Shown: one piece after another, positions 1 through 64,000 of the stretch
Numbering within the stretch: position 1 is the stretch's first letter
How the letters are laid out: the number at the start of each line of letters is the position of its first letter
Sequence record: LR597663
Source: Escherichia phage VpaE1_ev78
Reading direction: 5' to 3' (one strand)
Length of the DNA stretch: 64,000 nt
Translations under genes and position numbers: made by a program
The notes under the pieces: generated by a model
What the model saw: only the letters and a program-made list of their open reading frames with translations
What the model was told of the DNA's origin: nothing
Databases searched by the model: none

Positions 1-57
1 TTGCATATGGCGAATTAATTGATACAGAGCCATCACTATTGTAATTAAAACTTACTG

Positions 58-291
58 TTAACATTTTTCAGTTCTCCTGCGATTTATAATTTTGCTGCAA
101 TAGAGAAACGAAGTAAACTCACTGGAAGAAACCATTAAGTGTTGTTCACTAGATTGAGCCATTGCCCTGAAATACATTCCAGTCAAAGCATCATAGTGAC
201 TATTCTTTCCAATTGAGGTTATATAGCCATGACTCTTTGCAGTTTGATATAAATCTATAATATCTGCGATTTCTAATTGGGAACTACACAT
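58..291 (-). CDS. hypothetical protein (77 aa)
   Basis: Minus-strand ORF with AAGAGGA Shine-Dalgarno about 6 nt upstream of ATG; divergent from the plus-strand early operon. Confidence 0.45.
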   Translation of the reverse strand: MCSSQLEIADIIDLYQTAKSHGYITSIGKNSHYDALTGMYFRAMAQSSEQHLMVSSSEFTSFLYCSKIINRRRTEKC

Positions 292-434
292 AGATAATCC
301 TCTTGTCTTCTGTAATTTTGAAAGAACAGGTACAGACCAATTTCAGAGGATGAATAGTAGATTAACTCTACCCTTTTTGATTCCTTACAGTGATTGGTAT
401 TCTTACCTTTCTTCGGTTTATTTGATTTTCTCAT
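273..434 (-). CDS. hypothetical small basic protein (about 53 aa from internal ATG)
   Basis: ORF 273..455 trimmed to ATG preceded by GGAGA RBS; Lys-rich N-terminus; overlaps start of downstream ORF. Confidence 0.3.
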   Translation of the reverse strand: MRKSNKPKKGKNTNHCKESKRVELIYYSSSEIGLYLFFQNYRRQEDYLCVVPN

Positions 435-529
435 TAAGTCTCCTTTGTAGAACAAGGCAGACCTACAGCTTTAAGTAAGATGGTACAGTAATCCATACAA
501 CAAGTCAAGAACTATTGCAAGTTAAAAAA

Positions 530-575
530 GTTGTTGACAAAGTACTTGACAAGGTGTAGGCTTATAAATACTTAG
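530..575 (+). promoter_or_regulatory. promoter-like element with tandem TTGACA hexamers (GTTGACAAAGTACTTGACAAGGTGT), A/T-rich -10 candidates downstream
   Basis: Two TTGACA boxes 12 nt apart followed by TATAAATA; near-identical copy at about 42018-42048. Confidence 0.45.
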
Positions 576-683
576 AAGATAACTTAAAAGGTTCCTCTAA
601 AAAGGCTATTTAAACAGATATCTTTCTGGATATCTATCTTTTATCTTAAAAGCCTTTTAAGAGGTCTTATAAGAGGCATACCA

Positions 684-1055
684 ATGAAAAACAGAACAAA
701 CAAAGGCCAGTTTAAAAAAGGCCAATCTGGAAACCCATCTGGAAGACCAAAAGGCTCTCGTAACAAAAGTTCACTTGTAAAAGCTCAACTGACCATTGAT
801 AATTCTGCTGAGTTTGCTGCAAAGTTGTTTGAAGCGATTGTTACAAGGGACGCTGCTAAGCTTGCAGAGTTCGGTTTGACGACTGACGATGTAAACCTGA
901 AGTCGATGATGGAAGCTGGTAAAACTATCATGACTCACTCAGCAGGTGAGATGAAAGCGATTGCAGCAGACACTAAGAAGACACCTGATAATGGTGGTCA
1001 GTCTCAGGCAGATAACAAACCAACGTTCTCTGCTGTAGCGACTCTCAAAAAATAA
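684..1055 (+). CDS. hypothetical protein with N-terminal KGQSGNPSGRPKG motif (DUF5681-like, recalled not searched)
   Basis: ATG with AAGAGG RBS; basic Gly/Pro motif at N-terminus, Ala/Lys-rich helical remainder. Confidence 0.65.
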   Translation: MKNRTNKGQFKKGQSGNPSGRPKGSRNKSSLVKAQLTIDNSAEFAAKLFEAIVTRDAAKLAEFGLTTDDVNLKSMMEAGKTIMTHSAGEMKAIAADTKKTPDNGGQSQADNKPTFSAVATLKK

Positions 1056-1067
1056 TTTTAAAAGGTG

Positions 1068-1097
1068 TTGACAGACTCTACAAAGTTGCTCTAAAGT
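1068..1097 (+). promoter_or_regulatory. sigma70-like promoter candidate (TTGACA, 18 nt spacer, TAAAGT)
   Basis: Consensus -35 hexamer read directly; -10 is a weaker match. Confidence 0.45.
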
Positions 1098-1136
1098 CTG
1101 TCACATCAAACAACAAATGAGAGAAGAGAGTAAAAT

Positions 1137-2552
1137 ATGAGCGAATTATTTAAACATGCGCACCTTCATGCAGGTCGAACTGAAAATGGTGCTGTAAACC
1201 ATACTTCATCAATGTCTGCTCTTGTGGACTTTTATAAAGCTGCTGGTTCAAGCCGTAGCAATGTAGAAGTCTTACCAGACCTGTTCTACAAAGCTTTGCG
1301 TGAGGATGTTGATGTTGCAGTTCGTATTTTGCTTCATATGCGAGATGTACGAGAAGGTATGGGTGAGCGTAAAGCCTTCAGAACTGTTTTGCTTCAAGCG
1401 ATTGAAGACAAAGTTTTAGAGCCTGTACAGGTTCTTCGCATTATGGATAAGATTGCAGAACTTGGTCGTTTTGATGACTTCAAAATCTTCGTAGGTACTC
1501 GTTTCGAGACAGATGCCTTCAAACATTTAGAAGCAGCATTACTAGACCCTGCAACAGCAGGTTTGGCAGCCAAGTGGCTACCACGAGTCAAACCACGTCA
1601 TAAGCAGTTTGTAAAACGTTTCTGCAAGTTTGCCAACTTGAGTGAGAAAGAGTACCGCACACTGTTGTCTGCACTATCTGATACAGTTGAGCAAAAAATC
1701 TCTGCTAATGAGTTTGGTAAGATTGACTACAGTAAGATTCCTTCTCTTGCTGCTGCACGTTACCAAAAGCTGTTTAACCGTAAAGATGGAGAGCGTTACA
1801 AAGCTTACATCGAGTCCTTATCAAAGGGTGAGGCTAAGATTAATGCTGGTGCTGTTTACCCATACGATGTGATTAAATCTGTCAAGCATGGTAATGCAGA
1901 TGTTGCTAATGAGCAGTGGAAAGCACTACCAAACTGGATGGCAGAAGGTGAAAACATCTTATGTATGACTGATGTTTCAAGCTCAATGTCTTGGGTGAAT
2001 TTTGGCTCCATTACTGCTCTTGATATTGGTGTATCACTTGCCTTGTATGTAGCAGAACGCAATACAGGTTGCTTTAAGGATGAGTTGATGGTTTATTCAA
2101 CAAACCCTCACTTCATCGAACTGAGTGGTGATTTACGAAACCGTCATCGTCAGGTGATGCGACACGTTGAATATGGCTCAACCAACTTACAAGCAGCTTT
2201 TGACCGCATTCTTGAGATAGGTAAGAGAAACAACTTGACTCAGGAAGATATGCCAAGTAAGCTTATCATCTTCTCCGATATGGAGTTCAATCAGGTTGAT
2301 GGAGCTAACGGTCGTACAAACTTTGAAGCAATTCAGAGCAAGTACAAGAAAGCTGGATATGAGATGCCACAACTGGTATTCTGGTACTTAGCAAACCGTA
2401 ATGGTACTTGCGAAGTGTCTGTTAAGGATAACGGTGTAGCAATGGTATCTGGTTTCTCTCCAGCCACTTTAAAAGCTCTGCTTGGTGGTGAGAAGTTTGA
2501 CCCAATCAGCGTAATGCTCAAAGCAGTAATGATTGACCGCTATATCTGGTAA
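1137..2552 (+). CDS. vWA-domain protein with MIDAS motif and N-terminal helical domain (DUF2828-like / Ro60-like architecture)
   Basis: C-terminal half contains DxSxS (TDVSSSM), a conserved Thr (GSTNL) and Asp (FSDMEF) typical of vWA MIDAS; N-terminal 260 aa predicted helical; RBS GAGAAGAGAG upstream. Confidence 0.75.
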   Translation: MSELFKHAHLHAGRTENGAVNHTSSMSALVDFYKAAGSSRSNVEVLPDLFYKALREDVDVAVRILLHMRDVREGMGERKAFRTVLLQAIEDKVLEPVQVLRIMDKIAELGRFDDFKIFVGTRFETDAFKHLEAALLDPATAGLAAKWLPRVKPRHKQFVKRFCKFANLSEKEYRTLLSALSDTVEQKISANEFGKIDYSKIPSLAAARYQKLFNRKDGERYKAYIESLSKGEAKINAGAVYPYDVIKSVKHGNADVANEQWKALPNWMAEGENILCMTDVSSSMSWVNFGSITALDIGVSLALYVAERNTGCFKDELMVYSTNPHFIELSGDLRNRHRQVMRHVEYGSTNLQAAFDRILEIGKRNNLTQEDMPSKLIIFSDMEFNQVDGANGRTNFEAIQSKYKKAGYEMPQLVFWYLANRNGTCEVSVKDNGVAMVSGFSPATLKALLGGEKFDPISVMLKAVMIDRYIW

Positions 2553-2569
2553 AAAGTTTTAAAAAGGGT

Positions 2570-2598
2570 ATTGACAATGTGTTTAATACCCTTTAATA
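2570..2598 (+). promoter_or_regulatory. sigma70-like promoter (TTGACA, 17 nt, TAATAT); -35 sits inside inverted repeat AAGGGTATT / AATACCCTT
   Basis: Hexamers and spacing read directly from sequence. Confidence 0.55.
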
Positions 2599-2661
2599 TG
2601 TTCTACATAGAAACGAAATGAGAGCTTTTCTAAGATACTGAAAAATATTTTAAAAAAGTTC

Positions 2662-2691
2662 TTGACAATCACTAAAAAATAATGTTAAAGT
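2662..2691 (+). promoter_or_regulatory. sigma70-like promoter upstream of tRNA array (TTGACA, 17-18 nt, TTAAAG/TAAAGT)
   Basis: Consensus -35, approximate -10, about 25 nt upstream of first tRNA. Confidence 0.5.
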
Positions 2692-2716
2692 GGTTACATA
2701 GAGTTTGAAAAGTTTA

Positions 2717-2794
2717 TCTCTGTTTAGCTCAGCTTGGTAGAGCGTTCCGTTTGGGGCGGTAAGGCCGGAGGTTCAAGTCCTCCAACAGAGACCA
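2717..2794 (+). tRNA. tRNA-Pro (anticodon TGG)
   Basis: Hand-folded cloverleaf: 7-bp acceptor CTCTGTT/AACAGAG, D-loop AGCTTGGTAG, T-arm GGAGG-TTCAAGT-CCTCC, anticodon loop TTTGGGG, CCA encoded. Confidence 0.7.
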
Positions 2795-2801
2795 AATTAA
2801 T

Positions 2802-2879
2802 GTTCCAGTAGACAAAATGGTAAAGTCACCACTCTTTCAAAGTGGATATCTGAGGGTTCAAATCCCTTCTGGAACGCCA
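2802..2879 (+). tRNA. tRNA-Glu (anticodon TTC)
   Basis: Acceptor GTTCCAG/CTGGAAC, anticodon arm CCACT-CTTTCAA-AGTGG, T-loop TTCAAAT, CCA encoded. Confidence 0.7.
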
Positions 2880-2885
2880 GTTTTG

Positions 2886-2910
2886 ACAGAAGACCAATTG
2901 CAGCAAACTT
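2886..2910 (+). repeat. tRNA-spacer motif ACAGAAGACC-N5-CAGCAA, copy 1; followed about 60 nt later by GGTCTGG
   Basis: Motif recurs at about 3053, 3449 and 3535, partial copy near 6168. Confidence 0.6.
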
Positions 2911-2970
2911 AATCTTATTCATCTGAAGGTAAATCGGACAAAGAAGAGATTTGGTCTGGTCATTAAGAAT

Positions 2971-3047
2971 TGCGGGTATAGAGAAAGGGCGTCTCACATG
3001 TCTCATTAGCATGGTATCGGCAGGTTCGACTCCTGCACCCGCCTCCA
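2971..3047 (+). tRNA. tRNA with CAT anticodon (Met / initiator / Ile-lysidine type undetermined)
   Basis: T-arm GCAGG-TTCGACT-CCTGC, acceptor with 1:72 mismatch, anticodon stem built on palindromic CATG; position 37 appears to be T, which is atypical. Confidence 0.5.
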
Positions 3048-3052
3048 AATTT

Positions 3053-3077
3053 ACAGAAGACCGTTTACAGCAATATT
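3053..3077 (+). repeat. tRNA-spacer motif ACAGAAGACC-N5-CAGCAA, copy 2
   Basis: TTACAGAAGACCGTTTACAGCAA; GGTCTGG about 58 nt downstream. Confidence 0.6.
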
Positions 3078-3131
3078 TATTAAATTTTTAGCGGAAAAAA
3101 TTGAAAGATACGGTCTGGTAACACTAAACAT

Positions 3132-3208
3132 GGTTAGGAAGCACATAAGGTATGTGCGGTCGCCTGTTAAGCGAATGGCACAGGGTTCGAATCCCTGACT
3201 AACCGCCA
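3132..3208 (+). tRNA. tRNA-Asn (anticodon GTT)
   Basis: Acceptor GGTTAGG/ACTAACC, anticodon loop CTGTTAA, T-arm CAGGG-TTCGAAT-CCCTG, CCA encoded. Confidence 0.7.
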
Positions 3209-3217
3209 AATTTAAAT

Positions 3218-3305
3218 GTGTCGTTATCCCGTAGATGGTAGCGGTGGGGACTGTAAATCCCTTGTCATTGAGACTCGGTAGGTTCGACTCCTACACGGCA
3301 CACCA
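3218..3305 (+). tRNA. tRNA-Tyr (anticodon GTA), long variable arm
   Basis: 88 nt; acceptor GTGTCGT/ACGGCAC, anticodon arm GGGGA-CTGTAAA-TCCCT, T-loop TTCGACT. Confidence 0.7.
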
Positions 3306-3310
3306 ATAAA

Positions 3311-3388
3311 GGTTATGTAGTTTAATTTGGTTAAAATACTCCCCTGTCACGGGAGATGATGAGGGTTCAAATCCCTTCGTAACCGCCA
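3311..3388 (+). tRNA. tRNA-Asp (anticodon GTC)
   Basis: Acceptor GGTTATG/CGTAACC, anticodon arm CTCCC-CTGTCAC-GGGAG, T-loop TTCAAAT. Confidence 0.7.
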
Positions 3389-3448
3389 ATTTTGAGAGGG
3401 CTATTTAGCCCCTCCCTTAAAGAGTTCTTACGAGTATTCTTTAAAGGA

Positions 3449-3472
3449 GCAGAAGACCAAATACAGCAAGTT
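3449..3472 (+). repeat. tRNA-spacer motif, copy 3 (GCAGAAGACCAAATACAGCAA)
   Basis: Same motif family; GGTCTGG about 67 nt downstream. Confidence 0.55.
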
Positions 3473-3534
3473 ATTTAAAATTTCAAGCCAATTTAATTTT
3501 GAAAAATTTAAAACTTGGTCTGGCTCAACAAATT

Positions 3535-3560
3535 TACAGAAGACCGTTTACAGCAAAACT
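3535..3560 (+). repeat. tRNA-spacer motif, copy 4 (TTACAGAAGACCGTTTACAGCAA)
   Basis: Identical core to copy 2. Confidence 0.6.
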
Positions 3561-3591
3561 TAACAATCTATTTCTCCGGTAAAGAAAAGGC

Positions 3592-3626
3592 GAAGGTTCG
3601 ATTCCTTCACTCGGCAGATGTCGAGT
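3592..3626 (+). ncRNA. tRNA-like minihelix: canonical T-arm (GAAGG-TTCGATT-CCTTC) directly followed by a 7-bp acceptor-like hairpin (ACTCGGC-AGAT-GTCGAGT); no D or anticodon arm found
   Basis: T-loop consensus present but no complementary 5-prime acceptor strand within 120 nt upstream; complementary strand lies immediately downstream. Confidence 0.4.
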
Positions 3627-3668
3627 TGGTGTAATGGTAGTACTTAAGATGATAAACAACGGTCTGGT

Positions 3669-3688
3669 AATTATCTTTGTAGATAAGT
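3669..3688 (+). repeat. hairpin element TTATCT-TTGT-AGATAA preceded by GGTCTGG
   Basis: Second copy with inverted loop (TTATCT-ACAA-AGATAA) at about 3795-3810; the two flank roughly 105 nt. Confidence 0.55.
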
Positions 3689-3792
3689 TATTAAGCTTAC
3701 CTGTGAGTATGCGACCACAAAGGGTGAAAGGGTAAATTCTAGATTTAAACCCAAAAAGGCACATCGCTACAGACCTTAAGCAAGTCTGGGTA

Positions 3793-3812
3793 GCTTATCT
3801 ACAAAGATAATT
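3793..3812 (+). repeat. hairpin element TTATCT-ACAA-AGATAA, second copy, preceded by GTCTGGG
   Basis: Reverse complement of the copy at 3669-3688. Confidence 0.55.
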
Positions 3813-3816
3813 TAAT

Positions 3817-3892
3817 GGAAGTGTAGCAGAATGGTGATGCGGCAGACTTTTAATCTGACAGGCGATGGGTTCGAATCCCTCCACTTCTACCA
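3817..3892 (+). tRNA. tRNA-Lys (anticodon TTT)
   Basis: Acceptor GGAAGTG/CACTTCT, anticodon loop CTTTTAA, T-loop TTCGAAT; two outer T-stem mismatches. Confidence 0.6.
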
Positions 3893-3896
3893 ATAT

Positions 3897-3973
3897 GGTT
3901 CAGTCGCAGATAAGGTAATGCAAGGGTCTCATAAGCCCTATGAATGTGGGTTCGATTCCCATCTGAACCTCCA
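3897..3973 (+). tRNA. tRNA-Met (anticodon CAT)
   Basis: Acceptor GGTTCAG/CTGAACC, anticodon arm AGGGT-CTCATAA-GCCCT, T-loop TTCGATT, CCA encoded. Confidence 0.65.
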
Positions 3974-3974
3974 A

Positions 3975-4050
3975 GCTGGTATAGTTAAGAAGGTTATAAC
4001 ACTCCCCTGATAAGGGAACATCGGTGGTTCGATTCCACCTACCAGTACCA
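3975..4050 (+). tRNA. tRNA-Ile (anticodon GAT)
   Basis: Acceptor GCTGGTA/TACCAGT, anticodon loop CTGATAA, T-arm GGTGG-TTCGATT-CCACC. Confidence 0.65.
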
Positions 4051-4065
4051 ATTTCAATAAAGTTG

Positions 4066-4094
4066 TTGACATTGAGATGTGACTACTTTATAGT
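4066..4094 (+). promoter_or_regulatory. sigma70-like promoter (TTGACA, 17 nt, TATAGT)
   Basis: Near-consensus hexamers with 17-nt spacer inside the tRNA array. Confidence 0.6.
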
Positions 4095-4298
4095 AACCTT
4101 AGTTTTCGTTGCGTAGCGTCTATTTTGCAAATTTAAAATAAATGCAAACGACAATGTTTTTCTGGCAGTAGCTTGATAGGCTAAACACCAGTGAGGTCTT
4201 CCAATCCCTCATCAAAGAATTTGGCGTACTCGCCCACGGTATGATTAATAAGGTGGGCATCTTTAAGGGCTTTCTAAGAGAGTCTTTAAAGATAATTA

Positions 4299-4380
4299 CG
4301 GGGCGTATCTCAGCGGTCTTCTAAACCGCCGTTAACCGAGTAAGTGGAGTATGCGGGTTCGAGTCCTGCCGCCTCGACCA
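4299..4380 (+). tRNA. atypical tRNA-like gene (82 nt): acceptor and T-arm canonical, anticodon-like hairpin with loop CTTCTAA (TCT, Arg-like), no recognisable D-arm, 23-nt extra region
   Basis: Acceptor CGGGGCG/CGCCTCG, T-arm GCGGG-TTCGAGT-CCTGC, CCA encoded; the only strong internal hairpin is GCGGT-CTTCTAA-ACCGC right after positions 8-9. Confidence 0.45.
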
Positions 4381-4394
4381 ATTTTGGAGAAATC

Positions 4395-4742
4395 ATGAAA
4401 ACTTGTATTAGGTGCAAACTTAGCAAGGATGAAAATGATTTCTACATGAAAGATGGTAGGAGAACTCATTCATACTGTAAAAAGTGTGTTAATGAGCAAA
4501 CCATAGAAAGACAAAGAGCACTTAAACTCTCAGCTATTGAGTACAAAGGTGGGGTTTGTCACGATTGTGGTAAAAAGTATCATCCAGCAGTGTATGACTT
4601 CCATCATTTGAATCCTTCAGAGAAAGATTTTAACATTGGTCATAGGAAAAGCCTTAAGTTCTCTCAAGAACTAAAAGATGAACTTGACAAATGTGTTTTG
4701 CTATGTTCAAATTGCCATAGGGTAAGACATGCAAAGTATTAG
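4395..4742 (+). CDS. HNH homing endonuclease
   Basis: Motif DFHHLNPSEKDF...CVLLCSNCHRVRH; ORF-track start lies inside the upstream tRNA, so trimmed to ATG at 4395 (RBS GGAGA). Confidence 0.8.
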   Translation: MKTCIRCKLSKDENDFYMKDGRRTHSYCKKCVNEQTIERQRALKLSAIEYKGGVCHDCGKKYHPAVYDFHHLNPSEKDFNIGHRKSLKFSQELKDELDKCVLLCSNCHRVRHAKY

Positions 4743-4885
4743 TTAGCAGATTACTTAGACGACCTAAGCGGGTCTTCCTGTAGGGAGGTGGTCTGTATCT
4801 CATGTTTTCCAGAACATGTAAATAATCTGAGAAGAAGCTTGACAGTGTTGAGATAACAGGGTAAGCTTCGAATTATAGTTTTAAT

Positions 4886-4956
4886 AGGGGTGAGCTATGG
4901 CAGCAATAGAGTCTCCAAAATTCTTGATTAGAGTTCGAATCTCTACACCCCTGCCA
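4886..4956 (+). tRNA. tRNA-Trp (anticodon CCA), short with reduced D-arm
   Basis: Acceptor AGGGGTG/CACCCCT, anticodon arm AGAGT-CTCCAAA-ATTCT, T-arm TAGAG-TTCGAAT-CTCTA; about 71 nt. Confidence 0.55.
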
Positions 4957-4970
4957 GAACAGGTGCTTGT

Positions 4971-5375
4971 ATGAAACTTTGTAGAAAATGTTCTCAAGAA
5001 AAGCCTTTAAGCTGCTTTCATAAAAGAGGTAATGGCTATCAGTCTGCTTGCAAAGATTGTAAAGCTAAGTACTCAGCAAAGAGATACAAAGAAGACCCTA
5101 CTTATAAAGCAAAAAGAAAAGTTAGGGCAAAATATGACAAAAAGAGGAACAGAGAGTTCCTTAGTAGATATAAAAAGTTTTGCAAATGCAGAATATGTGG
5201 CGAATCTGAGCCAGTAGCTTTGGATTTTCATCACTTAGACCCTAAAGAGAAAGATTTTGCTCCAAGCAATCTTAAAACTTACTCTAGGGGCACTATTAAG
5301 CGTGAAGTCCGTAAGTGTGTTGTGCTTTGTTCAAACTGTCATAGGAAAGTTCATGAAGGACTGTTAAGTATTTAA
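4971..5375 (+). CDS. HNH homing endonuclease (paralogue of 4395..4742)
   Basis: Motif DFHHLDPKEKDF...CVVLCSNCHRKVH; RBS AGGTG. Confidence 0.8.
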   Translation: MKLCRKCSQEKPLSCFHKRGNGYQSACKDCKAKYSAKRYKEDPTYKAKRKVRAKYDKKRNREFLSRYKKFCKCRICGESEPVALDFHHLDPKEKDFAPSNLKTYSRGTIKREVRKCVVLCSNCHRKVHEGLLSI

Positions 5376-5388
5376 CAGTCTTATTAGG

Positions 5389-5476
5389 GGTAGGTAGCGG
5401 CTAATGGTAGCCAAACTGTCTTGAAAACAGTTGCCACTGTAGAGATACGGTGAGGGTTCGACTCCTTTACTTACCG
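5389..5476 (+). tRNA. tRNA-Ser (anticodon TGA), long variable arm
   Basis: Acceptor GGTAGGT/ACTTACC, anticodon arm ACTGT-CTTGAAA-ACAGT, T-loop TTCGACT; CCA not encoded. Confidence 0.65.
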
Positions 5477-5633
5477 CCTAATAAGATTTAAAGCCAAGCT
5501 TCATTCGGATGTTGCTTTGGTATCCCGCGTGTATTGTTGTACACACTGATAAAGCACCTAGTAGGTGTCACGGAGAAGAGATAATATCAAGCTCTCCAAA
5601 GGTTCTAGTCACCGGATTAAACAAGACTATGCA

Positions 5634-5654
5634 AAGACCTTTTTAGGTCTTTTT
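5634..5654 (+). terminator. possible intrinsic terminator or processing hairpin (AAGACC-TTTTTA-GGTCTT plus TTTT)
   Basis: Short hairpin followed by T-run inside the tRNA array. Confidence 0.3.
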
Positions 5655-5733
5655 AGAGGGCTTCTAAGGTTATTACAGCTTGTTGTGGAACCTTGTTGCT
5701 TAGGTTCTTAGAAGTTCTCTAAAAAGATTTAAT

Positions 5734-5811
5734 GGGAGATTGACGGTAATTGGTAAACCTATCTCGCTTAGAACGAGATGTTTGAGGGTTCGAATCCCTT
5801 GTCTCCTACCA
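5734..5811 (+). tRNA. tRNA with TAG anticodon (nominally Leu) but type-I short variable arm
   Basis: Acceptor GGGAGAT/GTCTCCT, anticodon arm TCTCG-CTTAGAA-CGAGA, T-arm GAGGG-TTCGAAT-CCCTT; variable region about 5 nt. Confidence 0.55.
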
Positions 5812-5818
5812 AATTAAT

Positions 5819-5894
5819 GCAGGTGTAGCAAAATGGTTATGCGGCTGACTCTTAATCAGTAAGACGATGGGTTCAATTCCCTCCACCTGTACCA
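5819..5894 (+). tRNA. tRNA-Lys (anticodon CTT)
   Basis: Acceptor GCAGGTG/CACCTGT, anticodon loop CTCTTAA, T-loop TTCAATT; similar to the 3817 tRNA. Confidence 0.6.
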
Positions 5895-5899
5895 AAAAT

Positions 5900-5975
5900 G
5901 GGGTCATAGTTTATATGGTTAAAATTCGAGTTTTGCAAACTTGGGAACTGAGTTCAATTCTCAGTGACTCCACCA
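5900..5975 (+). tRNA. tRNA-Ala (anticodon TGC)
   Basis: Acceptor GGGGTCA/TGACTCC, anticodon arm CGAGT-TTTGCAA-ACTTG, T-arm CTGAG-TTCAATT-CTCAG. Confidence 0.65.
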
Positions 5976-5981
5976 ATTAGT

Positions 5982-6056
5982 GCATCCATAGTTTAAACGG
6001 GAAAATTACAGTCTTCCAAACTGAGGTTGAGGGTTCGATTCCCTCTGGATGCTCCA
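5982..6056 (+). tRNA. tRNA-Gly (anticodon TCC)
   Basis: Acceptor GCATCCA/TGGATGC, anticodon loop CTTCCAA, T-arm GAGGG-TTCGATT-CCCTC. Confidence 0.65.
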
Positions 6057-6063
6057 AATTAAT

Positions 6064-6139
6064 GCTCCTATCGTATAATTGGCTATTACGGTTGCCTTGT
6101 AAGTAACTTATCAGGGTTCGAATCCTTGTGGGAGCACCA
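6064..6139 (+). tRNA. tRNA-Thr (anticodon TGT)
   Basis: Acceptor GCTCCTA/TGGGAGC, anticodon arm GTTGC-CTTGTAA-GTAAC, T-loop TTCGAAT. Confidence 0.65.
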
Positions 6140-6236
6140 ATTTAGAGGTCAAGTGAAAGACCGCTTTGAGTCAACTGAAGACCGTAACAAATTCCACGGA
6201 GTTGAGTTAGCGGCACAACTCCAGACCTCTTCTCAC

Positions 6237-6311
6237 ACTCGCTTAGTTTATATGGTAAAACACCACCCTTACAAGATGAAGAAAAAGGTTCAAGTCCTTT
6301 AGTGAGTACCA
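6237..6311 (+). tRNA. tRNA, probably Val (anticodon TAC); weak anticodon stem
   Basis: Acceptor ACTCGCT/AGTGAGT, T-arm AAAGG-TTCAAGT-CCTTT, anticodon loop CTTACAA with two stem mismatches. Confidence 0.45.
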
Positions 6312-6312
6312 T

Positions 6313-6390
6313 GTTCCAGTATCCCAATTGGCAGAGGATGCAAGCTCAAACCTTGTACTAGTGATGGTTCGAATCCATCTTGGAACACCA
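6313..6390 (+). tRNA. tRNA with CAA anticodon (nominally Leu) but type-I short variable arm
   Basis: Acceptor GTTCCAG/TTGGAAC, anticodon arm GCAAG-CTCAAAC-CTTGT, T-arm GATGG-TTCGAAT-CCATC. Confidence 0.5.
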
Positions 6391-6395
6391 ATTTT

Positions 6396-6471
6396 GCAGG
6401 ATTAGTTCAAATGGATAGAGCAACAGTCTACGAAGCTGTTAATAGGGGTTCAAATCCCTTATCCTGCGCCA
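6396..6471 (+). tRNA. tRNA-Arg (anticodon ACG)
   Basis: Acceptor GCAGGAT/ATCCTGC, anticodon arm ACAGT-CTACGAA-GCTGT, T-loop TTCAAAT. Confidence 0.65.
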
Positions 6472-6490
6472 ATTTAAAGAGGCTATTTAG

Positions 6491-7048
6491 ATGAGATATT
6501 TGAAGTATGCTTCATGGATTTTCTTAGCTTTGTTAGAACCATTTGCAGCAATCTTAGCAGTTATCTTAGCACCTTTTGTAGTTCCATTCTACAGTGAGAA
6601 GAAAGGACACTTACCTTTCGGGTTCAGATGGATGGAGACATATGACAACCCAATTGATGGTGATGAAGGTCACGTTAAAAGATGGGCTAATATTAGATGG
6701 ATTGGTAAACTAGGTGTCTACATGCAAAGAGTCGGATGGCTCTGGAGAAACAAAGCTTATAACTTCTCTTACCATGTGTTAGGAAGAGATGTAAAAGATG
6801 TTACTAAGTGGAAAGGTAATATCAACGTAAGTTCTAACCCTGAAGATAATCAGACAGGTTATCTCCTAATGTGGAACAGTAATGCTTGGGGATTATTCGC
6901 TTTTACCCCATCAATTAAAATCTTTGGTAAACAGTTTTACTGGAGAATTTATATTGGGTGGAAGCTAAAAAGTGTTGTCCCAGAAGAAAGAGCATTCTCA
7001 AGGGAAAGAGTTATGTTGGCATTCTTTATTCATCCACTAAGAAAGTAA
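6491..7048 (+). CDS. Trp-rich membrane protein of unknown function (185 aa) inside the tRNA array
   Basis: RBS AAAGAGG; hydrophobic N-terminal segment WIFLALLEPFAAILAVILAPFVVPF; many Trp residues. Confidence 0.65.
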   Translation: MRYLKYASWIFLALLEPFAAILAVILAPFVVPFYSEKKGHLPFGFRWMETYDNPIDGDEGHVKRWANIRWIGKLGVYMQRVGWLWRNKAYNFSYHVLGRDVKDVTKWKGNINVSSNPEDNQTGYLLMWNSNAWGLFAFTPSIKIFGKQFYWRIYIGWKLKSVVPEERAFSRERVMLAFFIHPLRK

Positions 7049-7056
7049 AGATTTAA

Positions 7057-7132
7057 AGGGGATTAGTTTACAAGGTTAAAACCTCGGTCTTTGAAATCGA
7101 AGAAGTTGGTTCAATTCCAACATCCCCCGCCA
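7057..7132 (+). tRNA. tRNA-Gln (anticodon TTG)
   Basis: Acceptor AGGGGAT/ATCCCCC with 1:72 mismatch, anticodon loop CTTTGAA, T-arm GTTGG-TTCAATT-CCAAC. Confidence 0.6.
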
Positions 7133-7134
7133 AT

Positions 7135-7213
7135 GCTCCATTACTCCAATTGGCAGAGAGGCCAGACTTAAAATCTGTGTTATGTATCGGTTCGAATCCG
7201 ATATGGAGTACCA
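7135..7213 (+). tRNA. tRNA with TAA anticodon (nominally Leu) but type-I variable arm (about 7 nt)
   Basis: Acceptor GCTCCAT/ATGGAGT, anticodon loop CTTAAAA, T-arm ATCGG-TTCGAAT-CCGAT. Confidence 0.5.
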
Positions 7214-7218
7214 AATTT

Positions 7219-7294
7219 AGCGGTATAGCATAACTGGCAATGCAGCAGCCTCTGAAGCTGTCCTATTAAGGTTCAAATCCTTATGCCGCTGCCA
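7219..7294 (+). tRNA. tRNA-Gln (anticodon CTG)
   Basis: Acceptor AGCGGTA/TGCCGCT, anticodon arm GCAGC-CTCTGAA-GCTGT, T-arm TAAGG-TTCAAAT-CCTTA. Confidence 0.6.
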
Positions 7295-7325
7295 CTTCTA
7301 AGGATTCTTACGAGAGTCCTTAAAT

Positions 7326-7401
7326 GTGGCCTTATCATAAATGGTAATGACCCATGCTGTGAACATGGTCTATACGGGTTCAAATCCCGTAGGTCACCCC
7401 A
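7326..7401 (+). tRNA. tRNA-His (anticodon GTG)
   Basis: Acceptor GTGGCCT/AGGTCAC, perfect anticodon arm CCATG-CTGTGAA-CATGG, T-arm ACGGG-TTCAAAT-CCCGT. Confidence 0.7.
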
Positions 7402-7406
7402 ATTTA

Positions 7407-7481
7407 TAGTCCAAGTAGCTTATATGGTTAAAGCGCGTGTCTGAAAAACATGAGAAGAGGGTTCAAATCCCACTGGACTAC
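7407..7481 (+). tRNA. tRNA-Phe (anticodon GAA)
   Basis: Acceptor TAGTCCA/TGGACTA, anticodon arm CGTGT-CTGAAAA-ACATG, T-loop TTCAAAT; CCA not fully encoded. Confidence 0.6.
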
Positions 7482-7499
7482 CAATTTCAAAGGTGCTTA

Positions 7500-8234
7500 A
7501 TGAAAGAGATGACAGAACAAGGTAAGGAGATTTTTAATCTCTTAAAAACCGGTAAAGGGTTCTCTAACCCACTTATTACTGGTGCAGCAGTTCTCGGTGG
7601 AACCGTAGCTGCTTCTACATCACTTGTAAGCTCTATTAGTTCTGTAACAGACCCTACAATGAAGGAGAAACTTGTTGCTGCTGGACTTACAACAGTCCTT
7701 CTAAACAGCTTTACAACAAGCCTTACAAGCACTACAGCAACTACTAAAACTCTGACAGACTACGGTCAAAAGTCTATTGATGAGTTTTCATCACGTATGC
7801 AGGTAGCAAAGGGGTATTCCAATGTTATGGGTGCAGCAGGAGAACAAGTTGGTTGTACACCATTCAGTGGTATCATGGGTGTTGCTACAGAGTATGGTCA
7901 AAAAGCTATTGACATGATGAACAGTACACTAGATAGTGTTAATGGTGTGTTAAGTGACTTGCAAGATGCTATTGATAAGGGTCTTGATACTGTTTCTGAT
8001 TTAGCTAATCAGGCTGTTAGTAAGATTAATGAAGGTATTTCAAAGATTACAGCTTATGCAGATGAAGTTGTGCAGATGATTGAAGAAGAAGCTGCCCTTA
8101 TTGCAGAGTACCTTAAAACGAATATCAATGGGTTCTTAGCAGGTATCTTACCAGACTGGTTTGATGATGCCTGTAAAACTGGTGTGATTGACACTATTGC
8201 AACACCAGAAATGAAGAGCGCATTACAGAAATAA
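7500..8234 (+). CDS. hypothetical Ser/Thr/Ala-rich protein (244 aa) inside the tRNA array
   Basis: ORF-track start overlaps tRNA-Phe; trimmed to in-frame ATG at 7500; low-complexity T/S/A/G-rich middle. Confidence 0.5.
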   Translation: MKEMTEQGKEIFNLLKTGKGFSNPLITGAAVLGGTVAASTSLVSSISSVTDPTMKEKLVAAGLTTVLLNSFTTSLTSTTATTKTLTDYGQKSIDEFSSRMQVAKGYSNVMGAAGEQVGCTPFSGIMGVATEYGQKAIDMMNSTLDSVNGVLSDLQDAIDKGLDTVSDLANQAVSKINEGISKITAYADEVVQMIEEEAALIAEYLKTNINGFLAGILPDWFDDACKTGVIDTIATPEMKSALQK

Positions 8235-8236
8235 AT

Positions 8237-8329
8237 GGAAGATTAACCCTAAAAGGTAAGGGAGCAGTTTGCTAAACTGCCAGTAGCTGAGAAATCGGTG
8301 TACCAGTTCAAGTCTGGTATCTTCCTCCA
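8237..8329 (+). tRNA. tRNA-Ser (anticodon GCT), long variable arm
   Basis: 93 nt; acceptor GGAAGAT/ATCTTCC, anticodon arm GCAGT-TTGCTAA-ACTGC, T-arm ACCAG-TTCAAGT-CTGGT; starts 3 nt after upstream stop. Confidence 0.7.
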
Positions 8330-8333
8330 ATTT

Positions 8334-8409
8334 GAATCCGTGACAGAAATGGCTATGTGCCTGTCTGCAAAACAGGTTTATAAGGGTTCGAGTCCCTTCG
8401 GATTCTCCA
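8334..8409 (+). tRNA. tRNA-Cys (anticodon GCA)
   Basis: Acceptor GAATCCG/CGGATTC, anticodon arm CCTGT-CTGCAAA-ACAGG, T-arm AAGGG-TTCGAGT-CCCTT. Confidence 0.7.
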
Positions 8410-8446
8410 AGTTATTTTACTCTCTCTCAATTAAAATAATAATAAT

Positions 8447-8516
8447 GCCCTGCTATAAGTATTCTTCCTTTCGCTACCGAAGAGTATTTTTAGACAGGGC
8501 TTTTTTACAGAGTTAT
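8447..8516 (+). terminator. intrinsic terminator closing the tRNA array (long imperfect hairpin GCCCTG...CAGGGC plus TTTTTT)
   Basis: Stem arms with internal sub-stem, followed by six T. Confidence 0.55.
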
Positions 8517-8571
8517 ACTTTATAAGAAGGCTTATACAGTATGTCTCTGACGTACATTGTGGTTTCTCCTT

Positions 8572-8595
8572 GACGGTCTCTGTGCCGTCTTTTTT
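8572..8595 (+). terminator. intrinsic terminator (GACGG-TCTCTGTG-CCGTC plus TTTTTT)
   Basis: GC-rich 5-bp stem and T-run immediately upstream of structural module. Confidence 0.6.
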
Positions 8596-8631
8596 AAGGA
8601 GAAACATGGTTAATTATTTGGAGAAAACATA

Positions 8632-8832
8632 ATGAGTGAGACCGTTTATAAAGAACTTTATGAAGCTAATAAGAAGCTAGAATTTATGCAGAATACTATC
8701 ATGGCAATTGCAGACAGATTGTCTGTAGCAACAGGTATTGATATTAAAGAAGCATCTATGGATGCACTTCTTGATGCTGTTGATGCAAAGTTCGAAGTTA
8801 AGAAAGAAGAGACTGCTACAGACTCTGAATAA
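8632..8832 (+). CDS. hypothetical small acidic protein (66 aa), possible terminase-associated
   Basis: RBS GGAG; directly upstream of terminase large subunit; assignment positional only. Confidence 0.45.
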   Translation: MSETVYKELYEANKKLEFMQNTIMAIADRLSVATGIDIKEASMDALLDAVDAKFEVKKEETATDSE

Positions 8833-8853
8833 TTCTATTTGCGGAGGCGCTTA

Positions 8854-10455
8854 ATGGACTTAAATGCTGTTAAGCAGAAGCGAGTGGAAGATGTTAGGAA
8901 AGTCCTAGCTGGAGAGTTGGGGCTTTCTGATGAAGTAAAAGAAATTATCAAATCATTCGGTAAAGACCCCTCTAAATTCCTTCCAACTCAAATTCTGACT
9001 TTATTAAGATACACACCAGACCAAGTTCGCCTTATCTTTAAATTGATGACTGATAAGAACTATGTAGCCCCTCAACCGGGTTCTCAAGAGGTCTTTTTAA
9101 ATACTAATGCTGACTTGGTTCTTTATGGTGGTGCTGCTGGTGCTGGTAAAACTGCTGCATTGTTAATGGACTCTTTAAGATTTATTGAAGACCCTAACTA
9201 TAATGCTGTATATTTCCGTCGAAATACAACACAGTTACAAGGTGGTTTATGGCCTGCTGCAAAGAAACTATTTGGTAAGTTTGGTGGGATTCCTCACGAG
9301 CAGAAGATGACTATCACATTCCCTTCTGGGGCAACTATCAAGTTTACCTACCTAGAACTTGAAAAGCACGCTGAAGGTCATCAGGGTATTGAATACTCAG
9401 CTATTTACTTTGACGAAGGTACACACTTCTCTGCTTCACAGATTTCATACCTACAAACCCGTCTACGTTCTGGTGCTGAAGGCGATTCATACATGAAGAT
9501 TTCCATGAACCCAGACAGAGACCATTTTATTTATGATTGGGTAGAACCATTCTTAGATGAAGAAGGTTATCCAGACCCTGAAAAGTGTGGTCGTATTCGT
9601 TGGTATGTAATGAATGATGGTGTGATGGTTTCTGATTGGGAGAGAGACAAGATTCTTGAAATGTTCCCTCTTGAGATTCCTCAAACATACACCTTTATCT
9701 CTGGTACGATTGATGATAACCCAATCCTTGACTTCTTAGAGCCTAAGTACCGTGGTAAGTTGGAAAACAACACCCCTGTAAACGTTGCAAGACTTCGTTT
9801 CGGTAACTGGAAGGCTCGTGCAGAAGGTTCAAACTATTGGCAAAGACAATGGTGTGAAATTGTTGATTCACTCCCAGAAGATGTATTTGATGTTAGAGCA
9901 TGGGACTTAGCAGCAACTTTACCATCTGAGATTAACCCTAATCCAGACTGGACAGCAGGTGTTAAGATGGGTAAATCTAAAAAAGACGGTTGCTATTATA
10001 TCATTGATGTAGTAAGATTTAGAGATAGACCCTCTGGAGTCGAAACACAAATTAATTTGACTGCTGAAAGTGACGGTAAGCGAACTGGTATTTTTATCCC
10101 TCAAGACCCAGGCGCTGCTGGTAAATCCTACGCAACATCCCTCATCAGGAAACTTGCCGAGAAAGGCTATCGTGCAAGAGCTAAACCAACAAATAAAGAT
10201 AAAGTTACCCGATTTGCGGGGTTTTCTGCTGCTTCTGAAGCTGGACTTGTAAAAGTCTTGAGAGGTAGTTGGAACGAAGCTTACTTCCAAGAACTTGAAG
10301 GCTTTTGTGGTGATGGTAAAACTAAAGATGACCAAGTGGATGCTACCAGTGATGCTTTCAACAGTCTTAACGAAGTTAAATTATTCAAGCCACCATCAAT
10401 GGGTGCTCACACAGACTTAGTGAGAGGAAACCCATATGAGGGGCTTAGACGTTGA
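8854..10455 (+). CDS. terminase large subunit
   Basis: Walker A LYGGAAGAGKTAAL, Walker B-like IYFDEGTH, C-terminal nuclease-like region; start trimmed to ATG with GGAGG RBS. Confidence 0.85.
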   Translation: MDLNAVKQKRVEDVRKVLAGELGLSDEVKEIIKSFGKDPSKFLPTQILTLLRYTPDQVRLIFKLMTDKNYVAPQPGSQEVFLNTNADLVLYGGAAGAGKTAALLMDSLRFIEDPNYNAVYFRRNTTQLQGGLWPAAKKLFGKFGGIPHEQKMTITFPSGATIKFTYLELEKHAEGHQGIEYSAIYFDEGTHFSASQISYLQTRLRSGAEGDSYMKISMNPDRDHFIYDWVEPFLDEEGYPDPEKCGRIRWYVMNDGVMVSDWERDKILEMFPLEIPQTYTFISGTIDDNPILDFLEPKYRGKLENNTPVNVARLRFGNWKARAEGSNYWQRQWCEIVDSLPEDVFDVRAWDLAATLPSEINPNPDWTAGVKMGKSKKDGCYYIIDVVRFRDRPSGVETQINLTAESDGKRTGIFIPQDPGAAGKSYATSLIRKLAEKGYRARAKPTNKDKVTRFAGFSAASEAGLVKVLRGSWNEAYFQELEGFCGDGKTKDDQVDATSDAFNSLNEVKLFKPPSMGAHTDLVRGNPYEGLRR

Positions 10456-10471
10456 TAGCTAGGTGAGAAGA

Positions 10472-11938
10472 ATGGCAGATATTACAGAAACACAAGAAAG
10501 CTTACCACCATTTAGAATGGGTGAAGTAGGTTCTTTGGGTCTGAAGGTTAAGAATGGAAGAATCTATGAAGAACCTCGTCAGGCACTAAGGTTCCCTGAA
10601 AGTATTAAAACTTTCCAATTAATGATGCGTGACCCTGCTGTAGCAGCATCTGTAAATATTATTAAGATGTTTGTCAGAAAAGTCAACTGGAGATTCGTAC
10701 CTCCAAAGGGAAAAGAGCAAGACCCTAAAATGCTTGAAAGAGCAGACTTCTTTAATTCTTTAATGGATGACATGGAGCATGATTGGGCAGATTTTATTAA
10801 CTCTGTAATGTCATTCTGCACTTATGGGTTCTGTGTTAACGAAAAGGTTTATAAGAAACGTCAGGGTAAAAAAGGAAAGTACCAGTCGAAATTTGATGAT
10901 GGTCTAATTGGGTGGGCTAAATTACCAATTAGAAACCAATCAACACTTGATAAGTGGTATTTTGACGAAGACTTTAGAAAAGTTACTGGTGTTAGGCAGA
11001 ATCTGAGAAATGTTTCACATATTGCTGGAGCAATTAATCTCGGAGAAAGACCACTAACAAGAAAACTTCCACGAGCTAAATTCATGCTGTTTAAGTATGA
11101 CGATGAATATGGAAACCCAGAAGGTCGCTCACCATTACTTAATGCTTATGTACCGTGGAAGTATAAAGTTCAGATTGAAGAGTACGAAGCTGTTGGTGTC
11201 TCAAGAGATTTAGTAGGTATGCCAAAGATTGGTTTACCACCAGATTATCTGGATGAAAATGCAGAACCTGAAAAGAAAGCTTTCGTACAATACTGCAAAA
11301 CTGTTGTTAACGATATGATTGCTAATGATAGAGCGGGTTTAATCTGGCCTAGATATATCGACCCAGAAACTAAAGAGGATATTTTCGAGTTCTCATTAGT
11401 TTCTAGACAGGGTGCTAAAGCATACGATACAGGTTCTATTATTGACAGATATTCCAAGCAGATTATGATGGCATTTATGTCAGATGTTCTTGCTATGGGT
11501 CAGTCAAAATACGGTTCATTCTCTCTTGCAGATTCTAAGACAAGCTTACTAGCGATGTCAGTAGATATTCTGCTTAAGCAAATTAAGAACGTAATTAACC
11601 GTGACTTAGTTGCACAGACTTATGCTCTTAATATGTGGGATGATGAAGAACATGTACAAATCACATATGATGATATCGAAACTCCAGACCTTGAAGCAAT
11701 TGGTTCTTATATTCAGAAGACTGTTGCAGTAGGTGCTTTGGAAGTTGACAAAGAGCTATCTAACAAGCTTAGAGAGCATATTGGTCTTCCTCCTGCTGAT
11801 GAATCTCAGCCAGTATCTGAAAAGCTTTCTCCAAATAGTCAAAGCCGCTCAGGAGATGGTTATAAGACCGCTGGAGAAGGTACTGCAAAGACACCTTCAG
11901 CAAAAGACCCAAGCACAGCAAATAAGGCAAATAAATAA
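10472..11938 (+). CDS. portal protein (putative)
   Basis: About 490 aa ORF immediately after terminase; acidic/Gly-rich C-terminus; start trimmed to ATG after AGGTGAGAAG. Confidence 0.6.
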   Translation: MADITETQESLPPFRMGEVGSLGLKVKNGRIYEEPRQALRFPESIKTFQLMMRDPAVAASVNIIKMFVRKVNWRFVPPKGKEQDPKMLERADFFNSLMDDMEHDWADFINSVMSFCTYGFCVNEKVYKKRQGKKGKYQSKFDDGLIGWAKLPIRNQSTLDKWYFDEDFRKVTGVRQNLRNVSHIAGAINLGERPLTRKLPRAKFMLFKYDDEYGNPEGRSPLLNAYVPWKYKVQIEEYEAVGVSRDLVGMPKIGLPPDYLDENAEPEKKAFVQYCKTVVNDMIANDRAGLIWPRYIDPETKEDIFEFSLVSRQGAKAYDTGSIIDRYSKQIMMAFMSDVLAMGQSKYGSFSLADSKTSLLAMSVDILLKQIKNVINRDLVAQTYALNMWDDEEHVQITYDDIETPDLEAIGSYIQKTVAVGALEVDKELSNKLREHIGLPPADESQPVSEKLSPNSQSRSGDGYKTAGEGTAKTPSAKDPSTANKANK

Positions 11939-12438
11939 TGGCTGAAGTTATCTCTATTTCAAATGCTACACGAGTGCATTCGTATAGGGGTGTCCTTATC
12001 ATCACTGATAAGTTATCTGTAGAGGCTGGCTCAAGGGTCAGCCTTTCAGGTTATGTTAGTGATGGTGGAATCTCTGACGTTTTCACTATTTGCAGGTTAC
12101 TTGATGCACCAATGAGTGGAAAACCGTTTATTTCAGGAAATTGTAGTGAAATTGTTAAAATTCCATTTGACAGTTCATGCCTTTTGGGTGTAAAGTTATA
12201 TAACTGCGAGAATAAACGTATCAATGTTAATAGCATTGAAGCCGCTTTCATTACCCTCGATACTGCATTTCAATCTCCAATGACAGTTAATAAAGAAACA
12301 AACAGACTTGAATACATTTTTTCACAAAATGATTACAAAGTACTTGTCAAAGGTAAAGTATATGATATGATTGTAAATGTGGTAGATGAATCTGGTAACC
12401 ATTCAACAGTCCTTAAACAAAAAGTAAGGTTTAATTAA
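11938..12438 (+). CDS. hypothetical protein (166 aa)
   Basis: ORF coupled TAATG to portal stop. Confidence 0.5.
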   Translation: MAEVISISNATRVHSYRGVLIITDKLSVEAGSRVSLSGYVSDGGISDVFTICRLLDAPMSGKPFISGNCSEIVKIPFDSSCLLGVKLYNCENKRINVNSIEAAFITLDTAFQSPMTVNKETNRLEYIFSQNDYKVLVKGKVYDMIVNVVDESGNHSTVLKQKVRFN

Positions 12439-12770
12439 TGGGAACATTAACTATTGATGGTAAGAATAAAATCCTCGCCACGCTAACCCCAACGACTATT
12501 ATTTTACACAATGTAGACCCAACGGCAGACCCTACAGCAAATAAGGTTACTCAGCCAGTGGCTATTTATTTTTCTGAACCGGATAATGGCTTAATTGCCT
12601 CAGAAGACACAGTTAATATTACTGTCCCAGCTTCTGCAACGGTCTCACACTATAGCTTGTGGGATGCTAACGATAAATGCGTGGCAACTGGTGCTCTTAG
12701 CAAACCTCAATTCTTTGCTGAAGAAGGTATCTATGTTATCTCTTCAGTCTCTGTAGATTTAAACAAATAG
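12438..12770 (+). CDS. hypothetical protein (110 aa)
   Basis: Translationally coupled ORF in head module. Confidence 0.5.
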   Translation: MGTLTIDGKNKILATLTPTTIILHNVDPTADPTANKVTQPVAIYFSEPDNGLIASEDTVNITVPASATVSHYSLWDANDKCVATGALSKPQFFAEEGIYVISSVSVDLNK

Positions 12771-12781
12771 GGTGAGTAAAA

Positions 12782-14128
12782 ATGAGTTCGAATATCTTCA
12801 GACTTGCTGATAGATTATTCAACCAACCTTTACTAGCCACTGAATCATTAGCTCACTCAGCAGCAACTTATGTGAATAACAGATTGCTGGGTGATGTCCA
12901 AGCAGCAGTAAACTTTGATAAACCTAAAGGTGAAGCAAGAAGTCTTTTAAAAGTAAAAGATGATATTGCTATTATCCCTATTATGGGTGGCTTAACCCAT
13001 CGTATGACATTCATTGATGCAATGTGCACAGGTGGTTTAAGTTCTTATGAAGGTTTACGCAGAGGCTTTGACGAAGCTTTAGCAGATGAGTCAATTAAGA
13101 CTATTGTTCTGCACATTGATTCTGGTGGTGGTGAAGCTTCAGGTTGCTTTGAATTAGCACGTCACATTATGGCTTCAAGAGGCCAAAAGAAAATTATTGC
13201 TTATGTAGATGAGTTCGCTTGTTCCGCTGCATATGCTCTTGCATCTTCTGCTGAAGAAATTATTGCATCACCAGATGCAGATGTTGGTTCTATTGGTGTA
13301 ATCATGGTTCATCAGGAATTAACTAAGGCATTTGAAAAGAATGGCGTAACAATTAACGTCATCAAAGCTGGTGAGTTTAAAGGTATGGGTTCACCATTCC
13401 AAGCACTTTCAGAAGAAAGCAAAGAAAGACTTCAAAAGAGAATTAATGATACCTACGCAACCTTTACAGGTTTTGTAGCTGAATCTCGTAATCTCTCTGA
13501 AGAAGCTGTAAAGAATACTGAGGCGAATGTTTATTCTGCTCAGGAAGCTCTTGAACTTGGTTTAATTAATTCAATCATGTCTCAAGATGATTTCTTAAAT
13601 TACTTACAAGGTTCTGAAGAGGCTCCTGTAAGTTTAAACGTTAACAATTCAGGTGAAGAAATGACTGAACAAGAAAAGCAAGAACTAGAAGCTTTGCGTC
13701 TTCAGGTTGCTCAAATGAAAGCTAAAGAACAGGAAGCTGCTTTGTCAGATTTGACTAATAAGATTTCTGCTTCTGCTGAAGCTTTTGGGTTTGATGCAAA
13801 AGAAGCTGCAACGACTATTTTAGGTGCTGGTCTTGACAACCCTCTGAGTGTTCTGTTTATGAATGCTATGGAAGGTGCTAACCAGAAACTTAATGAAACT
13901 ATCGCGTCCCATGCTTCTGCAATGGAAGAAAAAGAATCAGAAATTACCAAGCTGAAAGAAACTGCTGGTGCTGTTCTTGAACATTCCAACGCTATGGAAG
14001 AAATGGGTAATGACGGCGAAGCTGATTTGGTTGAAGAAGAAAAAGAACCAGCTAAGAATGCTTCCGAAGACACCGCTGAACAACGCAAACTGGCTCTCCA
14101 GAATGCTCTAAAATCTCTTATCAAATAA
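12782..14128 (+). CDS. prohead protease (S49/ClpP-like) fused to scaffold-like coiled-coil C-terminus
   Basis: S49-type motifs HIDSGGGEASG and FACSAAYALASSAEEIIASPDADVGSIGV; C-terminal Glu/Ala/Lys-rich coiled coil; arrangement like lambda gpC. Confidence 0.8.
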   Translation: MSSNIFRLADRLFNQPLLATESLAHSAATYVNNRLLGDVQAAVNFDKPKGEARSLLKVKDDIAIIPIMGGLTHRMTFIDAMCTGGLSSYEGLRRGFDEALADESIKTIVLHIDSGGGEASGCFELARHIMASRGQKKIIAYVDEFACSAAYALASSAEEIIASPDADVGSIGVIMVHQELTKAFEKNGVTINVIKAGEFKGMGSPFQALSEESKERLQKRINDTYATFTGFVAESRNLSEEAVKNTEANVYSAQEALELGLINSIMSQDDFLNYLQGSEEAPVSLNVNNSGEEMTEQEKQELEALRLQVAQMKAKEQEAALSDLTNKISASAEAFGFDAKEAATTILGAGLDNPLSVLFMNAMEGANQKLNETIASHASAMEEKESEITKLKETAGAVLEHSNAMEEMGNDGEADLVEEEKEPAKNASEDTAEQRKLALQNALKSLIK

Positions 14129-14139
14129 GGAACACAATA

Positions 14140-14517
14140 ATGGCATATCAAGGTTTTACTAAGTTAGGTAACAGAGAACCTCTGAATGATATCATTCTTT
14201 GGGAACAGATTACCCCAACAGGTCACTCTCGTAAAGAGTACACTCCAGTTGCTTCAACAGAATACCGTGTAGGTGAAGTTCTGAAAGCAGACGGTACTAA
14301 AGTTGCAGCAGGGGAAGAAGCTCAGGCTGACTCTGTATGTATCGTTAACTTCTACGCAGACTCACAACTGTCTTATCATGGTCAGTTGAAAGTTGTTGGT
14401 ATTTACCGTGACGCAGAACTAAAAGACCTGCTTACTCTTGAATCAGGTGTTGATGCTGATGCAGTCAAGACAGCTCTGGCTGCTAAAGGTATTGATTTCG
14501 TACCAACTGGCCTGTAA
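14140..14517 (+). CDS. putative head decoration protein (gpD-like position)
   Basis: 125-aa ORF between protease and major capsid gene; positional inference. Confidence 0.4.
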   Translation: MAYQGFTKLGNREPLNDIILWEQITPTGHSRKEYTPVASTEYRVGEVLKADGTKVAAGEEAQADSVCIVNFYADSQLSYHGQLKVVGIYRDAELKDLLTLESGVDADAVKTALAAKGIDFVPTGL

Positions 14518-14550
14518 TAACAATAATAAGACATTCTGGAGAATTTTACA

Positions 14551-15657
14551 ATGTTGACTAATTCTGAAAAAAGCAGATTTTTCCTTGCTGACCTGACTGG
14601 TGAAGTCCAGTCTATCCCAAACACTTATGGGTATATTTCCAACTTAGGTCTATTCCGTTCAGCACCAATCACCCAAACTACTTTCCTTATGGACTTGACT
14701 GATTGGGATGTTAGCTTGCTTGATGCGGTAGACCGTGATAGCCGTAAAGCAGAGACTAGCGCACCTGAGCGTGTTCGTCAAATCAGCTTCCCAATGATGT
14801 ACTTCAAAGAAGTTGAAAGCATTACTCCTGATGAGATTCAGGGTGTACGTCAGCCAGGCACTGCAAACGAACTGACTACTGAAGCTGTAGTACGTGCTAA
14901 GAAGCTGATGAAGATTCGTACCAAGTTCGATATTACTCGTGAGTTCCTGTTTATGCAAGCTCTGAAGGGTAAAGTTGTTGATGCTCGTGGTACTCTGTAC
15001 GCTGACCTGTACAAGCAGTTCGACGTTGAGAAGAAGACTATTTACTTCGACCTTGACAATCCTAATGCTGATATCGACGCTTCTATTGAAGAACTGCGTA
15101 TGCACATGGAAGATGAAGCTAAGACTGGCACTGTAATCAACGGTGAAGAGATTCACGTAGTTGTTGACCGTGTATTCTTCAGCAAACTGGTTAAGCATCC
15201 TAAGATTCGTGATGCTTATCTTGCACAGCAGACTCCACTGGCTTGGCAACAGATTACTGGTTCTCTGAGAACTGGTGGTGCTGACGGCGTTCAGGCTCAT
15301 ATGAATACTTTCTACTACGGTGGTGTTAAGTTTGTCCAGTACAACGGTAAGTTCAAAGACAAGCGTGGTAAGGTTCACACTCTGGTTAGCATTGACAGCG
15401 TAGCAGACACTGTTGGTGTTGGTCATGCTTTCCCTAACGTAGCTATGCTGGGTGAAGCTAACAACATCTTCGAAGTTGCATATGGTCCATGTCCTAAGAT
15501 GGGTTACGCAAATACACTTGGTCAGGAACTGTACGTATTCGAATACGAAAAAGACCGTGACGAAGGTATTGACTTCGAAGCTCACTCTTACATGCTGCCA
15601 TACTGTACTCGTCCTCAGTTGCTGGTAGATGTTCGCGCTGACGCTAAAGGCGAATGA
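14551..15657 (+). CDS. major capsid protein (lambda gpE-like family)
   Basis: 368 aa; position after protease and decoration gene; codon usage shifted toward highly expressed pattern (CTG, CGT, GGT, ACT). Confidence 0.75.
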   Translation: MLTNSEKSRFFLADLTGEVQSIPNTYGYISNLGLFRSAPITQTTFLMDLTDWDVSLLDAVDRDSRKAETSAPERVRQISFPMMYFKEVESITPDEIQGVRQPGTANELTTEAVVRAKKLMKIRTKFDITREFLFMQALKGKVVDARGTLYADLYKQFDVEKKTIYFDLDNPNADIDASIEELRMHMEDEAKTGTVINGEEIHVVVDRVFFSKLVKHPKIRDAYLAQQTPLAWQQITGSLRTGGADGVQAHMNTFYYGGVKFVQYNGKFKDKRGKVHTLVSIDSVADTVGVGHAFPNVAMLGEANNIFEVAYGPCPKMGYANTLGQELYVFEYEKDRDEGIDFEAHSYMLPYCTRPQLLVDVRADAKGE

Positions 15658-15678
15658 TATTCTTAAGGAGGGTTATGA

Positions 15679-16128
15679 ATGTGTTATACAGGCGACCCAG
15701 CCAATAACCCTCTTGATAGAGTAAGAATCCTCTGCACAGACACCAATAATGATGAAATTCTTATTGAACAGTCTGTGCTAGAGTGGTTCTATCTAGAATC
15801 TGGAAAGGATGAAAAGAAAGCAGCCATCAAAGCTCTTAAATATTTACTCTTTCAAGTAGCCAAGATGGGAGATGAGAAGGTTGGTGGTGTTTATTTACGT
15901 AACTCTTCCAGATTCAAATCTCTGAAAGCTGTTTATGACGACCTTGTTAAAAGCTCTGTTTCAGGACTACCCTATGCAGGTGGTATTAATCAGTGTGACA
16001 TTGATATGCGTCGTCAGAATCCTTGCTCTGTCAAGAAATACACAGAATATGGTGATGCTGCCAGATACGAAGGCAGAGATTACTGCAACCGTGTTAATGG
16101 CGTATTTATTATCGAGCGAGATGAATAA
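15679..16128 (+). CDS. head completion / head-tail connector protein (putative)
   Basis: RBS AAGGAGGG; position after capsid gene. Confidence 0.45.
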   Translation: MCYTGDPANNPLDRVRILCTDTNNDEILIEQSVLEWFYLESGKDEKKAAIKALKYLLFQVAKMGDEKVGGVYLRNSSRFKSLKAVYDDLVKSSVSGLPYAGGINQCDIDMRRQNPCSVKKYTEYGDAARYEGRDYCNRVNGVFIIERDE

Positions 16129-16610
16129 TGGTTAAAAGGGTTATTCACCCCGCTAGAGCAAAATTAGTCGGGGCTATGAAGAACTTGCAAACGGCTAATG
16201 CTCAAGTTGGGTATTTTCAAGAACAAGGTCAACATAGCTCTGGTTTTTCTTATCCTGCTTTAATGTATTTACAAGAAGTTATTGGGGTTCCTTCAGCTTC
16301 TGGTAAAGTATATCGTAGGTTGTTTGAAATCACTATGATGCTAAACAGACAGACCTTGTTAGAGCAGACTAAGAAGAATCTATATAAGCAACTTAGCAGT
16401 CTCAACACAGACCCTTCAAATACCTTAGAAGCATTTGCAAAGAATGCTCAAAAGGCAATTAAAAGGGGTTTTGGTAATTCTGCTATCCTCCCTCCTAACG
16501 CACCTTCCACAGTCAAGAAAAAAGGCTTTAATGCACCTCTTGTTGAGACAGGTGACTTAAGAGATAACCTTGCTTATAAAATTTCTACTAAGAAGGGTAT
16601 TAAGAAATGA
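16128..16610 (+). CDS. head-tail joining protein (putative)
   Basis: Coupled ORF (ATGA overlap) in connector region. Confidence 0.45.
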   Translation: MVKRVIHPARAKLVGAMKNLQTANAQVGYFQEQGQHSSGFSYPALMYLQEVIGVPSASGKVYRRLFEITMMLNRQTLLEQTKKNLYKQLSSLNTDPSNTLEAFAKNAQKAIKRGFGNSAILPPNAPSTVKKKGFNAPLVETGDLRDNLAYKISTKKGIKK

Positions 16611-17008
16611 GACTCTTAAACAGACACAGCTTTGTAGTAAAGCGTAAAGTCTCTGAAGACGGTTATTATAATGATGATGGTGATTGGGTAGCTTCACAAG
16701 ATATTGTAGAGGTTAACTGTAAAGGTAATATCCAGCCATATATCAAAGGTTCTGTAAAGAATGGTACACAGATTGCTTTACCGGAAGGTATTAGACTAAC
16801 CGATACAAGAATCCTGTATACTACATATAAACTTAGAACTTCAGATGATGTAGAGTGGAATGAGTCTGATATTGTTATGATTGATGGTCATGAGTATGAA
16901 GTATTTATGACTATGGATTGGTCACAGCAATTAGCCCATACATCCCATTATGAATATATCATTATTAGAAGGGATAAAATGAATGCAGTTAGAAACAGCA
17001 GAACTTGA
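16607..17008 (+). CDS. tail completion protein (putative)
   Basis: Coupled ORF. Confidence 0.4.
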   Translation: MRLLNRHSFVVKRKVSEDGYYNDDGDWVASQDIVEVNCKGNIQPYIKGSVKNGTQIALPEGIRLTDTRILYTTYKLRTSDDVEWNESDIVMIDGHEYEVFMTMDWSQQLAHTSHYEYIIIRRDKMNAVRNSRT

Positions 17009-17582
17009 AAAAGGTCTAGTTAGAACCTTAGTGGATGTTATTGGTCACAGATTAGCTCGTGATAAAAATAATAGACCAAACGTAATTAGAGCTTACCCTT
17101 CTGATAACTCAAATGACAAAGGTTTAAAACCTGACCAGCCATTTATTACCGTATATTGTCAAGATGCTGCAACACCTTATGGTTGGGTTCTTGATAAGTT
17201 TGTTGAAGATGATGTAGTTTGTTACAGAATCGCTTTTCAGATTCCTGTATTGATTACGGTAAATGGTAAAGGTGCTCACAGTATTATGCTTGAGCTTAAA
17301 CAAAGATTAGAGATGAGTTCAGTCAGAGATTTAATCCTTGAAGAAACAGGAGCTACAGTATTAGACACTGGAGCAATCCCTAACGATTACACTTATCTCA
17401 ATACAGATTTCGAAAATTCTGCGCCTCTTGTTGTAACTCTTGTAAAAAACTCAGTCCTGAAAGATGAACGTGGAAGTATTATTGAGCGTGTCATTGTTGA
17501 TGGTGAGTTGGTTTATGAAGAAGGGCAAGAGCCACCAGAATATACTATCCATCTAGATGTAGACTCCAAAGGGGTAAAATAA
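16983..17582 (+). CDS. tail terminator / sheath stabiliser (putative)
   Basis: ORF immediately upstream of sheath gene. Confidence 0.4.
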   Translation: MQLETAELEKGLVRTLVDVIGHRLARDKNNRPNVIRAYPSDNSNDKGLKPDQPFITVYCQDAATPYGWVLDKFVEDDVVCYRIAFQIPVLITVNGKGAHSIMLELKQRLEMSSVRDLILEETGATVLDTGAIPNDYTYLNTDFENSAPLVVTLVKNSVLKDERGSIIERVIVDGELVYEEGQEPPEYTIHLDVDSKGVK

Positions 17583-18935
17583 ATGTGGAATCCAATTGTT
17601 AATGTAGGTATTACATTGAACACCGCAGGAACTACAAGAGAAGGTTTTGGTTTGCCACTATTCTTAGCTTCAACAGATAACTTTGAAGAAAGAGTGCGTG
17701 GTTATACTTCCTTAACTGAAGTTGCTGAAGATTTCGATGAGAATACTGCTGCATATAAGGCTGCTAAACAACTTTGGAGTCAGACTCCTAAAGTAACTCA
17801 GCTTTATATTGGTAGACGCGCTATGCAGTACACTGTATCAATTCCTGATGAGGTTACTGAGAGCACGGACTACTCAATTACTGTAGCTGTCGGTGGGGGA
17901 ATGTCACAACCATTCCAGTACACCTCACAAGGTGAAGATACTGCCGAGAATGTATTACAACAGTTTAAAACACAGATTGAAGCTGACCAATCAATTAAAG
18001 ATAAAGTTTCAGTCAATGTTACTGGTAGCAACGGTTCTGCCACAATGGTCATCTCCAAAGCTGGTGACAATGATTTCGTGAAGGTAACCACTACAGCACA
18101 AACTGTGTCTATTGCAAGCACAACTGCTGATACAGCGTCAACTGCTCTGGCAGCTATTGAAGCTTATTCTACCGACTGGTATTTCATTGCAGCAGAAGGC
18201 AGAACTCAACAGTTTGTTTTGGCAATGGCTTCTGAGATTCAGGCTCGTAAGAAAATCTTCTTCACAGCTAACTCTGATGTAGCAGCACTGCAAGGTACAG
18301 AATTAAATAGTGCAAATGATGTTCCAGCACAGCTTGCTAAGAGTATGTATACTCGCACAGTTTGCTTGTGGCATCACACAGCGGCAGAAGATTATCCAGA
18401 GATGGCATATATTGCTTATGGCGCTCCATACGATGCAGGGTCAATTGCTTGGGGTAATGCTCAGTTGACTGGTGTAGCTGCTTCTTTACAGCCAGCTAAT
18501 AAGAGACCTCTGACAAGCATTCAGAAGTCAGCTTTAGATGTACGTCACTGTAACTTTATCGACCTTGATGGTGGTGTTCCAGTGGTTCGTAGAGGGATTA
18601 CTTCTGGTGGGGAATGGATTGATATCGTCCGTGGTGTTGACTGGTTAGAATCAGACCTGAAAACTTCTCTGAGAGACTTGCTAATTAACCAGAAGGGTGG
18701 TAAGATTACTTATGATGATACTGGTATTACCCGTATTCGTCAAGTCATTGAAACCTCTCTACAAAGAGCAGTCAACAGAAACTTCCTGTCATCTTACACA
18801 GTTAATGTTCCTAAAGCCTCTCAAGTTGCTTTGGCAGACAAGAAAGCTCGTATCCTGAAAGATGTTACCTTCGCAGGTATCTTAGCAGGGGCTATCTTGG
18901 ATGTTGACTTGAAAGGTACAGTGGCTTACGAATAA
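17583..18935 (+). CDS. tail sheath protein (putative)
   Basis: 450 aa; followed by 148-aa tube candidate, chaperone pair and tape measure in canonical contractile-tail order. Confidence 0.55.
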   Translation: MWNPIVNVGITLNTAGTTREGFGLPLFLASTDNFEERVRGYTSLTEVAEDFDENTAAYKAAKQLWSQTPKVTQLYIGRRAMQYTVSIPDEVTESTDYSITVAVGGGMSQPFQYTSQGEDTAENVLQQFKTQIEADQSIKDKVSVNVTGSNGSATMVISKAGDNDFVKVTTTAQTVSIASTTADTASTALAAIEAYSTDWYFIAAEGRTQQFVLAMASEIQARKKIFFTANSDVAALQGTELNSANDVPAQLAKSMYTRTVCLWHHTAAEDYPEMAYIAYGAPYDAGSIAWGNAQLTGVAASLQPANKRPLTSIQKSALDVRHCNFIDLDGGVPVVRRGITSGGEWIDIVRGVDWLESDLKTSLRDLLINQKGGKITYDDTGITRIRQVIETSLQRAVNRNFLSSYTVNVPKASQVALADKKARILKDVTFAGILAGAILDVDLKGTVAYE

Positions 18936-18950
18936 TAGAGGTAAATTGGA

Positions 18951-19397
18951 ATGGCTATGTATCAGCAATATTCCCCTAAAGACGTTGTATGTAGCTGGAA
19001 TGGTATTGCCATTGAAGGCTTTGCCCCAGACTCATTTTTACGTCTACAGAGAACATCACCACTTATCACACCAGTTGTAGGTGCAGGTGGTCAGGTTGCT
19101 CTGACAAGAAATGCAGACAAGACAGGTACTATTGAGATTGAGCTAATGCAGACTTCTCTCTCTAACCAGATGCTTTCTGCAATTCAAGCTAAACAAGACA
19201 ACATGGAACTTGAAGAAGATATCTCTTCTAACTTCGTAATCTACGACCCATCAGGCTCTGTTCTGGCAACTGGTATTAATGCTTGGTTGCAGGAATTACC
19301 ACAGATTGAACTTGGGCGTGACCAGAACTCTAAAACTTGGATTTTTGGTTGTGAGAAGCTAGACTACACTTCTACAATTCCAGCGTCAAGTGTTTAA
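18951..19397 (+). CDS. tail tube protein (putative)
   Basis: 148 aa ORF after sheath; strong terminator immediately downstream. Confidence 0.5.
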   Translation: MAMYQQYSPKDVVCSWNGIAIEGFAPDSFLRLQRTSPLITPVVGAGGQVALTRNADKTGTIEIELMQTSLSNQMLSAIQAKQDNMELEEDISSNFVIYDPSGSVLATGINAWLQELPQIELGRDQNSKTWIFGCEKLDYTSTIPASSV

Positions 19398-19410
19398 TAA
19401 ATCCTATAAG

Positions 19411-19442
19411 GGGGAGACTTTAAAAGGTCTTCCCCTTTTTTG
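19411..19442 (+). terminator. intrinsic terminator (GGGGAGAC...GTCTTCCCC plus TTTTTT)
   Basis: GC-rich hairpin and T-run after tube gene. Confidence 0.7.
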
Positions 19443-19470
19443 TTTCTTTTAAAAGTATTAAGGAATCACA

Positions 19471-19869
19471 ATGAAAACAGAATCTAAAGTAATTAATGGT
19501 AAGAAAGTAAATATCGTTCTGCTTGGGGCAAGAGATGGGATTAAGATGTCTATGAAGCTGGGTAAAATTGTTGTTCCAACATTTGCACAGATGCTGTCAA
19601 GTCTGACTGACAAGGGTAAGAAAGAAGCTCCAATGGTTCCATTTAAAGAACTTGTTGAAGCTTGTTTTGACAGAATTGAAGAAATTAACCTTGAAGAAAT
19701 GGCTACCCTGTTATTTCAAGGGGCAACTGTTGATGACTTCCCACTTAATATTGATACATACTTCCAAGCAAACTATGGTGAATTTATTGATTACTTAGCA
19801 TTTGCGCTGGAGGCAAACTTCGGAAGTTTTTTCGAAGCAAGCATTTTCAAAAGCCTAACTTCTCAGTAA
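19471..19869 (+). CDS. tail assembly chaperone (G-like)
   Basis: Position between tube and tape measure; contains slippery heptamer near 3-prime end. Confidence 0.55.
   Translation: MKTESKVINGKKVNIVLLGARDGIKMSMKLGKIVVPTFAQMLSSLTDKGKKEAPMVPFKELVEACFDRIEEINLEEMATLLFQGATVDDFPLNIDTYFQANYGEFIDYLAFALEANFGSFFEASIFKSLTSQ
19827..19833 (+). other. -1 programmed ribosomal frameshift site T_TTT_TTC (slippery heptamer)
   Basis: Heptamer in zero frame of 19471..19869 (codons AGT TTT TTC); the -1 frame is open from 19833 into ORF 19872..20111. Confidence 0.55.
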
Positions 19870-19871
19870 AC

Positions 19872-20110
19872 ATGGGTAACACTCTACAGACACCACTGAC
19901 TGATGCTGCTGTAGAGGCAACCTATGAAGAAGCAGACGAGATGAAATTTGTGCTTGCTATTTATGGTATGGAAGGGTGTAAAGAAACACTTGACCAACTC
20001 TTTGCTATGACATTCTCTGATTTATTATCATTGAGACAATTTCTTGAAATTCAGAGGTCGTATAAAGAGGAAATTGCTTACAACGAACTTAGAAGAGCAG
20101 GAAAAATGTA

Positions 20111-20111
<1 letters not shown>
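19872..20111 (+). CDS. tail assembly chaperone frameshift extension (GT-like C-terminal part)
   Basis: ORF in -1 frame relative to upstream chaperone, open across the junction. Confidence 0.5.
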
Positions 20112-28109
<7,998 letters not shown>

Positions 28110-28111
28110 TA

Positions 28112-29299
28112 ATGGCGGTAGGTGAAATTCAAATTAGTGCCTTGCCTCAAGCAGCCTTACCAATTGACCTTAGTGATATCTTCCATCTTAAGCAGGGTAT
28201 TGAGGATAAGAGATGTACTCTTGAGCAATTACTTGCTCCACACTCAAGCCTAAGAAATAACCCTCATGGTGTTACTAAAACACAAATTGGTTTAGATAAC
28301 GTTATCAATGCTCTTCAGTTAGTTGCTGCAAATAACTTATCAGACGTTACTAATGTAGCTCAGGCAAGAGCAAATCTACAGATTATGTCTTCAGAAGAGG
28401 TTAATAATCTTGTTCAACAGCATATTCAGGACAAGAGCAACCCACATAATACAACTAAGGCACAGGTAGGGTTGAGTAATGTTCAGAACTGGACAACATC
28501 TAACCTTTATAATGAAGATGCAGATAAGTATGCTACAGCAAGAGCAGTAAATAACTTGTACAAGGCTGTTCAGGCTTCCTATCCAGTAGGTACTATCCAT
28601 CTTTCCATGAACTCTGCAAACCCTTCTACATATTTAATTTGTGGAGGAACTTGGGAGTTAGTTTCAAAAGGTAGAGCATTGGTTGGTTATGACTCTGACA
28701 CAAGACCAGCAGGTTCTGTATTTGGTGCTTCAACTGTCACTTTGTCAGTTAATAACATGCCTCAACACTCTCACTCTGTGTCTCTTAGTGGTGGTGGTCA
28801 TACTCATAATGCAACGGTGTCAATTTCAACTTTTGATTATGGAACTAAGACTACCAATTCTTTTGACTATGGAACAAAGACTACTAACACAACAGGTAAC
28901 CACAACCATGTTGGTAGTGGGTCAACAAGTACTGCTGGTGCTCACAACCACAGATTGACACATGAAGCAGGCGGTGGCCTATCGGAAAGACCTGCAATGG
29001 TTTGGTCTACAAGAAATGACCAATCGTGGTACTCAGCAGATGCTGTCTGTGAAGTCGCTGGTGCACATACCCACTCTTTCAGTGTTACCACCAACACAAC
29101 TGGTAACCACAACCATACAGTAGGTATTGGTGCTCACAGCCACACAGTTGGTATTGGTTCGCATACACATAATGGTACTGTAACAGTTTCTTCTTCTGAA
29201 CATACGCATAGCGGGAACACTAATAGTGTTGGTGGAGGACAAGCTTTCAACATTGAGCAGCCATCCTTCGTACTGTATGTATGGCAGAGAACAGCTTAA
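28112..29299 (+). CDS. tail fibre protein with C-terminal reiterated HxH motifs
   Basis: Repeats GGHTHNATVS, FDYGTKTTN x2, GNHNHVG, GAHNHRL, GAHTHSF, GNHNHTVGIGAHSHTVGIGSHTHNG; C-terminus ends in the motif W..RTA, shared with the next fibre. Confidence 0.7.
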   Translation: MAVGEIQISALPQAALPIDLSDIFHLKQGIEDKRCTLEQLLAPHSSLRNNPHGVTKTQIGLDNVINALQLVAANNLSDVTNVAQARANLQIMSSEEVNNLVQQHIQDKSNPHNTTKAQVGLSNVQNWTTSNLYNEDADKYATARAVNNLYKAVQASYPVGTIHLSMNSANPSTYLICGGTWELVSKGRALVGYDSDTRPAGSVFGASTVTLSVNNMPQHSHSVSLSGGGHTHNATVSISTFDYGTKTTNSFDYGTKTTNTTGNHNHVGSGSTSTAGAHNHRLTHEAGGGLSERPAMVWSTRNDQSWYSADAVCEVAGAHTHSFSVTTNTTGNHNHTVGIGAHSHTVGIGSHTHNGTVTVSSSEHTHSGNTNSVGGGQAFNIEQPSFVLYVWQRTA

Positions 29300-29308
29300 T
29301 TTCTTTAC

Positions 29309-29330
29309 AGGGGCTTTATAGCCCCTTTTA
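29309..29330 (+). terminator. weak intrinsic terminator (AGGGGCT-TTATA-AGCCCCT plus TTTT)
   Basis: Hairpin between the two fibre genes. Confidence 0.45.
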
Positions 29331-29345
29331 AGAGGAAAATTTATA

Positions 29346-31694
29346 ATGGCAGACTACAAATTGAGTGAATTAAACTCAATCGACACAATCCGTTCAGATG
29401 ACCTTCTTCATGTCAGAGTTAAAAAGAGACCTGAAATGCTGGGTGATGAAGACCGTCGAATGACCTATCAAGACTTCTTAGCATCTTTTAAGCTTGAGAG
29501 ATTTGTTCAGATTGCTGGTAGCACTATGACAGGTGACTTAGGGATTGTTAAGTTACTTTATGGTGGTAAGGTAGTATTTAACCCAACAGGCTCTTCTGAG
29601 ATTAATATTGGGGATGTTTTAAAGACTTTTAAAATCAACGCAAATGGCCTTAAACTGACTATTGCAGACACTTCAAGGTCGGCAACTGTTTATCATACTC
29701 TGAATAAGCCAAGCCCTAATGAACTTGGGATGAGAACTAATGAAGAGAATGATGCAAGGTATGCAAGACTAGCTATCACAAACACATTCTCTGGAACTCA
29801 AAATATTCAAGGTGATGCTAACTTACTTCGCCTTAGAAACCAAAATGCAAATAATGCACAATATATCGAAGGTGTAAACCTAGATGGCTCGGCTAGATGG
29901 TGGGTTGGTATTGGTAGTAATGGCTCTGACGAAGTAAAGCTGTACAATAACAAATACAACTCAGCCTTGACTGTTGCAAGTAATGTCTCTGTTAATAAGT
30001 CTTTAGCAATCACTGGTCAAGTTCAACCTTCTGACTTCTCTAACTTAGATGCTAGATACTTTACTCAGACAGTAGCTAATCAGAGATTTGCACAGTTAGC
30101 TGCGAATAACAATTTCACTGGCACTAACACGTTTAGCAGAAACCTACGTATTATCAGTGACGGTGCTGCTTTAAGGTTGAAAAATGCAACAACTAGCTCA
30201 CTATACATTCAGGGTGTTGACTCTCAGAACACTAACAGGTGGTATGTAGGGAACGGGGATAACACAGCCTCTGTGCTGCTAAACAACTATGTACACGGTT
30301 CAAATATCAGGCTTGATAATGGCTATATCTCAGTCAACCAGAACTTCAGAATCACTGGTCAAGTTCAACCTTCGGATTGGACTAATATTGACTCTAGATA
30401 TATTCCGGCAGCAACTTTGAGTAACCTACCTAAGCTTAATGTTGCTAACACATTTGTGAATGTGCAAACTATTGTATCAAATAATGAAGGCGTAGTATTA
30501 AGAAACTTAACACAGGGGCAGCCACAATATATCCGTGGTGTTGATACCCAGAATGTATCTAGTTGGTGGGTAGGTGTGGGTGGCACAAATTCTACTGATG
30601 TGGCATTAAACAACAGCTACTCTGGGACTCAAATTACTCTTATGCCTTCAGCGATTAAGGCTAATAAGAACCTAACCATTACTGGTCAAGTTCAACCTTC
30701 TGATTGGTCTAACTTAGATGCTAGATATTTTGTTAAAACTCAGTTATTAAACCAATCCTTAATGACTGTTTCTGTAGATAACCTTGAAAACCCTTCAGGT
30801 TTTAATCTTGGATATTCAGGTTTTGTCAGAAACAATCAGGTTGCTAGTGGACTGAGAGAATTGGCAATTCATGTTGCTCACTCTAATAAGACTGCTGCAC
30901 ATGCAAGAGGAATCTCTTTTGTGTATGGCTCAAATGGACTGGCAACATTTACCTATGCCTATGACAAAAATGGTGACTATGCCGGAGAGGCACAGCTTTA
31001 CACAACTGATTTTAAACCAACCCCTTCAGATATCGGTGCATACACTAAAGCTGAAACTGACCAGAAGATTGCACAGGCAGTAAGTGACTCTACAGACCTT
31101 AATAAAATCTATCCAGTAGGTATTGTAACGTGGTTTAACAGTAATGTTGACCCTAATACAGCGTTGCCTGGGTTAACTTGGACGTACCTTAACAATGGTG
31201 TTGGTAGAACTATCAGGATTGCAGCAGCAAACGGTTCAGATGTTGCTACAACAGGTGGTTCAGATTCTGTGACGCTAGCTGTTGGTAACTTACCATCACA
31301 CACCCATAGTTTCTCTGCTACCACTTCATCTTTTGATTATGGTACGAAGAACACTAATAGTACTGGTGCACATACCCATTCAGTTAGTGGTACTGCTGCA
31401 TCTGCTGGGCAACACGCACACAGAATTTCACAGGGTGACAACGCTAACGTTTCATCAGGTAGAGTCGCATCTTCAAACTCTGCTCAGACCCATGTTGGTT
31501 GGACTGAAAATGATGGTGTTCACACCCACTCAGTTAGTGGTACTGCTGCATCTGCTGGTGGACATGCTCACTCTGTAGGTATTGGTGCTCATAGCCACAC
31601 AGTTAGTGGTAACACTGGTGGTACAGGTTCTGGTTCAGCATTTAGTGTTACTAACCAGTTCTACAAGTTAATGGCTTGGGTAAGAACTGCTTAA
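29346..31694 (+). CDS. large tail fibre protein with three internal repeat modules and C-terminal HxH region
   Basis: Three copies of ITGQVQPSD(F/W)(S/T)N(L/I)D(A/S)RY module; C-terminal FDYGTKNTN, GAHTHSV, GQHAHR, GGHAHSVGIGAHSHTV; ends with the motif W.RTA. Confidence 0.75.
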   Translation: MADYKLSELNSIDTIRSDDLLHVRVKKRPEMLGDEDRRMTYQDFLASFKLERFVQIAGSTMTGDLGIVKLLYGGKVVFNPTGSSEINIGDVLKTFKINANGLKLTIADTSRSATVYHTLNKPSPNELGMRTNEENDARYARLAITNTFSGTQNIQGDANLLRLRNQNANNAQYIEGVNLDGSARWWVGIGSNGSDEVKLYNNKYNSALTVASNVSVNKSLAITGQVQPSDFSNLDARYFTQTVANQRFAQLAANNNFTGTNTFSRNLRIISDGAALRLKNATTSSLYIQGVDSQNTNRWYVGNGDNTASVLLNNYVHGSNIRLDNGYISVNQNFRITGQVQPSDWTNIDSRYIPAATLSNLPKLNVANTFVNVQTIVSNNEGVVLRNLTQGQPQYIRGVDTQNVSSWWVGVGGTNSTDVALNNSYSGTQITLMPSAIKANKNLTITGQVQPSDWSNLDARYFVKTQLLNQSLMTVSVDNLENPSGFNLGYSGFVRNNQVASGLRELAIHVAHSNKTAAHARGISFVYGSNGLATFTYAYDKNGDYAGEAQLYTTDFKPTPSDIGAYTKAETDQKIAQAVSDSTDLNKIYPVGIVTWFNSNVDPNTALPGLTWTYLNNGVGRTIRIAAANGSDVATTGGSDSVTLAVGNLPSHTHSFSATTSSFDYGTKNTNSTGAHTHSVSGTAASAGQHAHRISQGDNANVSSGRVASSNSAQTHVGWTENDGVHTHSVSGTAASAGGHAHSVGIGAHSHTVSGNTGGTGSGSAFSVTNQFYKLMAWVRTA
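30011..30730 (+). repeat. three direct repeats of about 50 nt (ACTGGTCAAGTTCAACCTTC...) spaced roughly 330 bp apart inside the fibre gene
   Basis: Near-identical nucleotide segments at about 30011, 30353 and 30680. Confidence 0.7.
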
Positions 31695-31773
31695 TCCCTT
31701 GTTGACTGATTGTTAAGATGGTGTTAATATTCTTTATGGGTATTCTCACCATCTTGGCTGATGAGGTGATTAA

Positions 31774-31968
31774 ATGCCTACAATCCTAGCAATTCTTCTA
31801 AAAAATCTAGGTAGCTTCTTCTGGAAACTCATTTTATCCCTTCTAAGTGAATACATGATTGAGAAAGTGTTCTTTAAGCTTGCAAGATACCTTGCGAGTA
31901 AAACAGACACGCCTATTGATGATGAGTTCGTAGATAACTTAGAAAAAGCTTTTAAGGGGGAGAAATAA
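31774..31968 (+). CDS. small membrane protein (holin-like candidate)
   Basis: 64 aa with hydrophobic N-terminal segment and charged C-terminus; follows tail fibres. Confidence 0.4.
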   Translation: MPTILAILLKNLGSFFWKLILSLLSEYMIEKVFFKLARYLASKTDTPIDDEFVDNLEKAFKGEK

Positions 31969-32340
31969 ATGAAGTGGCTAGAGGAAGCTTTTAAAAATAA
32001 TATTGGTGCAATTGTAGTTGGTATTTTTAGTGTTATTGGGATGTATACCACTATGCAAGTTTCAAGTGGTAAGCAAGAAGTGTCTGTCACAACAAAGTTA
32101 CAGCAGCTAGATAATTATTCCAAAAGTAACTATTCAGCTATTCGTGATTTACAGTCTGACATGAGACTGATTCAGCTAGGGATGGAGAACCAGAAAGTTC
32201 AGTTAGAGAATGTTAAGGGTGAAAACGCAAAACTTACCAAAACTCTTGATAAATTCTCTGACAGTGTGAACAATCTGGCTCAATCAGTATCAGCCCTCCA
32301 AGCTATTACTGAAAAGAACACAAAGAATACTGAAAAATAA
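31969..32340 (+). CDS. membrane-anchored coiled-coil protein (123 aa)
   Basis: N-terminal TM IGAIVVGIFSVIGMY followed by coiled coil; last gene before convergent terminator. Confidence 0.45.
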   Translation: MKWLEEAFKNNIGAIVVGIFSVIGMYTTMQVSSGKQEVSVTTKLQQLDNYSKSNYSAIRDLQSDMRLIQLGMENQKVQLENVKGENAKLTKTLDKFSDSVNNLAQSVSALQAITEKNTKNTEK

Positions 32341-32347
32341 AGTTTAA

Positions 32348-32374
32348 GGCTCCTTTTTACGGGAGCCTTTTTTG
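32348..32374. terminator. intrinsic terminator at convergence point (GGCTCC-TTTTTA-CGGGAGCC plus TTTTTT)
   Basis: GC hairpin and T-run between plus structural operon and minus-strand thyA. Confidence 0.7.
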
Positions 32375-32376
32375 TT

Positions 32377-33276
32377 TTACTTACCTACTGACAGAGGTGC
32401 TTCAATCTTCCCTGCATGTTGGTAGTTGTTAATTCCACCAATAAAGTCACTTGCAGTAAGATGTTTTAAGTCACTTAAAGTGTTAAGCTGTACACCAATC
32501 TCAAAAGTAGGTGCATGAAACTCTTCATTGTTCATCAGTTCATAGACCTGCTTCATATGGTTATGATAAATCTGAGTATCTCCAAAGACACCTATCAAGT
32601 ATCGTGGAGTGTATCCAGTCATCTTGCAAAGAACTTCCAGAATAAAACCATAAGATGCAATGTTAAACGGAAGTCCTAAAAAGGTGTCTACAGAACGTTG
32701 ATACCATTGTAAGTCAACTTCACCTTCGTTAGTGATATAAATCTGAAACAGAACATGACAAGGTGCTAAAGCCATTGAGTTAGCTGCAATATCTGCTGCA
32801 TTCCAAGCATTAACAAGCATGTAACGGTCTGTGATATCACCTTTCATCTTCGTTACTAAGGTCTCTAACTGGTCTACAACACAACCATTATGACCTTCAA
32901 AGTTTCTCCACTGAACCCCGTAGATTCTCCCACCTGCATCCTCTAACCAATCTTGTTCAGAAGAATAGTTAGAGCTTAACCAGCGTTTAAAATCATCTGA
33001 CCAGATAGTCCAGCGTTCCCCATCATTTTCACCCCAAGTACGGTAACGAAGTTCACCAAGCTTATTCTCACCGTTCAGGAACCATAAAGCTTCCCCAATA
33101 ACTTGCCTTGTAAACACCTGTTTAGATGTTAAGAGTGGGAAACCAGTACGCATATCAAAACGAAACTGTGGTGGAGCAAATGCAGAGATAACATCTCCAG
33201 TTCTTGTAGTACGCAGTTCACCAACGGATAAAACATGGTTCAGGATATTTTTGTAACTTGTATCTGCTTGTGACAT
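32377..33276 (-). CDS. thyA: thymidylate synthase
   Basis: Motifs MALAPCH..FQ.Y, QRS.D and GLPFNIASY match the ThyA active-site region. Confidence 0.85.
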   Translation of the reverse strand: MSQADTSYKNILNHVLSVGELRTTRTGDVISAFAPPQFRFDMRTGFPLLTSKQVFTRQVIGEALWFLNGENKLGELRYRTWGENDGERWTIWSDDFKRWLSSNYSSEQDWLEDAGGRIYGVQWRNFEGHNGCVVDQLETLVTKMKGDITDRYMLVNAWNAADIAANSMALAPCHVLFQIYITNEGEVDLQWYQRSVDTFLGLPFNIASYGFILEVLCKMTGYTPRYLIGVFGDTQIYHNHMKQVYELMNNEEFHAPTFEIGVQLNTLSDLKHLTASDFIGGINNYQHAGKIEAPLSVGK

Positions 33277-33277
33277 A

Positions 33278-33823
33278 TCAAAAGTGTCCTTTTACTTGTG
33301 GAACATAAATTTCAAAGGTTGCTTTACCATCCTCTGATGGTTTTGACTGTACCTTTGTAAATACACGGTTATCATACAGCTTCTCAAAGAAGTTTTCAAA
33401 AGGTAAATACACAGTGGCCTCTTCAGTAACTTTATGGAAAACTGTATGGAAAACTACACCAGCATACGGCAAAGCATTGACAAGAACACCTGCACCACCA
33501 ATTACAAAGACATCTTCATCAATAGAGCTATCAAGATACTTCAAAAATGCTCCAAAGGATTCTTTACTGGCCTTAGCATACATTACATCATCTTTGTCAA
33601 AGTCTATACCCAAATATGGAACAGAGTTCGTTAAGACGAGGTTTGTACGTTCTGGTAATGGTTTGCTACCCAGAGTCTTAAAAGTCTCATTACCCATTAC
33701 TACTAAGTTATCTTTAGTGAGTCTCTTAAACTCTTGCATATCCTGTTTATGTCGAGGCCACGGCATACCAGTTGGAGTACCAAACTCCCCATTTTCACCA
33801 CTTGCAAAGATTAATTTAATCAT
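33278..33823 (-). CDS. folA: dihydrofolate reductase
   Basis: N-terminal MIKLIFASGENGEFG...GMPWP and LVVMGNETF resemble DHFR; adjacent to thyA. Confidence 0.75.
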   Translation of the reverse strand: MIKLIFASGENGEFGTPTGMPWPRHKQDMQEFKRLTKDNLVVMGNETFKTLGSKPLPERTNLVLTNSVPYLGIDFDKDDVMYAKASKESFGAFLKYLDSSIDEDVFVIGGAGVLVNALPYAGVVFHTVFHKVTEEATVYLPFENFFEKLYDNRVFTKVQSKPSEDGKATFEIYVPQVKGHF

Positions 33824-34080
33824 TTTGTAAATCCTTTCTTAATGAACCAGTTGATAACACTCTTCACAGCTTTACTACGATGGTAGATAAAATGTGGAGA
33901 GGGTTGGTATGAACCATAAGCCCAGAAAGCGATAATTTCATTACACCCTGTGCATCGGGTACTTTCTTCAGCAATATGACCGTTGACTATTTCACTTACC
34001 TCACCTTGTAAGTCTGTACACCCGCAATGTGGACAACGGATAGGTGTTCCATCAGACTCATAGCAGTGTTCAATTTTCAT
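33820..34080 (-). CDS. small zinc-ribbon protein (CPHCGC...CTGCN)
   Basis: Two CxxC pairs; 86 aa. Confidence 0.5.
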   Translation of the reverse strand: MKIEHCYESDGTPIRCPHCGCTDLQGEVSEIVNGHIAEESTRCTGCNEIIAFWAYGSYQPSPHFIYHRSKAVKSVINWFIKKGFTK

Positions 34081-34596
34081 CTATTTAACCTCAAAAACTG
34101 GTTCAAGAACCAATATAAAGTCTACACAGTCATCTTCTTCATCCAGAATACCATCAAAGTTCTTAGGTACAAAGTCGAAGAGGCTCATAGAATATCGGTC
34201 AGAAGTAACCCTGATAGTGTTCCCTATATTCTCTACAGTTAATATTGTACGGCTTTCTGTTACCTCACTTAGAAGATTACTCACAAAGTCATCTAAGAAG
34301 TGTTTCATCAGTGACTTGAAGCCTTTAGGGTAATCTGTACCAGAGTATGTTTCAATCTGAGGAACAAGCTTAACATTTATACTAGTCTTTGTTAAGAACG
34401 TTTTAGAGAACATGCTATCAGGTAGCTTACAAACAGTCTTTCCAGTACCTTCATGTTCAATCTCAACAAAACCAGCTTCGTCGCCACATGTAACTATTTT
34501 AAAAGATGCTTCATTCTCATACTGTGAAGCCATAAACTTTTTAAGCATCTCTTTAAGGAAATCTGCATGAGCATCTTGTAAGTAGATATCAATCAT
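34081..34596 (-). CDS. hypothetical protein (171 aa)
   Basis: Coupled ORF in minus-strand cluster; no recognisable motif. Confidence 0.5.
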   Translation of the reverse strand: MIDIYLQDAHADFLKEMLKKFMASQYENEASFKIVTCGDEAGFVEIEHEGTGKTVCKLPDSMFSKTFLTKTSINVKLVPQIETYSGTDYPKGFKSLMKHFLDDFVSNLLSEVTESRTILTVENIGNTIRVTSDRYSMSLFDFVPKNFDGILDEEDDCVDFILVLEPVFEVK

Positions 34597-34609
34597 AGTT
34601 AATCACCTA

Positions 34610-34969
34610 TTATGGGAACAAACATTTAATGTCATCGTTTTTGAAAACGAAGCTTGTGTAGTTGTGACCGTCAACATCCAGCCAAACAGCTTGAACATCT
34701 ACACCATCAAGATTGTGGTAAAGCTCTTTGATGAAGTGGTCTTTCACAATCTGGCTGCTAGTTGTCTCCAGCTTAATGTTTGAGATTGCTGAACCTACAG
34801 CCATATAACCCATGACACGTTTCTTCTCAGTGTGCTTAATCTTACCATCTTTGTAAGCCATAATGAGATTGGAAAGAATCTTCACACCATAATACTTTTC
34901 AAGGTGAGTAGGTGCACCATAAAAGCCTAATGCAAAGTTTTCAGAGTGGATAATGTTTTCACGTTTCAT
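34610..34969 (-). CDS. hypothetical protein (119 aa)
   Basis: ORF in minus-strand cluster. Confidence 0.5.
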   Translation of the reverse strand: MKRENIIHSENFALGFYGAPTHLEKYYGVKILSNLIMAYKDGKIKHTEKKRVMGYMAVGSAISNIKLETTSSQIVKDHFIKELYHNLDGVDVQAVWLDVDGHNYTSFVFKNDDIKCLFP

Positions 34970-34970
34970 A

Positions 34971-35300
34971 TTAATCTGCCAGCCTTAAATTAAAATTAAC
35001 ACCAAATTTTTCGCATACTTCCAACATATACTCAAGGGAGACATTACCAGTGAGGTGGATTATGTTGGATACGCGAGCCTGAGAGATACCACAAATTTTA
35101 GCAACTTGCTCTTGAGAAAGACCTCTGGATTTAATCTCTCTCTTAAAACGATGTGCAACGAAATCTCTCATTTCGTCTACATCCATTGGACAAATATAAC
35201 TCTCCATTTCAGCCTCTCTGTCAGCCTCCCAATCATCTTGTGGAGCATAAGGGTCAAAAACCTCATTCATCTTTCTTCTTCCGTTTTCGTGAAGTGTCAA
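34971..35300 (-). CDS. helix-turn-helix DNA-binding protein (XRE/Cro-like)
   Basis: C-terminal HTH-like segment LSQEQVAKICGISQARVSNIIH. Confidence 0.55.
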   Translation of the reverse strand: MTLHENGRRKMNEVFDPYAPQDDWEADREAEMESYICPMDVDEMRDFVAHRFKREIKSRGLSQEQVAKICGISQARVSNIIHLTGNVSLEYMLEVCEKFGVNFNLRLAD

Positions 35301-35475
35301 TCAATGAATCTATGTTTGTAGCCCTAACCTTTTCACGTTCATCGTTAAGATAATCATCAAGAGCCTTTTCAATCTGTGAATCATCTTGACAGATAACTGT
35401 AAAGACTGTAAAGCCGTCTGTATCATCAATTATCTTACCATAACCGCTTCTGGGATGTAACTTTTTAAGAGCCAT
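35263..35475 (-). CDS. hypothetical small protein (70 aa)
   Basis: ORF overlapping neighbour; Lys-rich C-terminus. Confidence 0.3.
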   Translation of the reverse strand: MALKKLHPRSGYGKIIDDTDGFTVFTVICQDDSQIEKALDDYLNDEREKVRATNIDSLIDTSRKRKKKDE

Positions 35476-35476
35476 A

Positions 35477-35860
35477 TCAAATACCTGTGCAGCTTCTGTT
35501 TTCTAAGAAATACTCAACACCATACATAGCTTTTTGCATCAAATCTTCTTTAAACTGGATACGATGATTGAGCATAGCCTGTACATCAATATCATCAGGG
35601 TGCTTCTCTTTAATATTTGCAGATTGCAGGAAATACTCTGCAAGAACACGATACTGATAGTCAGTTACCTTATCAGTCATCTCTGTTAAAGACTCTTCAG
35701 AGATTGGTTTAAGTAGCTCACCATTAGCCAGAGCAACACCTTTAACAATCTGGCAAGTGTCTTCTGGAACTCCTGATAAATCCACATTTGGAAGTTCTGT
35801 TGCATTGACTGGTAAATTCATTGACATAACCATTGCAGCAGCTAATAAAATCTTTTTCAT
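35477..35860 (-). CDS. secreted protein with signal peptide (127 aa)
   Basis: N-terminal MKKILLAAAMVMSMNLPVNA signal-peptide-like sequence. Confidence 0.55.
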   Translation of the reverse strand: MKKILLAAAMVMSMNLPVNATELPNVDLSGVPEDTCQIVKGVALANGELLKPISEESLTEMTDKVTDYQYRVLAEYFLQSANIKEKHPDDIDVQAMLNHRIQFKEDLMQKAMYGVEYFLENRSCTGI

Positions 35861-36132
35861 AATGACCTCAAAGTTATATTAAATTTTGTATTACATTGAG
35901 TATAAAAATAAGCTATAACACCTGACTTGTCAACAGATTTTATAGCTTATTTGGCAGATTTTTTATAAGGCTACTGCCATCCTTCCATACCAGACCACAC
36001 CATGCCAAACCAGACTTCACATCACCTTACCGTGCAATACATTACTTAAAAACCCTCTTAAAAGACTCTTAAGTTATGCTGGTGAGTACCTGTTGGTTTA
36101 TGCTGCTCAGTATACTCACCAAATTTTCTATG

Positions 36133-36321
36133 TCAACAGCTTTCTAATAAAGTTTTATGAAGATTTTGCTTAACAACCCGCCTCACATGCCTGTGCTCTT
36201 TCTTAATAAAGAGTGACCTCTTCTTGACAGAGCGCCTATTCTTGTAGGTATCACTAGGATACTTATCATGAACCGGACAACAGCTACCCGGATTTGTAAA
36301 CTTGATAATCTCTCTTTTCAC
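36133..36321 (-). CDS. hypothetical small basic protein (62 aa)
   Basis: ORF coupled to ligase gene. Confidence 0.35.
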   Translation of the reverse strand: MKREIIKFTNPGSCCPVHDKYPSDTYKNRRSVKKRSLFIKKEHRHVRRVVKQNLHKTLLESC

Positions 36322-37424
36322 TATTCATAATCCCTAATAACTAGCCCAACAGGGAACTGTAAAGAACCCTTACGAGTCATCTTCTGGAACTGAACCGTTA
36401 AAGGCTTCCCGATAAACTCTTCAGGATGTTCAGCAAGATACTGTTTCTTCTCATGAGTAGTCTTCCATGAGACATCTACAAAGACGTTAGGAAGAGTCTC
36501 TACAACGAACTTGCCATGACCGCGTTTATCGGTCTTTACACCAGTCACTTTAAACTCTTCAGTGTGCATCTTCTTGTGTTTAATCAAGAAGTAAGAACGG
36601 TGACAACACTCATAGAAGGAGTCTTCAGAGATTGAACGGTACATTGCACCTTCAAACTTAGCTTCAACCCACTTATCATGAGCTTCATCAAACTCTTCCC
36701 AAGAATTTACACGACGAGATTTGACAGGAACAACTTTACAGCCATCTCTGAAGTCATTCAATGGTGAAGTCTCAATAATATCTCTACGCTCAGGCCACGT
36801 CTTAGTGCTGTCACAAATATCATACCAGTAAAACTTGAGTAGGCGACGGTCAGGATTGTCTTCATTTTTAATCATAGAGACAATATCTTCTAAATCCCAC
36901 CCATGAGCATAAATCTCACCATCAAACTCATCAACATCTTTGTGGAGCCTTAACATTGCCATAATGTCAGGTATTAGCTCAGTAGGGATTTTATAAACAG
37001 TATTCTCACGAGAGTATGCTGTAAATACACTACCAATGCTTAAGTGTCTTGAAATTCTACAACGGACACCATCAAGTTTTGGTTGAGCATCAGCAGGAAA
37101 TATCAAATACTTTGCATGACTAACCTTTGCAGCATCATGAGCAAGCTGTACACCTACCTTCTCAGTATTCTGTGCAGACTCTTTTGTGTAAGCATAACCT
37201 TTGCGGTCAACTTGCTTTTTATACTTAGCAGCAACTTCAAAGAGGGCTTGCTGTTCAGCGTTACGCTCATTCTTTTTACCGATGTTTTTAGGTTCTGCTG
37301 TATACTCTTCAAACATCATCTTGCCATTTTCTTTACCGTAGGTTGTAATAACTTTGTCACCTACAGCAACGCATGACCAGACGTTGAAGGAACCATCTTT
37401 ATTTTGTTTGTACAGAATTGTCAT
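36321..37424 (-). CDS. ATP-dependent DNA ligase (nucleotidyltransferase motif I KxDGxR)
   Basis: Motif PKLDGVRC; start trimmed to ATG preceded by AGAGG RBS (MTILYKQ...). Confidence 0.7.
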   Translation of the reverse strand: MTILYKQNKDGSFNVWSCVAVGDKVITTYGKENGKMMFEEYTAEPKNIGKKNERNAEQQALFEVAAKYKKQVDRKGYAYTKESAQNTEKVGVQLAHDAAKVSHAKYLIFPADAQPKLDGVRCRISRHLSIGSVFTAYSRENTVYKIPTELIPDIMAMLRLHKDVDEFDGEIYAHGWDLEDIVSMIKNEDNPDRRLLKFYWYDICDSTKTWPERRDIIETSPLNDFRDGCKVVPVKSRRVNSWEEFDEAHDKWVEAKFEGAMYRSISEDSFYECCHRSYFLIKHKKMHTEEFKVTGVKTDKRGHGKFVVETLPNVFVDVSWKTTHEKKQYLAEHPEEFIGKPLTVQFQKMTRKGSLQFPVGLVIRDYE

Positions 37425-37617
37425 TTTTAACCTCTGAGTGATACCAAGTCTTGCAAGCATTACATGCGTAAAGCTCTAAGTCATTTTTATCTGGTTTATG
37501 GAAACAGTTTGACCCACAACGACACCGGAATAGTTTACCATCAACACGAAGAATGAATGTTTCAAGCTCACCATCTTCTGTAAGAACTGCGTTCTTAAAT
37601 TTATCTTCTACAGTCAT
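37399..37617 (-). CDS. small zinc-finger protein (72 aa)
   Basis: CRCGSNC...CNAC cysteine pairs. Confidence 0.45.
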   Translation of the reverse strand: MTVEDKFKNAVLTEDGELETFILRVDGKLFRCRCGSNCFHKPDKNDLELYACNACKTWYHSEVKNDNSVQTK

Positions 37618-37919
37618 TTTCTCTTACCGCCAATCTCTACGTCAATAACTTGAACATCACCAGCAACATCAAACTTATGAATGATGCTTTCCACAGTGTA
37701 AGTCCAACCATCAATGCGAACCAGCTCACCTTCTCGTGGAACTATTGGATTACGTTGAGCTACGGTTGTAGTGGAGTGAACAACATCATAACAGTAGATA
37801 TAGTTTACTAGGACTTCCATCGTGAAAACCTCACTCAATAACCGTAGTATGTGATTGCCCATTTTTGCCATAGCTATAAGATGTTGTTGTTTGAGAGTTT
37901 GGGCATCTGACAACAACAA
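37614..37919 (-). CDS. hypothetical protein (101 aa)
   Basis: Coupled ORF. Confidence 0.4.
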   Translation of the reverse strand: MLLSDAQTLKQQHLIAMAKMGNHILRLLSEVFTMEVLVNYIYCYDVVHSTTTVAQRNPIVPREGELVRIDGWTYTVESIIHKFDVAGDVQVIDVEIGGKRK

Positions 37920-38067
37920 TATCTCTACTTATAGCATCACCATGTAACTTGTATACTCTGCAATCTTGCATCTCTGGTGGGAGGCTGTAAGAAGCATTTT
38001 TATCTTCATAAGAAGGGTTGCAGCCAGATAGAAAAATAACACCAAGCGCAATTACTGCTTTCCACAT
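37831..38067 (-). CDS. putative lipoprotein (lipobox LSGC)
   Basis: Signal peptide MWKAVIALGVIFLSGC after trimming to internal ATG. Confidence 0.45.
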   Translation of the reverse strand: MWKAVIALGVIFLSGCNPSYEDKNASYSLPPEMQDCRVYKLHGDAISRDIVVVRCPNSQTTTSYSYGKNGQSHTTVIE

Positions 38068-38080
38068 AACACTTCTCCTA

Positions 38081-38323
38081 TTACTGTTCACGATGTTCTA
38101 CTTCTCTGTATGTACGTCGGTAGTTTATGATAAGAGGTGCTAATTCATTGCTTTTAACATTTGAACGTAACAGTTGCCAATCAAAACCTTTACCGACTCT
38201 TCCATACAAACTAAATAATTTTACTTTGCGTTTCATTTTGGTATACCAATACTCAGAGGTCAATATTAATACGTTCGCCCTTAAGGACTCCTGTACGGTC
38301 TCTTGCAATCTTGCCGTCAACAA
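38081..38323 (-). CDS. hypothetical protein (80 aa)
   Basis: ORF in minus-strand cluster. Confidence 0.35.
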   Translation of the reverse strand: MLTARLQETVQESLRANVLILTSEYWYTKMKRKVKLFSLYGRVGKGFDWQLLRSNVKSNELAPLIINYRRTYREVEHREQ

Positions 38324-38480
38324 TAAGGATATGTGCAGCCCTTAAAGAGTCACCATTAAAAGCTTTTACGAACTTACTAGGCATCACTACAATGGACATC
38401 TCCTGAATCAACTCTGGAGTATAGCAATTGTCGTGAAGTTGCTGAATAACGTCTGCAAGTGTCATTTTTGATGTCTCCAA
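38253..38480 (-). CDS. hypothetical protein (75 aa)
   Basis: ORF in minus-strand cluster; overlaps neighbour. Confidence 0.35.
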   Translation of the reverse strand: METSKMTLADVIQQLHDNCYTPELIQEMSIVVMPSKFVKAFNGDSLRAAHILIVDGKIARDRTGVLKGERINIDL

Positions 38481-38671
38481 TACTCAATGTCAATAAGTTC
38501 TTGTGCAATGCTTTTCAGATTACCTTTCAAGAAAACCTTCTCAGAACCTGAAATAGATGAATTGTCAATTAACCTGTTCATCCTCTCAAACAACTTCTGC
38601 TTACGATTCTTGATAGTCTCCTTTGAAGCACCTTTCATCATTGCTGCATGGGTTCTTCCACGATGGCTCAT
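38462..38671 (-). CDS. hypothetical basic protein (69 aa)
   Basis: ORF in minus-strand cluster. Confidence 0.35.
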   Translation of the reverse strand: MSHRGRTHAAMMKGASKETIKNRKQKLFERMNRLIDNSSISGSEKVFLKGNLKSIAQELIDIEYWRHQK

Positions 38672-38722
38672 AAGCCCTCCTATATAAGATATAGTATAAG
38701 GTACTCTTCCCTGAGCACCTTG

Positions 38723-39250
38723 TCAACTTAGTTTTGCAAACTCTCCGTGGAGTTTAGTAGCAGCTTCACAGTAAGCTTTATGGGCTTCTTCAGGTGTGTC
38801 ATAGTATCCTAATGACATCTTTTTACCTTTATAGCTTATTTGCGCAACCCACCTACCAGACTTCTTCTTCAGGCTTACACCCTTATAGCCTGATTTATTG
38901 GTGGATAGTTTGCTTTTATTCCAAGCACTTTGGTAGTCATCTGCTTCTCTTAAGTTTGCAATCCTGTTATCAAGGGAGTCCCCGTTAATATGGTCAATAA
39001 CACCTTTCGGTAACCTGCCATACACGTACAGCCATGCGAGTCTGTGCGCTTTATGTGCTTTCTTGTCAAAATAGATAGTAATCTGCTTATGACCAGTTGA
39101 GTCAATCTGAATGCTCCCCGCTACCTGTCCTGCGTGCTGACTATTAAAAACTTTAACAGCCTTTGAGTCACCCTCTCTACGAAGCCAAGTAAAGACCCCT
39201 GTTTCGGGGTCATAGTGTAGTAGTTCCTTTAAACGTTCTTGTGTAATCAT
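38723..39250 (-). CDS. HNH homing endonuclease with AP2 DNA-binding domain
   Basis: HNH-like GVIDHINGDSLDNRIANL followed by AP2-like GYKGVS...GRWVAQISYKGKKMSLGYYDTPEEAHKAY. Confidence 0.75.
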   Translation of the reverse strand: MITQERLKELLHYDPETGVFTWLRREGDSKAVKVFNSQHAGQVAGSIQIDSTGHKQITIYFDKKAHKAHRLAWLYVYGRLPKGVIDHINGDSLDNRIANLREADDYQSAWNKSKLSTNKSGYKGVSLKKKSGRWVAQISYKGKKMSLGYYDTPEEAHKAYCEAATKLHGEFAKLS

Positions 39251-39260
39251 TTTGTCACCA

Positions 39261-41960
39261 TTAATGCACTTCCAACCACGATTTACCAACCTTACCAGTA
39301 CCAGTTACCAGTGTTTCACTCTTTAGTCCTAAGTTCTTAGAGGCTTGCCCGTAATACCAATCAGTGACAGCTTTCACCTCTGCCGTCATACTTTCTGGGC
39401 ATTCCCAACTCGTCTCGTCGTGATAGGAGCACAATAAACGAGCACCTATAGCTGGTTTGCGACCGTTCAACTTCATCAAACCTTCGTCAATCATACGACG
39501 GCAAGCAAGGTTAATTGCCTCGTTCTGAATCTGACTTTCCGAACCCATGAGCAAATAATTCAATAGCTTATGCGGAGATTTACACCACAACCAAGCTCCA
39601 GCAACCTTTACAAAACCCCCTTTAGAGATTGCAGCAGTCTTACCAAACACCTCTTCAAGTGCCTTTTTAGTTGCTTTGTAGTCAGCTTCCAAGTCATCTA
39701 GTAGCTTCTTAATTTTAGGCAAACGAATAAAGTAAGTTTGTTTAGTCAGTGCACCTTCCTGAGTAGTTGCAGCTTTAATCGTCTTAGCAAACTTCTCATC
39801 CCCTGCACCGAACAGCAGTGCATAGATACCATTCTTAGCTTTCTTACGGCCTTTGCTAATCTCATGAAGAAGGTTCTCATCCTGAGTAGCTCGACAAGTC
39901 AAGATGTCCTGCTCATCATTCAAGCTAAAGTAAATACTGTTCAGTGTATGTGCATCAGTCCCTGAATAGACAACGTACAGGTCATTCTCAGAGTCATAGC
40001 GAAGGTACTTATCAATCTCTGGGTTGAGGTACTCATCAAAATGTTTGCAGTAATAGCGTCCATCTTCTTGACGAATGAACTCAATCTCTTCTTTACCTTG
40101 CGTTACCGCTTTGGTGAAGTCTTTATCGCCCATAAAGTTACAAAGAAGAACTAGCTGGGCTGAGTTCATATCTACAGAGACAACGTTAGTACCTTCCTCA
40201 CAAATCCACACTGCCCTCATTGGTTCTCCATAGACAGCAGCACCAGACGGTACGTTTACAATACCATACTGTGTCATACGTCCAGTTGAAGTACCAAACA
40301 CCATTGCACCAGCACTAAGGCGACCATCAGGACGAATCTGGTTCAACCAACCTTTTTCATCATCCTTTGAGTTCTCAATAGTTCTGCGTCTGTGCATCAA
40401 AGTATAGTACTTAGCAATCTTCTGTCCAAGCTCACCTTCAATCGTATCATAAGATGATTCCGTAAGTTTTGGTGAAGTACGGATTAAGCAAGGTTCAAGC
40501 AAATCTGTGTACTTCTTCACAGACCAGTTATGCTCGATGTACTGGACGCCTTCATGCTCGACATAACTCAAACCACACCGTTCAACCATCTCCTGCCACT
40601 TAGGATGCTTTGTAATCATCTTTTTGTTGTCTTTGAAACGACAAACTTTGACAGGGCGACCATCTGAGTCTTTCTTGTAGTTCCAGTCATCTGGAATCCA
40701 ACCAACTGATTTCAAGTAGTCTTTAACAACTGCTACCTGAGTCATACGAGAAACTTCAAACTCAATTGGTGTATATGGTGCATCAATCAATCCTGTGTAG
40801 CGACTTGAATCCAGTTCAAAGTGGTTAACAACATGGCTGTTATAGTACTTCACAGTCTTAACTGTCTTCACTGGCTTCCAGTCTTTGCATTTCTTACCAA
40901 TCTTTGCATTCAACTCGTTGCAAATTGCACGAGCATCCTTCATTGCTACAAAACCTTCCTTGTACTCTTCACCAGTTACAGAGTTGGTTGGTGTATAGCA
41001 ATTTCTCTTTTCAATGTTAAAAATCTTTGTAGTTGGCTTACCAAATGGCTTGATTTCATATGTCTGCATCTCACCGTTACGTACCTGCTGACGGTACTTC
41101 GTCTTAGGGTACTTGGTAATTCTCTTCAGTCCATCTGCATGACCGAACGCTTCAACATACTCATTCCAAGCTTTTGCAAACTCTTCTCCAGTAACTTTAC
41201 CTTTAGTCTTAATAGTTGGAGGAAGATGTGGTTCAACTTCTGAAGCAAGCTCATTAGTCAACTTGTCAAGTTCCTTCACATGGAACTCCATAAGCTCTTT
41301 ATCAGCTTTCCAACCATTGATAGCTTGTTGACTCATCCAGAAAGATGTTTCTTTAGCTCGCATATAGGTTTCATAAGTGTCTATACCACACTTCTTTAAC
41401 TTCAGGTATTCATTATCCAGTGCACGTTTAGTTTTGGCGTTAATACGGATATCTTCTACAACACGAGTGAAGATTTCTGCATTCCACACACCCCAATGTT
41501 CAATCTCTGGTTTACGTACACCAACACGAGCACCCCATGCTGCCAAGCCATGAGCACCTTTATAGCCTTTTGGAGTTGGTCTATCCATCCACTGAACACG
41601 AGATTGGATAAGAGAATCCTGAAAGAAATTACTCCACGGCTTACACTTTGGATTATCAAAGTTCCATAAATCAGGTGCAATGTGATTGAAAACCCACCAG
41701 TCATAACCCAGACCATTATGGATGCAAAGTCGTTTCGCCTTTAATGCAAACTCAATACCTTCACGCAAACCACCCTTAATGTACTTGGTGTACTTGTGAC
41801 CGAGGATAGGCTCATCTGTAAAAACCCATACAGGTGGCTCTTCATCATCAGATTTATAGTCTGCGAAAGCCATTACGTGCACTTTAGTGAACTCAAGGAG
41901 TAAACCATCAGTTTCTGTATCACCAACTAAATGTAAGTTTTTAAAATCTACGTTTTCCAT
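39261..41960 (-). CDS. family A DNA polymerase with 3-5 exonuclease domain
   Basis: Exo I motif GDTETDG, motif B-like KNGIYALLFGAG, motif C CSYHDE; start trimmed to ATG after GAGGGAG RBS. Confidence 0.85.
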   Translation of the reverse strand: MENVDFKNLHLVGDTETDGLLLEFTKVHVMAFADYKSDDEEPPVWVFTDEPILGHKYTKYIKGGLREGIEFALKAKRLCIHNGLGYDWWVFNHIAPDLWNFDNPKCKPWSNFFQDSLIQSRVQWMDRPTPKGYKGAHGLAAWGARVGVRKPEIEHWGVWNAEIFTRVVEDIRINAKTKRALDNEYLKLKKCGIDTYETYMRAKETSFWMSQQAINGWKADKELMEFHVKELDKLTNELASEVEPHLPPTIKTKGKVTGEEFAKAWNEYVEAFGHADGLKRITKYPKTKYRQQVRNGEMQTYEIKPFGKPTTKIFNIEKRNCYTPTNSVTGEEYKEGFVAMKDARAICNELNAKIGKKCKDWKPVKTVKTVKYYNSHVVNHFELDSSRYTGLIDAPYTPIEFEVSRMTQVAVVKDYLKSVGWIPDDWNYKKDSDGRPVKVCRFKDNKKMITKHPKWQEMVERCGLSYVEHEGVQYIEHNWSVKKYTDLLEPCLIRTSPKLTESSYDTIEGELGQKIAKYYTLMHRRRTIENSKDDEKGWLNQIRPDGRLSAGAMVFGTSTGRMTQYGIVNVPSGAAVYGEPMRAVWICEEGTNVVSVDMNSAQLVLLCNFMGDKDFTKAVTQGKEEIEFIRQEDGRYYCKHFDEYLNPEIDKYLRYDSENDLYVVYSGTDAHTLNSIYFSLNDEQDILTCRATQDENLLHEISKGRKKAKNGIYALLFGAGDEKFAKTIKAATTQEGALTKQTYFIRLPKIKKLLDDLEADYKATKKALEEVFGKTAAISKGGFVKVAGAWLWCKSPHKLLNYLLMGSESQIQNEAINLACRRMIDEGLMKLNGRKPAIGARLLCSYHDETSWECPESMTAEVKAVTDWYYGQASKNLGLKSETLVTGTGKVGKSWLEVH

Positions 41961-42017
41961 TTTTACTCCCTCTAAAATCATTAACCTCATACATTACTGC
42001 AAAAAATTATAAAAAGC

Positions 42018-42048
42018 AAGTTGACAATGTACTTGACAAGGTGTTAAT
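42018..42048 (+). promoter_or_regulatory. promoter-like element GTTGACAATGTACTTGACAAGGTGT (second copy of element at about 530)
   Basis: 27 of 28 nt identical to the copy near 531-556; sits in AT-rich divergent intergenic region. Confidence 0.5.
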
Positions 42049-42217
42049 CTTTGCGAAGTGGGTTTTTACTTAAAAGGTTACTTAACAGTTTAACTATACA
42101 GATACTTTAAAACTCTTAAAAGATTATTTAATAGCTTTTAAAAAGCTTTAAAGTATAACGTATAGAATACGTTAAGATAAAAGATTAGAACTTAATAGTT
42201 ACTTAAAAGAGGCTTAC

Positions 42218-42640
42218 ATGCAGAAAATGTTTGTTCACCCAGACATAGCTGACTTTGTTAGAGCTTTGCAGAAGTTGGAAGAACTTGACATTGCTGCTCA
42301 ACGGGAATATGCTCACCATCACAGGAGAATGGTTGATATACAACATGAAATAGAGTTGTCTGAAAACTATGAAGATGACTTAAAATGCTCTGTATTTGAG
42401 CATATGAAAGATGTTGCTACAGCTAGACGTAAAGCTAAAGACACAGTTGCTTTACTAGATTCTCTTAAAAAGAGGTTGCAAAGTGGTACAGACCTGTGTA
42501 ATCTAGCGTCACTGATTAACGATGTTGAAACTTCTTGGGATAGGCACTATTATCCACGTTCTGAAAAGACACTTGACTTTTCTTCATCAGAAAACTTAAA
42601 ATGTTCTAGAAAGAAACTTAACCAACTGAGAGAGAAATAA
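42218..42640 (+). CDS. hypothetical early protein (140 aa)
   Basis: RBS AAAGAGG; first gene after divergent control region. Confidence 0.55.
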   Translation: MQKMFVHPDIADFVRALQKLEELDIAAQREYAHHHRRMVDIQHEIELSENYEDDLKCSVFEHMKDVATARRKAKDTVALLDSLKKRLQSGTDLCNLASLINDVETSWDRHYYPRSEKTLDFSSSENLKCSRKKLNQLREK

Positions 42641-42641
42641 T

Positions 42642-43454
42642 ATGAATATCGATGTAGAAAAGATGCTTGAAGAAAAAGGTATTGACGAAGCATTTTTAAT
42701 CAATGCCGTAGAAAGCATGGCTATGATTCTTCGTGGGAACAACTACACAGAACAGTTTATGCCTGCAAGCTACAACTTGCCTGAAGACAAGTCTGATAAC
42801 GGTGCTTTTGCAGAACAGGTCAACATGATGCTTTGTGACAAAAAACTTGCTTTAGCATCTATTGTTGTAGGTGTCGATGCTCTTGCAGAGTTCATTTTTT
42901 ATGAGATGCAGAAAAATGACTATATTGCCATGACCTCTGAAGAAAAAGACTCACTACTGCTCTTAGATAATAATGAGCTAATTGACCTGTTAATTTCGTC
43001 AACGAGTGCTGTTATGGCTGCTCTTGAGAAGCGAATGGAAGAGAAGCTGTCACGATATGAAAAGCTTGATTGGGGTGTAGAGGAATTAAACCCACGAATC
43101 AAAGAGATTATCCAGCAAACCAAAGATTCTTTGGAAGAAGCTGTAAAAAATGATTCTGTAGCTGACATAGAACCACTTCAGGTGAAAGTTGCATTGATGA
43201 TTCCAGCCATCTCTACGATGATGAATATCGTTGCACTAATCCAGCTTTCACAGATGATGGGCACAAGCATTGAGTTCATTGAGAGTATGACTGGTGGTGT
43301 GAGTATGCAAGCAATCAATGATGTTCTGGTGAGCATTGGTGCTTCAATCATTGAAGAGAAGCTGCGCATTAACTTTGGTGATGATTTTGTGAAGCAAATC
43401 TCAGCTATGGCTGAAAAAGAGTATTCACAGGCTAATACTGACCAACTGCACTAA
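42642..43454 (+). CDS. hypothetical protein (270 aa)
   Basis: Coupled ORF; acidic and helical; no recognised motif. Confidence 0.55.
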   Translation: MNIDVEKMLEEKGIDEAFLINAVESMAMILRGNNYTEQFMPASYNLPEDKSDNGAFAEQVNMMLCDKKLALASIVVGVDALAEFIFYEMQKNDYIAMTSEEKDSLLLLDNNELIDLLISSTSAVMAALEKRMEEKLSRYEKLDWGVEELNPRIKEIIQQTKDSLEEAVKNDSVADIEPLQVKVALMIPAISTMMNIVALIQLSQMMGTSIEFIESMTGGVSMQAINDVLVSIGASIIEEKLRINFGDDFVKQISAMAEKEYSQANTDQLH

Positions 43455-43471
43455 GTCTTTATAAATCTTAC

Positions 43472-43497
43472 AAGCCTCCTTAGTTGGGGGCTTTTTA
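43472..43497 (+). terminator. intrinsic terminator (AAGCCTCC...GGGGGCTT plus TTTT)
   Basis: Hairpin and T-run after 43454. Confidence 0.6.
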
Positions 43498-43515
43498 GTA
43501 ATTAATGGAGATAAA

Positions 43516-44259
43516 ATGAGTAATATTATAGCATTTACTGGAAAGGCGCGTTCTGGAAAAGACACCTCATGTTCTATTGTGAAGAACATCTTAGAGGATG
43601 AGCACGGCTACAATGTTGCAGTAATGGCCTTTGCAGACAACCTTAAACTATCTGCATCAAAGATATTTGACTTGACTTGGAATGACCTGTACGGTGAAAC
43701 TAAAGAGACTCCGCAGGTATTTGACTTATCATATCATGAACTGATGTTTAAAGTTACGGAAGCTATGGAGTTCACCTTCAGGGATGAACGTTACCATATG
43801 GACTTCAAGCTTATGTCAGAGTTAACCGGACGATTAATCATGGAGCTTAAGAAGGTTGCTAAACCGACTCTATTGACACGTCTGGGGTTTAGTAAAAAGT
43901 ATAAATTCTCATCAAGACAAATTCAACAGATTTGGGGTACTGAAGTTGTCCGTAAAGTAATGGGCGACAAGTTCTGGTCTAAAGACCTTGAAAAAAGAAT
44001 GGTTAGATTCCATGAAATGTGCTCACTTAGAAATCAATATGGTTTTGTCTTAATCAGTGATTTAAGATTTGACTCTGAAGCTGAATGGCTGAGTAGATTT
44101 GCACACCAAACTATTGAAGTAAAAAGAGACAATGTGGACAAAGTTTCATCACATGTTTCAGAAAATGGGATTTCTACAAAATATGAGCGTGACATTATTC
44201 ATAATAATGGTACTCTTGCAGACCTTGAGAACAAGCTAAGAGCCATCATTAAAGTTTGA
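43516..44259 (+). CDS. deoxynucleoside monophosphate kinase (T4 gp1-like)
   Basis: P-loop FTGKARSGKDT at N-terminus; length and layout match phage dNMP kinases. Confidence 0.7.
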   Translation: MSNIIAFTGKARSGKDTSCSIVKNILEDEHGYNVAVMAFADNLKLSASKIFDLTWNDLYGETKETPQVFDLSYHELMFKVTEAMEFTFRDERYHMDFKLMSELTGRLIMELKKVAKPTLLTRLGFSKKYKFSSRQIQQIWGTEVVRKVMGDKFWSKDLEKRMVRFHEMCSLRNQYGFVLISDLRFDSEAEWLSRFAHQTIEVKRDNVDKVSSHVSENGISTKYERDIIHNNGTLADLENKLRAIIKV

Positions 44260-44468
44260 AAGAGATAATGAAGATGAGAGTAAAAGACAATTTTAAAGTT
44301 ATTGACCACCGTTTAGTGGAACTCTCATCTCTTTCCAATGAGGTAATGATTGAACGTCTTAAGAGAGTTGAATCACGAAGGAAAGAGATTGCAGATGAAA
44401 TTCATGAACTGGACAAGATTGAAAATGGATTGAAGGCAGAACTACAACGAAGAGGTGCTAATGTCTAA
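44256..44468 (+). CDS. hypothetical coiled-coil protein (70 aa)
   Basis: Coupled ORF. Confidence 0.4.
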   Translation: MKEIMKMRVKDNFKVIDHRLVELSSLSNEVMIERLKRVESRRKEIADEIHELDKIENGLKAELQRRGANV

Positions 44469-46446
44469 AGGTCGTAAATTGAAAGAGGCTGGTCAGTTTG
44501 TTGGTCATTGCGCATGTCCACGTTGTGGTTCATCAGATGCTGGTTCAATCTATCACCATGACGATGATTCTTATTCAATGACTTGCTTTAGTTGTAACAA
44601 AGGTTTCCCAGAGTGGGATTTTGATAAAGGACAAATCGTGAGCACTTATTCTACTGGTTCAGACAATAAAAACCGTACTTTCCGTGGAATGGATTTAGAC
44701 GATGTGAAAGAAAACCTTGAAGCAATGGACTTAAAGGACAGGAAGATTCCTGCAAAAGTTCTTGAGCGTTTGGGTATCAAGGTTGACATTGACAGTGACG
44801 GTGAAATTGATGCGCATTTCTATCCAACTTACAAACGTAATGAAGATGGTAAGCTAGAGCACGTCGGTTACCGTGTACGTCATCGTTATCCAGAAGACCA
44901 TCCAAAAGAACACCTACGAGGTAAGCTAAAAGACTTCTCAGGTGGTGTTGGAGACATTAAAGGTGAACTGGCAATGTTCGGTTCATGGATTGCTCCAGAA
45001 GGTGGTAACCGTCTATTCATCTGGGAAGGTGAGATGGAATGTGCGACAGCAATCTATATGACTTCTCTTGCGATTAAGGACAAGTCTCGTCGTAAGAATT
45101 ACTGTCACGTATCTGTTCCATCAGGTGCAAACATCAAGTCTATCAAAGATAACTATCAGTACATTACATCCTTTGATGAAATTTACTTGTGCTTTGATAA
45201 CGATGAAGCAGGTGCTAAAGCCACTAAAGAGGCTGCTGGTATCCTACCTATTGAGAAGGTTCGTTTATTCCAGTACCCAGAGGGTGTAAAAGACCTTAAC
45301 GAATGGTGGACAAAGTTCTATAAAGAAAAAGATACAGTTCTGGAAGGATTTAAGCAGCGTATCTACAATGCACCTCGTTACTGCCCTGCTGGTATCAAGA
45401 ACTTCGCAGATGGTTTTGAGGCAATGAAGAATCGTGGTCAGATTCCATTGATTCCTTTCCCAGAATCTTTCGGAGATTTGAACAGACTGACTTATGGTGG
45501 TTACGGTTTAGGTGAGATTACAACTCTGGCAGCACCATCTTCAGTGGGTAAATCTGCATACACTCGTGAAATGATTTATACTGCTTGGAAAGATACCGAT
45601 TACAATATTGGTGTAATTCCTGTAGAAGATACCTATGAAGAGTTGATGGAGATGCTCTGTGCAATCCACCTGAGCAAGCAGATTTCTGAGATTCCTTATG
45701 ACGAACGTGATTGGGATGAATTGAAGAAGGCACACGCAGAACTGTCTAAAGGTCGTCGTATCCACATCGTTGACCATCAAGGGGCAATTGACCAAGATAA
45801 CTTGCTGGAGTTTGTTGACTATCTTGTTAACAGCTTAGACTGTAAGATTATTATTCTCGACCCTATTACGTTGGCTCTGTCACGTTCAGATACGGATGAA
45901 GAGGAAGTTTTATCTGAGCTATTGCGTCGTTGCAAACGCTACCAGTATGCACAGGTGAACGTCTGTCACGTTCGTAAGAGTGCAGGTGGTCAGAAGGCTA
46001 ACTCCGAAGGTGGAGATATCTCTGAAGAGGATATTAAAGGTTCTGGTGCGTATTTCCAGATTTCTATGAACAACATTCTGTTAATGCGTAACAAGGTTGA
46101 CCCAGACCCTGTTAAGAAAAACTTGACAAAAATCAAGTTAACTAAATGCCGTCGTCACGGTAAGTCAACAGGTATTGCTGGTCATACTTGGTACAATCCA
46201 GATACAGGACGTCTCATTAAAGCCTCTGGTTGTGGAGTTGACATTGATGGTGCAGCAGAAAATATTCGCCAACAGTTTGGTATTGGTGAAGCTGAAGACC
46301 ATTACGATGACTCTTTGCCACATTATGAGGATGAAGTGTTTGACCGTGAGACTGGTGAAGTCTATACTGAAGAGCAGCGTCAAAGCTCAACGATTCCACC
46401 TGTATTAAGTGAGGATGCAGATGACTGCCCGTTCGAAACTGAGTGA
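44461..46446 (+). CDS. DNA primase-helicase (T7 gp4-like)
   Basis: Zinc ribbon CACPRCG...CFSCN, TOPRIM WEGEME...DNDEAG, DnaB-type Walker A APSSVGKSA and Walker B IIILDP; start trimmed to ATG after AGAGGTG. Confidence 0.85.
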   Translation: MSKGRKLKEAGQFVGHCACPRCGSSDAGSIYHHDDDSYSMTCFSCNKGFPEWDFDKGQIVSTYSTGSDNKNRTFRGMDLDDVKENLEAMDLKDRKIPAKVLERLGIKVDIDSDGEIDAHFYPTYKRNEDGKLEHVGYRVRHRYPEDHPKEHLRGKLKDFSGGVGDIKGELAMFGSWIAPEGGNRLFIWEGEMECATAIYMTSLAIKDKSRRKNYCHVSVPSGANIKSIKDNYQYITSFDEIYLCFDNDEAGAKATKEAAGILPIEKVRLFQYPEGVKDLNEWWTKFYKEKDTVLEGFKQRIYNAPRYCPAGIKNFADGFEAMKNRGQIPLIPFPESFGDLNRLTYGGYGLGEITTLAAPSSVGKSAYTREMIYTAWKDTDYNIGVIPVEDTYEELMEMLCAIHLSKQISEIPYDERDWDELKKAHAELSKGRRIHIVDHQGAIDQDNLLEFVDYLVNSLDCKIIILDPITLALSRSDTDEEEVLSELLRRCKRYQYAQVNVCHVRKSAGGQKANSEGGDISEEDIKGSGAYFQISMNNILLMRNKVDPDPVKKNLTKIKLTKCRRHGKSTGIAGHTWYNPDTGRLIKASGCGVDIDGAAENIRQQFGIGEAEDHYDDSLPHYEDEVFDRETGEVYTEEQRQSSTIPPVLSEDADDCPFETE

Positions 46447-46702
46447 TAGCTATAAAAGAGAGGGGTTCACACCCTTCTTTGAAGAAAAAAGTTTAAATAA
46501 ATTTCATGAAGAGTGTTTGACAAAGATTGATAGGTTCTATAGAATGCTCCACATGAAATGCGATGGAGAAGTTGAAATAGAACAACAGTTCCATCAAAGT
46601 ATGATTACAGTCATCATTACACTGCCTCAGCATAATATTGGTTGGCTGTTTATAATGAAAGAAAATGTGTTTGAATATCAAGTATATCGGAGAATATCAT
46701 GA
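46409..46702 (+). CDS. hypothetical protein (overlaps primase 3-prime end)
   Basis: ORF-track ORF; true start uncertain. Confidence 0.25.
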   Translation: MRMQMTARSKLSDSYKREGFTPFFEEKSLNKFHEECLTKIDRFYRMLHMKCDGEVEIEQQFHQSMITVIITLPQHNIGWLFIMKENVFEYQVYRRIS

Positions 46703-46848
46703 AACACTCTAAAGCATTTGAAAAAGTTTTTGGGGATTCCTTAAAAGCCACTGCTGGAAAACCAGCAAAATACTATGAAGAAAAACGTGTAAGAACTGGA
46801 AAAACTGCACGTAAAGCAGCTTCTAAAGATAAGCACAACTTCCAGTAA
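46699..46848 (+). CDS. hypothetical small Lys-rich protein (about 49 aa)
   Basis: ATGA-coupled small ORF not in ORF track (below size cutoff); read manually. Confidence 0.3.
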   Translation: MKHSKAFEKVFGDSLKATAGKPAKYYEEKRVRTGKTARKAASKDKHNFQ

Positions 46849-46855
46849 TTAGTAT

Positions 46856-46884
46856 TTGACAATAGAGTATCAACAAATTAGAAT
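46856..46884 (+). promoter_or_regulatory. sigma70-like promoter (TTGACA, 17 nt, TAGAAT)
   Basis: Near-consensus hexamers about 35 nt upstream of SSB-like gene. Confidence 0.55.
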
Positions 46885-46920
46885 TGGTACTCTTCATAAA
46901 TTGAGATAGAGGTTTAAATA

Positions 46921-47778
46921 ATGTCTAAAGTTGTTAAAATGAAAGCTCCGGTAGAGAAGTACAACGGTACTGAACGTCAAACTCTGCGTTACCTGCTGAA
47001 AGATGTCTGGTTTTATTACCTGAACACTTCACCACGTCCGGGTAAAGGTAAATCTATTGACAAGAAATTCCCAGGAAAAGATTGTAACTACAGCGTATCA
47101 ATTCTGGCAGAAGACGGTAACAAACTCTTTAAAGAGTTTACTAAGTCTAAGAAGAACCCAGAGGGTTGGGATAAAGTTACTACTGAAGCAGTTGATGCAG
47201 ATGACTTCGAAGAGAAGTTTGGCTGCAAACCACCATTTGAAGCAGACACTTACTACATCTTGAAAGTAAGTCGTGCAGCAGCTTATAAAGATGGTGCTGT
47301 ATGGACAGCTAAACAGTCATTCCCTGTAATGCTGATTGAAGAAGTGAATGGTAAGCGTGTAGCTGTTAAGCAGCCGATGAAGAAAATCAAAGCTCAAGCA
47401 TCTGATAAACATGAAGATGACAAGAACTATGATGTAATTCATCCAGATATCGCAGTTGGTAACGGTTCTTTTGGTAGTGTGATTCTTTCTACTCACTTCT
47501 ACACTTTTGAGAACAATGTTCTGACAAAACCTATTCAGGAACAGTTTATCATCGATACCCTTGTACCTTACACTGGTGGTAACGGTGCTAATGGTGAACC
47601 TGAACTGGATGAAGATGAACTGGCTATGCTTGGTCTTGATGGTGTCGAAGATAACGGTGAAATCACTGAAGAAGACGCAACAGACCATAAATCTTCGAAT
47701 GATTCTGATGATGGTGATGATGAAGATTTGCCAGACCCAGATGACGAAGAAGATGAAGACTTCGATACAGAAGACTAA
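46921..47778 (+). CDS. single-stranded DNA-binding protein (T7 gp2.5-like, putative)
   Basis: Highly acidic C-terminal tail with aromatic residue (DDEEDEDFDTED); strong RBS; own promoter and terminator. Confidence 0.5.
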   Translation: MSKVVKMKAPVEKYNGTERQTLRYLLKDVWFYYLNTSPRPGKGKSIDKKFPGKDCNYSVSILAEDGNKLFKEFTKSKKNPEGWDKVTTEAVDADDFEEKFGCKPPFEADTYYILKVSRAAAYKDGAVWTAKQSFPVMLIEEVNGKRVAVKQPMKKIKAQASDKHEDDKNYDVIHPDIAVGNGSFGSVILSTHFYTFENNVLTKPIQEQFIIDTLVPYTGGNGANGEPELDEDELAMLGLDGVEDNGEITEEDATDHKSSNDSDDGDDEDLPDPDDEEDEDFDTED

Positions 47779-47796
47779 TCTCTAAAAGTTACTTTA

Positions 47797-47824
47797 AAGC
47801 CCTGTACTTAGTATGGGGCTTTTT
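47797..47824 (+). terminator. intrinsic terminator (AAGCCC...GGGGCTT plus TTTT)
   Basis: Hairpin and T-run after 47778. Confidence 0.6.
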
Positions 47825-47840
47825 CATATGGAGAGCCATA

Positions 47841-48881
47841 ATGGAGAAGTACACATTAACAAAACTTCCCGATTCAGTTACACATGTTTTTATTGACTCT
47901 GACAGCATTGCCTATAAAGGTGCTTGTGTAGTTGAGAAAGCAAAATATAAATACGTCAATAAACTCACAGCAGAAGAATCTGAACCATTTGACAATGCGA
48001 AAGATGCTGCAAGATGGTTAGCAGACCAGAGAATCCTTGTGGAAGAACTTGGCCTGACATTTGATGAAGATGAATGGGAAAGACAGACTTGGAAAGAAGC
48101 TAAGAGTGAAAAAGAAGCTATCATGGCTACTCAACAGGTGCTTCAGGAATGGCTTAAGATTGTTGGTAAAGAAAGAACTTGGGTAGGTTATTTAACAGAG
48201 AAAGGTGTGCATAAACATAAAGACATTAAAGGTCTTGAGCACCAATATCAAGGTAACCGTAAAGATGCTGTCACACCAACACACTTAGTCGCTTGTCGTG
48301 AATACCTTCTGTCAAGACCAGAGTTCAAACTCTTAAAGGGAGGATTCGAAGCCGATTCAATCGTAATTGCTAAAGCTGAAAAGATGGGTAAGAAAGCTGC
48401 TCTTATGAGTATTGACAAAGACCTTCGACAAGCTGAAGGAACTTATTGTATTGATATGACTTATGAAAAATCACCACTAATTTTTATTGCTGATAATAAT
48501 GTTGGTGATATCTGGGATTGTCCTATCAAATCAAAACCAAAAGCTGCAAAAACAGTTGGTGTAGGTTTTAAATTCTTGTGTTATCAGGCTGTTGCTGGAG
48601 ACAATGCAGACAACTACTTCGGCCTAAAAGGGGCTGGTAAAGTAGCTGTGATGAATGCTTTAGATGGTAAAGAGACCTACAAAGAGTGTCTTGATGCTAT
48701 CTATGAACTTTATGCTAAAAAAGACTCTTATACCTATGTGTCATGGGATGGACAGACTGTTACCAAAACACCATTAGAGTTAATGGAACAGCATTTCTGG
48801 ATAGCGTATCAAGAGAGAAATCCAAAAGATAATTTCTCTTTTAAGAAATATAATTGGGAGCCGTGTATGAATGAAGATTAA
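47841..48881 (+). CDS. 5-3 exonuclease / flap endonuclease (T4 RNase H-like)
   Basis: N-terminal acidic cluster HVFIDSDSIAY and H3TH-like AGDNADNYFGLKGAG. Confidence 0.65.
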   Translation: MEKYTLTKLPDSVTHVFIDSDSIAYKGACVVEKAKYKYVNKLTAEESEPFDNAKDAARWLADQRILVEELGLTFDEDEWERQTWKEAKSEKEAIMATQQVLQEWLKIVGKERTWVGYLTEKGVHKHKDIKGLEHQYQGNRKDAVTPTHLVACREYLLSRPEFKLLKGGFEADSIVIAKAEKMGKKAALMSIDKDLRQAEGTYCIDMTYEKSPLIFIADNNVGDIWDCPIKSKPKAAKTVGVGFKFLCYQAVAGDNADNYFGLKGAGKVAVMNALDGKETYKECLDAIYELYAKKDSYTYVSWDGQTVTKTPLELMEQHFWIAYQERNPKDNFSFKKYNWEPCMNED

Positions 48882-49368
48882 AGGATTTGGCAATTGCCCT
48901 ACCTATGGTCATTGGGTATCTTTATGTGGGGAAGTTGACCCCACTAAACATTTTGGCTTTGTCTATTTAGTACACTGTAAGAAGACTGGACAATATTATA
49001 TTGGAAAGAAACAGCTTAACAGTGTGACCAAAAGAAAAGTTGCTGGGAAGACTCGGAAGAAGGTAGTCACTAAGGAAAGTGATTGGATGACTTACGAAAC
49101 CTCTTCTGAGTATATTAAAAAAGATATTGAGAGCTTTGGAAAAGAATTTTTTGACTTTTACATTATTCAGACCTACTACACAAAAGGTGGCCTAGTCTAT
49201 GGTGAAGCAAACCTTCAACATAAATTCGATGTAATGACAAAAAGGATTGACTCGAAGCTCAGACTCTTCTACAATGCCAATATTGCAGCAATTAAGTTTA
49301 TTACTAAAGAAACTTATGAAGATGCTGAAAAAAGAATCCATAAGGTAATGAAAGCAAATTGTGCTTGA
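48871..49368 (+). CDS. hypothetical protein, possible GIY-YIG-like nuclease
   Basis: Weak motif FVYLVHCKKTGQYYIGKK; low confidence. Confidence 0.3.
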   Translation: MKIKGFGNCPTYGHWVSLCGEVDPTKHFGFVYLVHCKKTGQYYIGKKQLNSVTKRKVAGKTRKKVVTKESDWMTYETSSEYIKKDIESFGKEFFDFYIIQTYYTKGGLVYGEANLQHKFDVMTKRIDSKLRLFYNANIAAIKFITKETYEDAEKRIHKVMKANCA

Positions 49369-49389
49369 TAACTATTGAGAGAGAATAAA

Positions 49390-49620
49390 ATGTTTAACAA
49401 AAGCAAAGCTGTGAGTCATGTAGCAAAAGTTGACAGCAAGATTGAAGAACTTGAGCGCATCCTTGCAAATGCTAGAGAGTCAATAATCAAAGAAGTTGAA
49501 GCTGTTGAATCTCAAATGCAGCACCTAATGCTTAAACGTCAAGAGCTACGTGAGCATCTAGAATATATTGAAACACGAGAGCTAAAAGTTAACAGATTTT
49601 TAAGGAGTCCAAATGTTTAA
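49390..49620 (+). CDS. hypothetical coiled-coil protein (76 aa)
   Basis: Trimmed to ATG after GAGAGAG RBS. Confidence 0.4.
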   Translation: MFNKSKAVSHVAKVDSKIEELERILANARESIIKEVEAVESQMQHLMLKRQELREHLEYIETRELKVNRFLRSPNV

Positions 49621-50368
49621 CTCAAGAGAAGCAGTAAAAAACTGGAATCTTCGTTGTGGAAACACTCAAAAGCAACCTTACAGTGATGAGTATTGGGAAT
49701 CTTTAAAATCCCAGTCTCTGTGTATGCTGGAAGAAGCAAAAGAGCTTGTAAAAGCAATTGAAGAGAAAGACCCCATTGAGACACTGGATGCTCAGGCAGA
49801 TTTGCAATATGTTCTTGACGGTTTGATTTACCTGTCACAACATGACCATAACGGTGCTATGAAAGCTGTTTGCCGTAATAATGACCTGAAGTACACAGAT
49901 GACTATGAAGAAGCTTTAAAACGTCTTGCAGATATTGAGAAGCGTACTGGTCAAGAGTGTATTATCAGAATGTCAGTAGTTGATGGTAAAGAGTGGTATG
50001 CCATTGTTCGTGCAGCAGATGGGAAGATTATGAAGCAATCGAATCTCCCTAAAGTACAGCTTGGTGAATACATTGTAGAACTTGAAAGCCAAGAACTTTT
50101 TGTGGTAGTATCTGAGACATGCGTTATCTGCAAAGGTATTGTAGGTAGCTTAAAGGATTTGGGTGTAGATGGTTTTGTAGAAGTTAATCCAATTACCTCT
50201 AAAGCAGATAAAGACTTCTGTAAAGAGAATGGACTATGGATTGCAGATATTGTCTATTATGATGGTGAGCAGTTCCATGTAACCTCATACCCGAAACTGA
50301 ATTATGATGCTAATAACCTGAAGTGCTGGTTAAAAGGGGTTGGTTATAATGGATTCACAGAACATTAA
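49613..50368 (+). CDS. MazG-like nucleotide pyrophosphohydrolase domain fused to unknown C-terminal domain (putative)
   Basis: N-terminal helical region with EE..E....EE.D and LDAQADL acidic pattern; inference only. Confidence 0.35.
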   Translation: MFNSREAVKNWNLRCGNTQKQPYSDEYWESLKSQSLCMLEEAKELVKAIEEKDPIETLDAQADLQYVLDGLIYLSQHDHNGAMKAVCRNNDLKYTDDYEEALKRLADIEKRTGQECIIRMSVVDGKEWYAIVRAADGKIMKQSNLPKVQLGEYIVELESQELFVVVSETCVICKGIVGSLKDLGVDGFVEVNPITSKADKDFCKENGLWIADIVYYDGEQFHVTSYPKLNYDANNLKCWLKGVGYNGFTEH

Positions 50369-50672
50369 TAAAGAGGGTGTGGCTCAGAAGAGCCACTTCT
50401 CAAACTACAATATTTCTATGACGGTGTTCATGAATGACCCGTTACTAGAAAAATATGGTGAGACTCCAGATACACTTCTGGACAATGAACAAGTTTTAAA
50501 AGCAGTCCTGTACAAATATGGGATTGATATTGAGAAAGAATATTCCTTTGAAATCTGCCAACACAGGAATACTTTCGGTAAAGTTGTGATGGCTCCACTC
50601 TTTATGGGTGTAGAAAGGACTGACTATGGTTGGTTATATCTAAAAAGAAACTTGGAGAAATACCGTGTCTAA
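50340..50672 (+). CDS. hypothetical protein (110 aa)
   Basis: ORF in early block. Confidence 0.4.
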   Translation: MVIMDSQNINKEGVAQKSHFSNYNISMTVFMNDPLLEKYGETPDTLLDNEQVLKAVLYKYGIDIEKEYSFEICQHRNTFGKVVMAPLFMGVERTDYGWLYLKRNLEKYRV

Positions 50673-51003
50673 AGCAAAAAAGCTATCTTATGATGATATT
50701 GTCTCAGGTGCTAAGTTAGGCGTTGACAGCCTCGGACAAGATGTTAAGCACGGGGACACAGTTATGTACTGTGATGACCGAAGAGGTAGAAGTGCAATCT
50801 TGTTTGGAAGAATTGTTTGCAAGATGCGAGGCAATTACGTTGTTGCAGACATGGATGTGAACGTTACACAAAAACTTGAAACACTTATGGATGATAATAC
50901 ATCATCATGGTTCTCCCTGAACTGTATGCACACTTCTTCAGTCACAAAAGTAAGTGATAAGTTTTACGATATGTGGCAGAATGAGCAAATTTTCAAGATT
51001 TAA
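50665..51003 (+). CDS. hypothetical protein (112 aa)
   Basis: ORF followed by strong terminator. Confidence 0.45.
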   Translation: MSKAKKLSYDDIVSGAKLGVDSLGQDVKHGDTVMYCDDRRGRSAILFGRIVCKMRGNYVVADMDVNVTQKLETLMDDNTSSWFSLNCMHTSSVTKVSDKFYDMWQNEQIFKI

Positions 51004-51007
51004 ACTA

Positions 51008-51031
51008 GGGAGCCTCTTCGGAGGCTCTTTT
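51008..51031 (+). terminator. intrinsic terminator (GGGAGCCTC-TTCG-GAGGCTC plus TTTT)
   Basis: GC hairpin with TTCG tetraloop and T-run. Confidence 0.7.
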
Positions 51032-51049
51032 CATCTGTAGGATTCAAAA

Positions 51050-53284
51050 ATGATTAAGACAATTAAAAAATCAAACGGTACAGTAGTAAGCTTTGACCCA
51101 GAAAGATTGAATAAGTGGGCATCATGGGCAGATAAACGTGGAATTATCTGGTCAGAAGTCACTATGGAAGCTATGAAACGTGTCTATGAGGGTTGCACTA
51201 CAAAAGAGATGCACCAAGCCATGATTGATGTTTGTGTTGATAAACAAACTCAAGAGTACTCAGATATGGCTGGACGACTGCTTTTGGGTATTATCTACAA
51301 AGAAGCATTTGGAGGCTTTACTAAGGTTCCTACGCTGGTTACCTTCGTTAAAAATATGGAGAGAGCAGGACTTTGGGAGAAGATGGACTACTCACAGGAA
51401 GAGCTTGAATACCTGCAAGGTTACATTGTGCACTCAAAAGATATCTCTTACGGTTATGCAGTCTTGAAACAGTTCAGAGACAAGTATGGTATCCGTGATA
51501 TTAAAACGGGAAGACTTTTTGAGTCACCACAATTTATGTTCATGGGTATGGCTATGAAAGCCTTTGAGAAGCAACCAAAGCACCGTAGACTGCAAGATGT
51601 TATCAAGCTGTACACTTACCTATCTGACCTGAAGATTAACGCTCCTACGCCCTATTTAAACGGGTTAAGAGCAACTAAATCAGGTTATGCGTCATGCTGT
51701 TTGATTAAGGCAAATGATACTGCTGAGTCTCTTGGTATTGCTGCAAAGGTTGCTTATGATATGACCACAAAGCAAGCTGGTATTGGTATGCTGATGGAGA
51801 CACGTACTATTGGTGATGGTATCCGTCAAAATACGATTGAGCACATGGGTAAACTACCTTATTACAAGCTTGTACGTTCATCTGTAGAGGCAAACAAACA
51901 GAAGAGTCGTGGCGGTTCAGCTAATAACTTCTACACTGCTCTAGACCCGCAGATTGAAGATTTACTGCGTTTGAAGCACCCTACAACGGTTCCTTCTAAA
52001 CGTATTAATGAGATGGACTATTCATTCGGCACAAACGATTATTTCTGGCAGTGTGTTCAGTATGATACAGATTGGTTGCTATTCTCTTACAAAGATGCAC
52101 CAAAACTCTATGACATGTTCTACACAGCATCTGCTGATGAGTTTGCTATGGCAGTTGGTCATGCAGTACATTCAGGTGTTAAGCACAGACGAGTCAAGGC
52201 TCGTGAAATTGCTAAGCTGTTTATTCAACAGCGTTATGCTACAGGTCGTGTGTATCCATTCTTCACTAACAATGCAAACACACATACACCATTTAAAGAA
52301 CCATTGAAGATGTCAAATCTTTGTATGGAAATTGTATTGCCAGTGTATGGTTTTGAGAAAGAGACAGACCTTTACAGAGACGATGCTGTGAAAGAGGATG
52401 GTGAGGTGGCTCTTTGCTTCCTAGCTAGTTTGGTTGCAGGGAGAATTTCAGAAGATGAATACGCTGACGTTGCTTATTATGCTCTTGCAATGGTTGACTC
52501 CGTTATTGACCTTATGGATTATCCGTATCCGTCGATGCGTAACCATGTTCAGAAGCGTCGTTCTGTTGGGATTGGCCTTACAAATGTGGCTCATTACCTT
52601 GCGAAGAACTACGTGAACTACTCTTCACGAGCAGGTAAAACGAAGCTTCATGAACTTGCAGAGATGCACTCTTACTATCTACATGAAGCCTCTCTGAGAC
52701 TTGCTAAAGAGCGTGGAGTTCCAGAGTACATGAAGTTCACTAAGTATCCTGAAGGCTGGGTTCCTCCAAAGACAGCTAACAAGAAGATTGATGAAAAGCA
52801 TGATGCAAAACTACGATATGATTGGGATGACTTAGCACAACGTATCAAAGAAAATGGTGGAATCCGAAACTCTGTATTAGAGGCTTACATGCCTAATGAG
52901 AGTTCTTCACTAGCAACTAATACGACAAATGGCTTGTACCCAATTCGTGACTTTATTTTAACTAAAAAGTCTGCAACTGGTAACGTGCTGTTTATTGTTC
53001 CAGATTATGAAGAGTTGAAGTATGTATATGAAATTGCTTGGGGTATTGACACCTTTGACCTGATTGATTGTTATGCAATTGTTCAAAAGTTCACTGGTCA
53101 AGCTATCTCTTCAGATTTCTATGTTGACTACGCAAAAGCTAAGAAGGTATCATTGGCTCAAGCTTTGAAGTACATGATTTATGCCAACTCGGTAGGTATG
53201 AAAACCATGTACTACCTTAACAGTCGCATTGGTGTAGGTAAATCTGCACTGCAAGATGCTTATTGCGAGGGTTGTGGTGTTTAG
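51050..53284 (+). CDS. nrdA: ribonucleotide reductase class I alpha subunit
   Basis: N-terminal ATP-cone-like region, active-site SNLCMEI motif, C-terminal Cys pair CEGCG. Confidence 0.9.
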   Translation: MIKTIKKSNGTVVSFDPERLNKWASWADKRGIIWSEVTMEAMKRVYEGCTTKEMHQAMIDVCVDKQTQEYSDMAGRLLLGIIYKEAFGGFTKVPTLVTFVKNMERAGLWEKMDYSQEELEYLQGYIVHSKDISYGYAVLKQFRDKYGIRDIKTGRLFESPQFMFMGMAMKAFEKQPKHRRLQDVIKLYTYLSDLKINAPTPYLNGLRATKSGYASCCLIKANDTAESLGIAAKVAYDMTTKQAGIGMLMETRTIGDGIRQNTIEHMGKLPYYKLVRSSVEANKQKSRGGSANNFYTALDPQIEDLLRLKHPTTVPSKRINEMDYSFGTNDYFWQCVQYDTDWLLFSYKDAPKLYDMFYTASADEFAMAVGHAVHSGVKHRRVKAREIAKLFIQQRYATGRVYPFFTNNANTHTPFKEPLKMSNLCMEIVLPVYGFEKETDLYRDDAVKEDGEVALCFLASLVAGRISEDEYADVAYYALAMVDSVIDLMDYPYPSMRNHVQKRRSVGIGLTNVAHYLAKNYVNYSSRAGKTKLHELAEMHSYYLHEASLRLAKERGVPEYMKFTKYPEGWVPPKTANKKIDEKHDAKLRYDWDDLAQRIKENGGIRNSVLEAYMPNESSSLATNTTNGLYPIRDFILTKKSATGNVLFIVPDYEELKYVYEIAWGIDTFDLIDCYAIVQKFTGQAISSDFYVDYAKAKKVSLAQALKYMIYANSVGMKTMYYLNSRIGVGKSALQDAYCEGCGV

Positions 53285-53339
53285 TTTTAACAACTACGAG
53301 GGTCGTAAAAGACCCTCTAAAAATAACTTTGGAGAGACC

Positions 53340-53597
53340 ATGAAAGATTTAATAGAAAAACATGAACGACCAATATACTTGCTCTACAAACCCCGCAAAA
53401 CATTGTACTATGTGAGCAGCACAGGTATCATGATAAAGCAGAATGATGACTTATGGGTCACTGGAGCCTCTTACATCTCTACAGCAGATGGTAAAATCTA
53501 CGCAAGACCTTATGAGATGTTTAACAAAGAGAATTGGGAAGTTTTAGACAGAAAACAAGCCTTAGAAATGATAAAGAAAGGAGAAATCACGCTATGA
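53340..53597 (+). CDS. hypothetical protein (85 aa) between nrdA and nrdB
   Basis: Trimmed to ATG after GGAGAG RBS; hairpin GAGGGTC-GTAAAA-GACCCTC just upstream. Confidence 0.4.
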   Translation: MKDLIEKHERPIYLLYKPRKTLYYVSSTGIMIKQNDDLWVTGASYISTADGKIYARPYEMFNKENWEVLDRKQALEMIKKGEITL

Positions 53598-54667
53598 TTA
53601 ACCAGCACCCAATCTTTTTAGGTGGTGAGAGAAAAACTTTTGACTCACTTAATAAACACTACCCAAAAATCTTTGAACTATATAAGCAACAAAAAGCACA
53701 AGATTGGTCAGAAGATGAGTTCCCTTTTGAACAATCACGTCTTGATTTTGAGAGTGTTCCAGCATCTATGTCAGGTGTAATGCTTGAGATTCTTAAGTGG
53801 CAATGGGAAGCAGACACCCAAGTTGCTAAGAGCTTGGCATTTGCCTTTGCACCTTTCATCTCTGATGACATTTATGCGACTGCAATTATGAAGCAGTCTG
53901 AGATTGAAAACCTACATGCTCTTACTTACTCAGAGATTGTAAGACAATGTATTAAAAACCCTGAAACAATCTTAGACGAAATTAACCAGAATGTTGCTGT
54001 GCAAGACCGATTAAAAACTGTGAATCGTGTTCTTGAAGAGTTACTGGATGAAGGGATAAACTACCGACTGAGTTATGTGCGTGATTCACTTCTGGACAAA
54101 GACCCTTTACACTTCCATAAAGTGATTCTGAAAGGGCTGTTTGCAGTGACTGCACTTGAAGGTATATCTTTTATGGCATCCTTTGCATGTACTTTTGCAC
54201 TTGATGCTCAAGATAAATTTCAGGGTATTGCTCAAGCTGTGCAGAAGATTATGCTTGATGAAATCCTTCACACTAAAATTGATATTGAAGTTTTAAAAGA
54301 AACTTTAAGAGATGATGAGTGGCAGAAAGCTTTTCAACAAATTCTTCCAGAGATTAAAGTAATCTTAGATGAAGTAGTTGAAAGTGAAGAGAAATGGTCG
54401 TATTATATCTTCTCCGAAGGACGTGCTGTAGTTGGCCTAAATACAAAGCTTCTTCATGAGTGGGTTTACTATAATGCTGCCCCACTGTATGATATGTTTG
54501 GCATTCCCAGAGATTTTGTAGCTCCTAAAGAACCACCTTTGAAGTATATGATTAAGAAGATGGAAATTGATAAAGAGCAGAATGCTAATCAGGAGCAACA
54601 GAACGGTGCGTACTTATTGAATACTGTTGTAGATGATTTGAATAGTGGATTTTTAGAGGTTCCTTAA
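53594..54667 (+). CDS. nrdB: ribonucleotide reductase class I beta subunit
   Basis: Start trimmed to MINQHP; di-iron and tyrosyl-radical subunit-like helices; coupled to nrdA region. Confidence 0.8.
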   Translation: MINQHPIFLGGERKTFDSLNKHYPKIFELYKQQKAQDWSEDEFPFEQSRLDFESVPASMSGVMLEILKWQWEADTQVAKSLAFAFAPFISDDIYATAIMKQSEIENLHALTYSEIVRQCIKNPETILDEINQNVAVQDRLKTVNRVLEELLDEGINYRLSYVRDSLLDKDPLHFHKVILKGLFAVTALEGISFMASFACTFALDAQDKFQGIAQAVQKIMLDEILHTKIDIEVLKETLRDDEWQKAFQQILPEIKVILDEVVESEEKWSYYIFSEGRAVVGLNTKLLHEWVYYNAAPLYDMFGIPRDFVAPKEPPLKYMIKKMEIDKEQNANQEQQNGAYLLNTVVDDLNSGFLEVP

Positions 54668-54909
54668 TGACTTATGTAATTTACTCCAAAACTGGATGCC
54701 CTCAGTGTGAGACTGCAAAGAATTTTGCAAAAGCTCGTGGTATTGACCATGTTGTGAGAATGTTAGGGCAGGATTATGAACTGTCAGACCTGATGGATAT
54801 TGCACAGATGCCAGTTCGTCAGATGCCATTCATCATGAAGACTGATGGTCAAAATCTAAAACCTGTTGGGACGCTACAGAATTTTATGGCAGAGGTGAAT
54901 AATGCTTAA
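54667..54909 (+). CDS. glutaredoxin-like protein (NrdH/NrdC-like)
   Basis: Active-site CPQC motif near N-terminus; 80 aa; adjacent to RNR genes. Confidence 0.7.
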   Translation: MTYVIYSKTGCPQCETAKNFAKARGIDHVVRMLGQDYELSDLMDIAQMPVRQMPFIMKTDGQNLKPVGTLQNFMAEVNNA

Positions 54910-55108
54910 ACGCCTTTGGGAAGGTTTGGTTGTTGATGCACCAGCCATTGTGATTGGTATGCTTATTGTTAACCTATTTACTGATTTTGAACAAGGTTCA
55001 TTGTTTGGAGCCATGTTACTATGGGTTATCTTTGAAATATTAGAGATACAGCTAGGTATCACTGAAAAACTAATAAAACTCTTTTCGAAGTTTTCTAAAA
55101 AGATTTAA
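54902..55108 (+). CDS. small membrane protein (68 aa)
   Basis: Two hydrophobic segments. Confidence 0.4.
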   Translation: MLKRLWEGLVVDAPAIVIGMLIVNLFTDFEQGSLFGAMLLWVIFEILEIQLGITEKLIKLFSKFSKKI

Positions 55109-55115
55109 AATGAAA

Positions 55116-55137
55116 GGGTCTCTTCGGAGACCTTTTT
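55116..55137 (+). terminator. intrinsic terminator (GGGTCTC-TTCG-GAGACC plus TTTTT)
   Basis: Hairpin with TTCG loop and T-run. Confidence 0.7.
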
Positions 55138-55156
55138 AGCATGTAAAGGGGCAATA

Positions 55157-57301
55157 ATGAACAAAGTACAGATTATTAAAAAGAATGGCTCACTCGAAGA
55201 ACCTGATATCAAAAAAGTTTTAGCAGCAGTAGCTAAGTCAGCTAACAGGGTTGGATATAAAGAACTTCCACCAGATGTTACCCAAGCTCTTGAGTCAGCA
55301 TTCATGAGGATTTTGGTAAAGTCCACTAAGCAGAATAATTTGCTTATCTCGGTAAATGATATTCACAGTATTGTTGAAGGTGCTTTGGCAGAAGTTAATC
55401 ACGAGATTTATGAGTCTTACTCAACATACAGAAATTACCGTAAAGAGGTTGCTCAAAATTGGGATGAACTCTACCAGAAGACTAAAGATACACTCTTCTT
55501 AGGTGACCGTGAAAATGCTAACTTTGACAGCAGTTTAATTTCTACGAAAGGTTCAATTATCCGTGGTTACCTGACTAAAGAAATCTTTAAACAGTACCAT
55601 TTAACACCAGAGGAACTTGAAGCCATTGAAAAAGGATTTATCTATATCCATGATTTAAGAGACCTAATTTTTGGTGGTATCAACTGTTGCCTGTTTGACA
55701 TTGGTAAAGTCCTGAAAGGTGGCTTTGAAATGTCTGGCATCGAATATTGTGAACCAAAGTCTGTACTGTCGGCCTTACAGGTTATAGGTGACGTAGTTCT
55801 TTCAGCAACTGCACAGCAATTTGGTGGTTTTACTTTAGCAGAGATTGATAAGGTACTTGTGCCGTATGCTAAGAAGTCTCTACGCTATCATGCTGAGAAA
55901 GCAGCATCTTATGGTATTCCTAAAGAACATTACCACAATTATGTCATGGAGCAGCTACAGATTGAACTGACTCAAGGTTTCCAGTCACTTGAAATGAAAC
56001 TAAACACTGTACCTTGTAGCCGTGGGGATTTTGCATTCACAACTTTGACATTCGGGCTACTTGACTCAGATATGTCCAATGAAGATAACCGACTGCAATA
56101 TATGATTGCAAGTACTCTCCTAGATGTTCGTATGAATGGACAAGGTAAGAGCAAGAAACCTGTTGTATTCCCTAAACTGGTTTATATTTATGACCAGAAG
56201 AGACATAATGAGAATATCTGTCAAGGCCACCTGTACAGTAAAGCTATAGAGTGTTGCTCTAAAGCGATGTATCCAGATTTCTTAAGTGTATCTGGTCATG
56301 GTGCTGTAGCAGAGGCTTTTGAGCGTTCTGGCAAGGTTATTTCGCCGATGGGTTGCCGAGCGTTCTTATCTCCGTATCTTAACGAGAATGGGGAAGAGTT
56401 CTACGTTGGTCGTGCTAACATTGGTGCTGTATCTTTGAACTTACCAATGATTTACCAGTATTCTAAAGAGAATGGTTTAGATTTCTGGAAAGAGCTTGAT
56501 AAGTACCTAGAGATGATTCGCAGCTTCCACAAGAAACGCTACGAAATGATTGCTAATATGCCAGCAAGTTCTAACCCTCTTGCATTCACACAAGGTGGTC
56601 TGTACAAAGGGACTAAGAAACCTACTGACAAGGTTGGTTGGGATATCGTGAAGTCCTTCACAGCTTCTTTTGGGGTTACTGCTCTTGATGAACTGTCTGT
56701 TCTTGCTGAAGGTAAACGACTTCATGAAGTTGGAAGATATAGTTTTGCATACGATGTTCTGGAATACATCAACATGAAAACTGAAGAGTTTAAGAACGAA
56801 GATGGCTTCTTGTATGCGGTATATGGCACTCCAGCAGAATCACTTTGTGGAACTCAGTTAAAACAGTTCAGAGATATGTTTGGCGTTATTAAAGGTGTCT
56901 CTGACAAGGAATACTTTACAAACAGTTTCCATATGAATGTTGCAGCAGACATCTCACCATTTGAGAAGCAGGACTTAGAAGAGCCATTCTTCCATATCTG
57001 TAGAGGTGGCAGAATCCAGTATGTAAGGGTAGCTAACCCAGAAAACTTAACAGCACTTAAAAGTTGTATTACCAGAGGGATGTTGAAGGGTTTTTATCAG
57101 GGACTTAACTTTGACTTAGCAATCTGTGAACATTGTGGTAACAGACCAAAGGCTGATGTTGAAGAATGTGAGGTTTGCCATTCACATGATATCTCTGTGA
57201 TTAACAGGGTGTGCGGGTATCTTGGGTGGACCAAGATTAAAGGTGAATCCCGAATGAACGATGCAAAAATCGCTGAGATTCGTGATAGAGTCTCTATGTA
57301 A
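55157..57301 (+). CDS. nrdD: anaerobic ribonucleotide reductase (class III)
   Basis: C-terminal zinc cluster CEHCG...CEVCH and glycyl-radical motif RVCGY. Confidence 0.85.
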   Translation: MNKVQIIKKNGSLEEPDIKKVLAAVAKSANRVGYKELPPDVTQALESAFMRILVKSTKQNNLLISVNDIHSIVEGALAEVNHEIYESYSTYRNYRKEVAQNWDELYQKTKDTLFLGDRENANFDSSLISTKGSIIRGYLTKEIFKQYHLTPEELEAIEKGFIYIHDLRDLIFGGINCCLFDIGKVLKGGFEMSGIEYCEPKSVLSALQVIGDVVLSATAQQFGGFTLAEIDKVLVPYAKKSLRYHAEKAASYGIPKEHYHNYVMEQLQIELTQGFQSLEMKLNTVPCSRGDFAFTTLTFGLLDSDMSNEDNRLQYMIASTLLDVRMNGQGKSKKPVVFPKLVYIYDQKRHNENICQGHLYSKAIECCSKAMYPDFLSVSGHGAVAEAFERSGKVISPMGCRAFLSPYLNENGEEFYVGRANIGAVSLNLPMIYQYSKENGLDFWKELDKYLEMIRSFHKKRYEMIANMPASSNPLAFTQGGLYKGTKKPTDKVGWDIVKSFTASFGVTALDELSVLAEGKRLHEVGRYSFAYDVLEYINMKTEEFKNEDGFLYAVYGTPAESLCGTQLKQFRDMFGVIKGVSDKEYFTNSFHMNVAADISPFEKQDLEEPFFHICRGGRIQYVRVANPENLTALKSCITRGMLKGFYQGLNFDLAICEHCGNRPKADVEECEVCHSHDISVINRVCGYLGWTKIKGESRMNDAKIAEIRDRVSM

Positions 57302-57310
57302 AACTTGACA

Positions 57311-57350
57311 AGGTGATGTGGGTCTTGATAGGCTTACATCACCTTTTTTA
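57311..57350 (+). terminator. intrinsic terminator (AGGTGATGT...ACATCACCT plus TTTTTT)
   Basis: 9-bp stem and T-run after nrdD. Confidence 0.7.
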
Positions 57351-57455
57351 TTGGATGTTAGATATGGCAGAGAGTATTATTGGGTTGTTCATAGGTTCTG
57401 TCTTACTAGGGTTCTTTTTAGGACTCTCTTATTGTGAATTGAAAGGTAAGTTAAA

Positions 57456-57656
57456 ATGTTTAAGATATCAAAAGCGTTGATATACATACTCCATATTCTA
57501 GTCTTCTTCTTTGGGGTTAGTGTTATGGTATGGGGTTTTTCAGACCCACAATGGGGTTTCTCATATCATGGTCAGATGGATTTATGGTCATGCTTCAAAC
57601 CATTTTTAGGGTTAGTCATAGCATTCAGTGCATTACCAACTAAGGTGAAATTATGA
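57456..57656 (+). CDS. small membrane protein (66 aa)
   Basis: Hydrophobic segments; between nrdD and nrdG. Confidence 0.4.
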   Translation: MFKISKALIYILHILVFFFGVSVMVWGFSDPQWGFSYHGQMDLWSCFKPFLGLVIAFSALPTKVKL

Positions 57657-58048
57657 TTAAGTTGAGCCAAAAACAGTTAGAGTGGATTAAAGATTATGCC
57701 TTAGAGTGTGGCTCTTGTGAAAAGAATCACGTAAGATACTCAACATTCCACACGGTCTTCACATTGTATATCGGCGACAATGTTCTAAGTGATTCTGTAG
57801 AAGATGGTGTAGCATTGCCTAATGAATTGCTTGACAAATTAGCTGTAGTCACTGGAACTTGGTCTGAAGAAGATGGTCACGAACTATCTGATGATGTTGT
57901 CTTCTACAGTCTTGAAAACATCATGAATCCAGAGTACATTATGCTAATGACTTGCGCACAAGATTGTGTACCATTACAAAACTTCATTAAAGAGCACTGT
58001 GAAGAATTTATTACTAAACAGGTTCCTTGTCAGGTGGTGTTTGAATGA
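57653..58048 (+). CDS. hypothetical Cys-rich acidic protein (131 aa)
   Basis: Coupled ORF. Confidence 0.45.
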   Translation: MIKLSQKQLEWIKDYALECGSCEKNHVRYSTFHTVFTLYIGDNVLSDSVEDGVALPNELLDKLAVVTGTWSEEDGHELSDDVVFYSLENIMNPEYIMLMTCAQDCVPLQNFIKEHCEEFITKQVPCQVVFE

Positions 58049-58344
58049 GTAAAACAATTCGAAGAAAAGGTTTAAAGAACGTTCATGGACTTTATGAGTG
58101 GAGAAATGAGGTACGTAACAGAGAAAATGCTTCAGATGTCTACTTCCATTCTGATATGATGTCCAGAAAAGGTGGCTCTTATGACTTTACAAGTCAGCCT
58201 TGTAGAGAGATTAAGAAGGCTACTAAACGTCTTACAAGAACACAAATAAGGCAGCTTTCTAAGACATCCTTCTTAGATGAAGACTTTGACATTGACAGTA
58301 AGTCTCCGAAGAAAGCTGCTAAGAACACTTATATGTATTGGTGA
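58045..58344 (+). CDS. hypothetical basic protein (99 aa)
   Basis: Coupled ORF. Confidence 0.45.
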   Translation: MSKTIRRKGLKNVHGLYEWRNEVRNRENASDVYFHSDMMSRKGGSYDFTSQPCREIKKATKRLTRTQIRQLSKTSFLDEDFDIDSKSPKKAAKNTYMYW

Positions 58345-58353
58345 GGTAACTAG

Positions 58354-58839
58354 ATGAATTACATGGAGATTCGACCATTTGACACAGCTAATGGTGAAGG
58401 GGTTCGTGTAAGCCTCTTCGTAGCTGGTTGTAAGCATCACTGTGAAGGCTGCTTTAATAAGGAATCTTGGAAGTTTAATGCTGGTAAAGAGTTCACTTAT
58501 GCAAACCTTTATGGCATCATTAAGTTAATGGATGATAATGCCATCAGTGGGCTGTCAATACTTGGTGGAGAACCTCTAGATGATAGAAATATTCAAGAGG
58601 TTACCAACATATGCAAACGTATTAAAACCGTTTACCCAGAAAAATCTATCTGGCTCTGGACAGGTTTTCAGTTACATGAAAAAATTCACCTTGATGTGAT
58701 GAAATATGTTGACGTGGTGATTGATGGTAAGTATGATTCATCTAAACCAACAGTTAAACCGTATCGTGGTTCAGATAACCAAAACCTCTGGAGAAAAGAG
58801 TACGGATGGCAAGGTGATTGTCAGTGGAGAGCAGAGTGA
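58354..58839 (+). CDS. nrdG: anaerobic RNR activating protein (radical SAM)
   Basis: Cys cluster CKHHCEGC near N-terminus; small size; adjacent to nrdD. Confidence 0.75.
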   Translation: MNYMEIRPFDTANGEGVRVSLFVAGCKHHCEGCFNKESWKFNAGKEFTYANLYGIIKLMDDNAISGLSILGGEPLDDRNIQEVTNICKRIKTVYPEKSIWLWTGFQLHEKIHLDVMKYVDVVIDGKYDSSKPTVKPYRGSDNQNLWRKEYGWQGDCQWRAE

Positions 58840-58935
58840 TTATTCTGGCAAATGGACTAAGGTATAACTCCAATTGGTATCACTGAAGAAGAACTTCATA
58901 AGTTCTGTATTAAACTTTAATGAGAGAGACTAAAA

Positions 58936-59202
58936 ATGGGAATTTTAGGTAATATGAAAGCTGGATTCTTGAAGGCACTGGAAAAAGCAGCAGCAATTGT
59001 TTCTATGACTGGAAAGCAGGTCGGTGTAGATGCTTCAGCGGTTGCACAGGTTCTTGCAAGCCAAATTGAACAGCAGCCTTACATCTACGTAGGACGTGGT
59101 AAAGGTGGTAAGAAACAAGCCCACCGCCAATCTGGTGCAGCAGCTATTAAACGAGCAGCTAAGAAAGCTCGTAACCGTAAACGTAACAAGAAGGTTAAAT
59201 AA
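58936..59202 (+). CDS. hypothetical protein with highly basic C-terminal tail (88 aa)
   Basis: C-terminus KRAAKKARNRKRNKKVK. Confidence 0.45.
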   Translation: MGILGNMKAGFLKALEKAAAIVSMTGKQVGVDASAVAQVLASQIEQQPYIYVGRGKGGKKQAHRQSGAAAIKRAAKKARNRKRNKKVK

Positions 59203-59204
59203 CC

Positions 59205-59525
59205 ATGAGCAAAGTTTATAACACTCGTAAATTACAGATTTTCGTACTGTGCCAGTTTATGGCTAAAGAATACAACTTCTACTATTGTGGTACAGGTTTT
59301 ATTAGCGATGATGATGGCTCATACCTCCCATTCAAAGAGGCTGTAAAACTCTTCAATGAAGAGAAAAGTTCTAAGAAAGATATTGAAAAGGTTAAGCTAA
59401 CCTACAGCAAGAAAGATAAGAAGATTATCTGCCTAGATAACTTTGTGAAAGTTACTGGAGAAGCAAAAGAGTTTATGGATGAGAGTGAGATTTCATTCAC
59501 AAGCATCTTGAAAGTAGCTCAGTAA
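59205..59525 (+). CDS. hypothetical protein (106 aa)
   Basis: Coupled ORF followed by terminator. Confidence 0.45.
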   Translation: MSKVYNTRKLQIFVLCQFMAKEYNFYYCGTGFISDDDGSYLPFKEAVKLFNEEKSSKKDIEKVKLTYSKKDKKIICLDNFVKVTGEAKEFMDESEISFTSILKVAQ

Positions 59526-59536
59526 ACAGATACTAT

Positions 59537-59563
59537 AAGGGGACTGTAAAGGTTCCCTTTTTA
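59537..59563 (+). terminator. intrinsic terminator (AAGGG...CCCTT plus TTTTT)
   Basis: Hairpin and T-run. Confidence 0.55.
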
Positions 59564-59576
59564 TTTTGGAGGTAAA

Positions 59577-60362
59577 ATGTATCTGTCAAACCTGAAACGT
59601 TCGGTTGCAATGTCAGTTCTAAGACTCAGCTTTGATGAGCGTCAAGAGTTTATAGACTCCCACAAATATGACCCTTCAAATTCTAATCACATGGTTCTTT
59701 GGAATCGTGATAACTTCCGTGAAAGAGCACTTGTCCGTTATTACCCACACTACACAATAGATAACCTGTATGAATGGTGTGTTGTGAAGAACACCATTGC
59801 AACACTGAACAATCTTTGCAGGTATACGGGTAAGCAAACATTTACATTAGGTCATCACAAACCTGTTACAAAAGGTGGTGAACATCACTGTGCAAACTGG
59901 TTTATCCAAACTAAAGCTGATAACCAGAAGCAAGGAGATAGCCTCCTAAGTATCCCTAAGATGACCTATGAAGAGCAAGAGAAATATATCAAAAATAATA
60001 TGCCAGATGTGCTTGACAACAACTATACAGATTTGGCAATATCTCTCCTGTTGAAGTTCGAGACAGTTTATAGGCAACTTATAATGGTTAAAGAAAAGTG
60101 GGAGATTTTACCATTAGTCAGTGAAGGAGGTAATGGTTGTGAAATGTACATGATACGTGGTCATGTTCCAGAGCCAATTGCACTTGAGATGGTAAACAAC
60201 TTTACAGATGGTTCTTACAAAGACTTAGGCGAACCAACTGTCAAGCAACAATGGGTTAAACCTGTACCAGACAGCACAGGTAACTGTAGTGTACTTTATC
60301 ACGTTGTAGACCCTGCAAAATGCAAATCTGCAATGGCAGTAACAAACGTAACTTTTGATTGA
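59577..60362 (+). CDS. hypothetical protein with HNH-like nuclease motif (261 aa)
   Basis: Segment LGHHKPVTKGGEHHCANWFIQTKADNQKQGD resembles HNH core. Confidence 0.45.
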   Translation: MYLSNLKRSVAMSVLRLSFDERQEFIDSHKYDPSNSNHMVLWNRDNFRERALVRYYPHYTIDNLYEWCVVKNTIATLNNLCRYTGKQTFTLGHHKPVTKGGEHHCANWFIQTKADNQKQGDSLLSIPKMTYEEQEKYIKNNMPDVLDNNYTDLAISLLLKFETVYRQLIMVKEKWEILPLVSEGGNGCEMYMIRGHVPEPIALEMVNNFTDGSYKDLGEPTVKQQWVKPVPDSTGNCSVLYHVVDPAKCKSAMAVTNVTFD

Positions 60363-60373
60363 GAGAGAAAACT

Positions 60374-61255
60374 ATGAAAACATCTATCCGTGTTACAGTT
60401 CATTCACCAACTAAAGGAACTCATGAAGAAGAGTTTAACATCATCCAATTTCCTTCTGGTGAGATTGGTGGACACTTTTCGCCAGAGTTTGTTGATTTCA
60501 CTGCTTATGCAGCATCATCCATCAACAATGTGATTATGATTGTAAAAGGTTATGATAAGGACACTTTGTTTGCTGTGGCACTTGCTAAAGAAGCAATTGA
60601 TGATTTAATTCCTCATGATTATGCTTTAAAGACTGTCATCTTTTACTACTTACCAAATGCACGTTATGACCGTCACATGTTTAAAGGCGACGCAGCAGCT
60701 TTAAAGGTTTTTGCTAAACAGGTAAATGCAATGGGATTTGGTGCAGTCTGTGCAGTTGACCCTCACAGTTACGTTCCAGATAACCTGTTTAACTGCTTCC
60801 AGAGTATTCCTCAAAAGGAGATTGCAGTCCACTATGCAAATGACCCACTGGTTGATTACTTAGTAGCCCCAGATGCAGGTGCTGCTAAGAAGGTTGCAGA
60901 GACTGCTAAAGAGGTGGATAAACCATACATCACAATGTCTAAAGTGCGTAACCTTAAGACTGGTGAAATTACTGGTATGCGAATCCTTGATGATGTTGAT
61001 TTGACAGATAAAACCGTCATGATTCTTGATGATATCTGTGATGGTGGTCGAACCTTCATAGAAGCAGCGAAACATCTTCGTGAAGCAGGTGCAAAACGTG
61101 TGGAACTCTATGTGACTCATGGTATCTTCTCTAAAGGCGTTGAAAACCTTCTTGACAATGGCATTGACCACATCTACACTACAAACTCTTTAGGGGAAGC
61201 TAAAGACCGTGGCTTAACACATTATGGTCAAGTTACTGTAGTAACCATTGATTAG
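60374..61255 (+). CDS. prs: ribose-phosphate pyrophosphokinase (PRPP synthetase)
   Basis: PRPP-binding motif VMILDDICDGGRT; start trimmed to ATG after GAGAGAGA RBS. Confidence 0.8.
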   Translation: MKTSIRVTVHSPTKGTHEEEFNIIQFPSGEIGGHFSPEFVDFTAYAASSINNVIMIVKGYDKDTLFAVALAKEAIDDLIPHDYALKTVIFYYLPNARYDRHMFKGDAAALKVFAKQVNAMGFGAVCAVDPHSYVPDNLFNCFQSIPQKEIAVHYANDPLVDYLVAPDAGAAKKVAETAKEVDKPYITMSKVRNLKTGEITGMRILDDVDLTDKTVMILDDICDGGRTFIEAAKHLREAGAKRVELYVTHGIFSKGVENLLDNGIDHIYTTNSLGEAKDRGLTHYGQVTVVTID

Positions 61256-61263
61256 GTAACAGT

Positions 61264-61755
61264 ATGAATAAGGGTTATTTTGAAAAATACCTAGTATATG
61301 AACCAGATACAGGTTTATTAATTTGGAGAGTAACCCTTTGCAGTACCGCTATTGCTGGTAATGTGGCTGGCACAAGGTCTAAGAAGGGTTATATCCAAGT
61401 CCAGATAAATAAGAAGAGGTACTATGCACATAATATTGCATGGATTATGTCTGGAGGTGAGATACCAAGTGGATATGAGATAGACCACATAGACCTTGAT
61501 AAAACTAATAATAAGTTGGAGAATTTAAGACTTAGCACAAAGTCACAAAATCAGAGGAATAGAGGTATACACAAGAATAATAAAACTGGTGTGAAGGGTG
61601 TAAGTTTTTGTAAACAAACAGGTCTTTACAAAGCAAGAGTCATGCTTTACTATAAAGAATACTTTTGTGGAAGATTTAAAACGGTAGAAGAAGCAAAAGA
61701 AGCTGTAATTAAAAAGCGAATAGAACTTCATGGTGAGTTTGCAAGACATAACTAA
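61264..61755 (+). CDS. HNH homing endonuclease with AP2 domain
   Basis: HNH-like YEIDHIDLDKTNNKLENLR followed by AP2-like GVKGVSF...GLYKARV; paralogue of 38723..39250. Confidence 0.75.
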   Translation: MNKGYFEKYLVYEPDTGLLIWRVTLCSTAIAGNVAGTRSKKGYIQVQINKKRYYAHNIAWIMSGGEIPSGYEIDHIDLDKTNNKLENLRLSTKSQNQRNRGIHKNNKTGVKGVSFCKQTGLYKARVMLYYKEYFCGRFKTVEEAKEAVIKKRIELHGEFARHN

Positions 61756-61769
61756 GAGAGAGATAAAAT

Positions 61770-63551
61770 ATGAGTAAGTCACTTTACGCAGTACCGGCAG
61801 GTCTTAATGCAGATGCTTACAAGGCATCACATATATATCAGTATCCAGATGCTACACAGTATCTTATGCTAAACCTGACACCACGTAGTGACAAATGGTT
61901 TAACAGCCCCTTAGCAATTGATGGTGTAGTAGCTTTTGGTATTCAACGTTTTGTTAAAGATTACTTGATAGACCACTGGAATGCCACCTTCTTTGAACGT
62001 GACAAAAAAGAAGCAATTGATGAAATCTTAGAAGTCATGAACGGTGTTCTGGGTAAAGATGCTATTGGTCGAGAACATTGGGAAGCACTTCACGACTTAG
62101 GTTATCTACCAGTTGAAGTATACGCTGTAGAAGAGGGTACAGTTGTCCCTATGCGTGTTCCAATGATTGTATTCCAGAACACTGTTTCAGGTTTCCATTG
62201 GGTAGCAGGGTATCTAGAAGATGCTTTCTCTGCTGAGATTTGGAAGGCTTGTACCATTGCAACTATTGCATTGCACTACAAACGTATCTGTAAGAAGTGG
62301 GCTGACCTTACTTGTGACAATGCATTACATTTACCTTATCAGTGCCATGACTTTGCTATGCGTGGTATGTCTGGCTTTACCGATGACGCATTTAACGCTG
62401 TAGGCCACTTAACCAGCTTTAAAGGGACTGATAGCTTCCCTGCTGTATATACAGCTAAACGCATCTATGGACAGTCTTACCCAATCTCTGATATTGGTAG
62501 CTCTGTACCAGCCACTGAGCACTCTGTAATGTGTGCAAACATTGCTTGGGAAGGTGGTAATGAGTTGATTGAAGAAGAAAGACGCTTTAAAGGTGAGTTA
62601 CAAACCTTCCGTCGTTTCTTAACAGAAACTTACCCAACTGGTATTGCAAGTGTTGTTTCAGACACTTATAACTTCTGGAGAACTGTGTCAGAAATTTTAC
62701 CAGCACTTCGTAAAGAAATTATGGAACGTGATGGCAAACTGGTAATTCGTCCTGACTCTGGAGACCCTGTACATATTGTCACAGGTTATAAAGCAATCCA
62801 CTTAGAATGTGCTAAAAAGGCTTATTACGAACACTTAAGCAAGCTTGAAGCCAGCGACACAATGTTGAATGCTGTTCTGAACATGAAGCTTGAAAACATC
62901 AATTATGGTATTGCTGGATGGCTACTGTCAGAAGGCTACGAAATGGTTGTTGACAGAGAAGACTTTGAAGTTGCTGATACAGTGCTGTTGAAAAACGCTT
63001 ATATGGTTGGTTCTGCAAACGTTGTAACACGTCCTGTAGCTGAGATTGATGGAGCTATTAAGACACTGTACAACATCTTTGGGGGAACTATTAACTCTAA
63101 AGGGTTTAAGGTACTGGATGAGCATATCGGACTTATCTATGGTGACTCTATCACGCTGGAACGTGCAAACGAAATCCTGAAGCGTCTGTATGAAATGGGT
63201 TTTGCAAGCTCTAACGTAGTGTTTGGCGTAGGTTCTTACACTTACCAGTACATGACTCGTGACACCTTTGCATTTGCTGTCAAAGCAACTCTTGCAAGCA
63301 TTGGTGGTAAAGAGATTATGCTTGCAAAAGACCCTAAAACAGATAGTGGTGTTAAGAAATCTGCCTTTGGTGGTGTAGCACCTATGTGGGATGGTGACAA
63401 GCTGAAAGCTATAGATGGCTATGGATTCCAGAGTTTTGCAGATGTACTTGACCACCCAGCTTGTGCCTTACGTTTAGTCTTTAGTGACTCTGAGCAGTTC
63501 GGTTACACAACTCTTGGGGATATTCGAAATAATATTGACAAGCAGCTTTAA
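61770..63551 (+). CDS. nadV: nicotinamide phosphoribosyltransferase
   Basis: 593 aa; N-terminal Y(K/A)(A/V)SHI-type region and overall length match NAMPT; adjacent to prs. Confidence 0.8.
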   Translation: MSKSLYAVPAGLNADAYKASHIYQYPDATQYLMLNLTPRSDKWFNSPLAIDGVVAFGIQRFVKDYLIDHWNATFFERDKKEAIDEILEVMNGVLGKDAIGREHWEALHDLGYLPVEVYAVEEGTVVPMRVPMIVFQNTVSGFHWVAGYLEDAFSAEIWKACTIATIALHYKRICKKWADLTCDNALHLPYQCHDFAMRGMSGFTDDAFNAVGHLTSFKGTDSFPAVYTAKRIYGQSYPISDIGSSVPATEHSVMCANIAWEGGNELIEEERRFKGELQTFRRFLTETYPTGIASVVSDTYNFWRTVSEILPALRKEIMERDGKLVIRPDSGDPVHIVTGYKAIHLECAKKAYYEHLSKLEASDTMLNAVLNMKLENINYGIAGWLLSEGYEMVVDREDFEVADTVLLKNAYMVGSANVVTRPVAEIDGAIKTLYNIFGGTINSKGFKVLDEHIGLIYGDSITLERANEILKRLYEMGFASSNVVFGVGSYTYQYMTRDTFAFAVKATLASIGGKEIMLAKDPKTDSGVKKSAFGGVAPMWDGDKLKAIDGYGFQSFADVLDHPACALRLVFSDSEQFGYTTLGDIRNNIDKQL

Positions 63552-63566
63552 AAGTATATGATAAGA

Positions 63567-63587
63567 GGCTCCTACGGGAGCCTTTTT
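63567..63587 (+). terminator. intrinsic terminator (GGCTCC-TAC-GGGAGCC plus TTTTT)
   Basis: Hairpin and T-run after nadV. Confidence 0.7.
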
Positions 63588-63604
63588 AATTTCTGGAGAA
63601 AACT

Positions 63605-63940
63605 ATGAAAATCAAAGAGATGAACATCAACATTGTCTTAGAAGAACGTTGGGAGAACATCAAGAAGCCTGAAGATGGTCATAAGTTCCTTAACAAAATC
63701 TTGGTAGCAGCTAAAGAAGAACTGACTGGCAAGATTGCAGCAGCAATCACAATAAAAGTCTGTGTAAAAGGTCTTCCAGACAACCACCAATTTGCGCTTG
63801 ACGAGTTTAAAGAAAGCTTCTACAATCCAAACAAACAGATGCTTGAAAGTAACTTTGCAGTGTCTACAAGTATCGTCCATGACAGAAGTTTTATCCTTTA
63901 CAAAAATATGAGAGGTGAGTCATGCAAGCATATTGGATAG
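63605..63940 (+). CDS. hypothetical protein (111 aa)
   Basis: ORF with RBS after terminator; no recognisable motif (no NMNAT signature). Confidence 0.5.
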   Translation: MKIKEMNINIVLEERWENIKKPEDGHKFLNKILVAAKEELTGKIAAAITIKVCVKGLPDNHQFALDEFKESFYNPNKQMLESNFAVSTSIVHDRSFILYKNMRGESCKHIG

Positions 63941-64000
63941 AAATTTTACTGTCACTTGGCAGTGTAGCAGTATTTGTTTACCTTATTTGCAAGTACTATG

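Follow-up and report, generated by a model that had tools for sequence, protein, structure and literature searches.

Four small non-coding elements in the tRNA array of Escherichia phage VpaE1_ev78 (LR597663, a Felixounavirus) are probably Y-RNA-like partners of a Ro60-like protein, i.e. phage counterparts of Y RNAs. The whole stretch of DNA that was analyzed (64,000 nt) is called "the window", and the elements, the protein gene, and the promoter-like sites given coordinates below are all on its + strand. The repeated motif and the GGTCTGG partner that characterize the elements mark the opposite ends of four putative small RNAs with a defined fold. The closing region of these RNAs (the "handle") recurs beside Ro60-like genes in distant phages, which makes Y RNA counterparts, not promoters, the most likely identity of the elements.

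In a sequence-only reading of the window, at least four copies of the motif had been claimed. Four exact copies of CAGAAGACC-N5-CAGCAA were counted on the + strand, at 2887, 3054, 3450, and 3537; 0.23 copies are expected by chance, and four were reached in none of 100 shuffles. No further copies were found in the 64 kb at up to two mismatches. A partial copy that had been proposed near 6168 was not matched by the family covariance model with filters off and was rejected as a family member; it sits within a separate, unrelated hairpin (6140–6236). GGTCTGG occurs at only four + strand sites in the whole window (2953, 3112, 3517, and 3661), each 3′ of one motif copy. The spacing of 55–70 nt initially given for it held for three copies (66, 58, and 67 nt from the motif start) and failed for the fourth (124 nt). 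The suspected complementarity between GGTCTGG and AGACC was real and longer than claimed, comprising an inner helix of 7–8 bp and an outer helix of 4 bp. The elements were likewise upheld as non-coding: the region has only short ORFs (31–83 aa), several of which overlap tRNAs. When the exact 15-base pattern was scanned through the whole sequence collection, mostly single matches were returned, which are probably due to chance; some loci had 2–4 copies.

All four elements contain the inner helix, AGACCNN/NNGGUCU. It is separated from the outer helix (UGAC/GUCA, UUAC/GUAA, GAGC/GCUC, and UUAC/GUAA in elements 1–4, respectively) by an internal loop with AGA on the 5′ strand and G on the 3′ strand. 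Compensatory changes between the four copies are found in these closing helices, and CAGCAA is single-stranded, 2–3 nt past the 5′ strand of the inner helix. The AGA/G loop was considered as a kink-turn or a bulge-helix-bulge; both were dropped on inspection by eye, because the 3′ strand is devoid of the required G·A pairs or second bulge.

Element 1 (2884–2962, ~79 nt) is a putative hairpin-type Y-like RNA scoring 46.3 bits with covariance model R1. Its outer helix is 2884–2887/2959–2962, followed by AGA at 2888–2890, the inner helix at 2891–2897/2951–2957, CAGCAA at 2901–2906, and the bulged G at 2958. It lies between tRNA-Glu (ending at 2879) and tRNA-Met (starting at 2971). Element 2 (3051–3121, ~71 nt; 61.7 bits with R1), of the same candidate type, is located between tRNA-Met (ending at 3047) and tRNA-Asn (starting at 3132); its outer helix is 3051–3054/3118–3121, its inner helix 3058–3064/3110–3116, CAGCAA is at 3068–3073, and the G is at 3117. 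Element 3 (3447–3526, ~80 nt; 55.5 bits with R1, fold z-score −2.55), also a predicted hairpin-type RNA, has its outer helix at 3447–3450/3523–3526, inner helix at 3454–3460/3515–3521, CAGCAA at 3464–3469, and G at 3522. Element 4 (3534–3670, ~137 nt) is a putative YrlA-type Y-like RNA. It had been left out of the R1 seed alignment, yet was matched by R1 (29.7 bits, E = 3e-4); its outer helix is 3534–3537/3667–3670, inner helix 3541–3548/3658–3665, CAGCAA 3551–3556, and G 3666. The motif copies had been described as lying just 5′ of tRNAs, which applies to elements 1 and 2 (before tRNA-Met at 2971 and tRNA-Asn at 3132) and not to elements 3 and 4: next after element 3 comes element 4, which in turn precedes a 149-nt hairpin.

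A tRNA-like domain (3592–3643), which the sequence-only reading had overlooked, is enclosed by the handle of element 4. As delineated by reading of the sequence and by the RNAalifold consensus, it consists of a T arm (3592–3608, GAAGG-UUCGAUU-CCUUC), a closed acceptor-like stem (3609–3615/3620–3626, ACUCGGC-AGAU-GUCGAGU), and a D arm (about 3629–3643, GUGU-AAUGGUA-GUAC). The RNAalifold set comprised element 4 and nine related sequences of other loci (orthologues and more distant tRNA-like members). In these 10 sequences, the T arm, acceptor stem, and D arm were recovered, compensatory change was present in 17 of 23 pairs, and the T-loop GUUCRA and the D-loop GG were conserved. The same three parts are found inside the handle in Suspvirus, Mooglevirus, Klebsiella phage FBKp34, LilDestine, and loci L007 and L079. 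The order in element 4 (T arm, closed acceptor stem, D arm) is that of a permuted tRNA and coincides with the domain order of nt 33–81 of Salmonella YrlA (10.1101/312249). Element 4 was rejected as a tRNA proper, given its loop-closed acceptor stem and missing anticodon loop. ARAGORN called none of the four elements as a tRNA, and the Rfam tRNA model gave only a partial match (3560–3609; 22 bits, with a gathering score of 29). In Rfam 15 (E ≤ 1, window positions 1–10000), only the tRNA family matched the elements, and nothing except tRNA was found at other loci (three at E ≤ 1, 15 at the gathering score).

The elements occupy syntenic positions in three Ounavirinae genera. Their loops diverge or are replaced, and the handle is retained with compensatory changes. 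In Ounavirinae, 40 of 40 cells of the outer helix are paired in 10 distinct variants, including G-C/A-U swaps and G·U pairs; these fit only a + strand RNA.

Directly upstream, and also overlooked in the sequence-only reading, is the gene of the proposed partner, a predicted Ro60-like ring protein of 471 aa with DUF2828 and DUF7788/vWA regions (1137–2552). Pfam returned DUF7788 (4.8e-44), DUF2828 (6.3e-30), and a weak VWA_2 match; Pfam TROVE and NCBIfam gave no match to the protein, which belongs to PHROG 850, labelled "RNA-binding protein". Its likeness to Ro60 is visible only at the level of the modelled fold: a PDB sequence search returned nothing, and Ro60 emerged from the fold search only. 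With an AF2 model (pLDDT 88.6), the best 11 Foldseek matches in the PDB, which extended over the full length, were all Ro60/Rsr/TROVE structures (E = 4e-8 to 2e-6, TM 0.44–0.65), the Ro60 of Thermus phage phiLo among them. The MIDAS residues D279, S281, and S283 are invariant, and the protein is 34% identical over its full length to mycobacteriophage proteins annotated as "Ro-like RNA binding protein". Of 8,000 candidates that were scored, 2,839 protein clusters fell into the DUF2828 branch at E ≤ 1e-5; phage records of the branch numbered 709. The orthologue in phage Bas63, bas63_0130 (gp130), has the same gene position, and gp130 by itself, whether supplied on a plasmid or by the T7 genome, is enough to restore growth on a ppl defence strain (PMC11482910); the RNAs are thus dispensable for that activity. 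The four elements begin 342, 509, 905, and 992 nt past the end of the Ro60-like CDS, on the same strand; bacterial Y RNAs are encoded on the Ro60 strand at no more than 4 kb from that gene, in several copies, and may be co-transcribed with a tRNA (PMC4201824).

The exact Felixounavirus motif is absent from distant loci, and a degenerate descriptor was adopted accordingly. The handle consensus is an A-R-R-N4 helix strand, about 3 nt, and CAGCAA, later followed by N4-Y-Y-U and then G. The helix has 7 bp: the first pair is nearly always A-U, two are purine-pyrimidine pairs (G-C or A-U), and four co-vary freely. The AGA/G internal loop and the 4-bp outer helix are Felixounavirus additions to this handle; as a family-wide feature the outer helix was rejected, since in 31 diverse members at one fixed register only 55.6% of cells were paired. 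Handles adjoin homologues of the Ro60-like gene at 29–48% protein identity, and the distant sources include Listeria phages, mycobacterial phages, and bacterial-genome contigs. More broadly, handles come from phages of Proteobacteria, Firmicutes, and Actinobacteria and from contigs binned with many other bacterial phyla. All 107 model matches in these locus sets were on the strand of the gene. The sequence-only descriptor AGR-N7-CAGCAA had 117 matches on the gene's strand vs. 6 on the opposite strand in 794 kb of homologue-bearing loci, and the matches were concentrated in the 1 kb or so around the gene. Of these 117, 94 had a 3′ arm of 7 bp or more (vs. 22% of random AGR sites), and G followed the 3′ arm in 91 of the 104 matches that had an arm of at least 6 bp. 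Elements conforming to the strict pattern were located near the gene, on the same strand, in 47 of 85 loci.

With R1, all 57 matches in viral contigs at 39–52% protein identity were on the gene's strand, as were all 53 in sequences outside model building. The latter, independent set was made up of 80 bacterial-genome contigs, Listeria phage AG20, and mycobacteriophage LilDestine. In it, 99.4% of cells were paired, a figure to be read with the caveat that model-made alignments are biased toward the model's own structure; both-side changes occurred at all seven pairs, compensatory cells numbered 133 vs. 34 ± 7 after shuffling, and slid controls paired at 37–44%. CAGCAA was conserved in 51–53 of 53 sequences per position, and the 3′ G in 50 of 51. 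Only about half of the homologue loci had an R1 match at E ≤ 0.1 (47/76 viral, 38/80 genome). Because the loci were sampled for the presence of the Ro60-like gene, the evidence for linkage consists of strand, position, three negative-control arrays, and a single 64-kb window. In those control arrays, the tRNA arrays of T5-, rV5-, and T4-like phages, no handle-model match exceeded 17.4 bits. DUF2828 was the only gene family common to the loci (158/159); the next real family, RtcB ligase, was found in 19 of 159. The cargoes enclosed by the handle range from simple hairpins through permuted tRNA mimics and one whole tRNA to structured RNAs of 100–330 nt without a known family. Some arrays have three or four tandem copies with large, distinct cargo domains, tRNA mimics included. 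In several distant loci (L008, L015, L018, and L028), a minimal hairpin copy of 32–36 nt ends 12–17 nt before the Ro60-like start codon, by the ribosome-binding site.

The array in the window has 26–27 tRNA genes; it also holds two ORFs with weak HNH-endonuclease matches. A sigma-70-like promoter, identified by consensus match only, precedes the tRNA/small-RNA cluster (2571–2599; TTGACA-17-TAATAT, 10/12), and a second lies directly 5′ of tRNA-Pro (2662–2691; TTGACA-18-TAAAGT with TG, 10/12). A further good match is at 4066–4094. No terminator-like site was found on the + strand between the second promoter and 4050, and no intrinsic terminator, the elements included, in + strand positions 2880–3680. 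We infer that the elements are four genes of one family, encoding small structured non-coding RNAs (~79, 71, 80, and 137 nt) in the spacers of the tRNA array. They would be transcribed from the tRNAs' own promoters and presumably released by the nucleases that trim the adjacent tRNAs. End-to-end pairing would close each RNA, and the closing region, i.e. the conserved handle, is most likely where the Ro60-like ring protein, whose gene lies 342 nt upstream, would bind; this would make the RNAs phage analogues of Y RNAs. The three simple hairpins would resemble YrlB and the fourth YrlA, its variable part being a tRNA mimic in circularly permuted order. If Ro60/Y RNPs are a guide, exoribonucleases, tRNA enzymes, or other factors may be recruited or gated by these variable parts while infection proceeds.

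Promoters, RNase processing signals, and small RNA genes had all been offered as roles in the sequence-only reading; the evidence favors the last and opposes the other two. That the motif is a DNA-level signal, whether a phage-specific promoter or a DNA site for a protein, is extremely improbable. TTGACA (copy 1) or TTTACA (copies 2 and 4) does stand just before the motif, and one weak promoter-like match (9/12), the sole one among the copies, overlaps copy 2; however, a −35-like hexamer is missing from copy 3, each copy has a different −10 region, and distant family members have flanks that are unrelated. The two arms co-vary across 30–250 nt, for which a promoter has no need, and the elements were rejected as sigma-70 promoters. 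Moreover, the G·U pairs fit one strand only, as RNA, and the strand bias is 117 to 6. A second proposal, that the elements are functionless remnants of repeats (either tRNA genes that have decayed or miniature mobile elements whose ends are inverted), could draw on the tRNA-like arms of element 4 and on the two weak-HNH ORFs, which could drive rearrangements. It is very hard to reconcile with the syntenic positions across three Ounavirinae genera, with loops that change while the handle is kept through compensatory changes, and with conservation of the handle down to 29% protein identity of the neighboring gene, and we consider it highly improbable.

The elements could instead be processing or folding aids of the tRNA precursor (RNase III sites, or guide spacers for RNase E/P) that yield no independent RNA. 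Their location in tRNA spacers, with elements 1 and 2 ending 8–10 nt before a tRNA 5′ end, would suit such a role, for which the RNase III sites of phage T7, hairpins with internal loops, are a precedent. However, the handle adjoins the gene even at loci where ARAGORN finds no tRNA (e.g. L065) and is missing from the tRNA arrays of the three phages outside the gene-bearing group, and the helices sum to only 11–12 bp. The hexamer, which is single-stranded, nearly invariant, and always at the same spacing, points to a protein that recognizes its sequence; a processing role is improbable. We also judge it unlikely, to a lesser degree, that the handle is real but not a stable partner of the Ro60-like protein, being bound by a host factor or another phage protein or serving as a cis operator or stability element. 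The hairpin copies just before the Ro60-like start codon are suited to translational autoregulation, and gp130 works against ppl without the RNAs. Nevertheless, an operator adjoining the gene would still imply binding by that very protein, and the elements here are 342–1100 nt past the stop codon, from which they are separated by two promoter-like sites and two tRNAs. A UTR operator needs no three or four tandem copies with large, distinct cargo, and the loci have no other gene family in common.

As putative Y RNA counterparts, the elements share much with YrlA and YrlB of Salmonella and Mycobacterium (Chen et al. 2013/2014, PMC4201824): several are found per locus, within a few kb of a gene for a Ro60-type ring protein (a predicted one here) and on its strand, and the paired ends form the protein-binding stem there and the closing handle (with predicted binding) here, the other half being variable. 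One member per locus has a permuted tRNA mimic, as YrlA does, and RtcB ligase is sometimes near (19/159 loci here), as in the Salmonella rsr-yrlBA-rtcBA operon. They differ in that the partner here is a DUF2828/DUF7788 protein rather than a Pfam TROVE protein, and in lying in the tRNA array of a virulent phage without an Rfam match. The motif also differs, being GNCGAAN0-1G there and here a purine-rich helix start (A-R-R, AGA), a 3′ G, and a single-stranded CAGCAA. GNCGAAN0-1G, the canonical motif for Ro binding, does not occur in the closing helices, whose 5′ strand reads NNNC-AGA-AGACCNN; the sole match in the four elements is GGCGAAG (3589–3595), in the T stem of element 4.

Among phages, the Ro60 of Thermus phage phiLo binds two phage-encoded Y-like RNAs, Yrl1 and Yrl2, in vitro, and a complex with host PNPase has been reported (PMC12135203). 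In these RNAs, and in the YrlA-like RNAs of mycobacteriophages, CcrColossus, and Bacillus phage G, phage-encoded RNAs adjoin the Ro60 gene as they do here (PMC12135203; PMC4201824). In contrast to the present phage, the Ro60 homologues of those phages are recognized ones (annotated as TROVE in Chen 2014), and it was the CGAA motif that led to their RNAs; earlier searches were limited to TROVE-annotated genomes, so the handle family fell outside them. Metazoan Y RNAs are similarly modular, with a terminal stem whose asymmetric bulge or internal loop binds Ro60, a variable loop that binds other proteins, and several paralogues per genome; unlike the elements, they are separate Pol III genes and have neither sequence similarity nor a tRNA-like domain. 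The tRNA clusters of T4 and T5 encode small stable RNAs that are cut from the same precursors as the tRNAs. These, too, are small RNA genes among phage tRNA genes, but the handle model finds nothing in T4-like and T5-like tRNA regions, and T4- or T5-like phages are not among the phage records listed for the Ro60-like gene. The literature searched (on DUF2828, Ro-like proteins, phage Y RNA, and the Felix O1 genome) contained no description of these elements, nor of an RNA partner for the DUF2828 branch.

So far, Ro60/Y-RNA particles have been described in animals, in some bacteria, and, among phages, in a few whose Ro60 is canonical; the DUF2828 branch is much larger. There is about an even chance that DUF2828 proteins and handle RNAs constitute an unrecognized, very widespread phage RNP system, in which the ring grips a universal handle bearing interchangeable cargo, for RNA repair or turnover or for anti-defence. 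In a 2024 preprint, the Bas63 orthologue was shown to counter a bacterial defence, and it was conjectured that "some tRNA genes" could be Y RNAs; here, particular spacer elements are singled out in their place, and the handle that they have in common is defined. The exact RNAs, and mutations in them, can now be tested in a tractable E. coli phage. The handle also provides a route to annotation for hundreds of unexplained non-coding stretches beside these genes, some of which currently appear in annotations as short ORFs on the antisense strand. Phage tRNA arrays, tRNA mimicry, the RtcB repair ligase, and anti-defence may thereby be linked.

The motif CAGAAGACC-N5-CAGCAA was present in four exact copies on the + strand (at 2887, 3054, 3450 and 3537), and no further copy was found in the 64 kb at two or fewer mismatches (0.23 expected from shuffles). 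As the sequence-only reading had stated, every copy was followed by GGTCTGG, which occurs on the + strand of the window at these four sites only (2953, 3112, 3517 and 3661). The spacing of 55–70 nt claimed there held for three copies (66, 58 and 67 nt), but the fourth was separated by 124 nt. The complementarity of the two sequences, also pointed out there, was borne out as the pairing of two arms of one folded structure in all four stretches (elements 1–4; 2884-2962, 3051-3121, 3447-3526 and 3534-3670). The same closing fold was found in each: a 4-bp outer helix, AGA on the 5' side opposite one G on the 3' side, and an inner helix of 7–8 bp (AGACCNN/NNGGUCU), with an unpaired CAGCAA located 2–3 nt past the 5' strand. 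Compensatory variation among the copies was seen in both the outer helix (UGAC/GUCA, UUAC/GUAA, GAGC/GCUC) and the inner one (CCAA/UUGG vs. CCGU/ACGG). A comparison of ten distinct Felixounavirus, Suspvirus and Mooglevirus variants showed pairing in 40 of 40 outer-helix cells; A-U pairs were swapped for G-C and G.U intermediates also occurred, changes compatible only with a + strand RNA. The arms and CAGCAA were constant among close relatives, but the AU-rich loops varied widely. A “partial copy” reported near 6168 proved not to be a family member; it lies within a separate hairpin of the tRNA-Thr/tRNA-Val spacer (6140-6236; z -3.2; 94-100% conserved in Ounavirinae loci), which contains GAAGACCGU.

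The window is from a Felixounavirus, and its 2600-4100 region shares 99.6% identity with Escherichia phage VpaE1_ev108. ARAGORN located 26 tRNA genes (2718-8409), all on the + strand. A tRNA-Arg(UCU)-like gene at 4299-4377 was missed by ARAGORN (Rfam tRNA, 31.7 bits); because relatives annotate it as tRNA-Arg, the array probably totals 27 tRNAs. Two sigma-70-like promoters (2571-2599 and 2662-2691) were found upstream of tRNA-Pro, with no terminator-like site on the + strand between them and 4050; elements 1–4 are therefore probably contained in the tRNA precursor. Both element 1 and element 2 start 4–5 nt past one tRNA and end 8–10 nt short of the next. Given these distances, 5' and 3' trimming of the tRNAs would free both as stem-closed RNAs. 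Only ORFs of 31–83 aa overlap the element region. Further along the array, two small Cys-rich ORFs with HNH-like motifs (4395-4739 and 4971-5372; Pfam HNH matches weak and under threshold) lie on either side of tRNA-Trp (4886-4956). The tRNA-Arg to tRNA-Ser gap is shorter in VpaE1_ev108, the closest relative, with no CDS or tRNA-Trp annotated there, and this looks like a homing-endonuclease insertion.

Judged by its sequence, element 4 is a YrlA-type RNA. Its interior contains a T arm (GAAGG-UUCGAUU-CCUUC), a 7-bp acceptor-like stem with a short closing loop (ACUCGGC-AGAU-GUCGAGU) and a D arm (GUGU-AAUGGUA-GUAC). RNAalifold was applied to ten tRNA-like members (from Felixounavirus, Mooglevirus, Suspvirus, the gene-bearing loci L007 and L079, Klebsiella phage FBKp34 and LilDestine), and the consensus had the closing helix around a T arm, a closed acceptor stem and a D arm; compensatory change was seen in 17 of the 23 pairs (e.g. 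ACUCGGC/GUCGAGU in the window vs. ACACGU/GCGUGU in SUSP2 and Sf14). YrlA is a circularly permuted tRNA with its acceptor stem closed (10.1101/312249; PMC4201824), and in the Salmonella RNA, as in element 4, the T, acceptor and D parts follow one another in this order between the 5' and 3' strands of the stem. [quoted passage not shown] Because the acceptor stem of element 4 is also 7 bp, cleavage before G3620 is predicted by analogy.

The stop side of the neighbouring ORF (1137-2549) lies 342 nt upstream of element 1. Its product matched Pfam DUF2828 and DUF7788 (vWA-like), with no TROVE match in Pfam, as well as PHROG 850 (“RNA-binding protein”). Mycobacteriophage proteins with the annotation “Ro-like RNA binding protein” shared 34% identity with it across its full length. 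An AlphaFold2 model (pLDDT 88.6; 37 homologues used) had Ro60 proteins as all eleven of its best PDB matches, full length, with E of 4e-8 to 2e-6; among these were Xenopus Ro with RNA, Deinococcus Rsr and Ro60 of Thermus phage phiLo. By its modeled fold alone, the protein is Ro60-like. The orthologue in Bas63 (bas63_0130, or gp130) occupies the same place ahead of the tRNA array, and Bas63 carries all four elements; a 2024 preprint on this orthologue raised the idea that some of the tRNA genes might be Y RNAs, but identified none. gp130 by itself rescues T7 on ppl, and the RNAs are therefore dispensable for that activity. On the minus strand of Bas63 (L291, MZ501086.1), two “hypothetical proteins” are annotated: bas63_0137 (3167-3319), antisense over elements 3 and 4, and bas63_0138 (3331-3441), over the 3' end of element 4 and the next hairpin. 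Both are probably annotation artefacts. In SUSP2, too, an annotated CDS covers elements 1–2.

The exact motif was found only in close Felixounavirus relatives, and a degenerate form reached distant loci. The sample comprised 80 viral contigs with a homologue of the Ro60-like gene, five of them close (98% protein identity) and 75 distant (39-48%), and several annotated phages were added. Over 794 kb, the sequence-only pattern AGR-N7-CAGCAA had 117 matches on the gene strand vs. six on the opposite strand; all loci had been picked for carrying the gene, and such linkage figures hold within gene-bearing loci. For 94 of the 117, a complementary 3' arm of 7 bp or more lay within 220 nt (22% for random AGR sites), and of the 104 matches whose arm reached 6 bp or more, 91 had a G after it. 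Nearly all matches fell no more than about 1 kb from the gene, on either side. The spacers of L007 (48% protein identity), whose tRNA array is downstream of the gene, contained three handle pairs (AGAGCAC...GUGCUCU-G, AGAGCAGU...ACUGCUCU-G and AGGACAC...GUGUCCU-G), each with CAGCAA at equal spacing.

Thirty-one short members served to build a covariance model of this handle (closing helix, single-stranded CAGCAA and G after the 3' strand), termed R1. In the window it found the four elements only; element 4, outside the seed, scored 29.7 bits, and the next match 18.6 bits. In 76 diverged loci (the 75 distant contigs and FBKp34), 57 matches at E <= 0.1 were obtained in 47 loci, all on the gene strand. 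An independent test set consisted of Listeria phage AG20, mycobacteriophage LilDestine and 80 bacterial-genome contigs with a homologue at 33-42% identity, binned by record title with Clostridia, Chloroflexota, Spirochaetia, Izemoplasmatales, Rickettsiales and others. It yielded 53 matches, all on the gene strand and most directly 5' of the gene. In their alignment 99.4% of cells were paired (37-44% in slid registers), both sides varied at all seven pairs, and 133 cells were compensatory vs. 34 +/- 7 in shuffles. CAGCAA was present in 51-53 of 53 sequences per position, and G followed the helix in 50 of 51. AG20 has three tandem copies directly 5' of the gene; LilDestine has three 3' of it (arms UGG.../...CCA-G). 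About half of the loci had no R1 match at E <= 0.1, and some of these show visible variants (UGGUUCC-GUA-CAGCAA or CUGCAA). In tRNA arrays of T5-, rV5- and T4-like phages, nothing exceeded 17.4 bits. DUF2828 was the sole gene family common to the loci (158/159), the next real family being RtcB ligase (19/159). In AG20 (L086, Listeria phage vB_LmoM_AG20; 1428-1979, 2612-2891 and 5713-7020), one block on a single strand, set among tRNAs, comprises a ROOL RNA (90 bits, E 3e-17, slightly below the gathering score), the handles, the gene for the Ro60-like protein and an RtcB “tRNA splicing ligase”.

The distant loci carry bigger cargo, which can be structured RNAs of 100–330 nt. Several recurrent classes enclosed by the handle were located at about 5390-5800 in L009, L011, L014 and L022; at about 3450-3910 in L049, L060, L068, L072 and L074; and in L008 (2840-3069), L018 (628-838) and L028 (3409-3659). 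At the gathering score, Rfam gave no cargo match in the nine of these loci that the scan covered (L009, L022, L049, L060, L068, L072, L008, L018 and L028). In L041 (3734-3840), the arms enclose a genuine, whole, unpermuted tRNA (3753-3824; Rfam 52.9 bits). Minimal handle hairpins of 32–36 nt (L008 3954-3986; L015 1764-1795; L018 2859-2890; L028 3950-3985) end 12–17 nt 5' of the Ro60-like start codon, by the ribosome-binding site; speculatively, these might be autoregulatory operators using the same protein-RNA contact. Directly 3' of two handle elements in Klebsiella phage vB_KpM_FBKp34 (L083) is an annotated tRNA-Asp of 114 nt (6003-6116; Rfam tRNA, 47.7 bits) with an apparent long insertion.

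Other non-coding stretches of the window were also structured or conserved. Directly 3' of element 4, 3666-3814 forms a very stable 149-nt fold (-48.3 kcal/mol, z -5.5) with a closing stem of ~24 bp, a multibranch interior and no handle motif. Conservation is 98-100% among Felixounavirus loci; the stretch had no blastn match in Sf14 or SUSP2 and may be another small RNA gene. A 248-nt stretch (4051-4298) is 90-100% conserved in relatives and associated with the region's best promoter match (TTGACA-17-TATAGT, 4066-4094); its only Rfam matches were tmRNA and permuted-tmRNA (29 and 16 bits, below the gathering score of 47), and ARAGORN found no tmRNA there. Short palindromes of the type TTAAAGAG...CTCTTTAA or TTCTAAG...CTTA are repeated in non-coding spacers (3416-3447, 4262-4290, 7296-7325 and about 588-680).

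Promoters, RNase processing signals and small RNA genes had all been proposed for the elements; by analogy, they are most likely Y RNAs of the bacterial YrlA/YrlB kind in function and layout. Because the handle is conserved, of fixed geometry and linked exclusively to one gene, the Ro60-like ring would be expected to bind it, as in Ro60/Y RNA and phiLo Ro60-Yrl. The variable half would recruit or gate further factors, in the way that the loops of Y RNAs tether PNPase. The elements differ from bacterial Y RNAs on two family tests: the canonical Ro-binding motif of the latter is absent from their closing helices, and in Rfam they matched no family except tRNA. The proposed partner protein represents a divergent branch. 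An earlier Y RNA survey covered TROVE-annotated genomes only (PMC4201824), and our literature search found no paper on RNA partners of DUF2828 proteins or on these spacer elements.

What the first reader, a model, noticed from the sequence alone, without database searches (positions are those of the whole stretch)
3414..7327. Palindromic hairpin elements (TTATCT-N4-AGATAA and TTCTTACGAG / CTTTAAAG families) scattered through the tRNA array
Two copies of a hairpin with inverted 4-nt loop (3671-3686 and 3795-3810) bracket about 105 nt of non-coding sequence. Related imperfect palindromes built on TTCTTACGAG or CTTCTAAG plus CTTTAAAG recur at about 3414-3447, 4262-4295, 5655-5716 and 7301-7327. 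This repeated secondary-structure vocabulary could mark RNase III or RNase E processing sites or recombination hot spots for tRNA gene shuffling.
Basis: seen in the sequence. Interest (0 to 1): 0.45.

Follow-up and report, generated by a model that had tools for sequence, protein, structure and literature searches.

The report
Y-RNA-like genes hidden among phage tRNAs
The flagged hairpins are real, but they are the stems of several conserved, unannotated small structured RNAs, including four Y-RNA-like genes, that sit between the tRNA genes just downstream of a Ro60-like protein gene in a Felix O1-type phage.

Summary
The window is a Felix O1-like phage (Felixounavirus). All the hairpins exist, but they are not one scattered palindrome family.

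- **The 3671-3686 / 3795-3810 pair.** These are the two strands of one 23-bp long-range helix. It closes a conserved ~145-nt structured RNA (S5, 3669-3812). Relatives keep this helix through compensatory changes but lose the local palindromes.
- **The TTCTTACGAG / CTTTAAAG hairpins.** The copies at 3412-3449, 4259-4293 and 7299-7322 form a small same-strand paralogous family. With the 27-bp stem at 5643-5732, each ends 1-6 nt before the next tRNA or ncRNA.
- **The larger result.** ORF 1137-2552, directly upstream of the array, has a Ro60 fold. The spacers hold four units (U1-U4, 2884-3670) with a bulged closing helix followed by UACAGCAA.
  - The 11 helix pairs are 100% paired across 20 sequences, and 5 of them show changes on both sides.
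  - U4 adds a T arm, a loop-closed acceptor-like stem and a D arm, which is the YrlA architecture.
  - The same kind of unit lies beside Ro-like genes in Yersinia, Klebsiella, Mycobacterium and Campylobacter phages.

A processing or end-protecting role for the hairpins is plausible but untested. The natural deletions I mapped break at the U-unit direct repeats and at T-arm microhomology, not at the palindromes.

The parts
1137..2552 (+). Ro60-like protein gene (471 aa; Pfam DUF2828 + DUF7788, with a vWA domain), directly upstream of the tRNA/ncRNA array.
   Evidence: Pfam scan. AlphaFold2 model with pLDDT 89.3 and pTM 0.88. The top 12 Foldseek PDB hits are all Ro60/Rsr, aligned over the full length. 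tblastn gives 34% identity, E 1e-72, to the mycobacteriophage 'Ro-like RNA binding protein'.
2571..2691 (+). Two sigma-70-like promoters (2571-2599 and 2662-2691) that probably drive the array.
   Evidence: Consensus scan, 10 of 12 matches each. Conserved in SUSP2, L008 and L009. Function is inferred.
2884..2962 (+). U1, a Y-RNA-like unit. Closing helix: 5' UGAC-[AGA]-AGACCAA ... UUGGUCU-[G]-GUCA 3', followed on the 5' side by UUGCAGCAA. It fills the spacer between tRNA-Glu and tRNA-Met.
   Evidence: (D8).
3051..3121 (+). U2, a Y-RNA-like unit (UUAC-[AGA]-AGACCGU ... ACGGUCU-[G]-GUAA). It fills the spacer between tRNA-Met and tRNA-Asn.
3398..3449 (+). G+C-rich hairpin (3398-3411) plus hairpin H-A (3412-3449; apical UUCUUACGAG), lying between tRNA-Asp and U3. 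The 3' GGAG of H-A overlaps the first bases of the U3 lower stem.
   Evidence: Fold dG -21.1, z -4.4. Conserved in 7 relatives with compensatory pairs at alignment columns 8/17 and 31/46.
3447..3526 (+). U3, a Y-RNA-like unit (GAGC-[AGA]-AGACCAA ... UUGGUCU-[G]-GCUC).
3534..3670 (+). U4, a YrlA-like unit. It has the same closing helix as U2, and inside it a variable-arm-like hairpin, a T arm (3592-3608), an acceptor-like stem closed by a 4-nt loop (3609-3615 / 3620-3626) and a D arm (3629-3643). This is the order of a circularly permuted tRNA.
   Evidence: Found by model R1 although it was not in the training set (E 6.7e-9). 94% of 185 cells are paired, and the acceptor-like stem has changes on both sides at 3 of 7 pairs.
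3669..3812 (+). S5, a ~145-nt structured RNA of unknown class. Closing helix P1 is 3669-3692 / 3789-3812, which is the finding's two 'hairpins'. It contains an inner hairpin at 3767-3793 (CUAC-AGACC-UUAAGCAA-GUCUGG-GUAG) and ends 4 nt before tRNA-Lys(UUU).
   Evidence: I2. Fold dG -48.3, z -5.6. RNAalifold gives 35 pairs, 13 with compensatory changes.
4259..4293 (+). H-C hairpin. It is a paralogue of H-A and H-B. It is the 3'-terminal stem of the conserved tmRNA-like RNA (~4101-4298) and ends 5 nt before the tRNA-like gene at 4299-4380.
   Evidence: I10. Fold dG -17.6, z -6.3. Conserved in Sf14, L008 and L009; replaced by a longer hairpin of unrelated sequence in Moogle and SUSP2. Paralogue alignment.
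5643..5732 (+). H-D, a 27-bp stem (5643-5669 / 5706-5732) with an invariant apical UUGUUGCU. It is the 3' end of a conserved ~255-nt spacer RNA (5479-5733) and ends 1 nt before tRNA-Leu(UAG).
   Evidence: I1. Fold dG -40.2, z -7.2. 27 pairs, 5 with compensatory changes.
7299..7322 (+). H-B hairpin (10 bp, UACG loop) in the 31-nt spacer between tRNA-Gln(CUG) and tRNA-His.
   Evidence: Fold dG -11.6, z -4.9. Conserved in Sf14, L008 and L009.

Best explanation
The flagged palindromes are helices of several different small structured RNAs. These RNAs are co-transcribed with the tRNAs of a Felix O1-type phage, immediately downstream of a Ro60-like protein gene.

1. **The 3671/3795 pair** is the 23-bp closing helix of one ~145-nt RNA, S5.
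2. **H-A, H-B and H-C**, together with the long stem H-D, are same-strand stems that end 1-6 nt before the next tRNA or ncRNA.
   - I infer that RNase P cleavage of the downstream tRNA leaves them as 3'-terminal stems.
   - Such stems would delimit the upstream RNA module and protect it from 3' exonucleases.
   - The two longest stems could also be cut by RNase III.
3. **The spacers between 2884 and 3670** encode four Y-RNA-like units.
   - Each has a bulged helix formed by its 5' and 3' ends, followed by single-stranded UACAGCAA.
   - U4 also carries a tRNA-like domain in YrlA order.
   - I infer that these are the RNA partners of the adjacent Ro60 homologue, and that they are released by the tRNA-processing enzymes acting on the flanking tRNAs.

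**Shown:** the structures, their covariation, the Ro60 fold, and the recurrence of the same unit next to Ro-like genes in unrelated phages.

**Inferred:** expression, the processing route, binding to the Ro60-like protein, and the biological role.
For: **The protein.** The model of ORF 1137-2552 matches only Ro60/Rsr structures at the top of the Foldseek list, over its full length. Its family includes the mycobacteriophage 'Ro-like RNA binding protein'.

**The U units.**
- The motif occurs 4 times against 0 expected. GGTCTGG occurs only at the four partner sites.
- MFE folds give the same pattern each time: 4-bp lower stem, 3-nt bulge, 7-8-bp upper stem, 1-nt bulge.
- Across 20 sequences, 220 of 220 cells are paired. 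Five of the 11 pairs show changes on both sides. No shuffle out of 500 reached the observed values. Slid controls were 23-47% paired.
- The G.U pairs form only on the + strand.
- Model R1 was built from U1-U3. In the 64-kb window it finds only U1-U4.
- In distant phages, R1 finds units just after the Ro-like gene in Yersinia phage P778 (E 1.9e-7 and 0.0074) and Klebsiella phage FBKp34 (E 3.4e-4 and 0.034).
- Sequence reading and a generic helix/CAGCAA scan show units beside the Ro-like gene in Mycobacterium phage Kingsolomon and Campylobacter phage Los1. Each has a closing helix followed by ACAGCAA, and one Kingsolomon unit has T, closed-acceptor and D arms.

**U4.** Three different acceptor-like stem sequences all pair: GUCGAGU/ACUCGGC, GAAGGGU/ACCCUUC and CGUGU/ACACG.

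**S5 P1.** Seven or more positions show compensatory changes, and the local palindrome is absent from the other alleles.

**H-D.** Five compensatory pairs.

**H-A, H-B, H-C.** They align as paralogues, are all on the + strand, and are conserved at the same positions in relatives.

**Precedent.**
- YrlA RNAs lie within 4 kb of Ro60 on the same strand, and are described as circularly permuted tRNAs with closed acceptor stems (PMC4201824; bioRxiv 10.1101/312249).
- The Ro60 of Thermus phage phiLo binds two phage-encoded Y-like RNAs (PMC12135203).
- The PhageMaP preprint reports that Bas63 gp130, upstream of that phage's tRNAs, is Ro60-like, and speculates that Y RNAs lie among the tRNA genes (PMC11482910).
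Against: - No expression, end-mapping or binding data were available.
- The published YrlA 5' motif GNCGAAN0-1G (and the CGAA motif of phiLo) is absent. The units have CAGAAGACC and ACAGCAA instead.
- No Rfam family matches.
- The protein is DUF2828-type, not annotated as TROVE. Its sequence match to PDB Ro60 is not significant (E 0.91).
- H-A, H-B and H-C show little covariation in their apical 10 bp, so their RNA-level role rests mainly on conservation, shared orientation and position.
- H-A overlaps the first bases of the U3 lower stem, so the two cannot be fully formed at the same time.
- Two Straboviridae phages with a homologous protein (Aeh1, XZ1) show no unit next to the gene.
Confidence: 0.66

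Rival explanations
1. The hairpins are chiefly endonuclease signals (RNase III or RNase E) that cut the polycistronic tRNA transcript, and have no role as parts of stable RNAs.
For: S5 P1 (23 bp) and H-D (27 bp) are long enough for RNase III. All the stems lie between mature RNAs.
Against: H-A, H-B and H-C have only 10-16 bp. The sequences enclosed by or next to the stems are themselves highly conserved and structured: the S5 interior, the 5479-5642 spacer and the tmRNA-like RNA. That is not expected for discarded spacers. RNase P and tRNA 3' processing already account for cuts at these positions.
Confidence: 0.2
2. The palindromes and repeats are DNA-level elements: recombination hot spots, or mobile miniature palindromic repeats that shuffle tRNA genes.
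For: The array is mosaic. VSe11 has lost 3080-3528 by recombination between the 34-nt direct repeats at the 5' ends of U2 and U4. FG1m fused tRNA-Asn and tRNA-Lys through 14 nt of T-arm identity. The S5 interior is 68% identical between the window and BPSELC-1, while the flanks are 98.6-100% identical.
Against: None of the deletion breakpoints mapped here lies in a flagged palindrome. The elements sit at the same positions in genera whose Ro-like protein is only 63-89% identical. They are all on one strand. They show RNA-type compensatory and G.U changes. They do not occur elsewhere in the 64 kb beyond chance.
Confidence: 0.08
3. U4 is the acceptor piece of a circularly permuted (two-piece) tmRNA whose tag-coding part lies at 4144-4179. 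ARAGORN calls it this way in phage Moogle, and the genome announcements report 'ssrA'.
For: ARAGORN reports a permuted tmRNA at L004 1618-2366 with tag ANDNVFLAVA**. PMC4319497 and PMC4392139 report ssrA in Moogle and Felix O1. Moogle U4 has a 7-bp acceptor stem followed by GCCA. Rfam tmRNA models weakly match the tag region (E about 2e-4 to 4e-3).
Against: The U4 acceptor-like stem lacks G3.U70: it is C3-G70 in the window and A3-U70 in Moogle. It is closed by a loop, and in SUSP2 and Sf14 it is only 5 bp with no CCA. Three complete tRNA genes and S5 lie between U4 and the tag. U4 shares its closing helix and ACAGCAA with U1-U3, which have no tRNA-like part. YrlA-like units with the same hallmark lie beside Ro-like genes in phages where no tag region was found with a simple pattern. 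ARAGORN finds no tmRNA in this window, in Felix O1, in SUSP2 or in Sf14.
Confidence: 0.08
4. The elements are transcription signals: promoters overlapping the TTGACA/TTTACA at the start of the U units, intrinsic terminators, or operator palindromes for a DNA-binding protein.
For: U1 begins with TTGACA, and U2 and U4 begin with TTTACA. The scan lists 3050-3077 as a weak promoter-like site, 9 of 12 matches.
Against: Those bases covary with their 3' partners (UGAC/GUCA, UUAC/GUAA, GAGC/GCUC, UUGC/GCAA) and are not -35-like in U3, P778 or FBKp34. None of the flagged + strand hairpins is followed by a U run or listed as terminator-like. The asymmetric apical sequences are conserved in one orientation only.
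Confidence: 0.04

Closest known systems
Bacterial and mycobacteriophage YrlA / YrlB Y RNAs (Chen et al. 2014, PMC4201824; YrlA structure, bioRxiv 10.1101/312249)
   Same: - Encoded within about 1.2 kb of a Ro60-fold gene and on the same strand.
- Several RNAs per locus.
- The 5' and 3' ends pair into a bulged stem.
- One member (U4) has a variable-arm-like hairpin, a T arm, a loop-closed acceptor-like stem and a D arm in the YrlA order, with U8, A14, G18G19, A21 and the GGTTCGATTCC T loop.
- The shorter members lack the tRNA-like domain, as YrlB does.
   Different: - The GNCGAAN0-1G motif is absent. The conserved features here are C-[AGA]-AGACC / GGUCU-[G]-G and single-stranded UACAGCAA.
- The protein partner is DUF2828-type rather than annotated as TROVE.
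- The genes are interleaved with tRNA genes, so the flanking tRNAs would define their ends.
- Neither RNA modification nor protein binding has been tested.
Thermus phage phiLo Ro60 with Yrl1 and Yrl2 (PMC12135203)
   Same: A phage-encoded Ro60 homologue, which is also the best structural match to the window protein, with Y-like RNAs encoded next to its gene.
   Different: The phiLo RNAs were picked by a CGAA motif and lie upstream of the gene. There is no tRNA array. Binding to Ro60 and to host PNPase was shown for phiLo and has not been shown here.
Metazoan Y RNAs
   Same: A stem formed by the 5' and 3' ends, with a conserved bulged helix as the Ro60 site, and a variable internal module.
   Different: There is no sequence similarity of the GGUCCGA type on the 5' strand. 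In these phage RNAs GGUCUGG is on the 3' strand.
Stable RNAs C and D in the phage T4 tRNA gene cluster (own knowledge, not checked here)
   Same: Small stable non-tRNA RNAs encoded inside a phage tRNA cluster and released by the tRNA-processing machinery.
   Different: No sequence relation was tested, and T4 has no adjacent Ro60-like gene.
Two-piece (circularly permuted) tmRNA
   Same: In U4 the T arm and 3' acceptor strand precede the 5' acceptor strand. A tmRNA-like tag region lies 500 nt downstream.
   Different: U4 has no G3.U70, its acceptor-like stem is closed, and it has a true D arm. Complete tRNAs lie between U4 and the tag (see the membership test).

Membership tests
Y RNA, YrlA-type (U4) and YrlB-like (U1-U3) | Encoded near a Ro60 orthologue (within about 4 kb) and on the same strand. 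| tested here: met
   U1-U4 lie 330-1120 nt downstream of ORF 1137-2552, on the same strand. The ORF has a Ro60 fold.
Y RNA, YrlA-type (U4) and YrlB-like (U1-U3) | The 5' and 3' ends pair into a long stem containing a conserved bulged helix, which is the Ro60 binding module. | tested here: met
   11-bp helix with 3-nt and 1-nt bulges. 100% paired across 20 sequences, with changes on both sides at 5 pairs. The same design is seen in P778, FBKp34 and Kingsolomon.
Y RNA, YrlA-type (U4) and YrlB-like (U1-U3) | The conserved 5' motif GNCGAAN0-1G (CGAA). | tested here: not met
   None of the units contains CGAA. The 5' strand reads (N)CAGAAGACC. This lowers the claim that they are members of the published YrlA family. 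It does not lower the claim that they work like Y RNAs.
Y RNA, YrlA-type (U4) and YrlB-like (U1-U3) | A tRNA-like domain: T arm, loop-closed acceptor-like stem and D arm, in that order, with conserved tRNA nucleotides. | tested here: met
   Met for U4 only. T arm 3592-3608, acceptor-like stem 3609-3615/3620-3626, D arm 3629-3643. These three helices are 100% paired in 5 sequences, and the acceptor-like stem covaries.
Y RNA, YrlA-type (U4) and YrlB-like (U1-U3) | Physical association with the Ro60 protein, and modification by TruB and DusA. | not testable with these tools
   Needs RIP, EMSA and modification mapping.
Permuted (two-piece) tmRNA, as called by ARAGORN in Moogle | G3.U70 alanine identity pair in the acceptor stem, with an ACCA 3' end. 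| tested here: not met
   In U4 the pair is C3-G70 in the window and A3-U70 in Moogle. A CCA is encoded only in Moogle. In SUSP2 and Sf14 the stem is 5 bp and closed.
Permuted (two-piece) tmRNA, as called by ARAGORN in Moogle | A coding piece that continues from the 5' acceptor strand into the tag reading frame. | tested here: not met
   S5 and three complete tRNA genes (Lys, Met, Ile) lie between U4 and the tag at 4144-4179. The tag region has its own promoter-like site at 4066-4094.
RNase III processing hairpins (as in T7 early RNA) | A double-stranded stem of about 20 bp or more. | tested here: inconclusive
   Met by S5 P1 (23 bp) and H-D (27 bp). Not met by H-A, H-B or H-C (10-16 bp). Cleavage itself cannot be tested here.
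Intrinsic terminators | A G+C-rich stem followed by a U run. | tested here: not met
   None of the flagged + strand hairpins is in the terminator-like list, and none is followed by a T run.
Dispersed mobile palindromes (REP- or MITE-like) | Many copies at non-homologous sites, in either orientation, with variable presence between strains. | tested here: not met
   Copies are confined to the array, are all on the + strand, and lie at the same positions across genera.

The most novel reading that the evidence does not exclude
The array downstream of the Ro60-like gene may be a complete phage RNA toolkit, in which the pieces of a trans-translation-like system are encoded separately.

- **A tag-encoding RNA (4101-4298).** It encodes ANDNVFLAVA**. 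Within these phages the frame shows only synonymous changes or stop-to-stop changes. In the lambdoid-prophage homologue (ANEEMYLAVA*) the changes are synonymous or mostly conservative.
- **A possible alanine-accepting partner.** Either the D-armless tRNA-like RNA at 4299-4380, which has G3.U70, A73, an encoded CCA and a UCU anticodon loop, or the YrlA-like U4 after RNase P cleavage.
- **The ACAGCAA-type Y-like RNAs.** These would recruit the Ro60 homologue, which the PhageMaP preprint reports as a counter of the Ppl defence, to this machinery or to host exonucleases.
Probability: 0.1. Interest if true: 0.9.

Novelty: new variant of a known kind. Interest (0 to 1): 0.62.

Why it matters
**Annotation.** Felix O1-type phages are classical typing and therapy phages, yet the roughly 1.5 kb of 'spacers' in their tRNA array is unannotated. 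In old records it is mis-annotated as small ORFs on the opposite strand.

**A testable link to anti-defence.** This work gives exact coordinates and a structural definition for candidate RNA partners of the phage Ro60 homologue. A recent preprint reports that this protein counters the Ppl anti-phage system, and only guessed that Y RNAs might hide among the tRNA genes.
- That idea can now be tested directly: delete or mutate U1-U4, pull down the protein, and map RNA ends.

**A wider family.** The ACAGCAA-type unit recurs beside DUF2828 Ro-like genes in phages of Proteobacteria, Actinobacteria and Campylobacter.
- Homologues of the protein were found in 709 phage records.
- This points to a distinct and widespread class of Ro-associated RNAs that Rfam and the CGAA-based searches miss.

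**Genome dynamics.** The direct repeats created by these paralogous RNA genes mediate loss of tRNA genes in natural isolates.

Tried and rejected
- **Rfam at permissive thresholds**. Nothing matched U1-U4, S5 or the hairpins. The only hits were chance miRNA-like matches to the long stems.
- **A genuine split or permuted tRNA gene in U4, processed through a bulge-helix-bulge motif.** Rejected. The flanking helix is shared with U1-U3, which have no tRNA parts, and the architecture matches YrlA.
- **Hairpin-ribozyme resemblance** (ACAGAAG... / ...CUGGUA). This was only recalled from memory. No Rfam hairpin-family hit supported it, so I dropped it.
- **Promoters at the TTGACA/TTTACA of the U units.** Rejected, because those bases covary as a stem.
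- **Terminators.** None found at these sites.
- **Direct sequence match of the protein to PDB Ro60.** Not significant (E 0.91). Only the fold comparison settled the question.
- **Supplementary tables of Chen et al. 2014**, to see whether Felix O1 was among their 22 phages. They are not held.
- **Literature search for Felixounavirus transcriptomes.** Nothing usable.
- **An Ounavirinae relative lacking the Ro-like gene, as a co-occurrence control.** None found.
- **Model R1 on Aeh1, XZ1, Kingsolomon and Los1.** No hits. The model is too specific to Felix-like sequences. The units in Kingsolomon and Los1 were found by reading the intergenic DNA and by a generic helix/CAGCAA scan. That scan has a background of about 5 chance hits per 64 kb.

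Full report
**What the window is.** Bases 2600-8500 match 352 phage records. The best matches are Felixounavirus genomes at 95-99% identity (Felix O1, wV8 and many others). ARAGORN finds 26 tRNA genes on the + strand between 2718 and 8409. Two small HNH endonuclease ORFs (4396-4742 and 4971-5375) are absent from most relatives.

**Checking the observation.**
- The two 16-mers at 3671-3686 and 3795-3810 are exactly as described. The pattern has 4 matches with up to 1 mismatch, against 0.41 expected.
- They are reverse complements of each other. They form the core of one inverted repeat, 3669-3690 / 3791-3812, 95% complementary with 100 nt between the arms.
- The other flagged hairpins are real, and their coordinates can be refined:
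  - H-A is at 3412-3449, preceded by a G+C-rich hairpin at 3398-3411.
  - H-C is at 4259-4293.
  - H-B is at 7299-7322.
  - The '5655-5716' element is the inner part of a 27-bp stem, 5643-5669 / 5706-5732.
- TTCTTACGAG as a bare word is hardly above chance. Its hairpin context and its conservation in relatives are what make it significant.

**The 3671/3795 pair is one helix.**
- In Salmonella phage BPSELC-1, Moogle, SUSP2 and Sf14, and in two metagenomic relatives (L008, L009), the ~145 nt between U4 and tRNA-Lys exist as diverged alleles. The interior is 68% identical to the window, while the flanks are 98.6-100% identical.
- The long-range pairing is kept in all of them. RNAalifold predicts 35 pairs, and 13 of them show compensatory changes. 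These include seven positions of the 23-bp closing stem and two of an inner hairpin, where CAGAC/GUCUG becomes CAAAC/GUUUG or CAGUC/GACUG.
- The local palindrome TTATCT-N4-AGATAA is not kept in the other alleles; for example, BPSELC-1 reads TTATCTTTGCAGTAGC.
Its fold has dG -48.3 and z -5.6. No Rfam family matches it.

**The hairpin family.**
- H-A, H-B and H-C align with one another as a ~30-nt hairpin, roughly UAAGGR-UUCU-UACG-AGAG-UCCUUAA. Each is conserved at its own position in relatives whose neighbouring Ro-like protein is only 63-89% identical.
- All copies have the same orientation. The apical sequence is asymmetric, which points to an RNA-level role rather than a DNA-level one.
- H-D has five compensatory pairs and an invariant apical UUGUUGCU.
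- Each stem ends just before the next mature 5' end:
  - S5 P1 ends 4 nt before tRNA-Lys.
  - H-C ends 5 nt before the tRNA-like gene at 4299.
  - H-D ends 1 nt before tRNA-Leu.
  - H-B ends 3 nt before tRNA-His.
  - H-A abuts U3.
- None is followed by a U run or listed as terminator-like.
- I infer that RNase P cleavage of the downstream tRNA leaves these stems at the 3' ends of the upstream RNA modules. There they would define the module and protect it. RNase III cleavage of the two long stems remains possible.

**What else is in the spacers.**
- The strongest repeat in the region is CAGAAGACCNNNTNCAGCAA, present four times against 0.00 expected (family D8).
- Each copy is followed 50-120 nt later by GGTCTGG. 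On the + strand of the whole 64 kb, that word occurs only at these four sites.
- The two segments pair as 5' NNNC-[AGA]-AGACCNN ... NNGGUCU-[G]-GNNN 3', and MFE folds recover this helix for all four units.
- The variable positions covary between paralogues and orthologues:
  - lower stem UGAC/GUCA, UUAC/GUAA, GAGC/GCUC or UUGC/GCAA;
  - upper stem ..CCAA/UUGG.. or ..CCGU/ACGG..
- In an alignment of 20 U1-U3 sequences from seven phages, all 220 cells are standard pairs. Five of the 11 pairs have changes on both sides (37 cells). No shuffle out of 500 reaches the observed values. Slid controls give 23-47% pairing.
- A covariance model built from that alignment finds only four places in the 64-kb window: U1-U3 and U4, which was not used in training (E 6.7e-9).

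**U4 is YrlA-like.**
- Inside the same closing helix, U4 (3534-3670) carries a variable-arm-like hairpin, a T arm (GAAGG-UUCGAUU-CCUUC), a 7-bp acceptor-like stem closed by a 4-nt loop, and a D arm with U8, A14, G18G19 and A21. This is the order of a circularly permuted tRNA.
- The acceptor-like stem has three unrelated sequences in relatives, and all of them pair:
  - window and Felix O1: GUCGAGU/ACUCGGC;
  - Moogle: GAAGGGU/ACCCUUC, followed by GCCA;
  - SUSP2 and Sf14: CGUGU/ACACG.
- This is the architecture described for bacterial YrlA Y RNAs: a Ro60-binding stem formed by the two ends, then V, T, closed acceptor and D elements, 'resembling circularly permuted tRNAs' (PMC4201824; bioRxiv 10.1101/312249).

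**The neighbouring protein.**
- ORF 1137-2552 lies directly upstream of the array. It has Pfam domains DUF2828 and DUF7788 and a weak vWA match.
- An AlphaFold2 model from a 40-sequence alignment (pLDDT 89.3, pTM 0.88) matches Ro60 and Rsr structures in the top 12 Foldseek hits, over its whole length. These include Thermus phage phiLo Ro60, Xenopus and human Ro60 (TM up to 0.67) and Deinococcus Rsr.
- tblastn finds homologues in 709 phage records, including mycobacteriophage proteins annotated 'Ro-like RNA binding protein' (34% identity, E 1e-72).
- The PhageMaP preprint reports that gp130 of Bas63, a Felixounavirus (PMC12609058, title listed), is structurally Ro60-like and lies just upstream of the tRNA genes. 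It also reports that gp130 counters the Ppl defence, and speculates that some annotated tRNAs might be Y RNAs (PMC11482910). By synteny this would be the orthologue of ORF 1137-2552. I did not check that directly, and the preprint identified no Y RNAs.

**Recurrence in unrelated phages.** Units of the same design lie next to the Ro-like gene, on the same strand, in four other lineages.

| Phage | Ro-like protein identity | What is there |
|---|---|---|
| Yersinia phage P778 | 55% | Three units with GC-[ANA]-GGACUNN ... NNAGUCC-[A]-GC followed by U(U/A)(A/U)CAGCAA. Model R1 finds two (E 1.9e-7 and 0.0074). |
| Klebsiella phage FBKp34 | 52% | At least three units, one with T, closed-acceptor and D arms. 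R1 finds two (E 3.4e-4 and 0.034). |
| Mycobacterium phage Kingsolomon | 34% | Three units, GGAC...ACAGCAA...GUCCAG, in the 380-nt gap after the gene. The middle one is YrlA-like. |
| Campylobacter phage Los1 | 37% | Two units just upstream of the gene, after a tRNA cluster. |

- A closing helix followed by single-stranded ACAGCAA is therefore the hallmark of an RNA family tied to DUF2828-type Ro-like genes.
- The family lacks the GNCGAAN0-1G / CGAA motif of published YrlA and phiLo Yrl RNAs (PMC4201824; PMC12135203). It is also absent from Rfam.
- For these reasons I file it as a new variant of the Y-RNA kind, not as a member of the YrlA family as published.

**Recombination.**
- Natural variants show that the array is plastic, but not at the palindromes.
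- VSe11 lacks 3080-3528. The junction lies in the 34-nt direct repeat shared by the 5' ends of U2 and U4. The deletion removes tRNA-Asn, tRNA-Tyr, tRNA-Asp and U3, and leaves an intact U unit.
- FG1m joins 3196 to 3867 through 14 nt of T-arm identity, which creates a hybrid tRNA.
- ESCO45 carries several deletions.
- The S5 alleles are exchanged between the conserved outer parts of P1.

**tmRNA question.**
- ARAGORN calls a permuted tmRNA in Moogle by combining the U4 T arm, acceptor strand and CCA with a tag-like frame 600 nt downstream. This is the 'ssrA' of the genome announcements.
- I reject U4 as a tmRNA acceptor piece, for the reasons in the membership test.
- The tag-like RNA itself appears to be real; see the items noticed in passing.

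**Limits.** Nothing here shows expression, ends or binding. The roles of S5, of the H hairpins and of the other spacer RNAs are inferred from structure, conservation and position.

Noticed in passing
window 4066-4298: A conserved ~200-nt RNA with its own strong promoter-like site (TTGACA-17-TATAGT, 4066-4094). It contains a tmRNA-like tag frame at 4144-4179, GCA AAC GAC AAT GTT TTT CTG GCA GTA GCT TGA TAG = ANDNVFLAVA**, with the stop codons in a hairpin loop. It is about 95% conserved even in relatives whose Ro-like protein is 63% identical. The only changes in the frame are synonymous (GAC/GAT) or stop-to-stop (TGA/TAA). Rfam tmRNA and tmRNA_permuted match weakly (16 and 29 bits). ARAGORN combines this tag with U4 into a 'permuted tmRNA' in Moogle. 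No convincing acceptor domain was identified.
   Followed up: partly
window 4299-4380: An unannotated tRNA-like gene that ARAGORN misses (Rfam tRNA 31.7 bits, above the gathering score). Its acceptor stem is C1-G72, G2-C71, G3.U70, G4-C69, followed by A73 and an encoded CCA, so it carries alanine-type identity elements. It also has an anticodon arm with loop CUUCUAA (UCU, Arg), no D arm, and a 20-nt insertion in the variable region. L008 keeps the anticodon stem through two compensatory changes. Sf14, Moogle, SUSP2, BPSELC-1 and P778 have an ordinary tRNA-Arg(UCU) at this position. The Felix O1 genome paper remarked that a tRNA for the over-used AGA codon was missing (PMC3185647).
   Followed up: partly
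L018 2950-3210 (E. coli WP4-S18-ESBL-08 chromosome, lambdoid prophage, between antiterminator Q and holin): A homologue of the tag-like RNA (81% identity to window 4135-4259) occurs in 339 of 5426 complete E. coli genomes: 97 chromosomal places and 247 plasmid places. It is unannotated. Here the tag is ANEEMYLAVA*, and its differences from the phage tag are synonymous or mostly conservative in that frame. A T-arm-containing helix follows it.
   Followed up: partly
window 5479-5642: The first 165 nt of the spacer between tRNA-Ser(UGA) and tRNA-Leu(UAG) are also conserved across genera. They fold into several hairpins, for example CACCUAGUAGGUG and GGAGAAGAGAUAAUAUCAAGCUCUCC. Together with H-D this makes a ~255-nt RNA of unknown class.
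   Followed up: partly
window 5670-5705 (apical part of H-D): The invariant UUGUUGCU in the apical loop of H-D is complementary to the AGCAA(CAA) motif that is conserved in the U units and in the loop of the S5 inner hairpin (UUAAGCAA). A loop-loop contact is conceivable, but this is pure speculation.
   Followed up: no
window 6140-6236: The spacer between tRNA-Thr and tRNA-Val is conserved in L009 and Sf14. It folds (z -3.5) with a closing stem AGAGGUC/GACCUCU (UAGGUC/GACCUA in L009) and contains GAAGACCG. It is another candidate small RNA.
   Followed up: partly
window 4384-4738 and 4880-5376: Two HNH endonuclease ORFs are insertions relative to the four relatives mapped (VSe11, ESCO45, FG1m, BPSELC-1). 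The second insertion also carries tRNA-Trp (4886-4956). These look like homing-endonuclease indels within the array.
   Followed up: partly
L013 1591-1662 (Salmonella phage FG1m): A deletion through 14 nt of shared T-arm sequence fused tRNA-Asn and tRNA-Lys into a hybrid gene that is annotated as tRNA-Asn. The same deletion removed U3, U4 and S5, while the Ro-like gene, U1 and U2 remain.
   Followed up: yes
L008 8495-8580 and L009 5088-5172: In the two metagenomic relatives, the spacer between tRNA-Lys and tRNA-Met holds an extra ~80-nt hairpin-forming insert that is absent from the window.
   Followed up: no
window 3534-3764 (- strand), and Felix O1 ORF91, ORF92, ORF94: Old GenBank records annotate small 'unknown' ORFs on the minus strand across the U units, S5 and the tRNAs. 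For example, Felix O1 ORF94 covers U4 and S5, and the equivalent 76-aa ORF in the window is 3534-3764. These are very probably artefacts of overlooking RNA genes.
   Followed up: no
window 59425-59440: A third exact match to TTATCT-N4-AGATAA (TTATCTGCCTAGATAA) lies far from the array, in sequence whose coding status I did not check. I take it to be a chance match.
   Followed up: no

Follow-up and report, generated by a model that had tools for sequence, protein, structure and literature searches.

YrlA RNAs (Rfam RF02553) consist of V, T, acceptor-like and D stem-loops enclosed by Ro60-binding ends (Chen et al. 2014, PMC4201824). Their genes lie at most 4 kb from Ro60 and share its strand; this arrangement is described for more than 250 bacteria and 22 phages, and mycobacteriophages with Ro-like genes are reported to carry YrlA RNAs. 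In M. smegmatis, RNase P cleaves YrlA, and CCA is added to it (PMC4201824). A crystal structure of YrlA has been described, in which UA joins the acceptor-like stem to the D stem and a pyrimidine ends the variable loop, and YrlA-type RNAs are thought to be descended from dimeric tRNA transcripts (bioRxiv 10.1101/312249).

Felix O1-like phages are the classic typing and therapy phages of Salmonella and E. coli. Their Ro60-like protein was recently linked to escape from the ppl defence: in Felixounavirus Bas63 the Ro60-like gp130, encoded 'directly upstream of' the tRNA genes, counters this defence, and the study speculates that there are Y RNAs among the annotated tRNAs, which it does not pinpoint (bioRxiv 10.1101/2024.10.10.617714). 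Here we describe an element in the tRNA cluster of a phage of this group that is probably the tRNA-like domain of a phage Y-RNA-like non-coding RNA of the YrlA type, encoded on the plus strand at about 3541-3667 and designated module M4. The YrlA-type kind of RNA is itself already known; what is new here are candidate RNA partners of the Ro60-like protein, previously a matter of guesswork.

The locus and its Ro60-like gene

The window is the whole stretch of DNA that was analysed, 64,000 nucleotides of Escherichia phage VpaE1_ev78 (sequence record LR597663), a Felix O1-like phage (Felixounavirus). ARAGORN predicted 26 tRNA genes on the plus strand between 2718 and 8409; tRNA-Arg(UCU) is missing from this cluster. 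The element lies in a tRNA-free gap of 428 nt (3389-3816) with tRNA-Asp on one side and tRNA-Lys on the other, and all genes neighbouring it are on the plus strand. Within the gap ARAGORN found zero tRNAs, and nothing real is annotated there in the phage records examined. A reading of the gap as a group I intron or permuted intron-exon arrangement was dropped, as the Rfam intron models gave no match to it. The 451 bases round the element match 251 phage records, mostly at 95-99% identity, from the genera Felixounavirus, Mooglevirus and Suspvirus.

The gene directly upstream of the tRNA cluster is on the same strand as M4, which starts 989 nt past its stop codon. The encoded protein matches the Pfam families DUF2828 (6e-30), DUF7788 (5e-44) and, weakly, VWA_2, as well as PHROG 850 'RNA-binding protein'; there was no match to Pfam TROVE, and a phmmer search against the PDB returned no match. 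An AlphaFold2 (AF2) model was computed from 38 homologues (pLDDT 88, pTM 0.88) and compared with the PDB by Foldseek. The top 12 matches were all Ro60 structures, matched over the full length (E 1e-8 to 1e-6, TM 0.37-0.66), from Xenopus, human, Deinococcus (Rsr) and Thermus phage phiLo (9kop and 9l5y); they were followed, after a gap, by matches to the vWA domain only, with E above 2e-3. The protein is predicted to have a Ro60 fold, that is, a HEAT-repeat ring and a vWA domain with a MIDAS motif, the residues of which (DxSxS, T and D) are invariant in the alignment. By tblastn the protein was found in 709 phage records, and the mycobacteriophage 'Ro-like RNA binding protein' is homologous to it at 31-34% identity (E down to 1e-77; 1e-72 for a match at 34%). 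Judged from the description in the Bas63 paper, gp130 is presumably its orthologue. Unlike in Vibrio phage phi-pp2, CAGCAA is absent upstream of the gene.

The stretch from the Ro60-like gene to the first tRNA contains two sigma-70-like promoter matches, each agreeing with the consensus at 10 of 12 positions. Sites of this kind are no more numerous in the region than expected from shuffles, and the two are therefore taken as a plausible start, at most, of a transcript of tRNAs and modules. On the other side of M4 lies a structured domain in which a 19-bp helix surrounds about 105 nt; it contains a hairpin (3767-3793) with the loop CUUAAGCAA, and both helix and inner hairpin covary between phage groups. 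This domain may belong to the same transcript as M4. All features are listed in Table 1.

Table 1. Features of the locus in window coordinates, with the evidence on which each is based
Feature	Position	Strand	Details	Basis
Gene of predicted Ro60-like protein	1137-2552	+	471 aa	Pfam, PHROG, AF2 and Foldseek, alignment, tblastn
Sigma-70-like promoter matches (two)	2571-2599, 2662-2691	+		Consensus scan
Candidate module M1	2891-2959	+	Stem AGACCAA / UUGGUCU; motif UUGCAGCAA; 3' tail GG	Exact motif at 2887, strict scan
Candidate module M2	3058-3118	+	Stem AGACCGU / ACGGUCU; motif UUACAGCAA; 3' tail GG	Exact motif, strict scan
Candidate module M3	3454-3523	+	Stem AGACCAA / UUGGUCU; motif AUACAGCAA; 3' tail GG	Exact motif, strict scan
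Module M4, probable YrlA-like RNA	3541-3667	+	Closing stem P1, 8 bp: AGACCGUU (3541-3548) / AACGGUCU (3658-3665); motif UACAGCAA (3549-3556); 3' tail GG (3666-3667)	Sequence, motif matches, module scan, orthologue alignment, MFE fold
Hairpin in variable-arm position (V hairpin)	3571-3587	+	UUUCU / CCGGUAA / AGAAA	Sequence; weakest part of the model
T-arm	3592-3608	+	GAAGG (G3592-G3596) / UUCGAUU (3597-3603) / CCUUC (C3604-C3608)	Invariant in 16 distinct orthologues; T-arm positions of the Rfam tRNA and R1 models
Closed acceptor-like stem-loop (AS)	3609-3626	+	ACUCGGC (3609-3615) / AGAU (3616-3619) / GUCGAGU (3620-3626)	Sequence and covariation
U8-G9 linker and D-arm	3627-3643	+	Linker U3627 G3628; D-arm GUGU / AAUGGUA / GUAC (3629-3643)	Near-invariant in orthologues; aligned to the R1 D-arm
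Adjacent structured domain	3669-3812	+	Helix 3669-3687 / 3794-3812	19-bp helix

A permuted tRNA-like structure and its conservation

A sequence-only reading of the window had pointed out a T-arm followed by a 7-bp minihelix at 3592-3626, in which the complement of the would-be 3' acceptor strand lies 4 nt downstream. Direct reading of the sequence gave exactly these coordinates, with the AS hairpin abutting the T-arm directly and its seven pairs including one G-U. The combination is not a chance product: a perfect 5-bp stem with a TTCRANN loop and an adjoining 7-bp hairpin occurs at one site in the window, both strands considered, against a mean of 0.025 in dinucleotide-preserving shuffles, 5 of 200 of which had any such site. 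The same reading took the element to lack both D and anticodon arms. This holds for the anticodon loop, which is absent from M4, the structure opening at that point towards the closing stem P1; it does not hold for the D-arm, which is present just past the minihelix and is of standard form, with A14, G18, G19 and A21. The motif UACAGCAA follows directly on the 5' strand of P1. With its acceptor-like stem capped, a D-arm downstream, a hairpin in the variable-arm position and closure by P1, M4 is therefore a tRNA cloverleaf in circularly permuted form, the acceptor stem being loop-capped and the anticodon side open.

Closing stem, T-arm and minihelix are all present in the minimum free energy (MFE) fold of 3537-3670; the fold energy is unexceptional (z = -1.3). 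The nucleotides of the tRNA elbow are present (UUCRA in the T-loop, GG in the D-loop, A14, A21 and U8) and are invariant in 16 orthologues, and T-arm, closed AS and D-arm would together form such an elbow. The Levitt pair is not kept, A15 standing opposite C or A at position 48; the last base of the variable loop is C in the window and A in several orthologues.

Conservation was assessed in an alignment by homology of 16 distinct orthologous sequences from three genera. Hardly any change is seen in T-arm, D-arm and closing stem. The AS helix occurs in three compensatory versions in the three phage genera (ACUCGGC/GUCGAGU, ACACGUU/GGCGUGU and ACCCUUC/GAAGGGU); both sides are changed in 3 of the 7 pairs (20 cells of the alignment), 99% of cells are paired, and the covariation score was equalled by no column shuffle. 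Between AS and D-arm, Felixounavirus and Suspvirus have the two-base linker UG, the Michonne/Moogle group UA. A 4-bp anticodon-like helix is not kept in the latter group. The hairpin in the variable-arm position is kept in Felixounavirus, Suspvirus and some Mooglevirus; the Michonne/Moogle group has another hairpin instead.

Related modules in the window and in distant phages

The 5' strand of P1 is part of a 20-nt motif, CAGAAGACCnnnUnCAGCAA, of which the window holds four exact copies (at 2887, 3054, 3450 and 3537), all in tRNA-free gaps. Each copy pairs, 57-123 nt downstream, with a strand nnnGGUCUGG, and the copies with their partner strands thus define four stem-closed modules, M1 to M4. 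M1 to M3 are simple and have no tRNA-like domain, which M4 alone of the four carries. The AU-rich interior of M3 shows 1-3-nt indels between phages, which excludes a coding function. A seemingly open frame at 3460-3565, considered as a tag ORF, was ruled out by 1-3-nt indels among orthologues.

The modules were then looked for in a distant set of 77 phage loci (1.3 Mb) whose Ro-like (DUF2828) protein is 39-56% identical. A loose scan for a 7-bp stem and any [CT]AGCAA produced too much noise, with 372 against 239 hits, and a strict definition was used instead: a G-stem, 1-4 nt, CAGCAA, and a partner strand ending in C with G within two bases. The strict scan finds M1 to M4 in the window. Of the modules that it gave in the distant loci, 128 are on the strand of the gene and 18 on the other; 56 lie less than 500 nt from the gene, and one or more are present within 1.5 kb at 53 of the 77 loci. 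The 125 unique distant modules comprise 98 distinct stem sequences and have a median length of 67 nt. Their consensus is a constant frame, A-G...(U)U(A/U)CAGCAA...C-U-G, that is, a 5' (A)G-stem of 6-9 bp, 1-4 nt, CAGCAA, a variable interior, a 3' stem strand with C as its last base and then U-G-N, on the strand of the gene. The modules were selected by scripts that demand pairing, so pairing across the family is partly by construction; free of this bias are the asymmetries of strand and position, the covariation among orthologues and the match of an independent model. tRNA-like cores with T-arm, closed AS and D-arm were found in 13 distinct modules of the distant set, at nine loci (14 sequences at 10 loci if a duplicate is counted, the L118 module being that of L117), and one further tRNA-like module with a bulged T-stem was read by eye (L078). 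The AS of these cores has 6-8 bp, and the two-base linker is mostly UA or UG.

A covariance model, R1, was built solely from the 13 distant tRNA-like cores and contains no Ounavirinae sequence; the acceptor loops were trimmed to equal length, so that loop lengths in R1 are artificial. Its top match in the window is 3587-3644, at 52.1 bits (E ~1e-13), over the full length of the model and with the AS helix intact; the training members themselves score 42.4-65.5 bits. Next in the window come tRNA-tRNA junctions, which score no more than 31.8 bits and are aligned with the AS helix skipped. R1 also matches, at 56.9 bits, an RNA of Mycobacterium phage Kingsolomon, 130 nt downstream of the Ro-like gene. 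The Kingsolomon locus has three consecutive modules of the form GGACnnn-nn-CAGCAA...nnnGUCC-AG, with the same layout of stem and CAGCAA.

The Rfam models behave differently. RF02553 (gathering score 69 bits) has no match in 3389-3816 even at E <= 10; the Kingsolomon RNA scores 37.9 bits with it, and metagenomic relatives reach 24.7-38.9 bits (E down to 5e-5), which is significant and still below threshold. Since these relatives, a mycobacteriophage RNA among them, stay under the gathering score, the Rfam YrlA model under-detects the phage branch. The matches of R1 in the window and in Kingsolomon, together with this pattern of Rfam scores, place the element in a phage branch of YrlA-like RNAs that is poorly covered by the Rfam model.

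Interpretation and comparison with known systems

The element could instead be tRNA-like 'punctuation', a processing site of RNase P or RNase Z type or a decoy for a host enzyme or defence nuclease, with no tie to the Ro60-like protein. [quoted passage not shown] In 5 of 18 lineages, moreover, N-CCA is encoded exactly at tRNA positions 73-76 within the AS loop (P ~7e-6); these include Mooglevirus orthologues (GCCA), while the window version has a plain AGAU loop, and we regard the encoded N-CCA as a hint about processing. A role of this kind leaves unexplained the closing stem with CAGCAA, common to modules that have no tRNA-like part, and also the same-strand clustering of modules by the Ro60-like gene in unrelated phages, where at many loci no tRNA gene adjoins the module. 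We consider it unlikely.

Decay of a tRNA, or a non-functional leftover of a tRNA-tRNA junction, was the first origin offered by the sequence-only reading. The Rfam tRNA model does match 3560-3609, weakly, its 22 bits falling short of the gathering score of 29 and the model being covered in part, and the supposed descent of YrlA-type RNAs from dimeric tRNAs (bioRxiv 10.1101/312249) would fit such an origin. However, the permuted order is conserved in 251 records, the T- and D-arms are invariant and the AS changes in a compensatory manner across Felixounavirus, Mooglevirus and Suspvirus, and phages with Ro-like proteins of no more than 30-45% identity show the design again. Simple decay would have been favoured by an intact tRNA in the gap of related genomes; nine related loci from the three genera were examined, and none has one. 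Decay is accordingly a very improbable account.

Another reading is a true tRNA gene in permuted or split form, with a transcript that would be rearranged to a decoding tRNA as in Cyanidioschyzon merolae. The 3' half does precede the 5' half, the hairpin at 3571-3587 has a loop of 7 nt in the window, and a tRNA-Arg(UCU) is lacking in the cluster. That hairpin, however, stands in the variable-arm position, its loop of 6 or 7 nt carries C at position 33, and Mooglevirus has a different hairpin in its place; the junction has no anticodon arm, and family members show only an A-rich internal loop there. No tRNA splicing pathway that would circularise such a transcript is known in bacteria. We hold this reading to be highly unlikely. 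The earlier suggestion of a permuted tRNA remnant was right as to the permuted topology and wrong as to its being a remnant.

The tRNA-like domain of a two-piece tmRNA can be given almost no weight: in permuted ssrA genes, too, the 5' acceptor strand comes after the T-arm and 3' acceptor strand, and weak tmRNA-type Rfam matches occur nearby (3992-4297), but the element itself has no Rfam tmRNA match, its first acceptor pairs are G1-C72, U2-G71 and C3-G70 and thus include no G3:U70, it has the full 4-bp D stem that tmRNA lacks, and CCA is not encoded in the element of this phage. We likewise set aside a minus-strand feature, either an intrinsic terminator (hairpin 3610-3590 and a T-rich run, a terminator-like match) or a 76-aa ORF at 3534-3764 that some records annotate as hypothetical, since the neighbouring genes are all on the plus strand, the ORF is broken in 7 of 8 relatives checked (longest stop-free stretch 41-61 codons) and kept, with 81 codons, only in the near-identical Si3, and what the compensatory changes preserve is pairing of the RNA rather than a peptide.

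The preferred reading is a Y-RNA-like RNA of the YrlA type, and here the sequence-only reading, which had named a tRNA-mimicking Y-RNA-like module among its options, is supported by the YrlA order of arms, by the Ro60-like gene 1 kb upstream on the same strand and by the match to a model from distant phages. In the mechanism we propose, M1 to M4 would share a transcript with the tRNAs, from which tRNA-processing nucleases would free them. The Ro60-like protein would bind the closing stem and CAGCAA loop, which may be the counterpart of the Ro60-binding helix of bacterial Y RNAs with its GNCGAA motif. The elbow of M4 could recruit a tRNA-binding factor, such as a nuclease, a modification enzyme or a defence protein, or compete for it, and the resulting RNP would therefore act in RNA surveillance or in counter-defence during infection. 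By analogy with M. smegmatis YrlA, cleavage by RNase P in the AGAU loop is possible, because the 7-bp AS stacked on the 5-bp T-stem has the length found in tRNA.

Four candidate Y-like RNAs, one of them with what would be a complete tRNA elbow, are now located in a tractable system and give exact targets for Northern blots, CLIP, deletions and binding assays. The signature of stem and CAGCAA also offers a simple annotation route beside the same gene in hundreds of phage genomes, ranging from T4-like Vibrio and Aeromonas phages and mycobacteriophages to Listeria, Staphylococcus and Campylobacter phages; with current Rfam models, such RNAs go undetected or stay below threshold.

A side lead concerns the Class I RNAs of Dictyostelium (RF01414), which have a conserved 5' G, an 11-nt box and a CUGU 3' end in 42-65 nt; they are eukaryotic, reported to be unique to Dictyostelia, and their known direct binder is the RRM protein Rnp1A (PMC7919456). 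Like M1 to M3 and their phage relatives, they have a 5' G that opens a short stem with (C)CUUACAGCAA beside its 5' strand, and, like the simple modules, a variable interior and a 3' stem whose final C precedes UG(U), in about 60 nt. The published description and the Rfam consensus of the class (5' G-stem, CCUUACAGCAA, 3' stem-C-UG) both coincide with the consensus of the 125 phage modules. With a gathering score of 41.5 bits, the Class I model gives 16.6 bits for window 3455-3522 and 30.8 and 27.9 bits at one distant locus (L060), and it has no match at E <= 1 in five more phage loci (66 kb). On this evidence the resemblance is one at motif level only. It is a speculative and rather doubtful suggestion that modules of stem, UUACAGCAA and CUG are an ancestral binding unit of the DUF2828 branch, present in more than 700 phage genomes, with Class I RNAs and their CCUUACAGCAA box as the eukaryotic counterpart. 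If it were true, a DUF2828/Ro60-like protein would have Class I RNAs as its Y-RNA-like partners, and an orphan class of developmental ncRNA would be tied to Ro60 RNPs and to phages; the protein might be DDB_G0281243, which is uncharacterised, was pulled down with DdR-21 and is mentioned in no other paper.

Compared with known systems, M4 is not a canonical tRNA, which has an end-to-end acceptor stem and an anticodon arm with a 7-nt loop. With the permuted tRNA genes of C. merolae and the two-piece tmRNA genes it shares the position of the 3' acceptor strand before the 5' strand; those genes yield a decoding tRNA or an alanylated tmRNA, whereas M4 lacks an anticodon loop, a G3:U70 pair and a tag ORF. 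Like the YrlA RNAs of Salmonella Typhimurium, M. smegmatis and mycobacteriophages, M4 has the order V, T, closed AS and D inside a closing stem, and a Ro60-type gene within 4 kb on the same strand, that of M4 being Ro60-like by predicted fold. Its acceptor stem has 7 bp, as in M. smegmatis; the Kingsolomon RNA shares its layout of stem and CAGCAA and has a similar R1 score; and M1 to M3 beside M4 parallel the pairs of YrlA with its simpler YrlB-like sister RNAs. YrlA is further characterised by binding to Ro60/Rsr and by pseudouridine 55 and dihydrouridine, the products of TruB and DusA. Its defining motif is GNCGAAN0-1G near the 5' end, a proposed contact of Ro60, where M4 has UACAGCAA in the equivalent place, the former motif being absent, by reading of the sequence, from 3389-3600. 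The linker is UA in YrlA and UG in the M4 of the window, and the protein partner of YrlA belongs to Pfam TROVE whereas the candidate partner in the window is of the DUF2828/DUF7788 branch. Unlike YrlA, M4 is embedded in a cluster of 26 tRNAs of an enterobacterial myovirus.

Among phages, Thermus phage phiLo likewise has a Ro60-fold protein and adjoining Y-RNA-like RNAs, Yrl1 and Yrl2 (PMC12135203); the accessible part of that report describes them as stem-bulge-stem RNAs with a CGAA motif upstream of the gene and mentions no tRNA-like domain. The gp130 gene of Bas63 resembles the gene in the window in its Felixounavirus origin, in its location directly upstream of the tRNAs and in the Ro60-like nature assigned to its product by structure comparison (bioRxiv 10.1101/2024.10.10.617714). 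That study considered that part of the annotated tRNAs could be Y RNAs, whereas the candidates described here lie in the tRNA-free gaps between them.

CCA-like loops and the domain 3' of M4

Of 18 lineages, 5 have an acceptor-like hairpin (the closed stem-loop of the YrlA-like modules, 7 bp long in M4 of the window) whose loop opens with N-CCA, exactly at tRNA positions 73-76. This arrangement suggests that cleavage gives some family members a tRNA-like CCA end.

Directly 3' of M4 lies a structured domain (3669-3812), whose outer helix encloses about 105 nt. Its inner hairpin is a miniature of the stem plus UUACAGCAA unit. Both the helix and the hairpin show covariation between phage groups, and two unrelated sequence versions of the domain's interior occur within Felixounavirus.

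Coordinates of structural elements, the promoter-like site and small ORFs, with the loci carrying N-CCA loops
Feature	Position	Location	Remark
19-bp helix	3669-3687 paired with 3794-3812	window	directly after M4
Inner hairpin	3767-3793	window, within domain 3669-3812	loop CUUAAGCAA
Strong promoter-like site	4066-4094	window, in another tRNA-free gap	TTGACA-17-TATAGT
Small ORF	4344-4742	window, inside tRNA cluster	weak HNH endonuclease match
Small ORF	4971-5375	window, inside tRNA cluster	weak HNH endonuclease match
N-CCA loops	start of acceptor-like loop	L003, L008, L009 (Mooglevirus); L078, L079, L116	

Atypical signals within the tRNA cluster

The Rfam tRNA model matched 4299-4377 of the window with 31.7 bits, above its gathering score of 29, and ARAGORN called no tRNA at this position. 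The match, which is overlapped by the first of the two HNH-endonuclease-like ORFs, may represent a tRNA that is atypical or has been disrupted. Related phages differ in HNH gene insertions elsewhere in the cluster. Two Rfam models gave sub-threshold matches at 3992-4297, within tRNA-Ile and beyond it: permuted tmRNA with 29.2 bits, and tmRNA with 16 bits.

Among the comparison loci, the tRNA-Asp homologue of Salmonella phage Si3 (L001, 233-309) has a 4-base anticodon (gtca) according to ARAGORN and is marked as a pseudo-tRNA in the record. A full-length tmRNA gene was found at 8605-9054 of L060 (75 bits, above threshold), a metagenomic phage contig that combines this gene with a Ro60-like protein and two YrlA-like modules.

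Motif upstream of the Ro60-like gene

In Vibrio phage phi-pp2 (L039, 9965-10000), UUUUACAGCAA precedes the Ro60-like gene at a distance of approximately 20 nt from its start codon, and this proximity suggests possible autoregulation of that gene. No such motif was found in the region preceding the Ro60-like ORF of the window, which starts at 1137.

Simple modules and Dictyostelium Class I RNAs

Dictyostelium Class I RNAs have been reported as unique to dictyostelids (PMC7919456). Their Rfam model, RF01414 (gathering score 41.5), matched weakly in the window with 16.6 bits and twice weakly in L060, with 30.8 and 27.9 bits. The simple modules M1-M3 (2891-2959, 3058-3118 and 3454-3523), which lack the tRNA-like domain of M4, are, like these RNAs, about 60 nt long, and both have a G-stem at the 5' end, a (C)UUACAGCAA box and a 3' end of the form C-UG(U).
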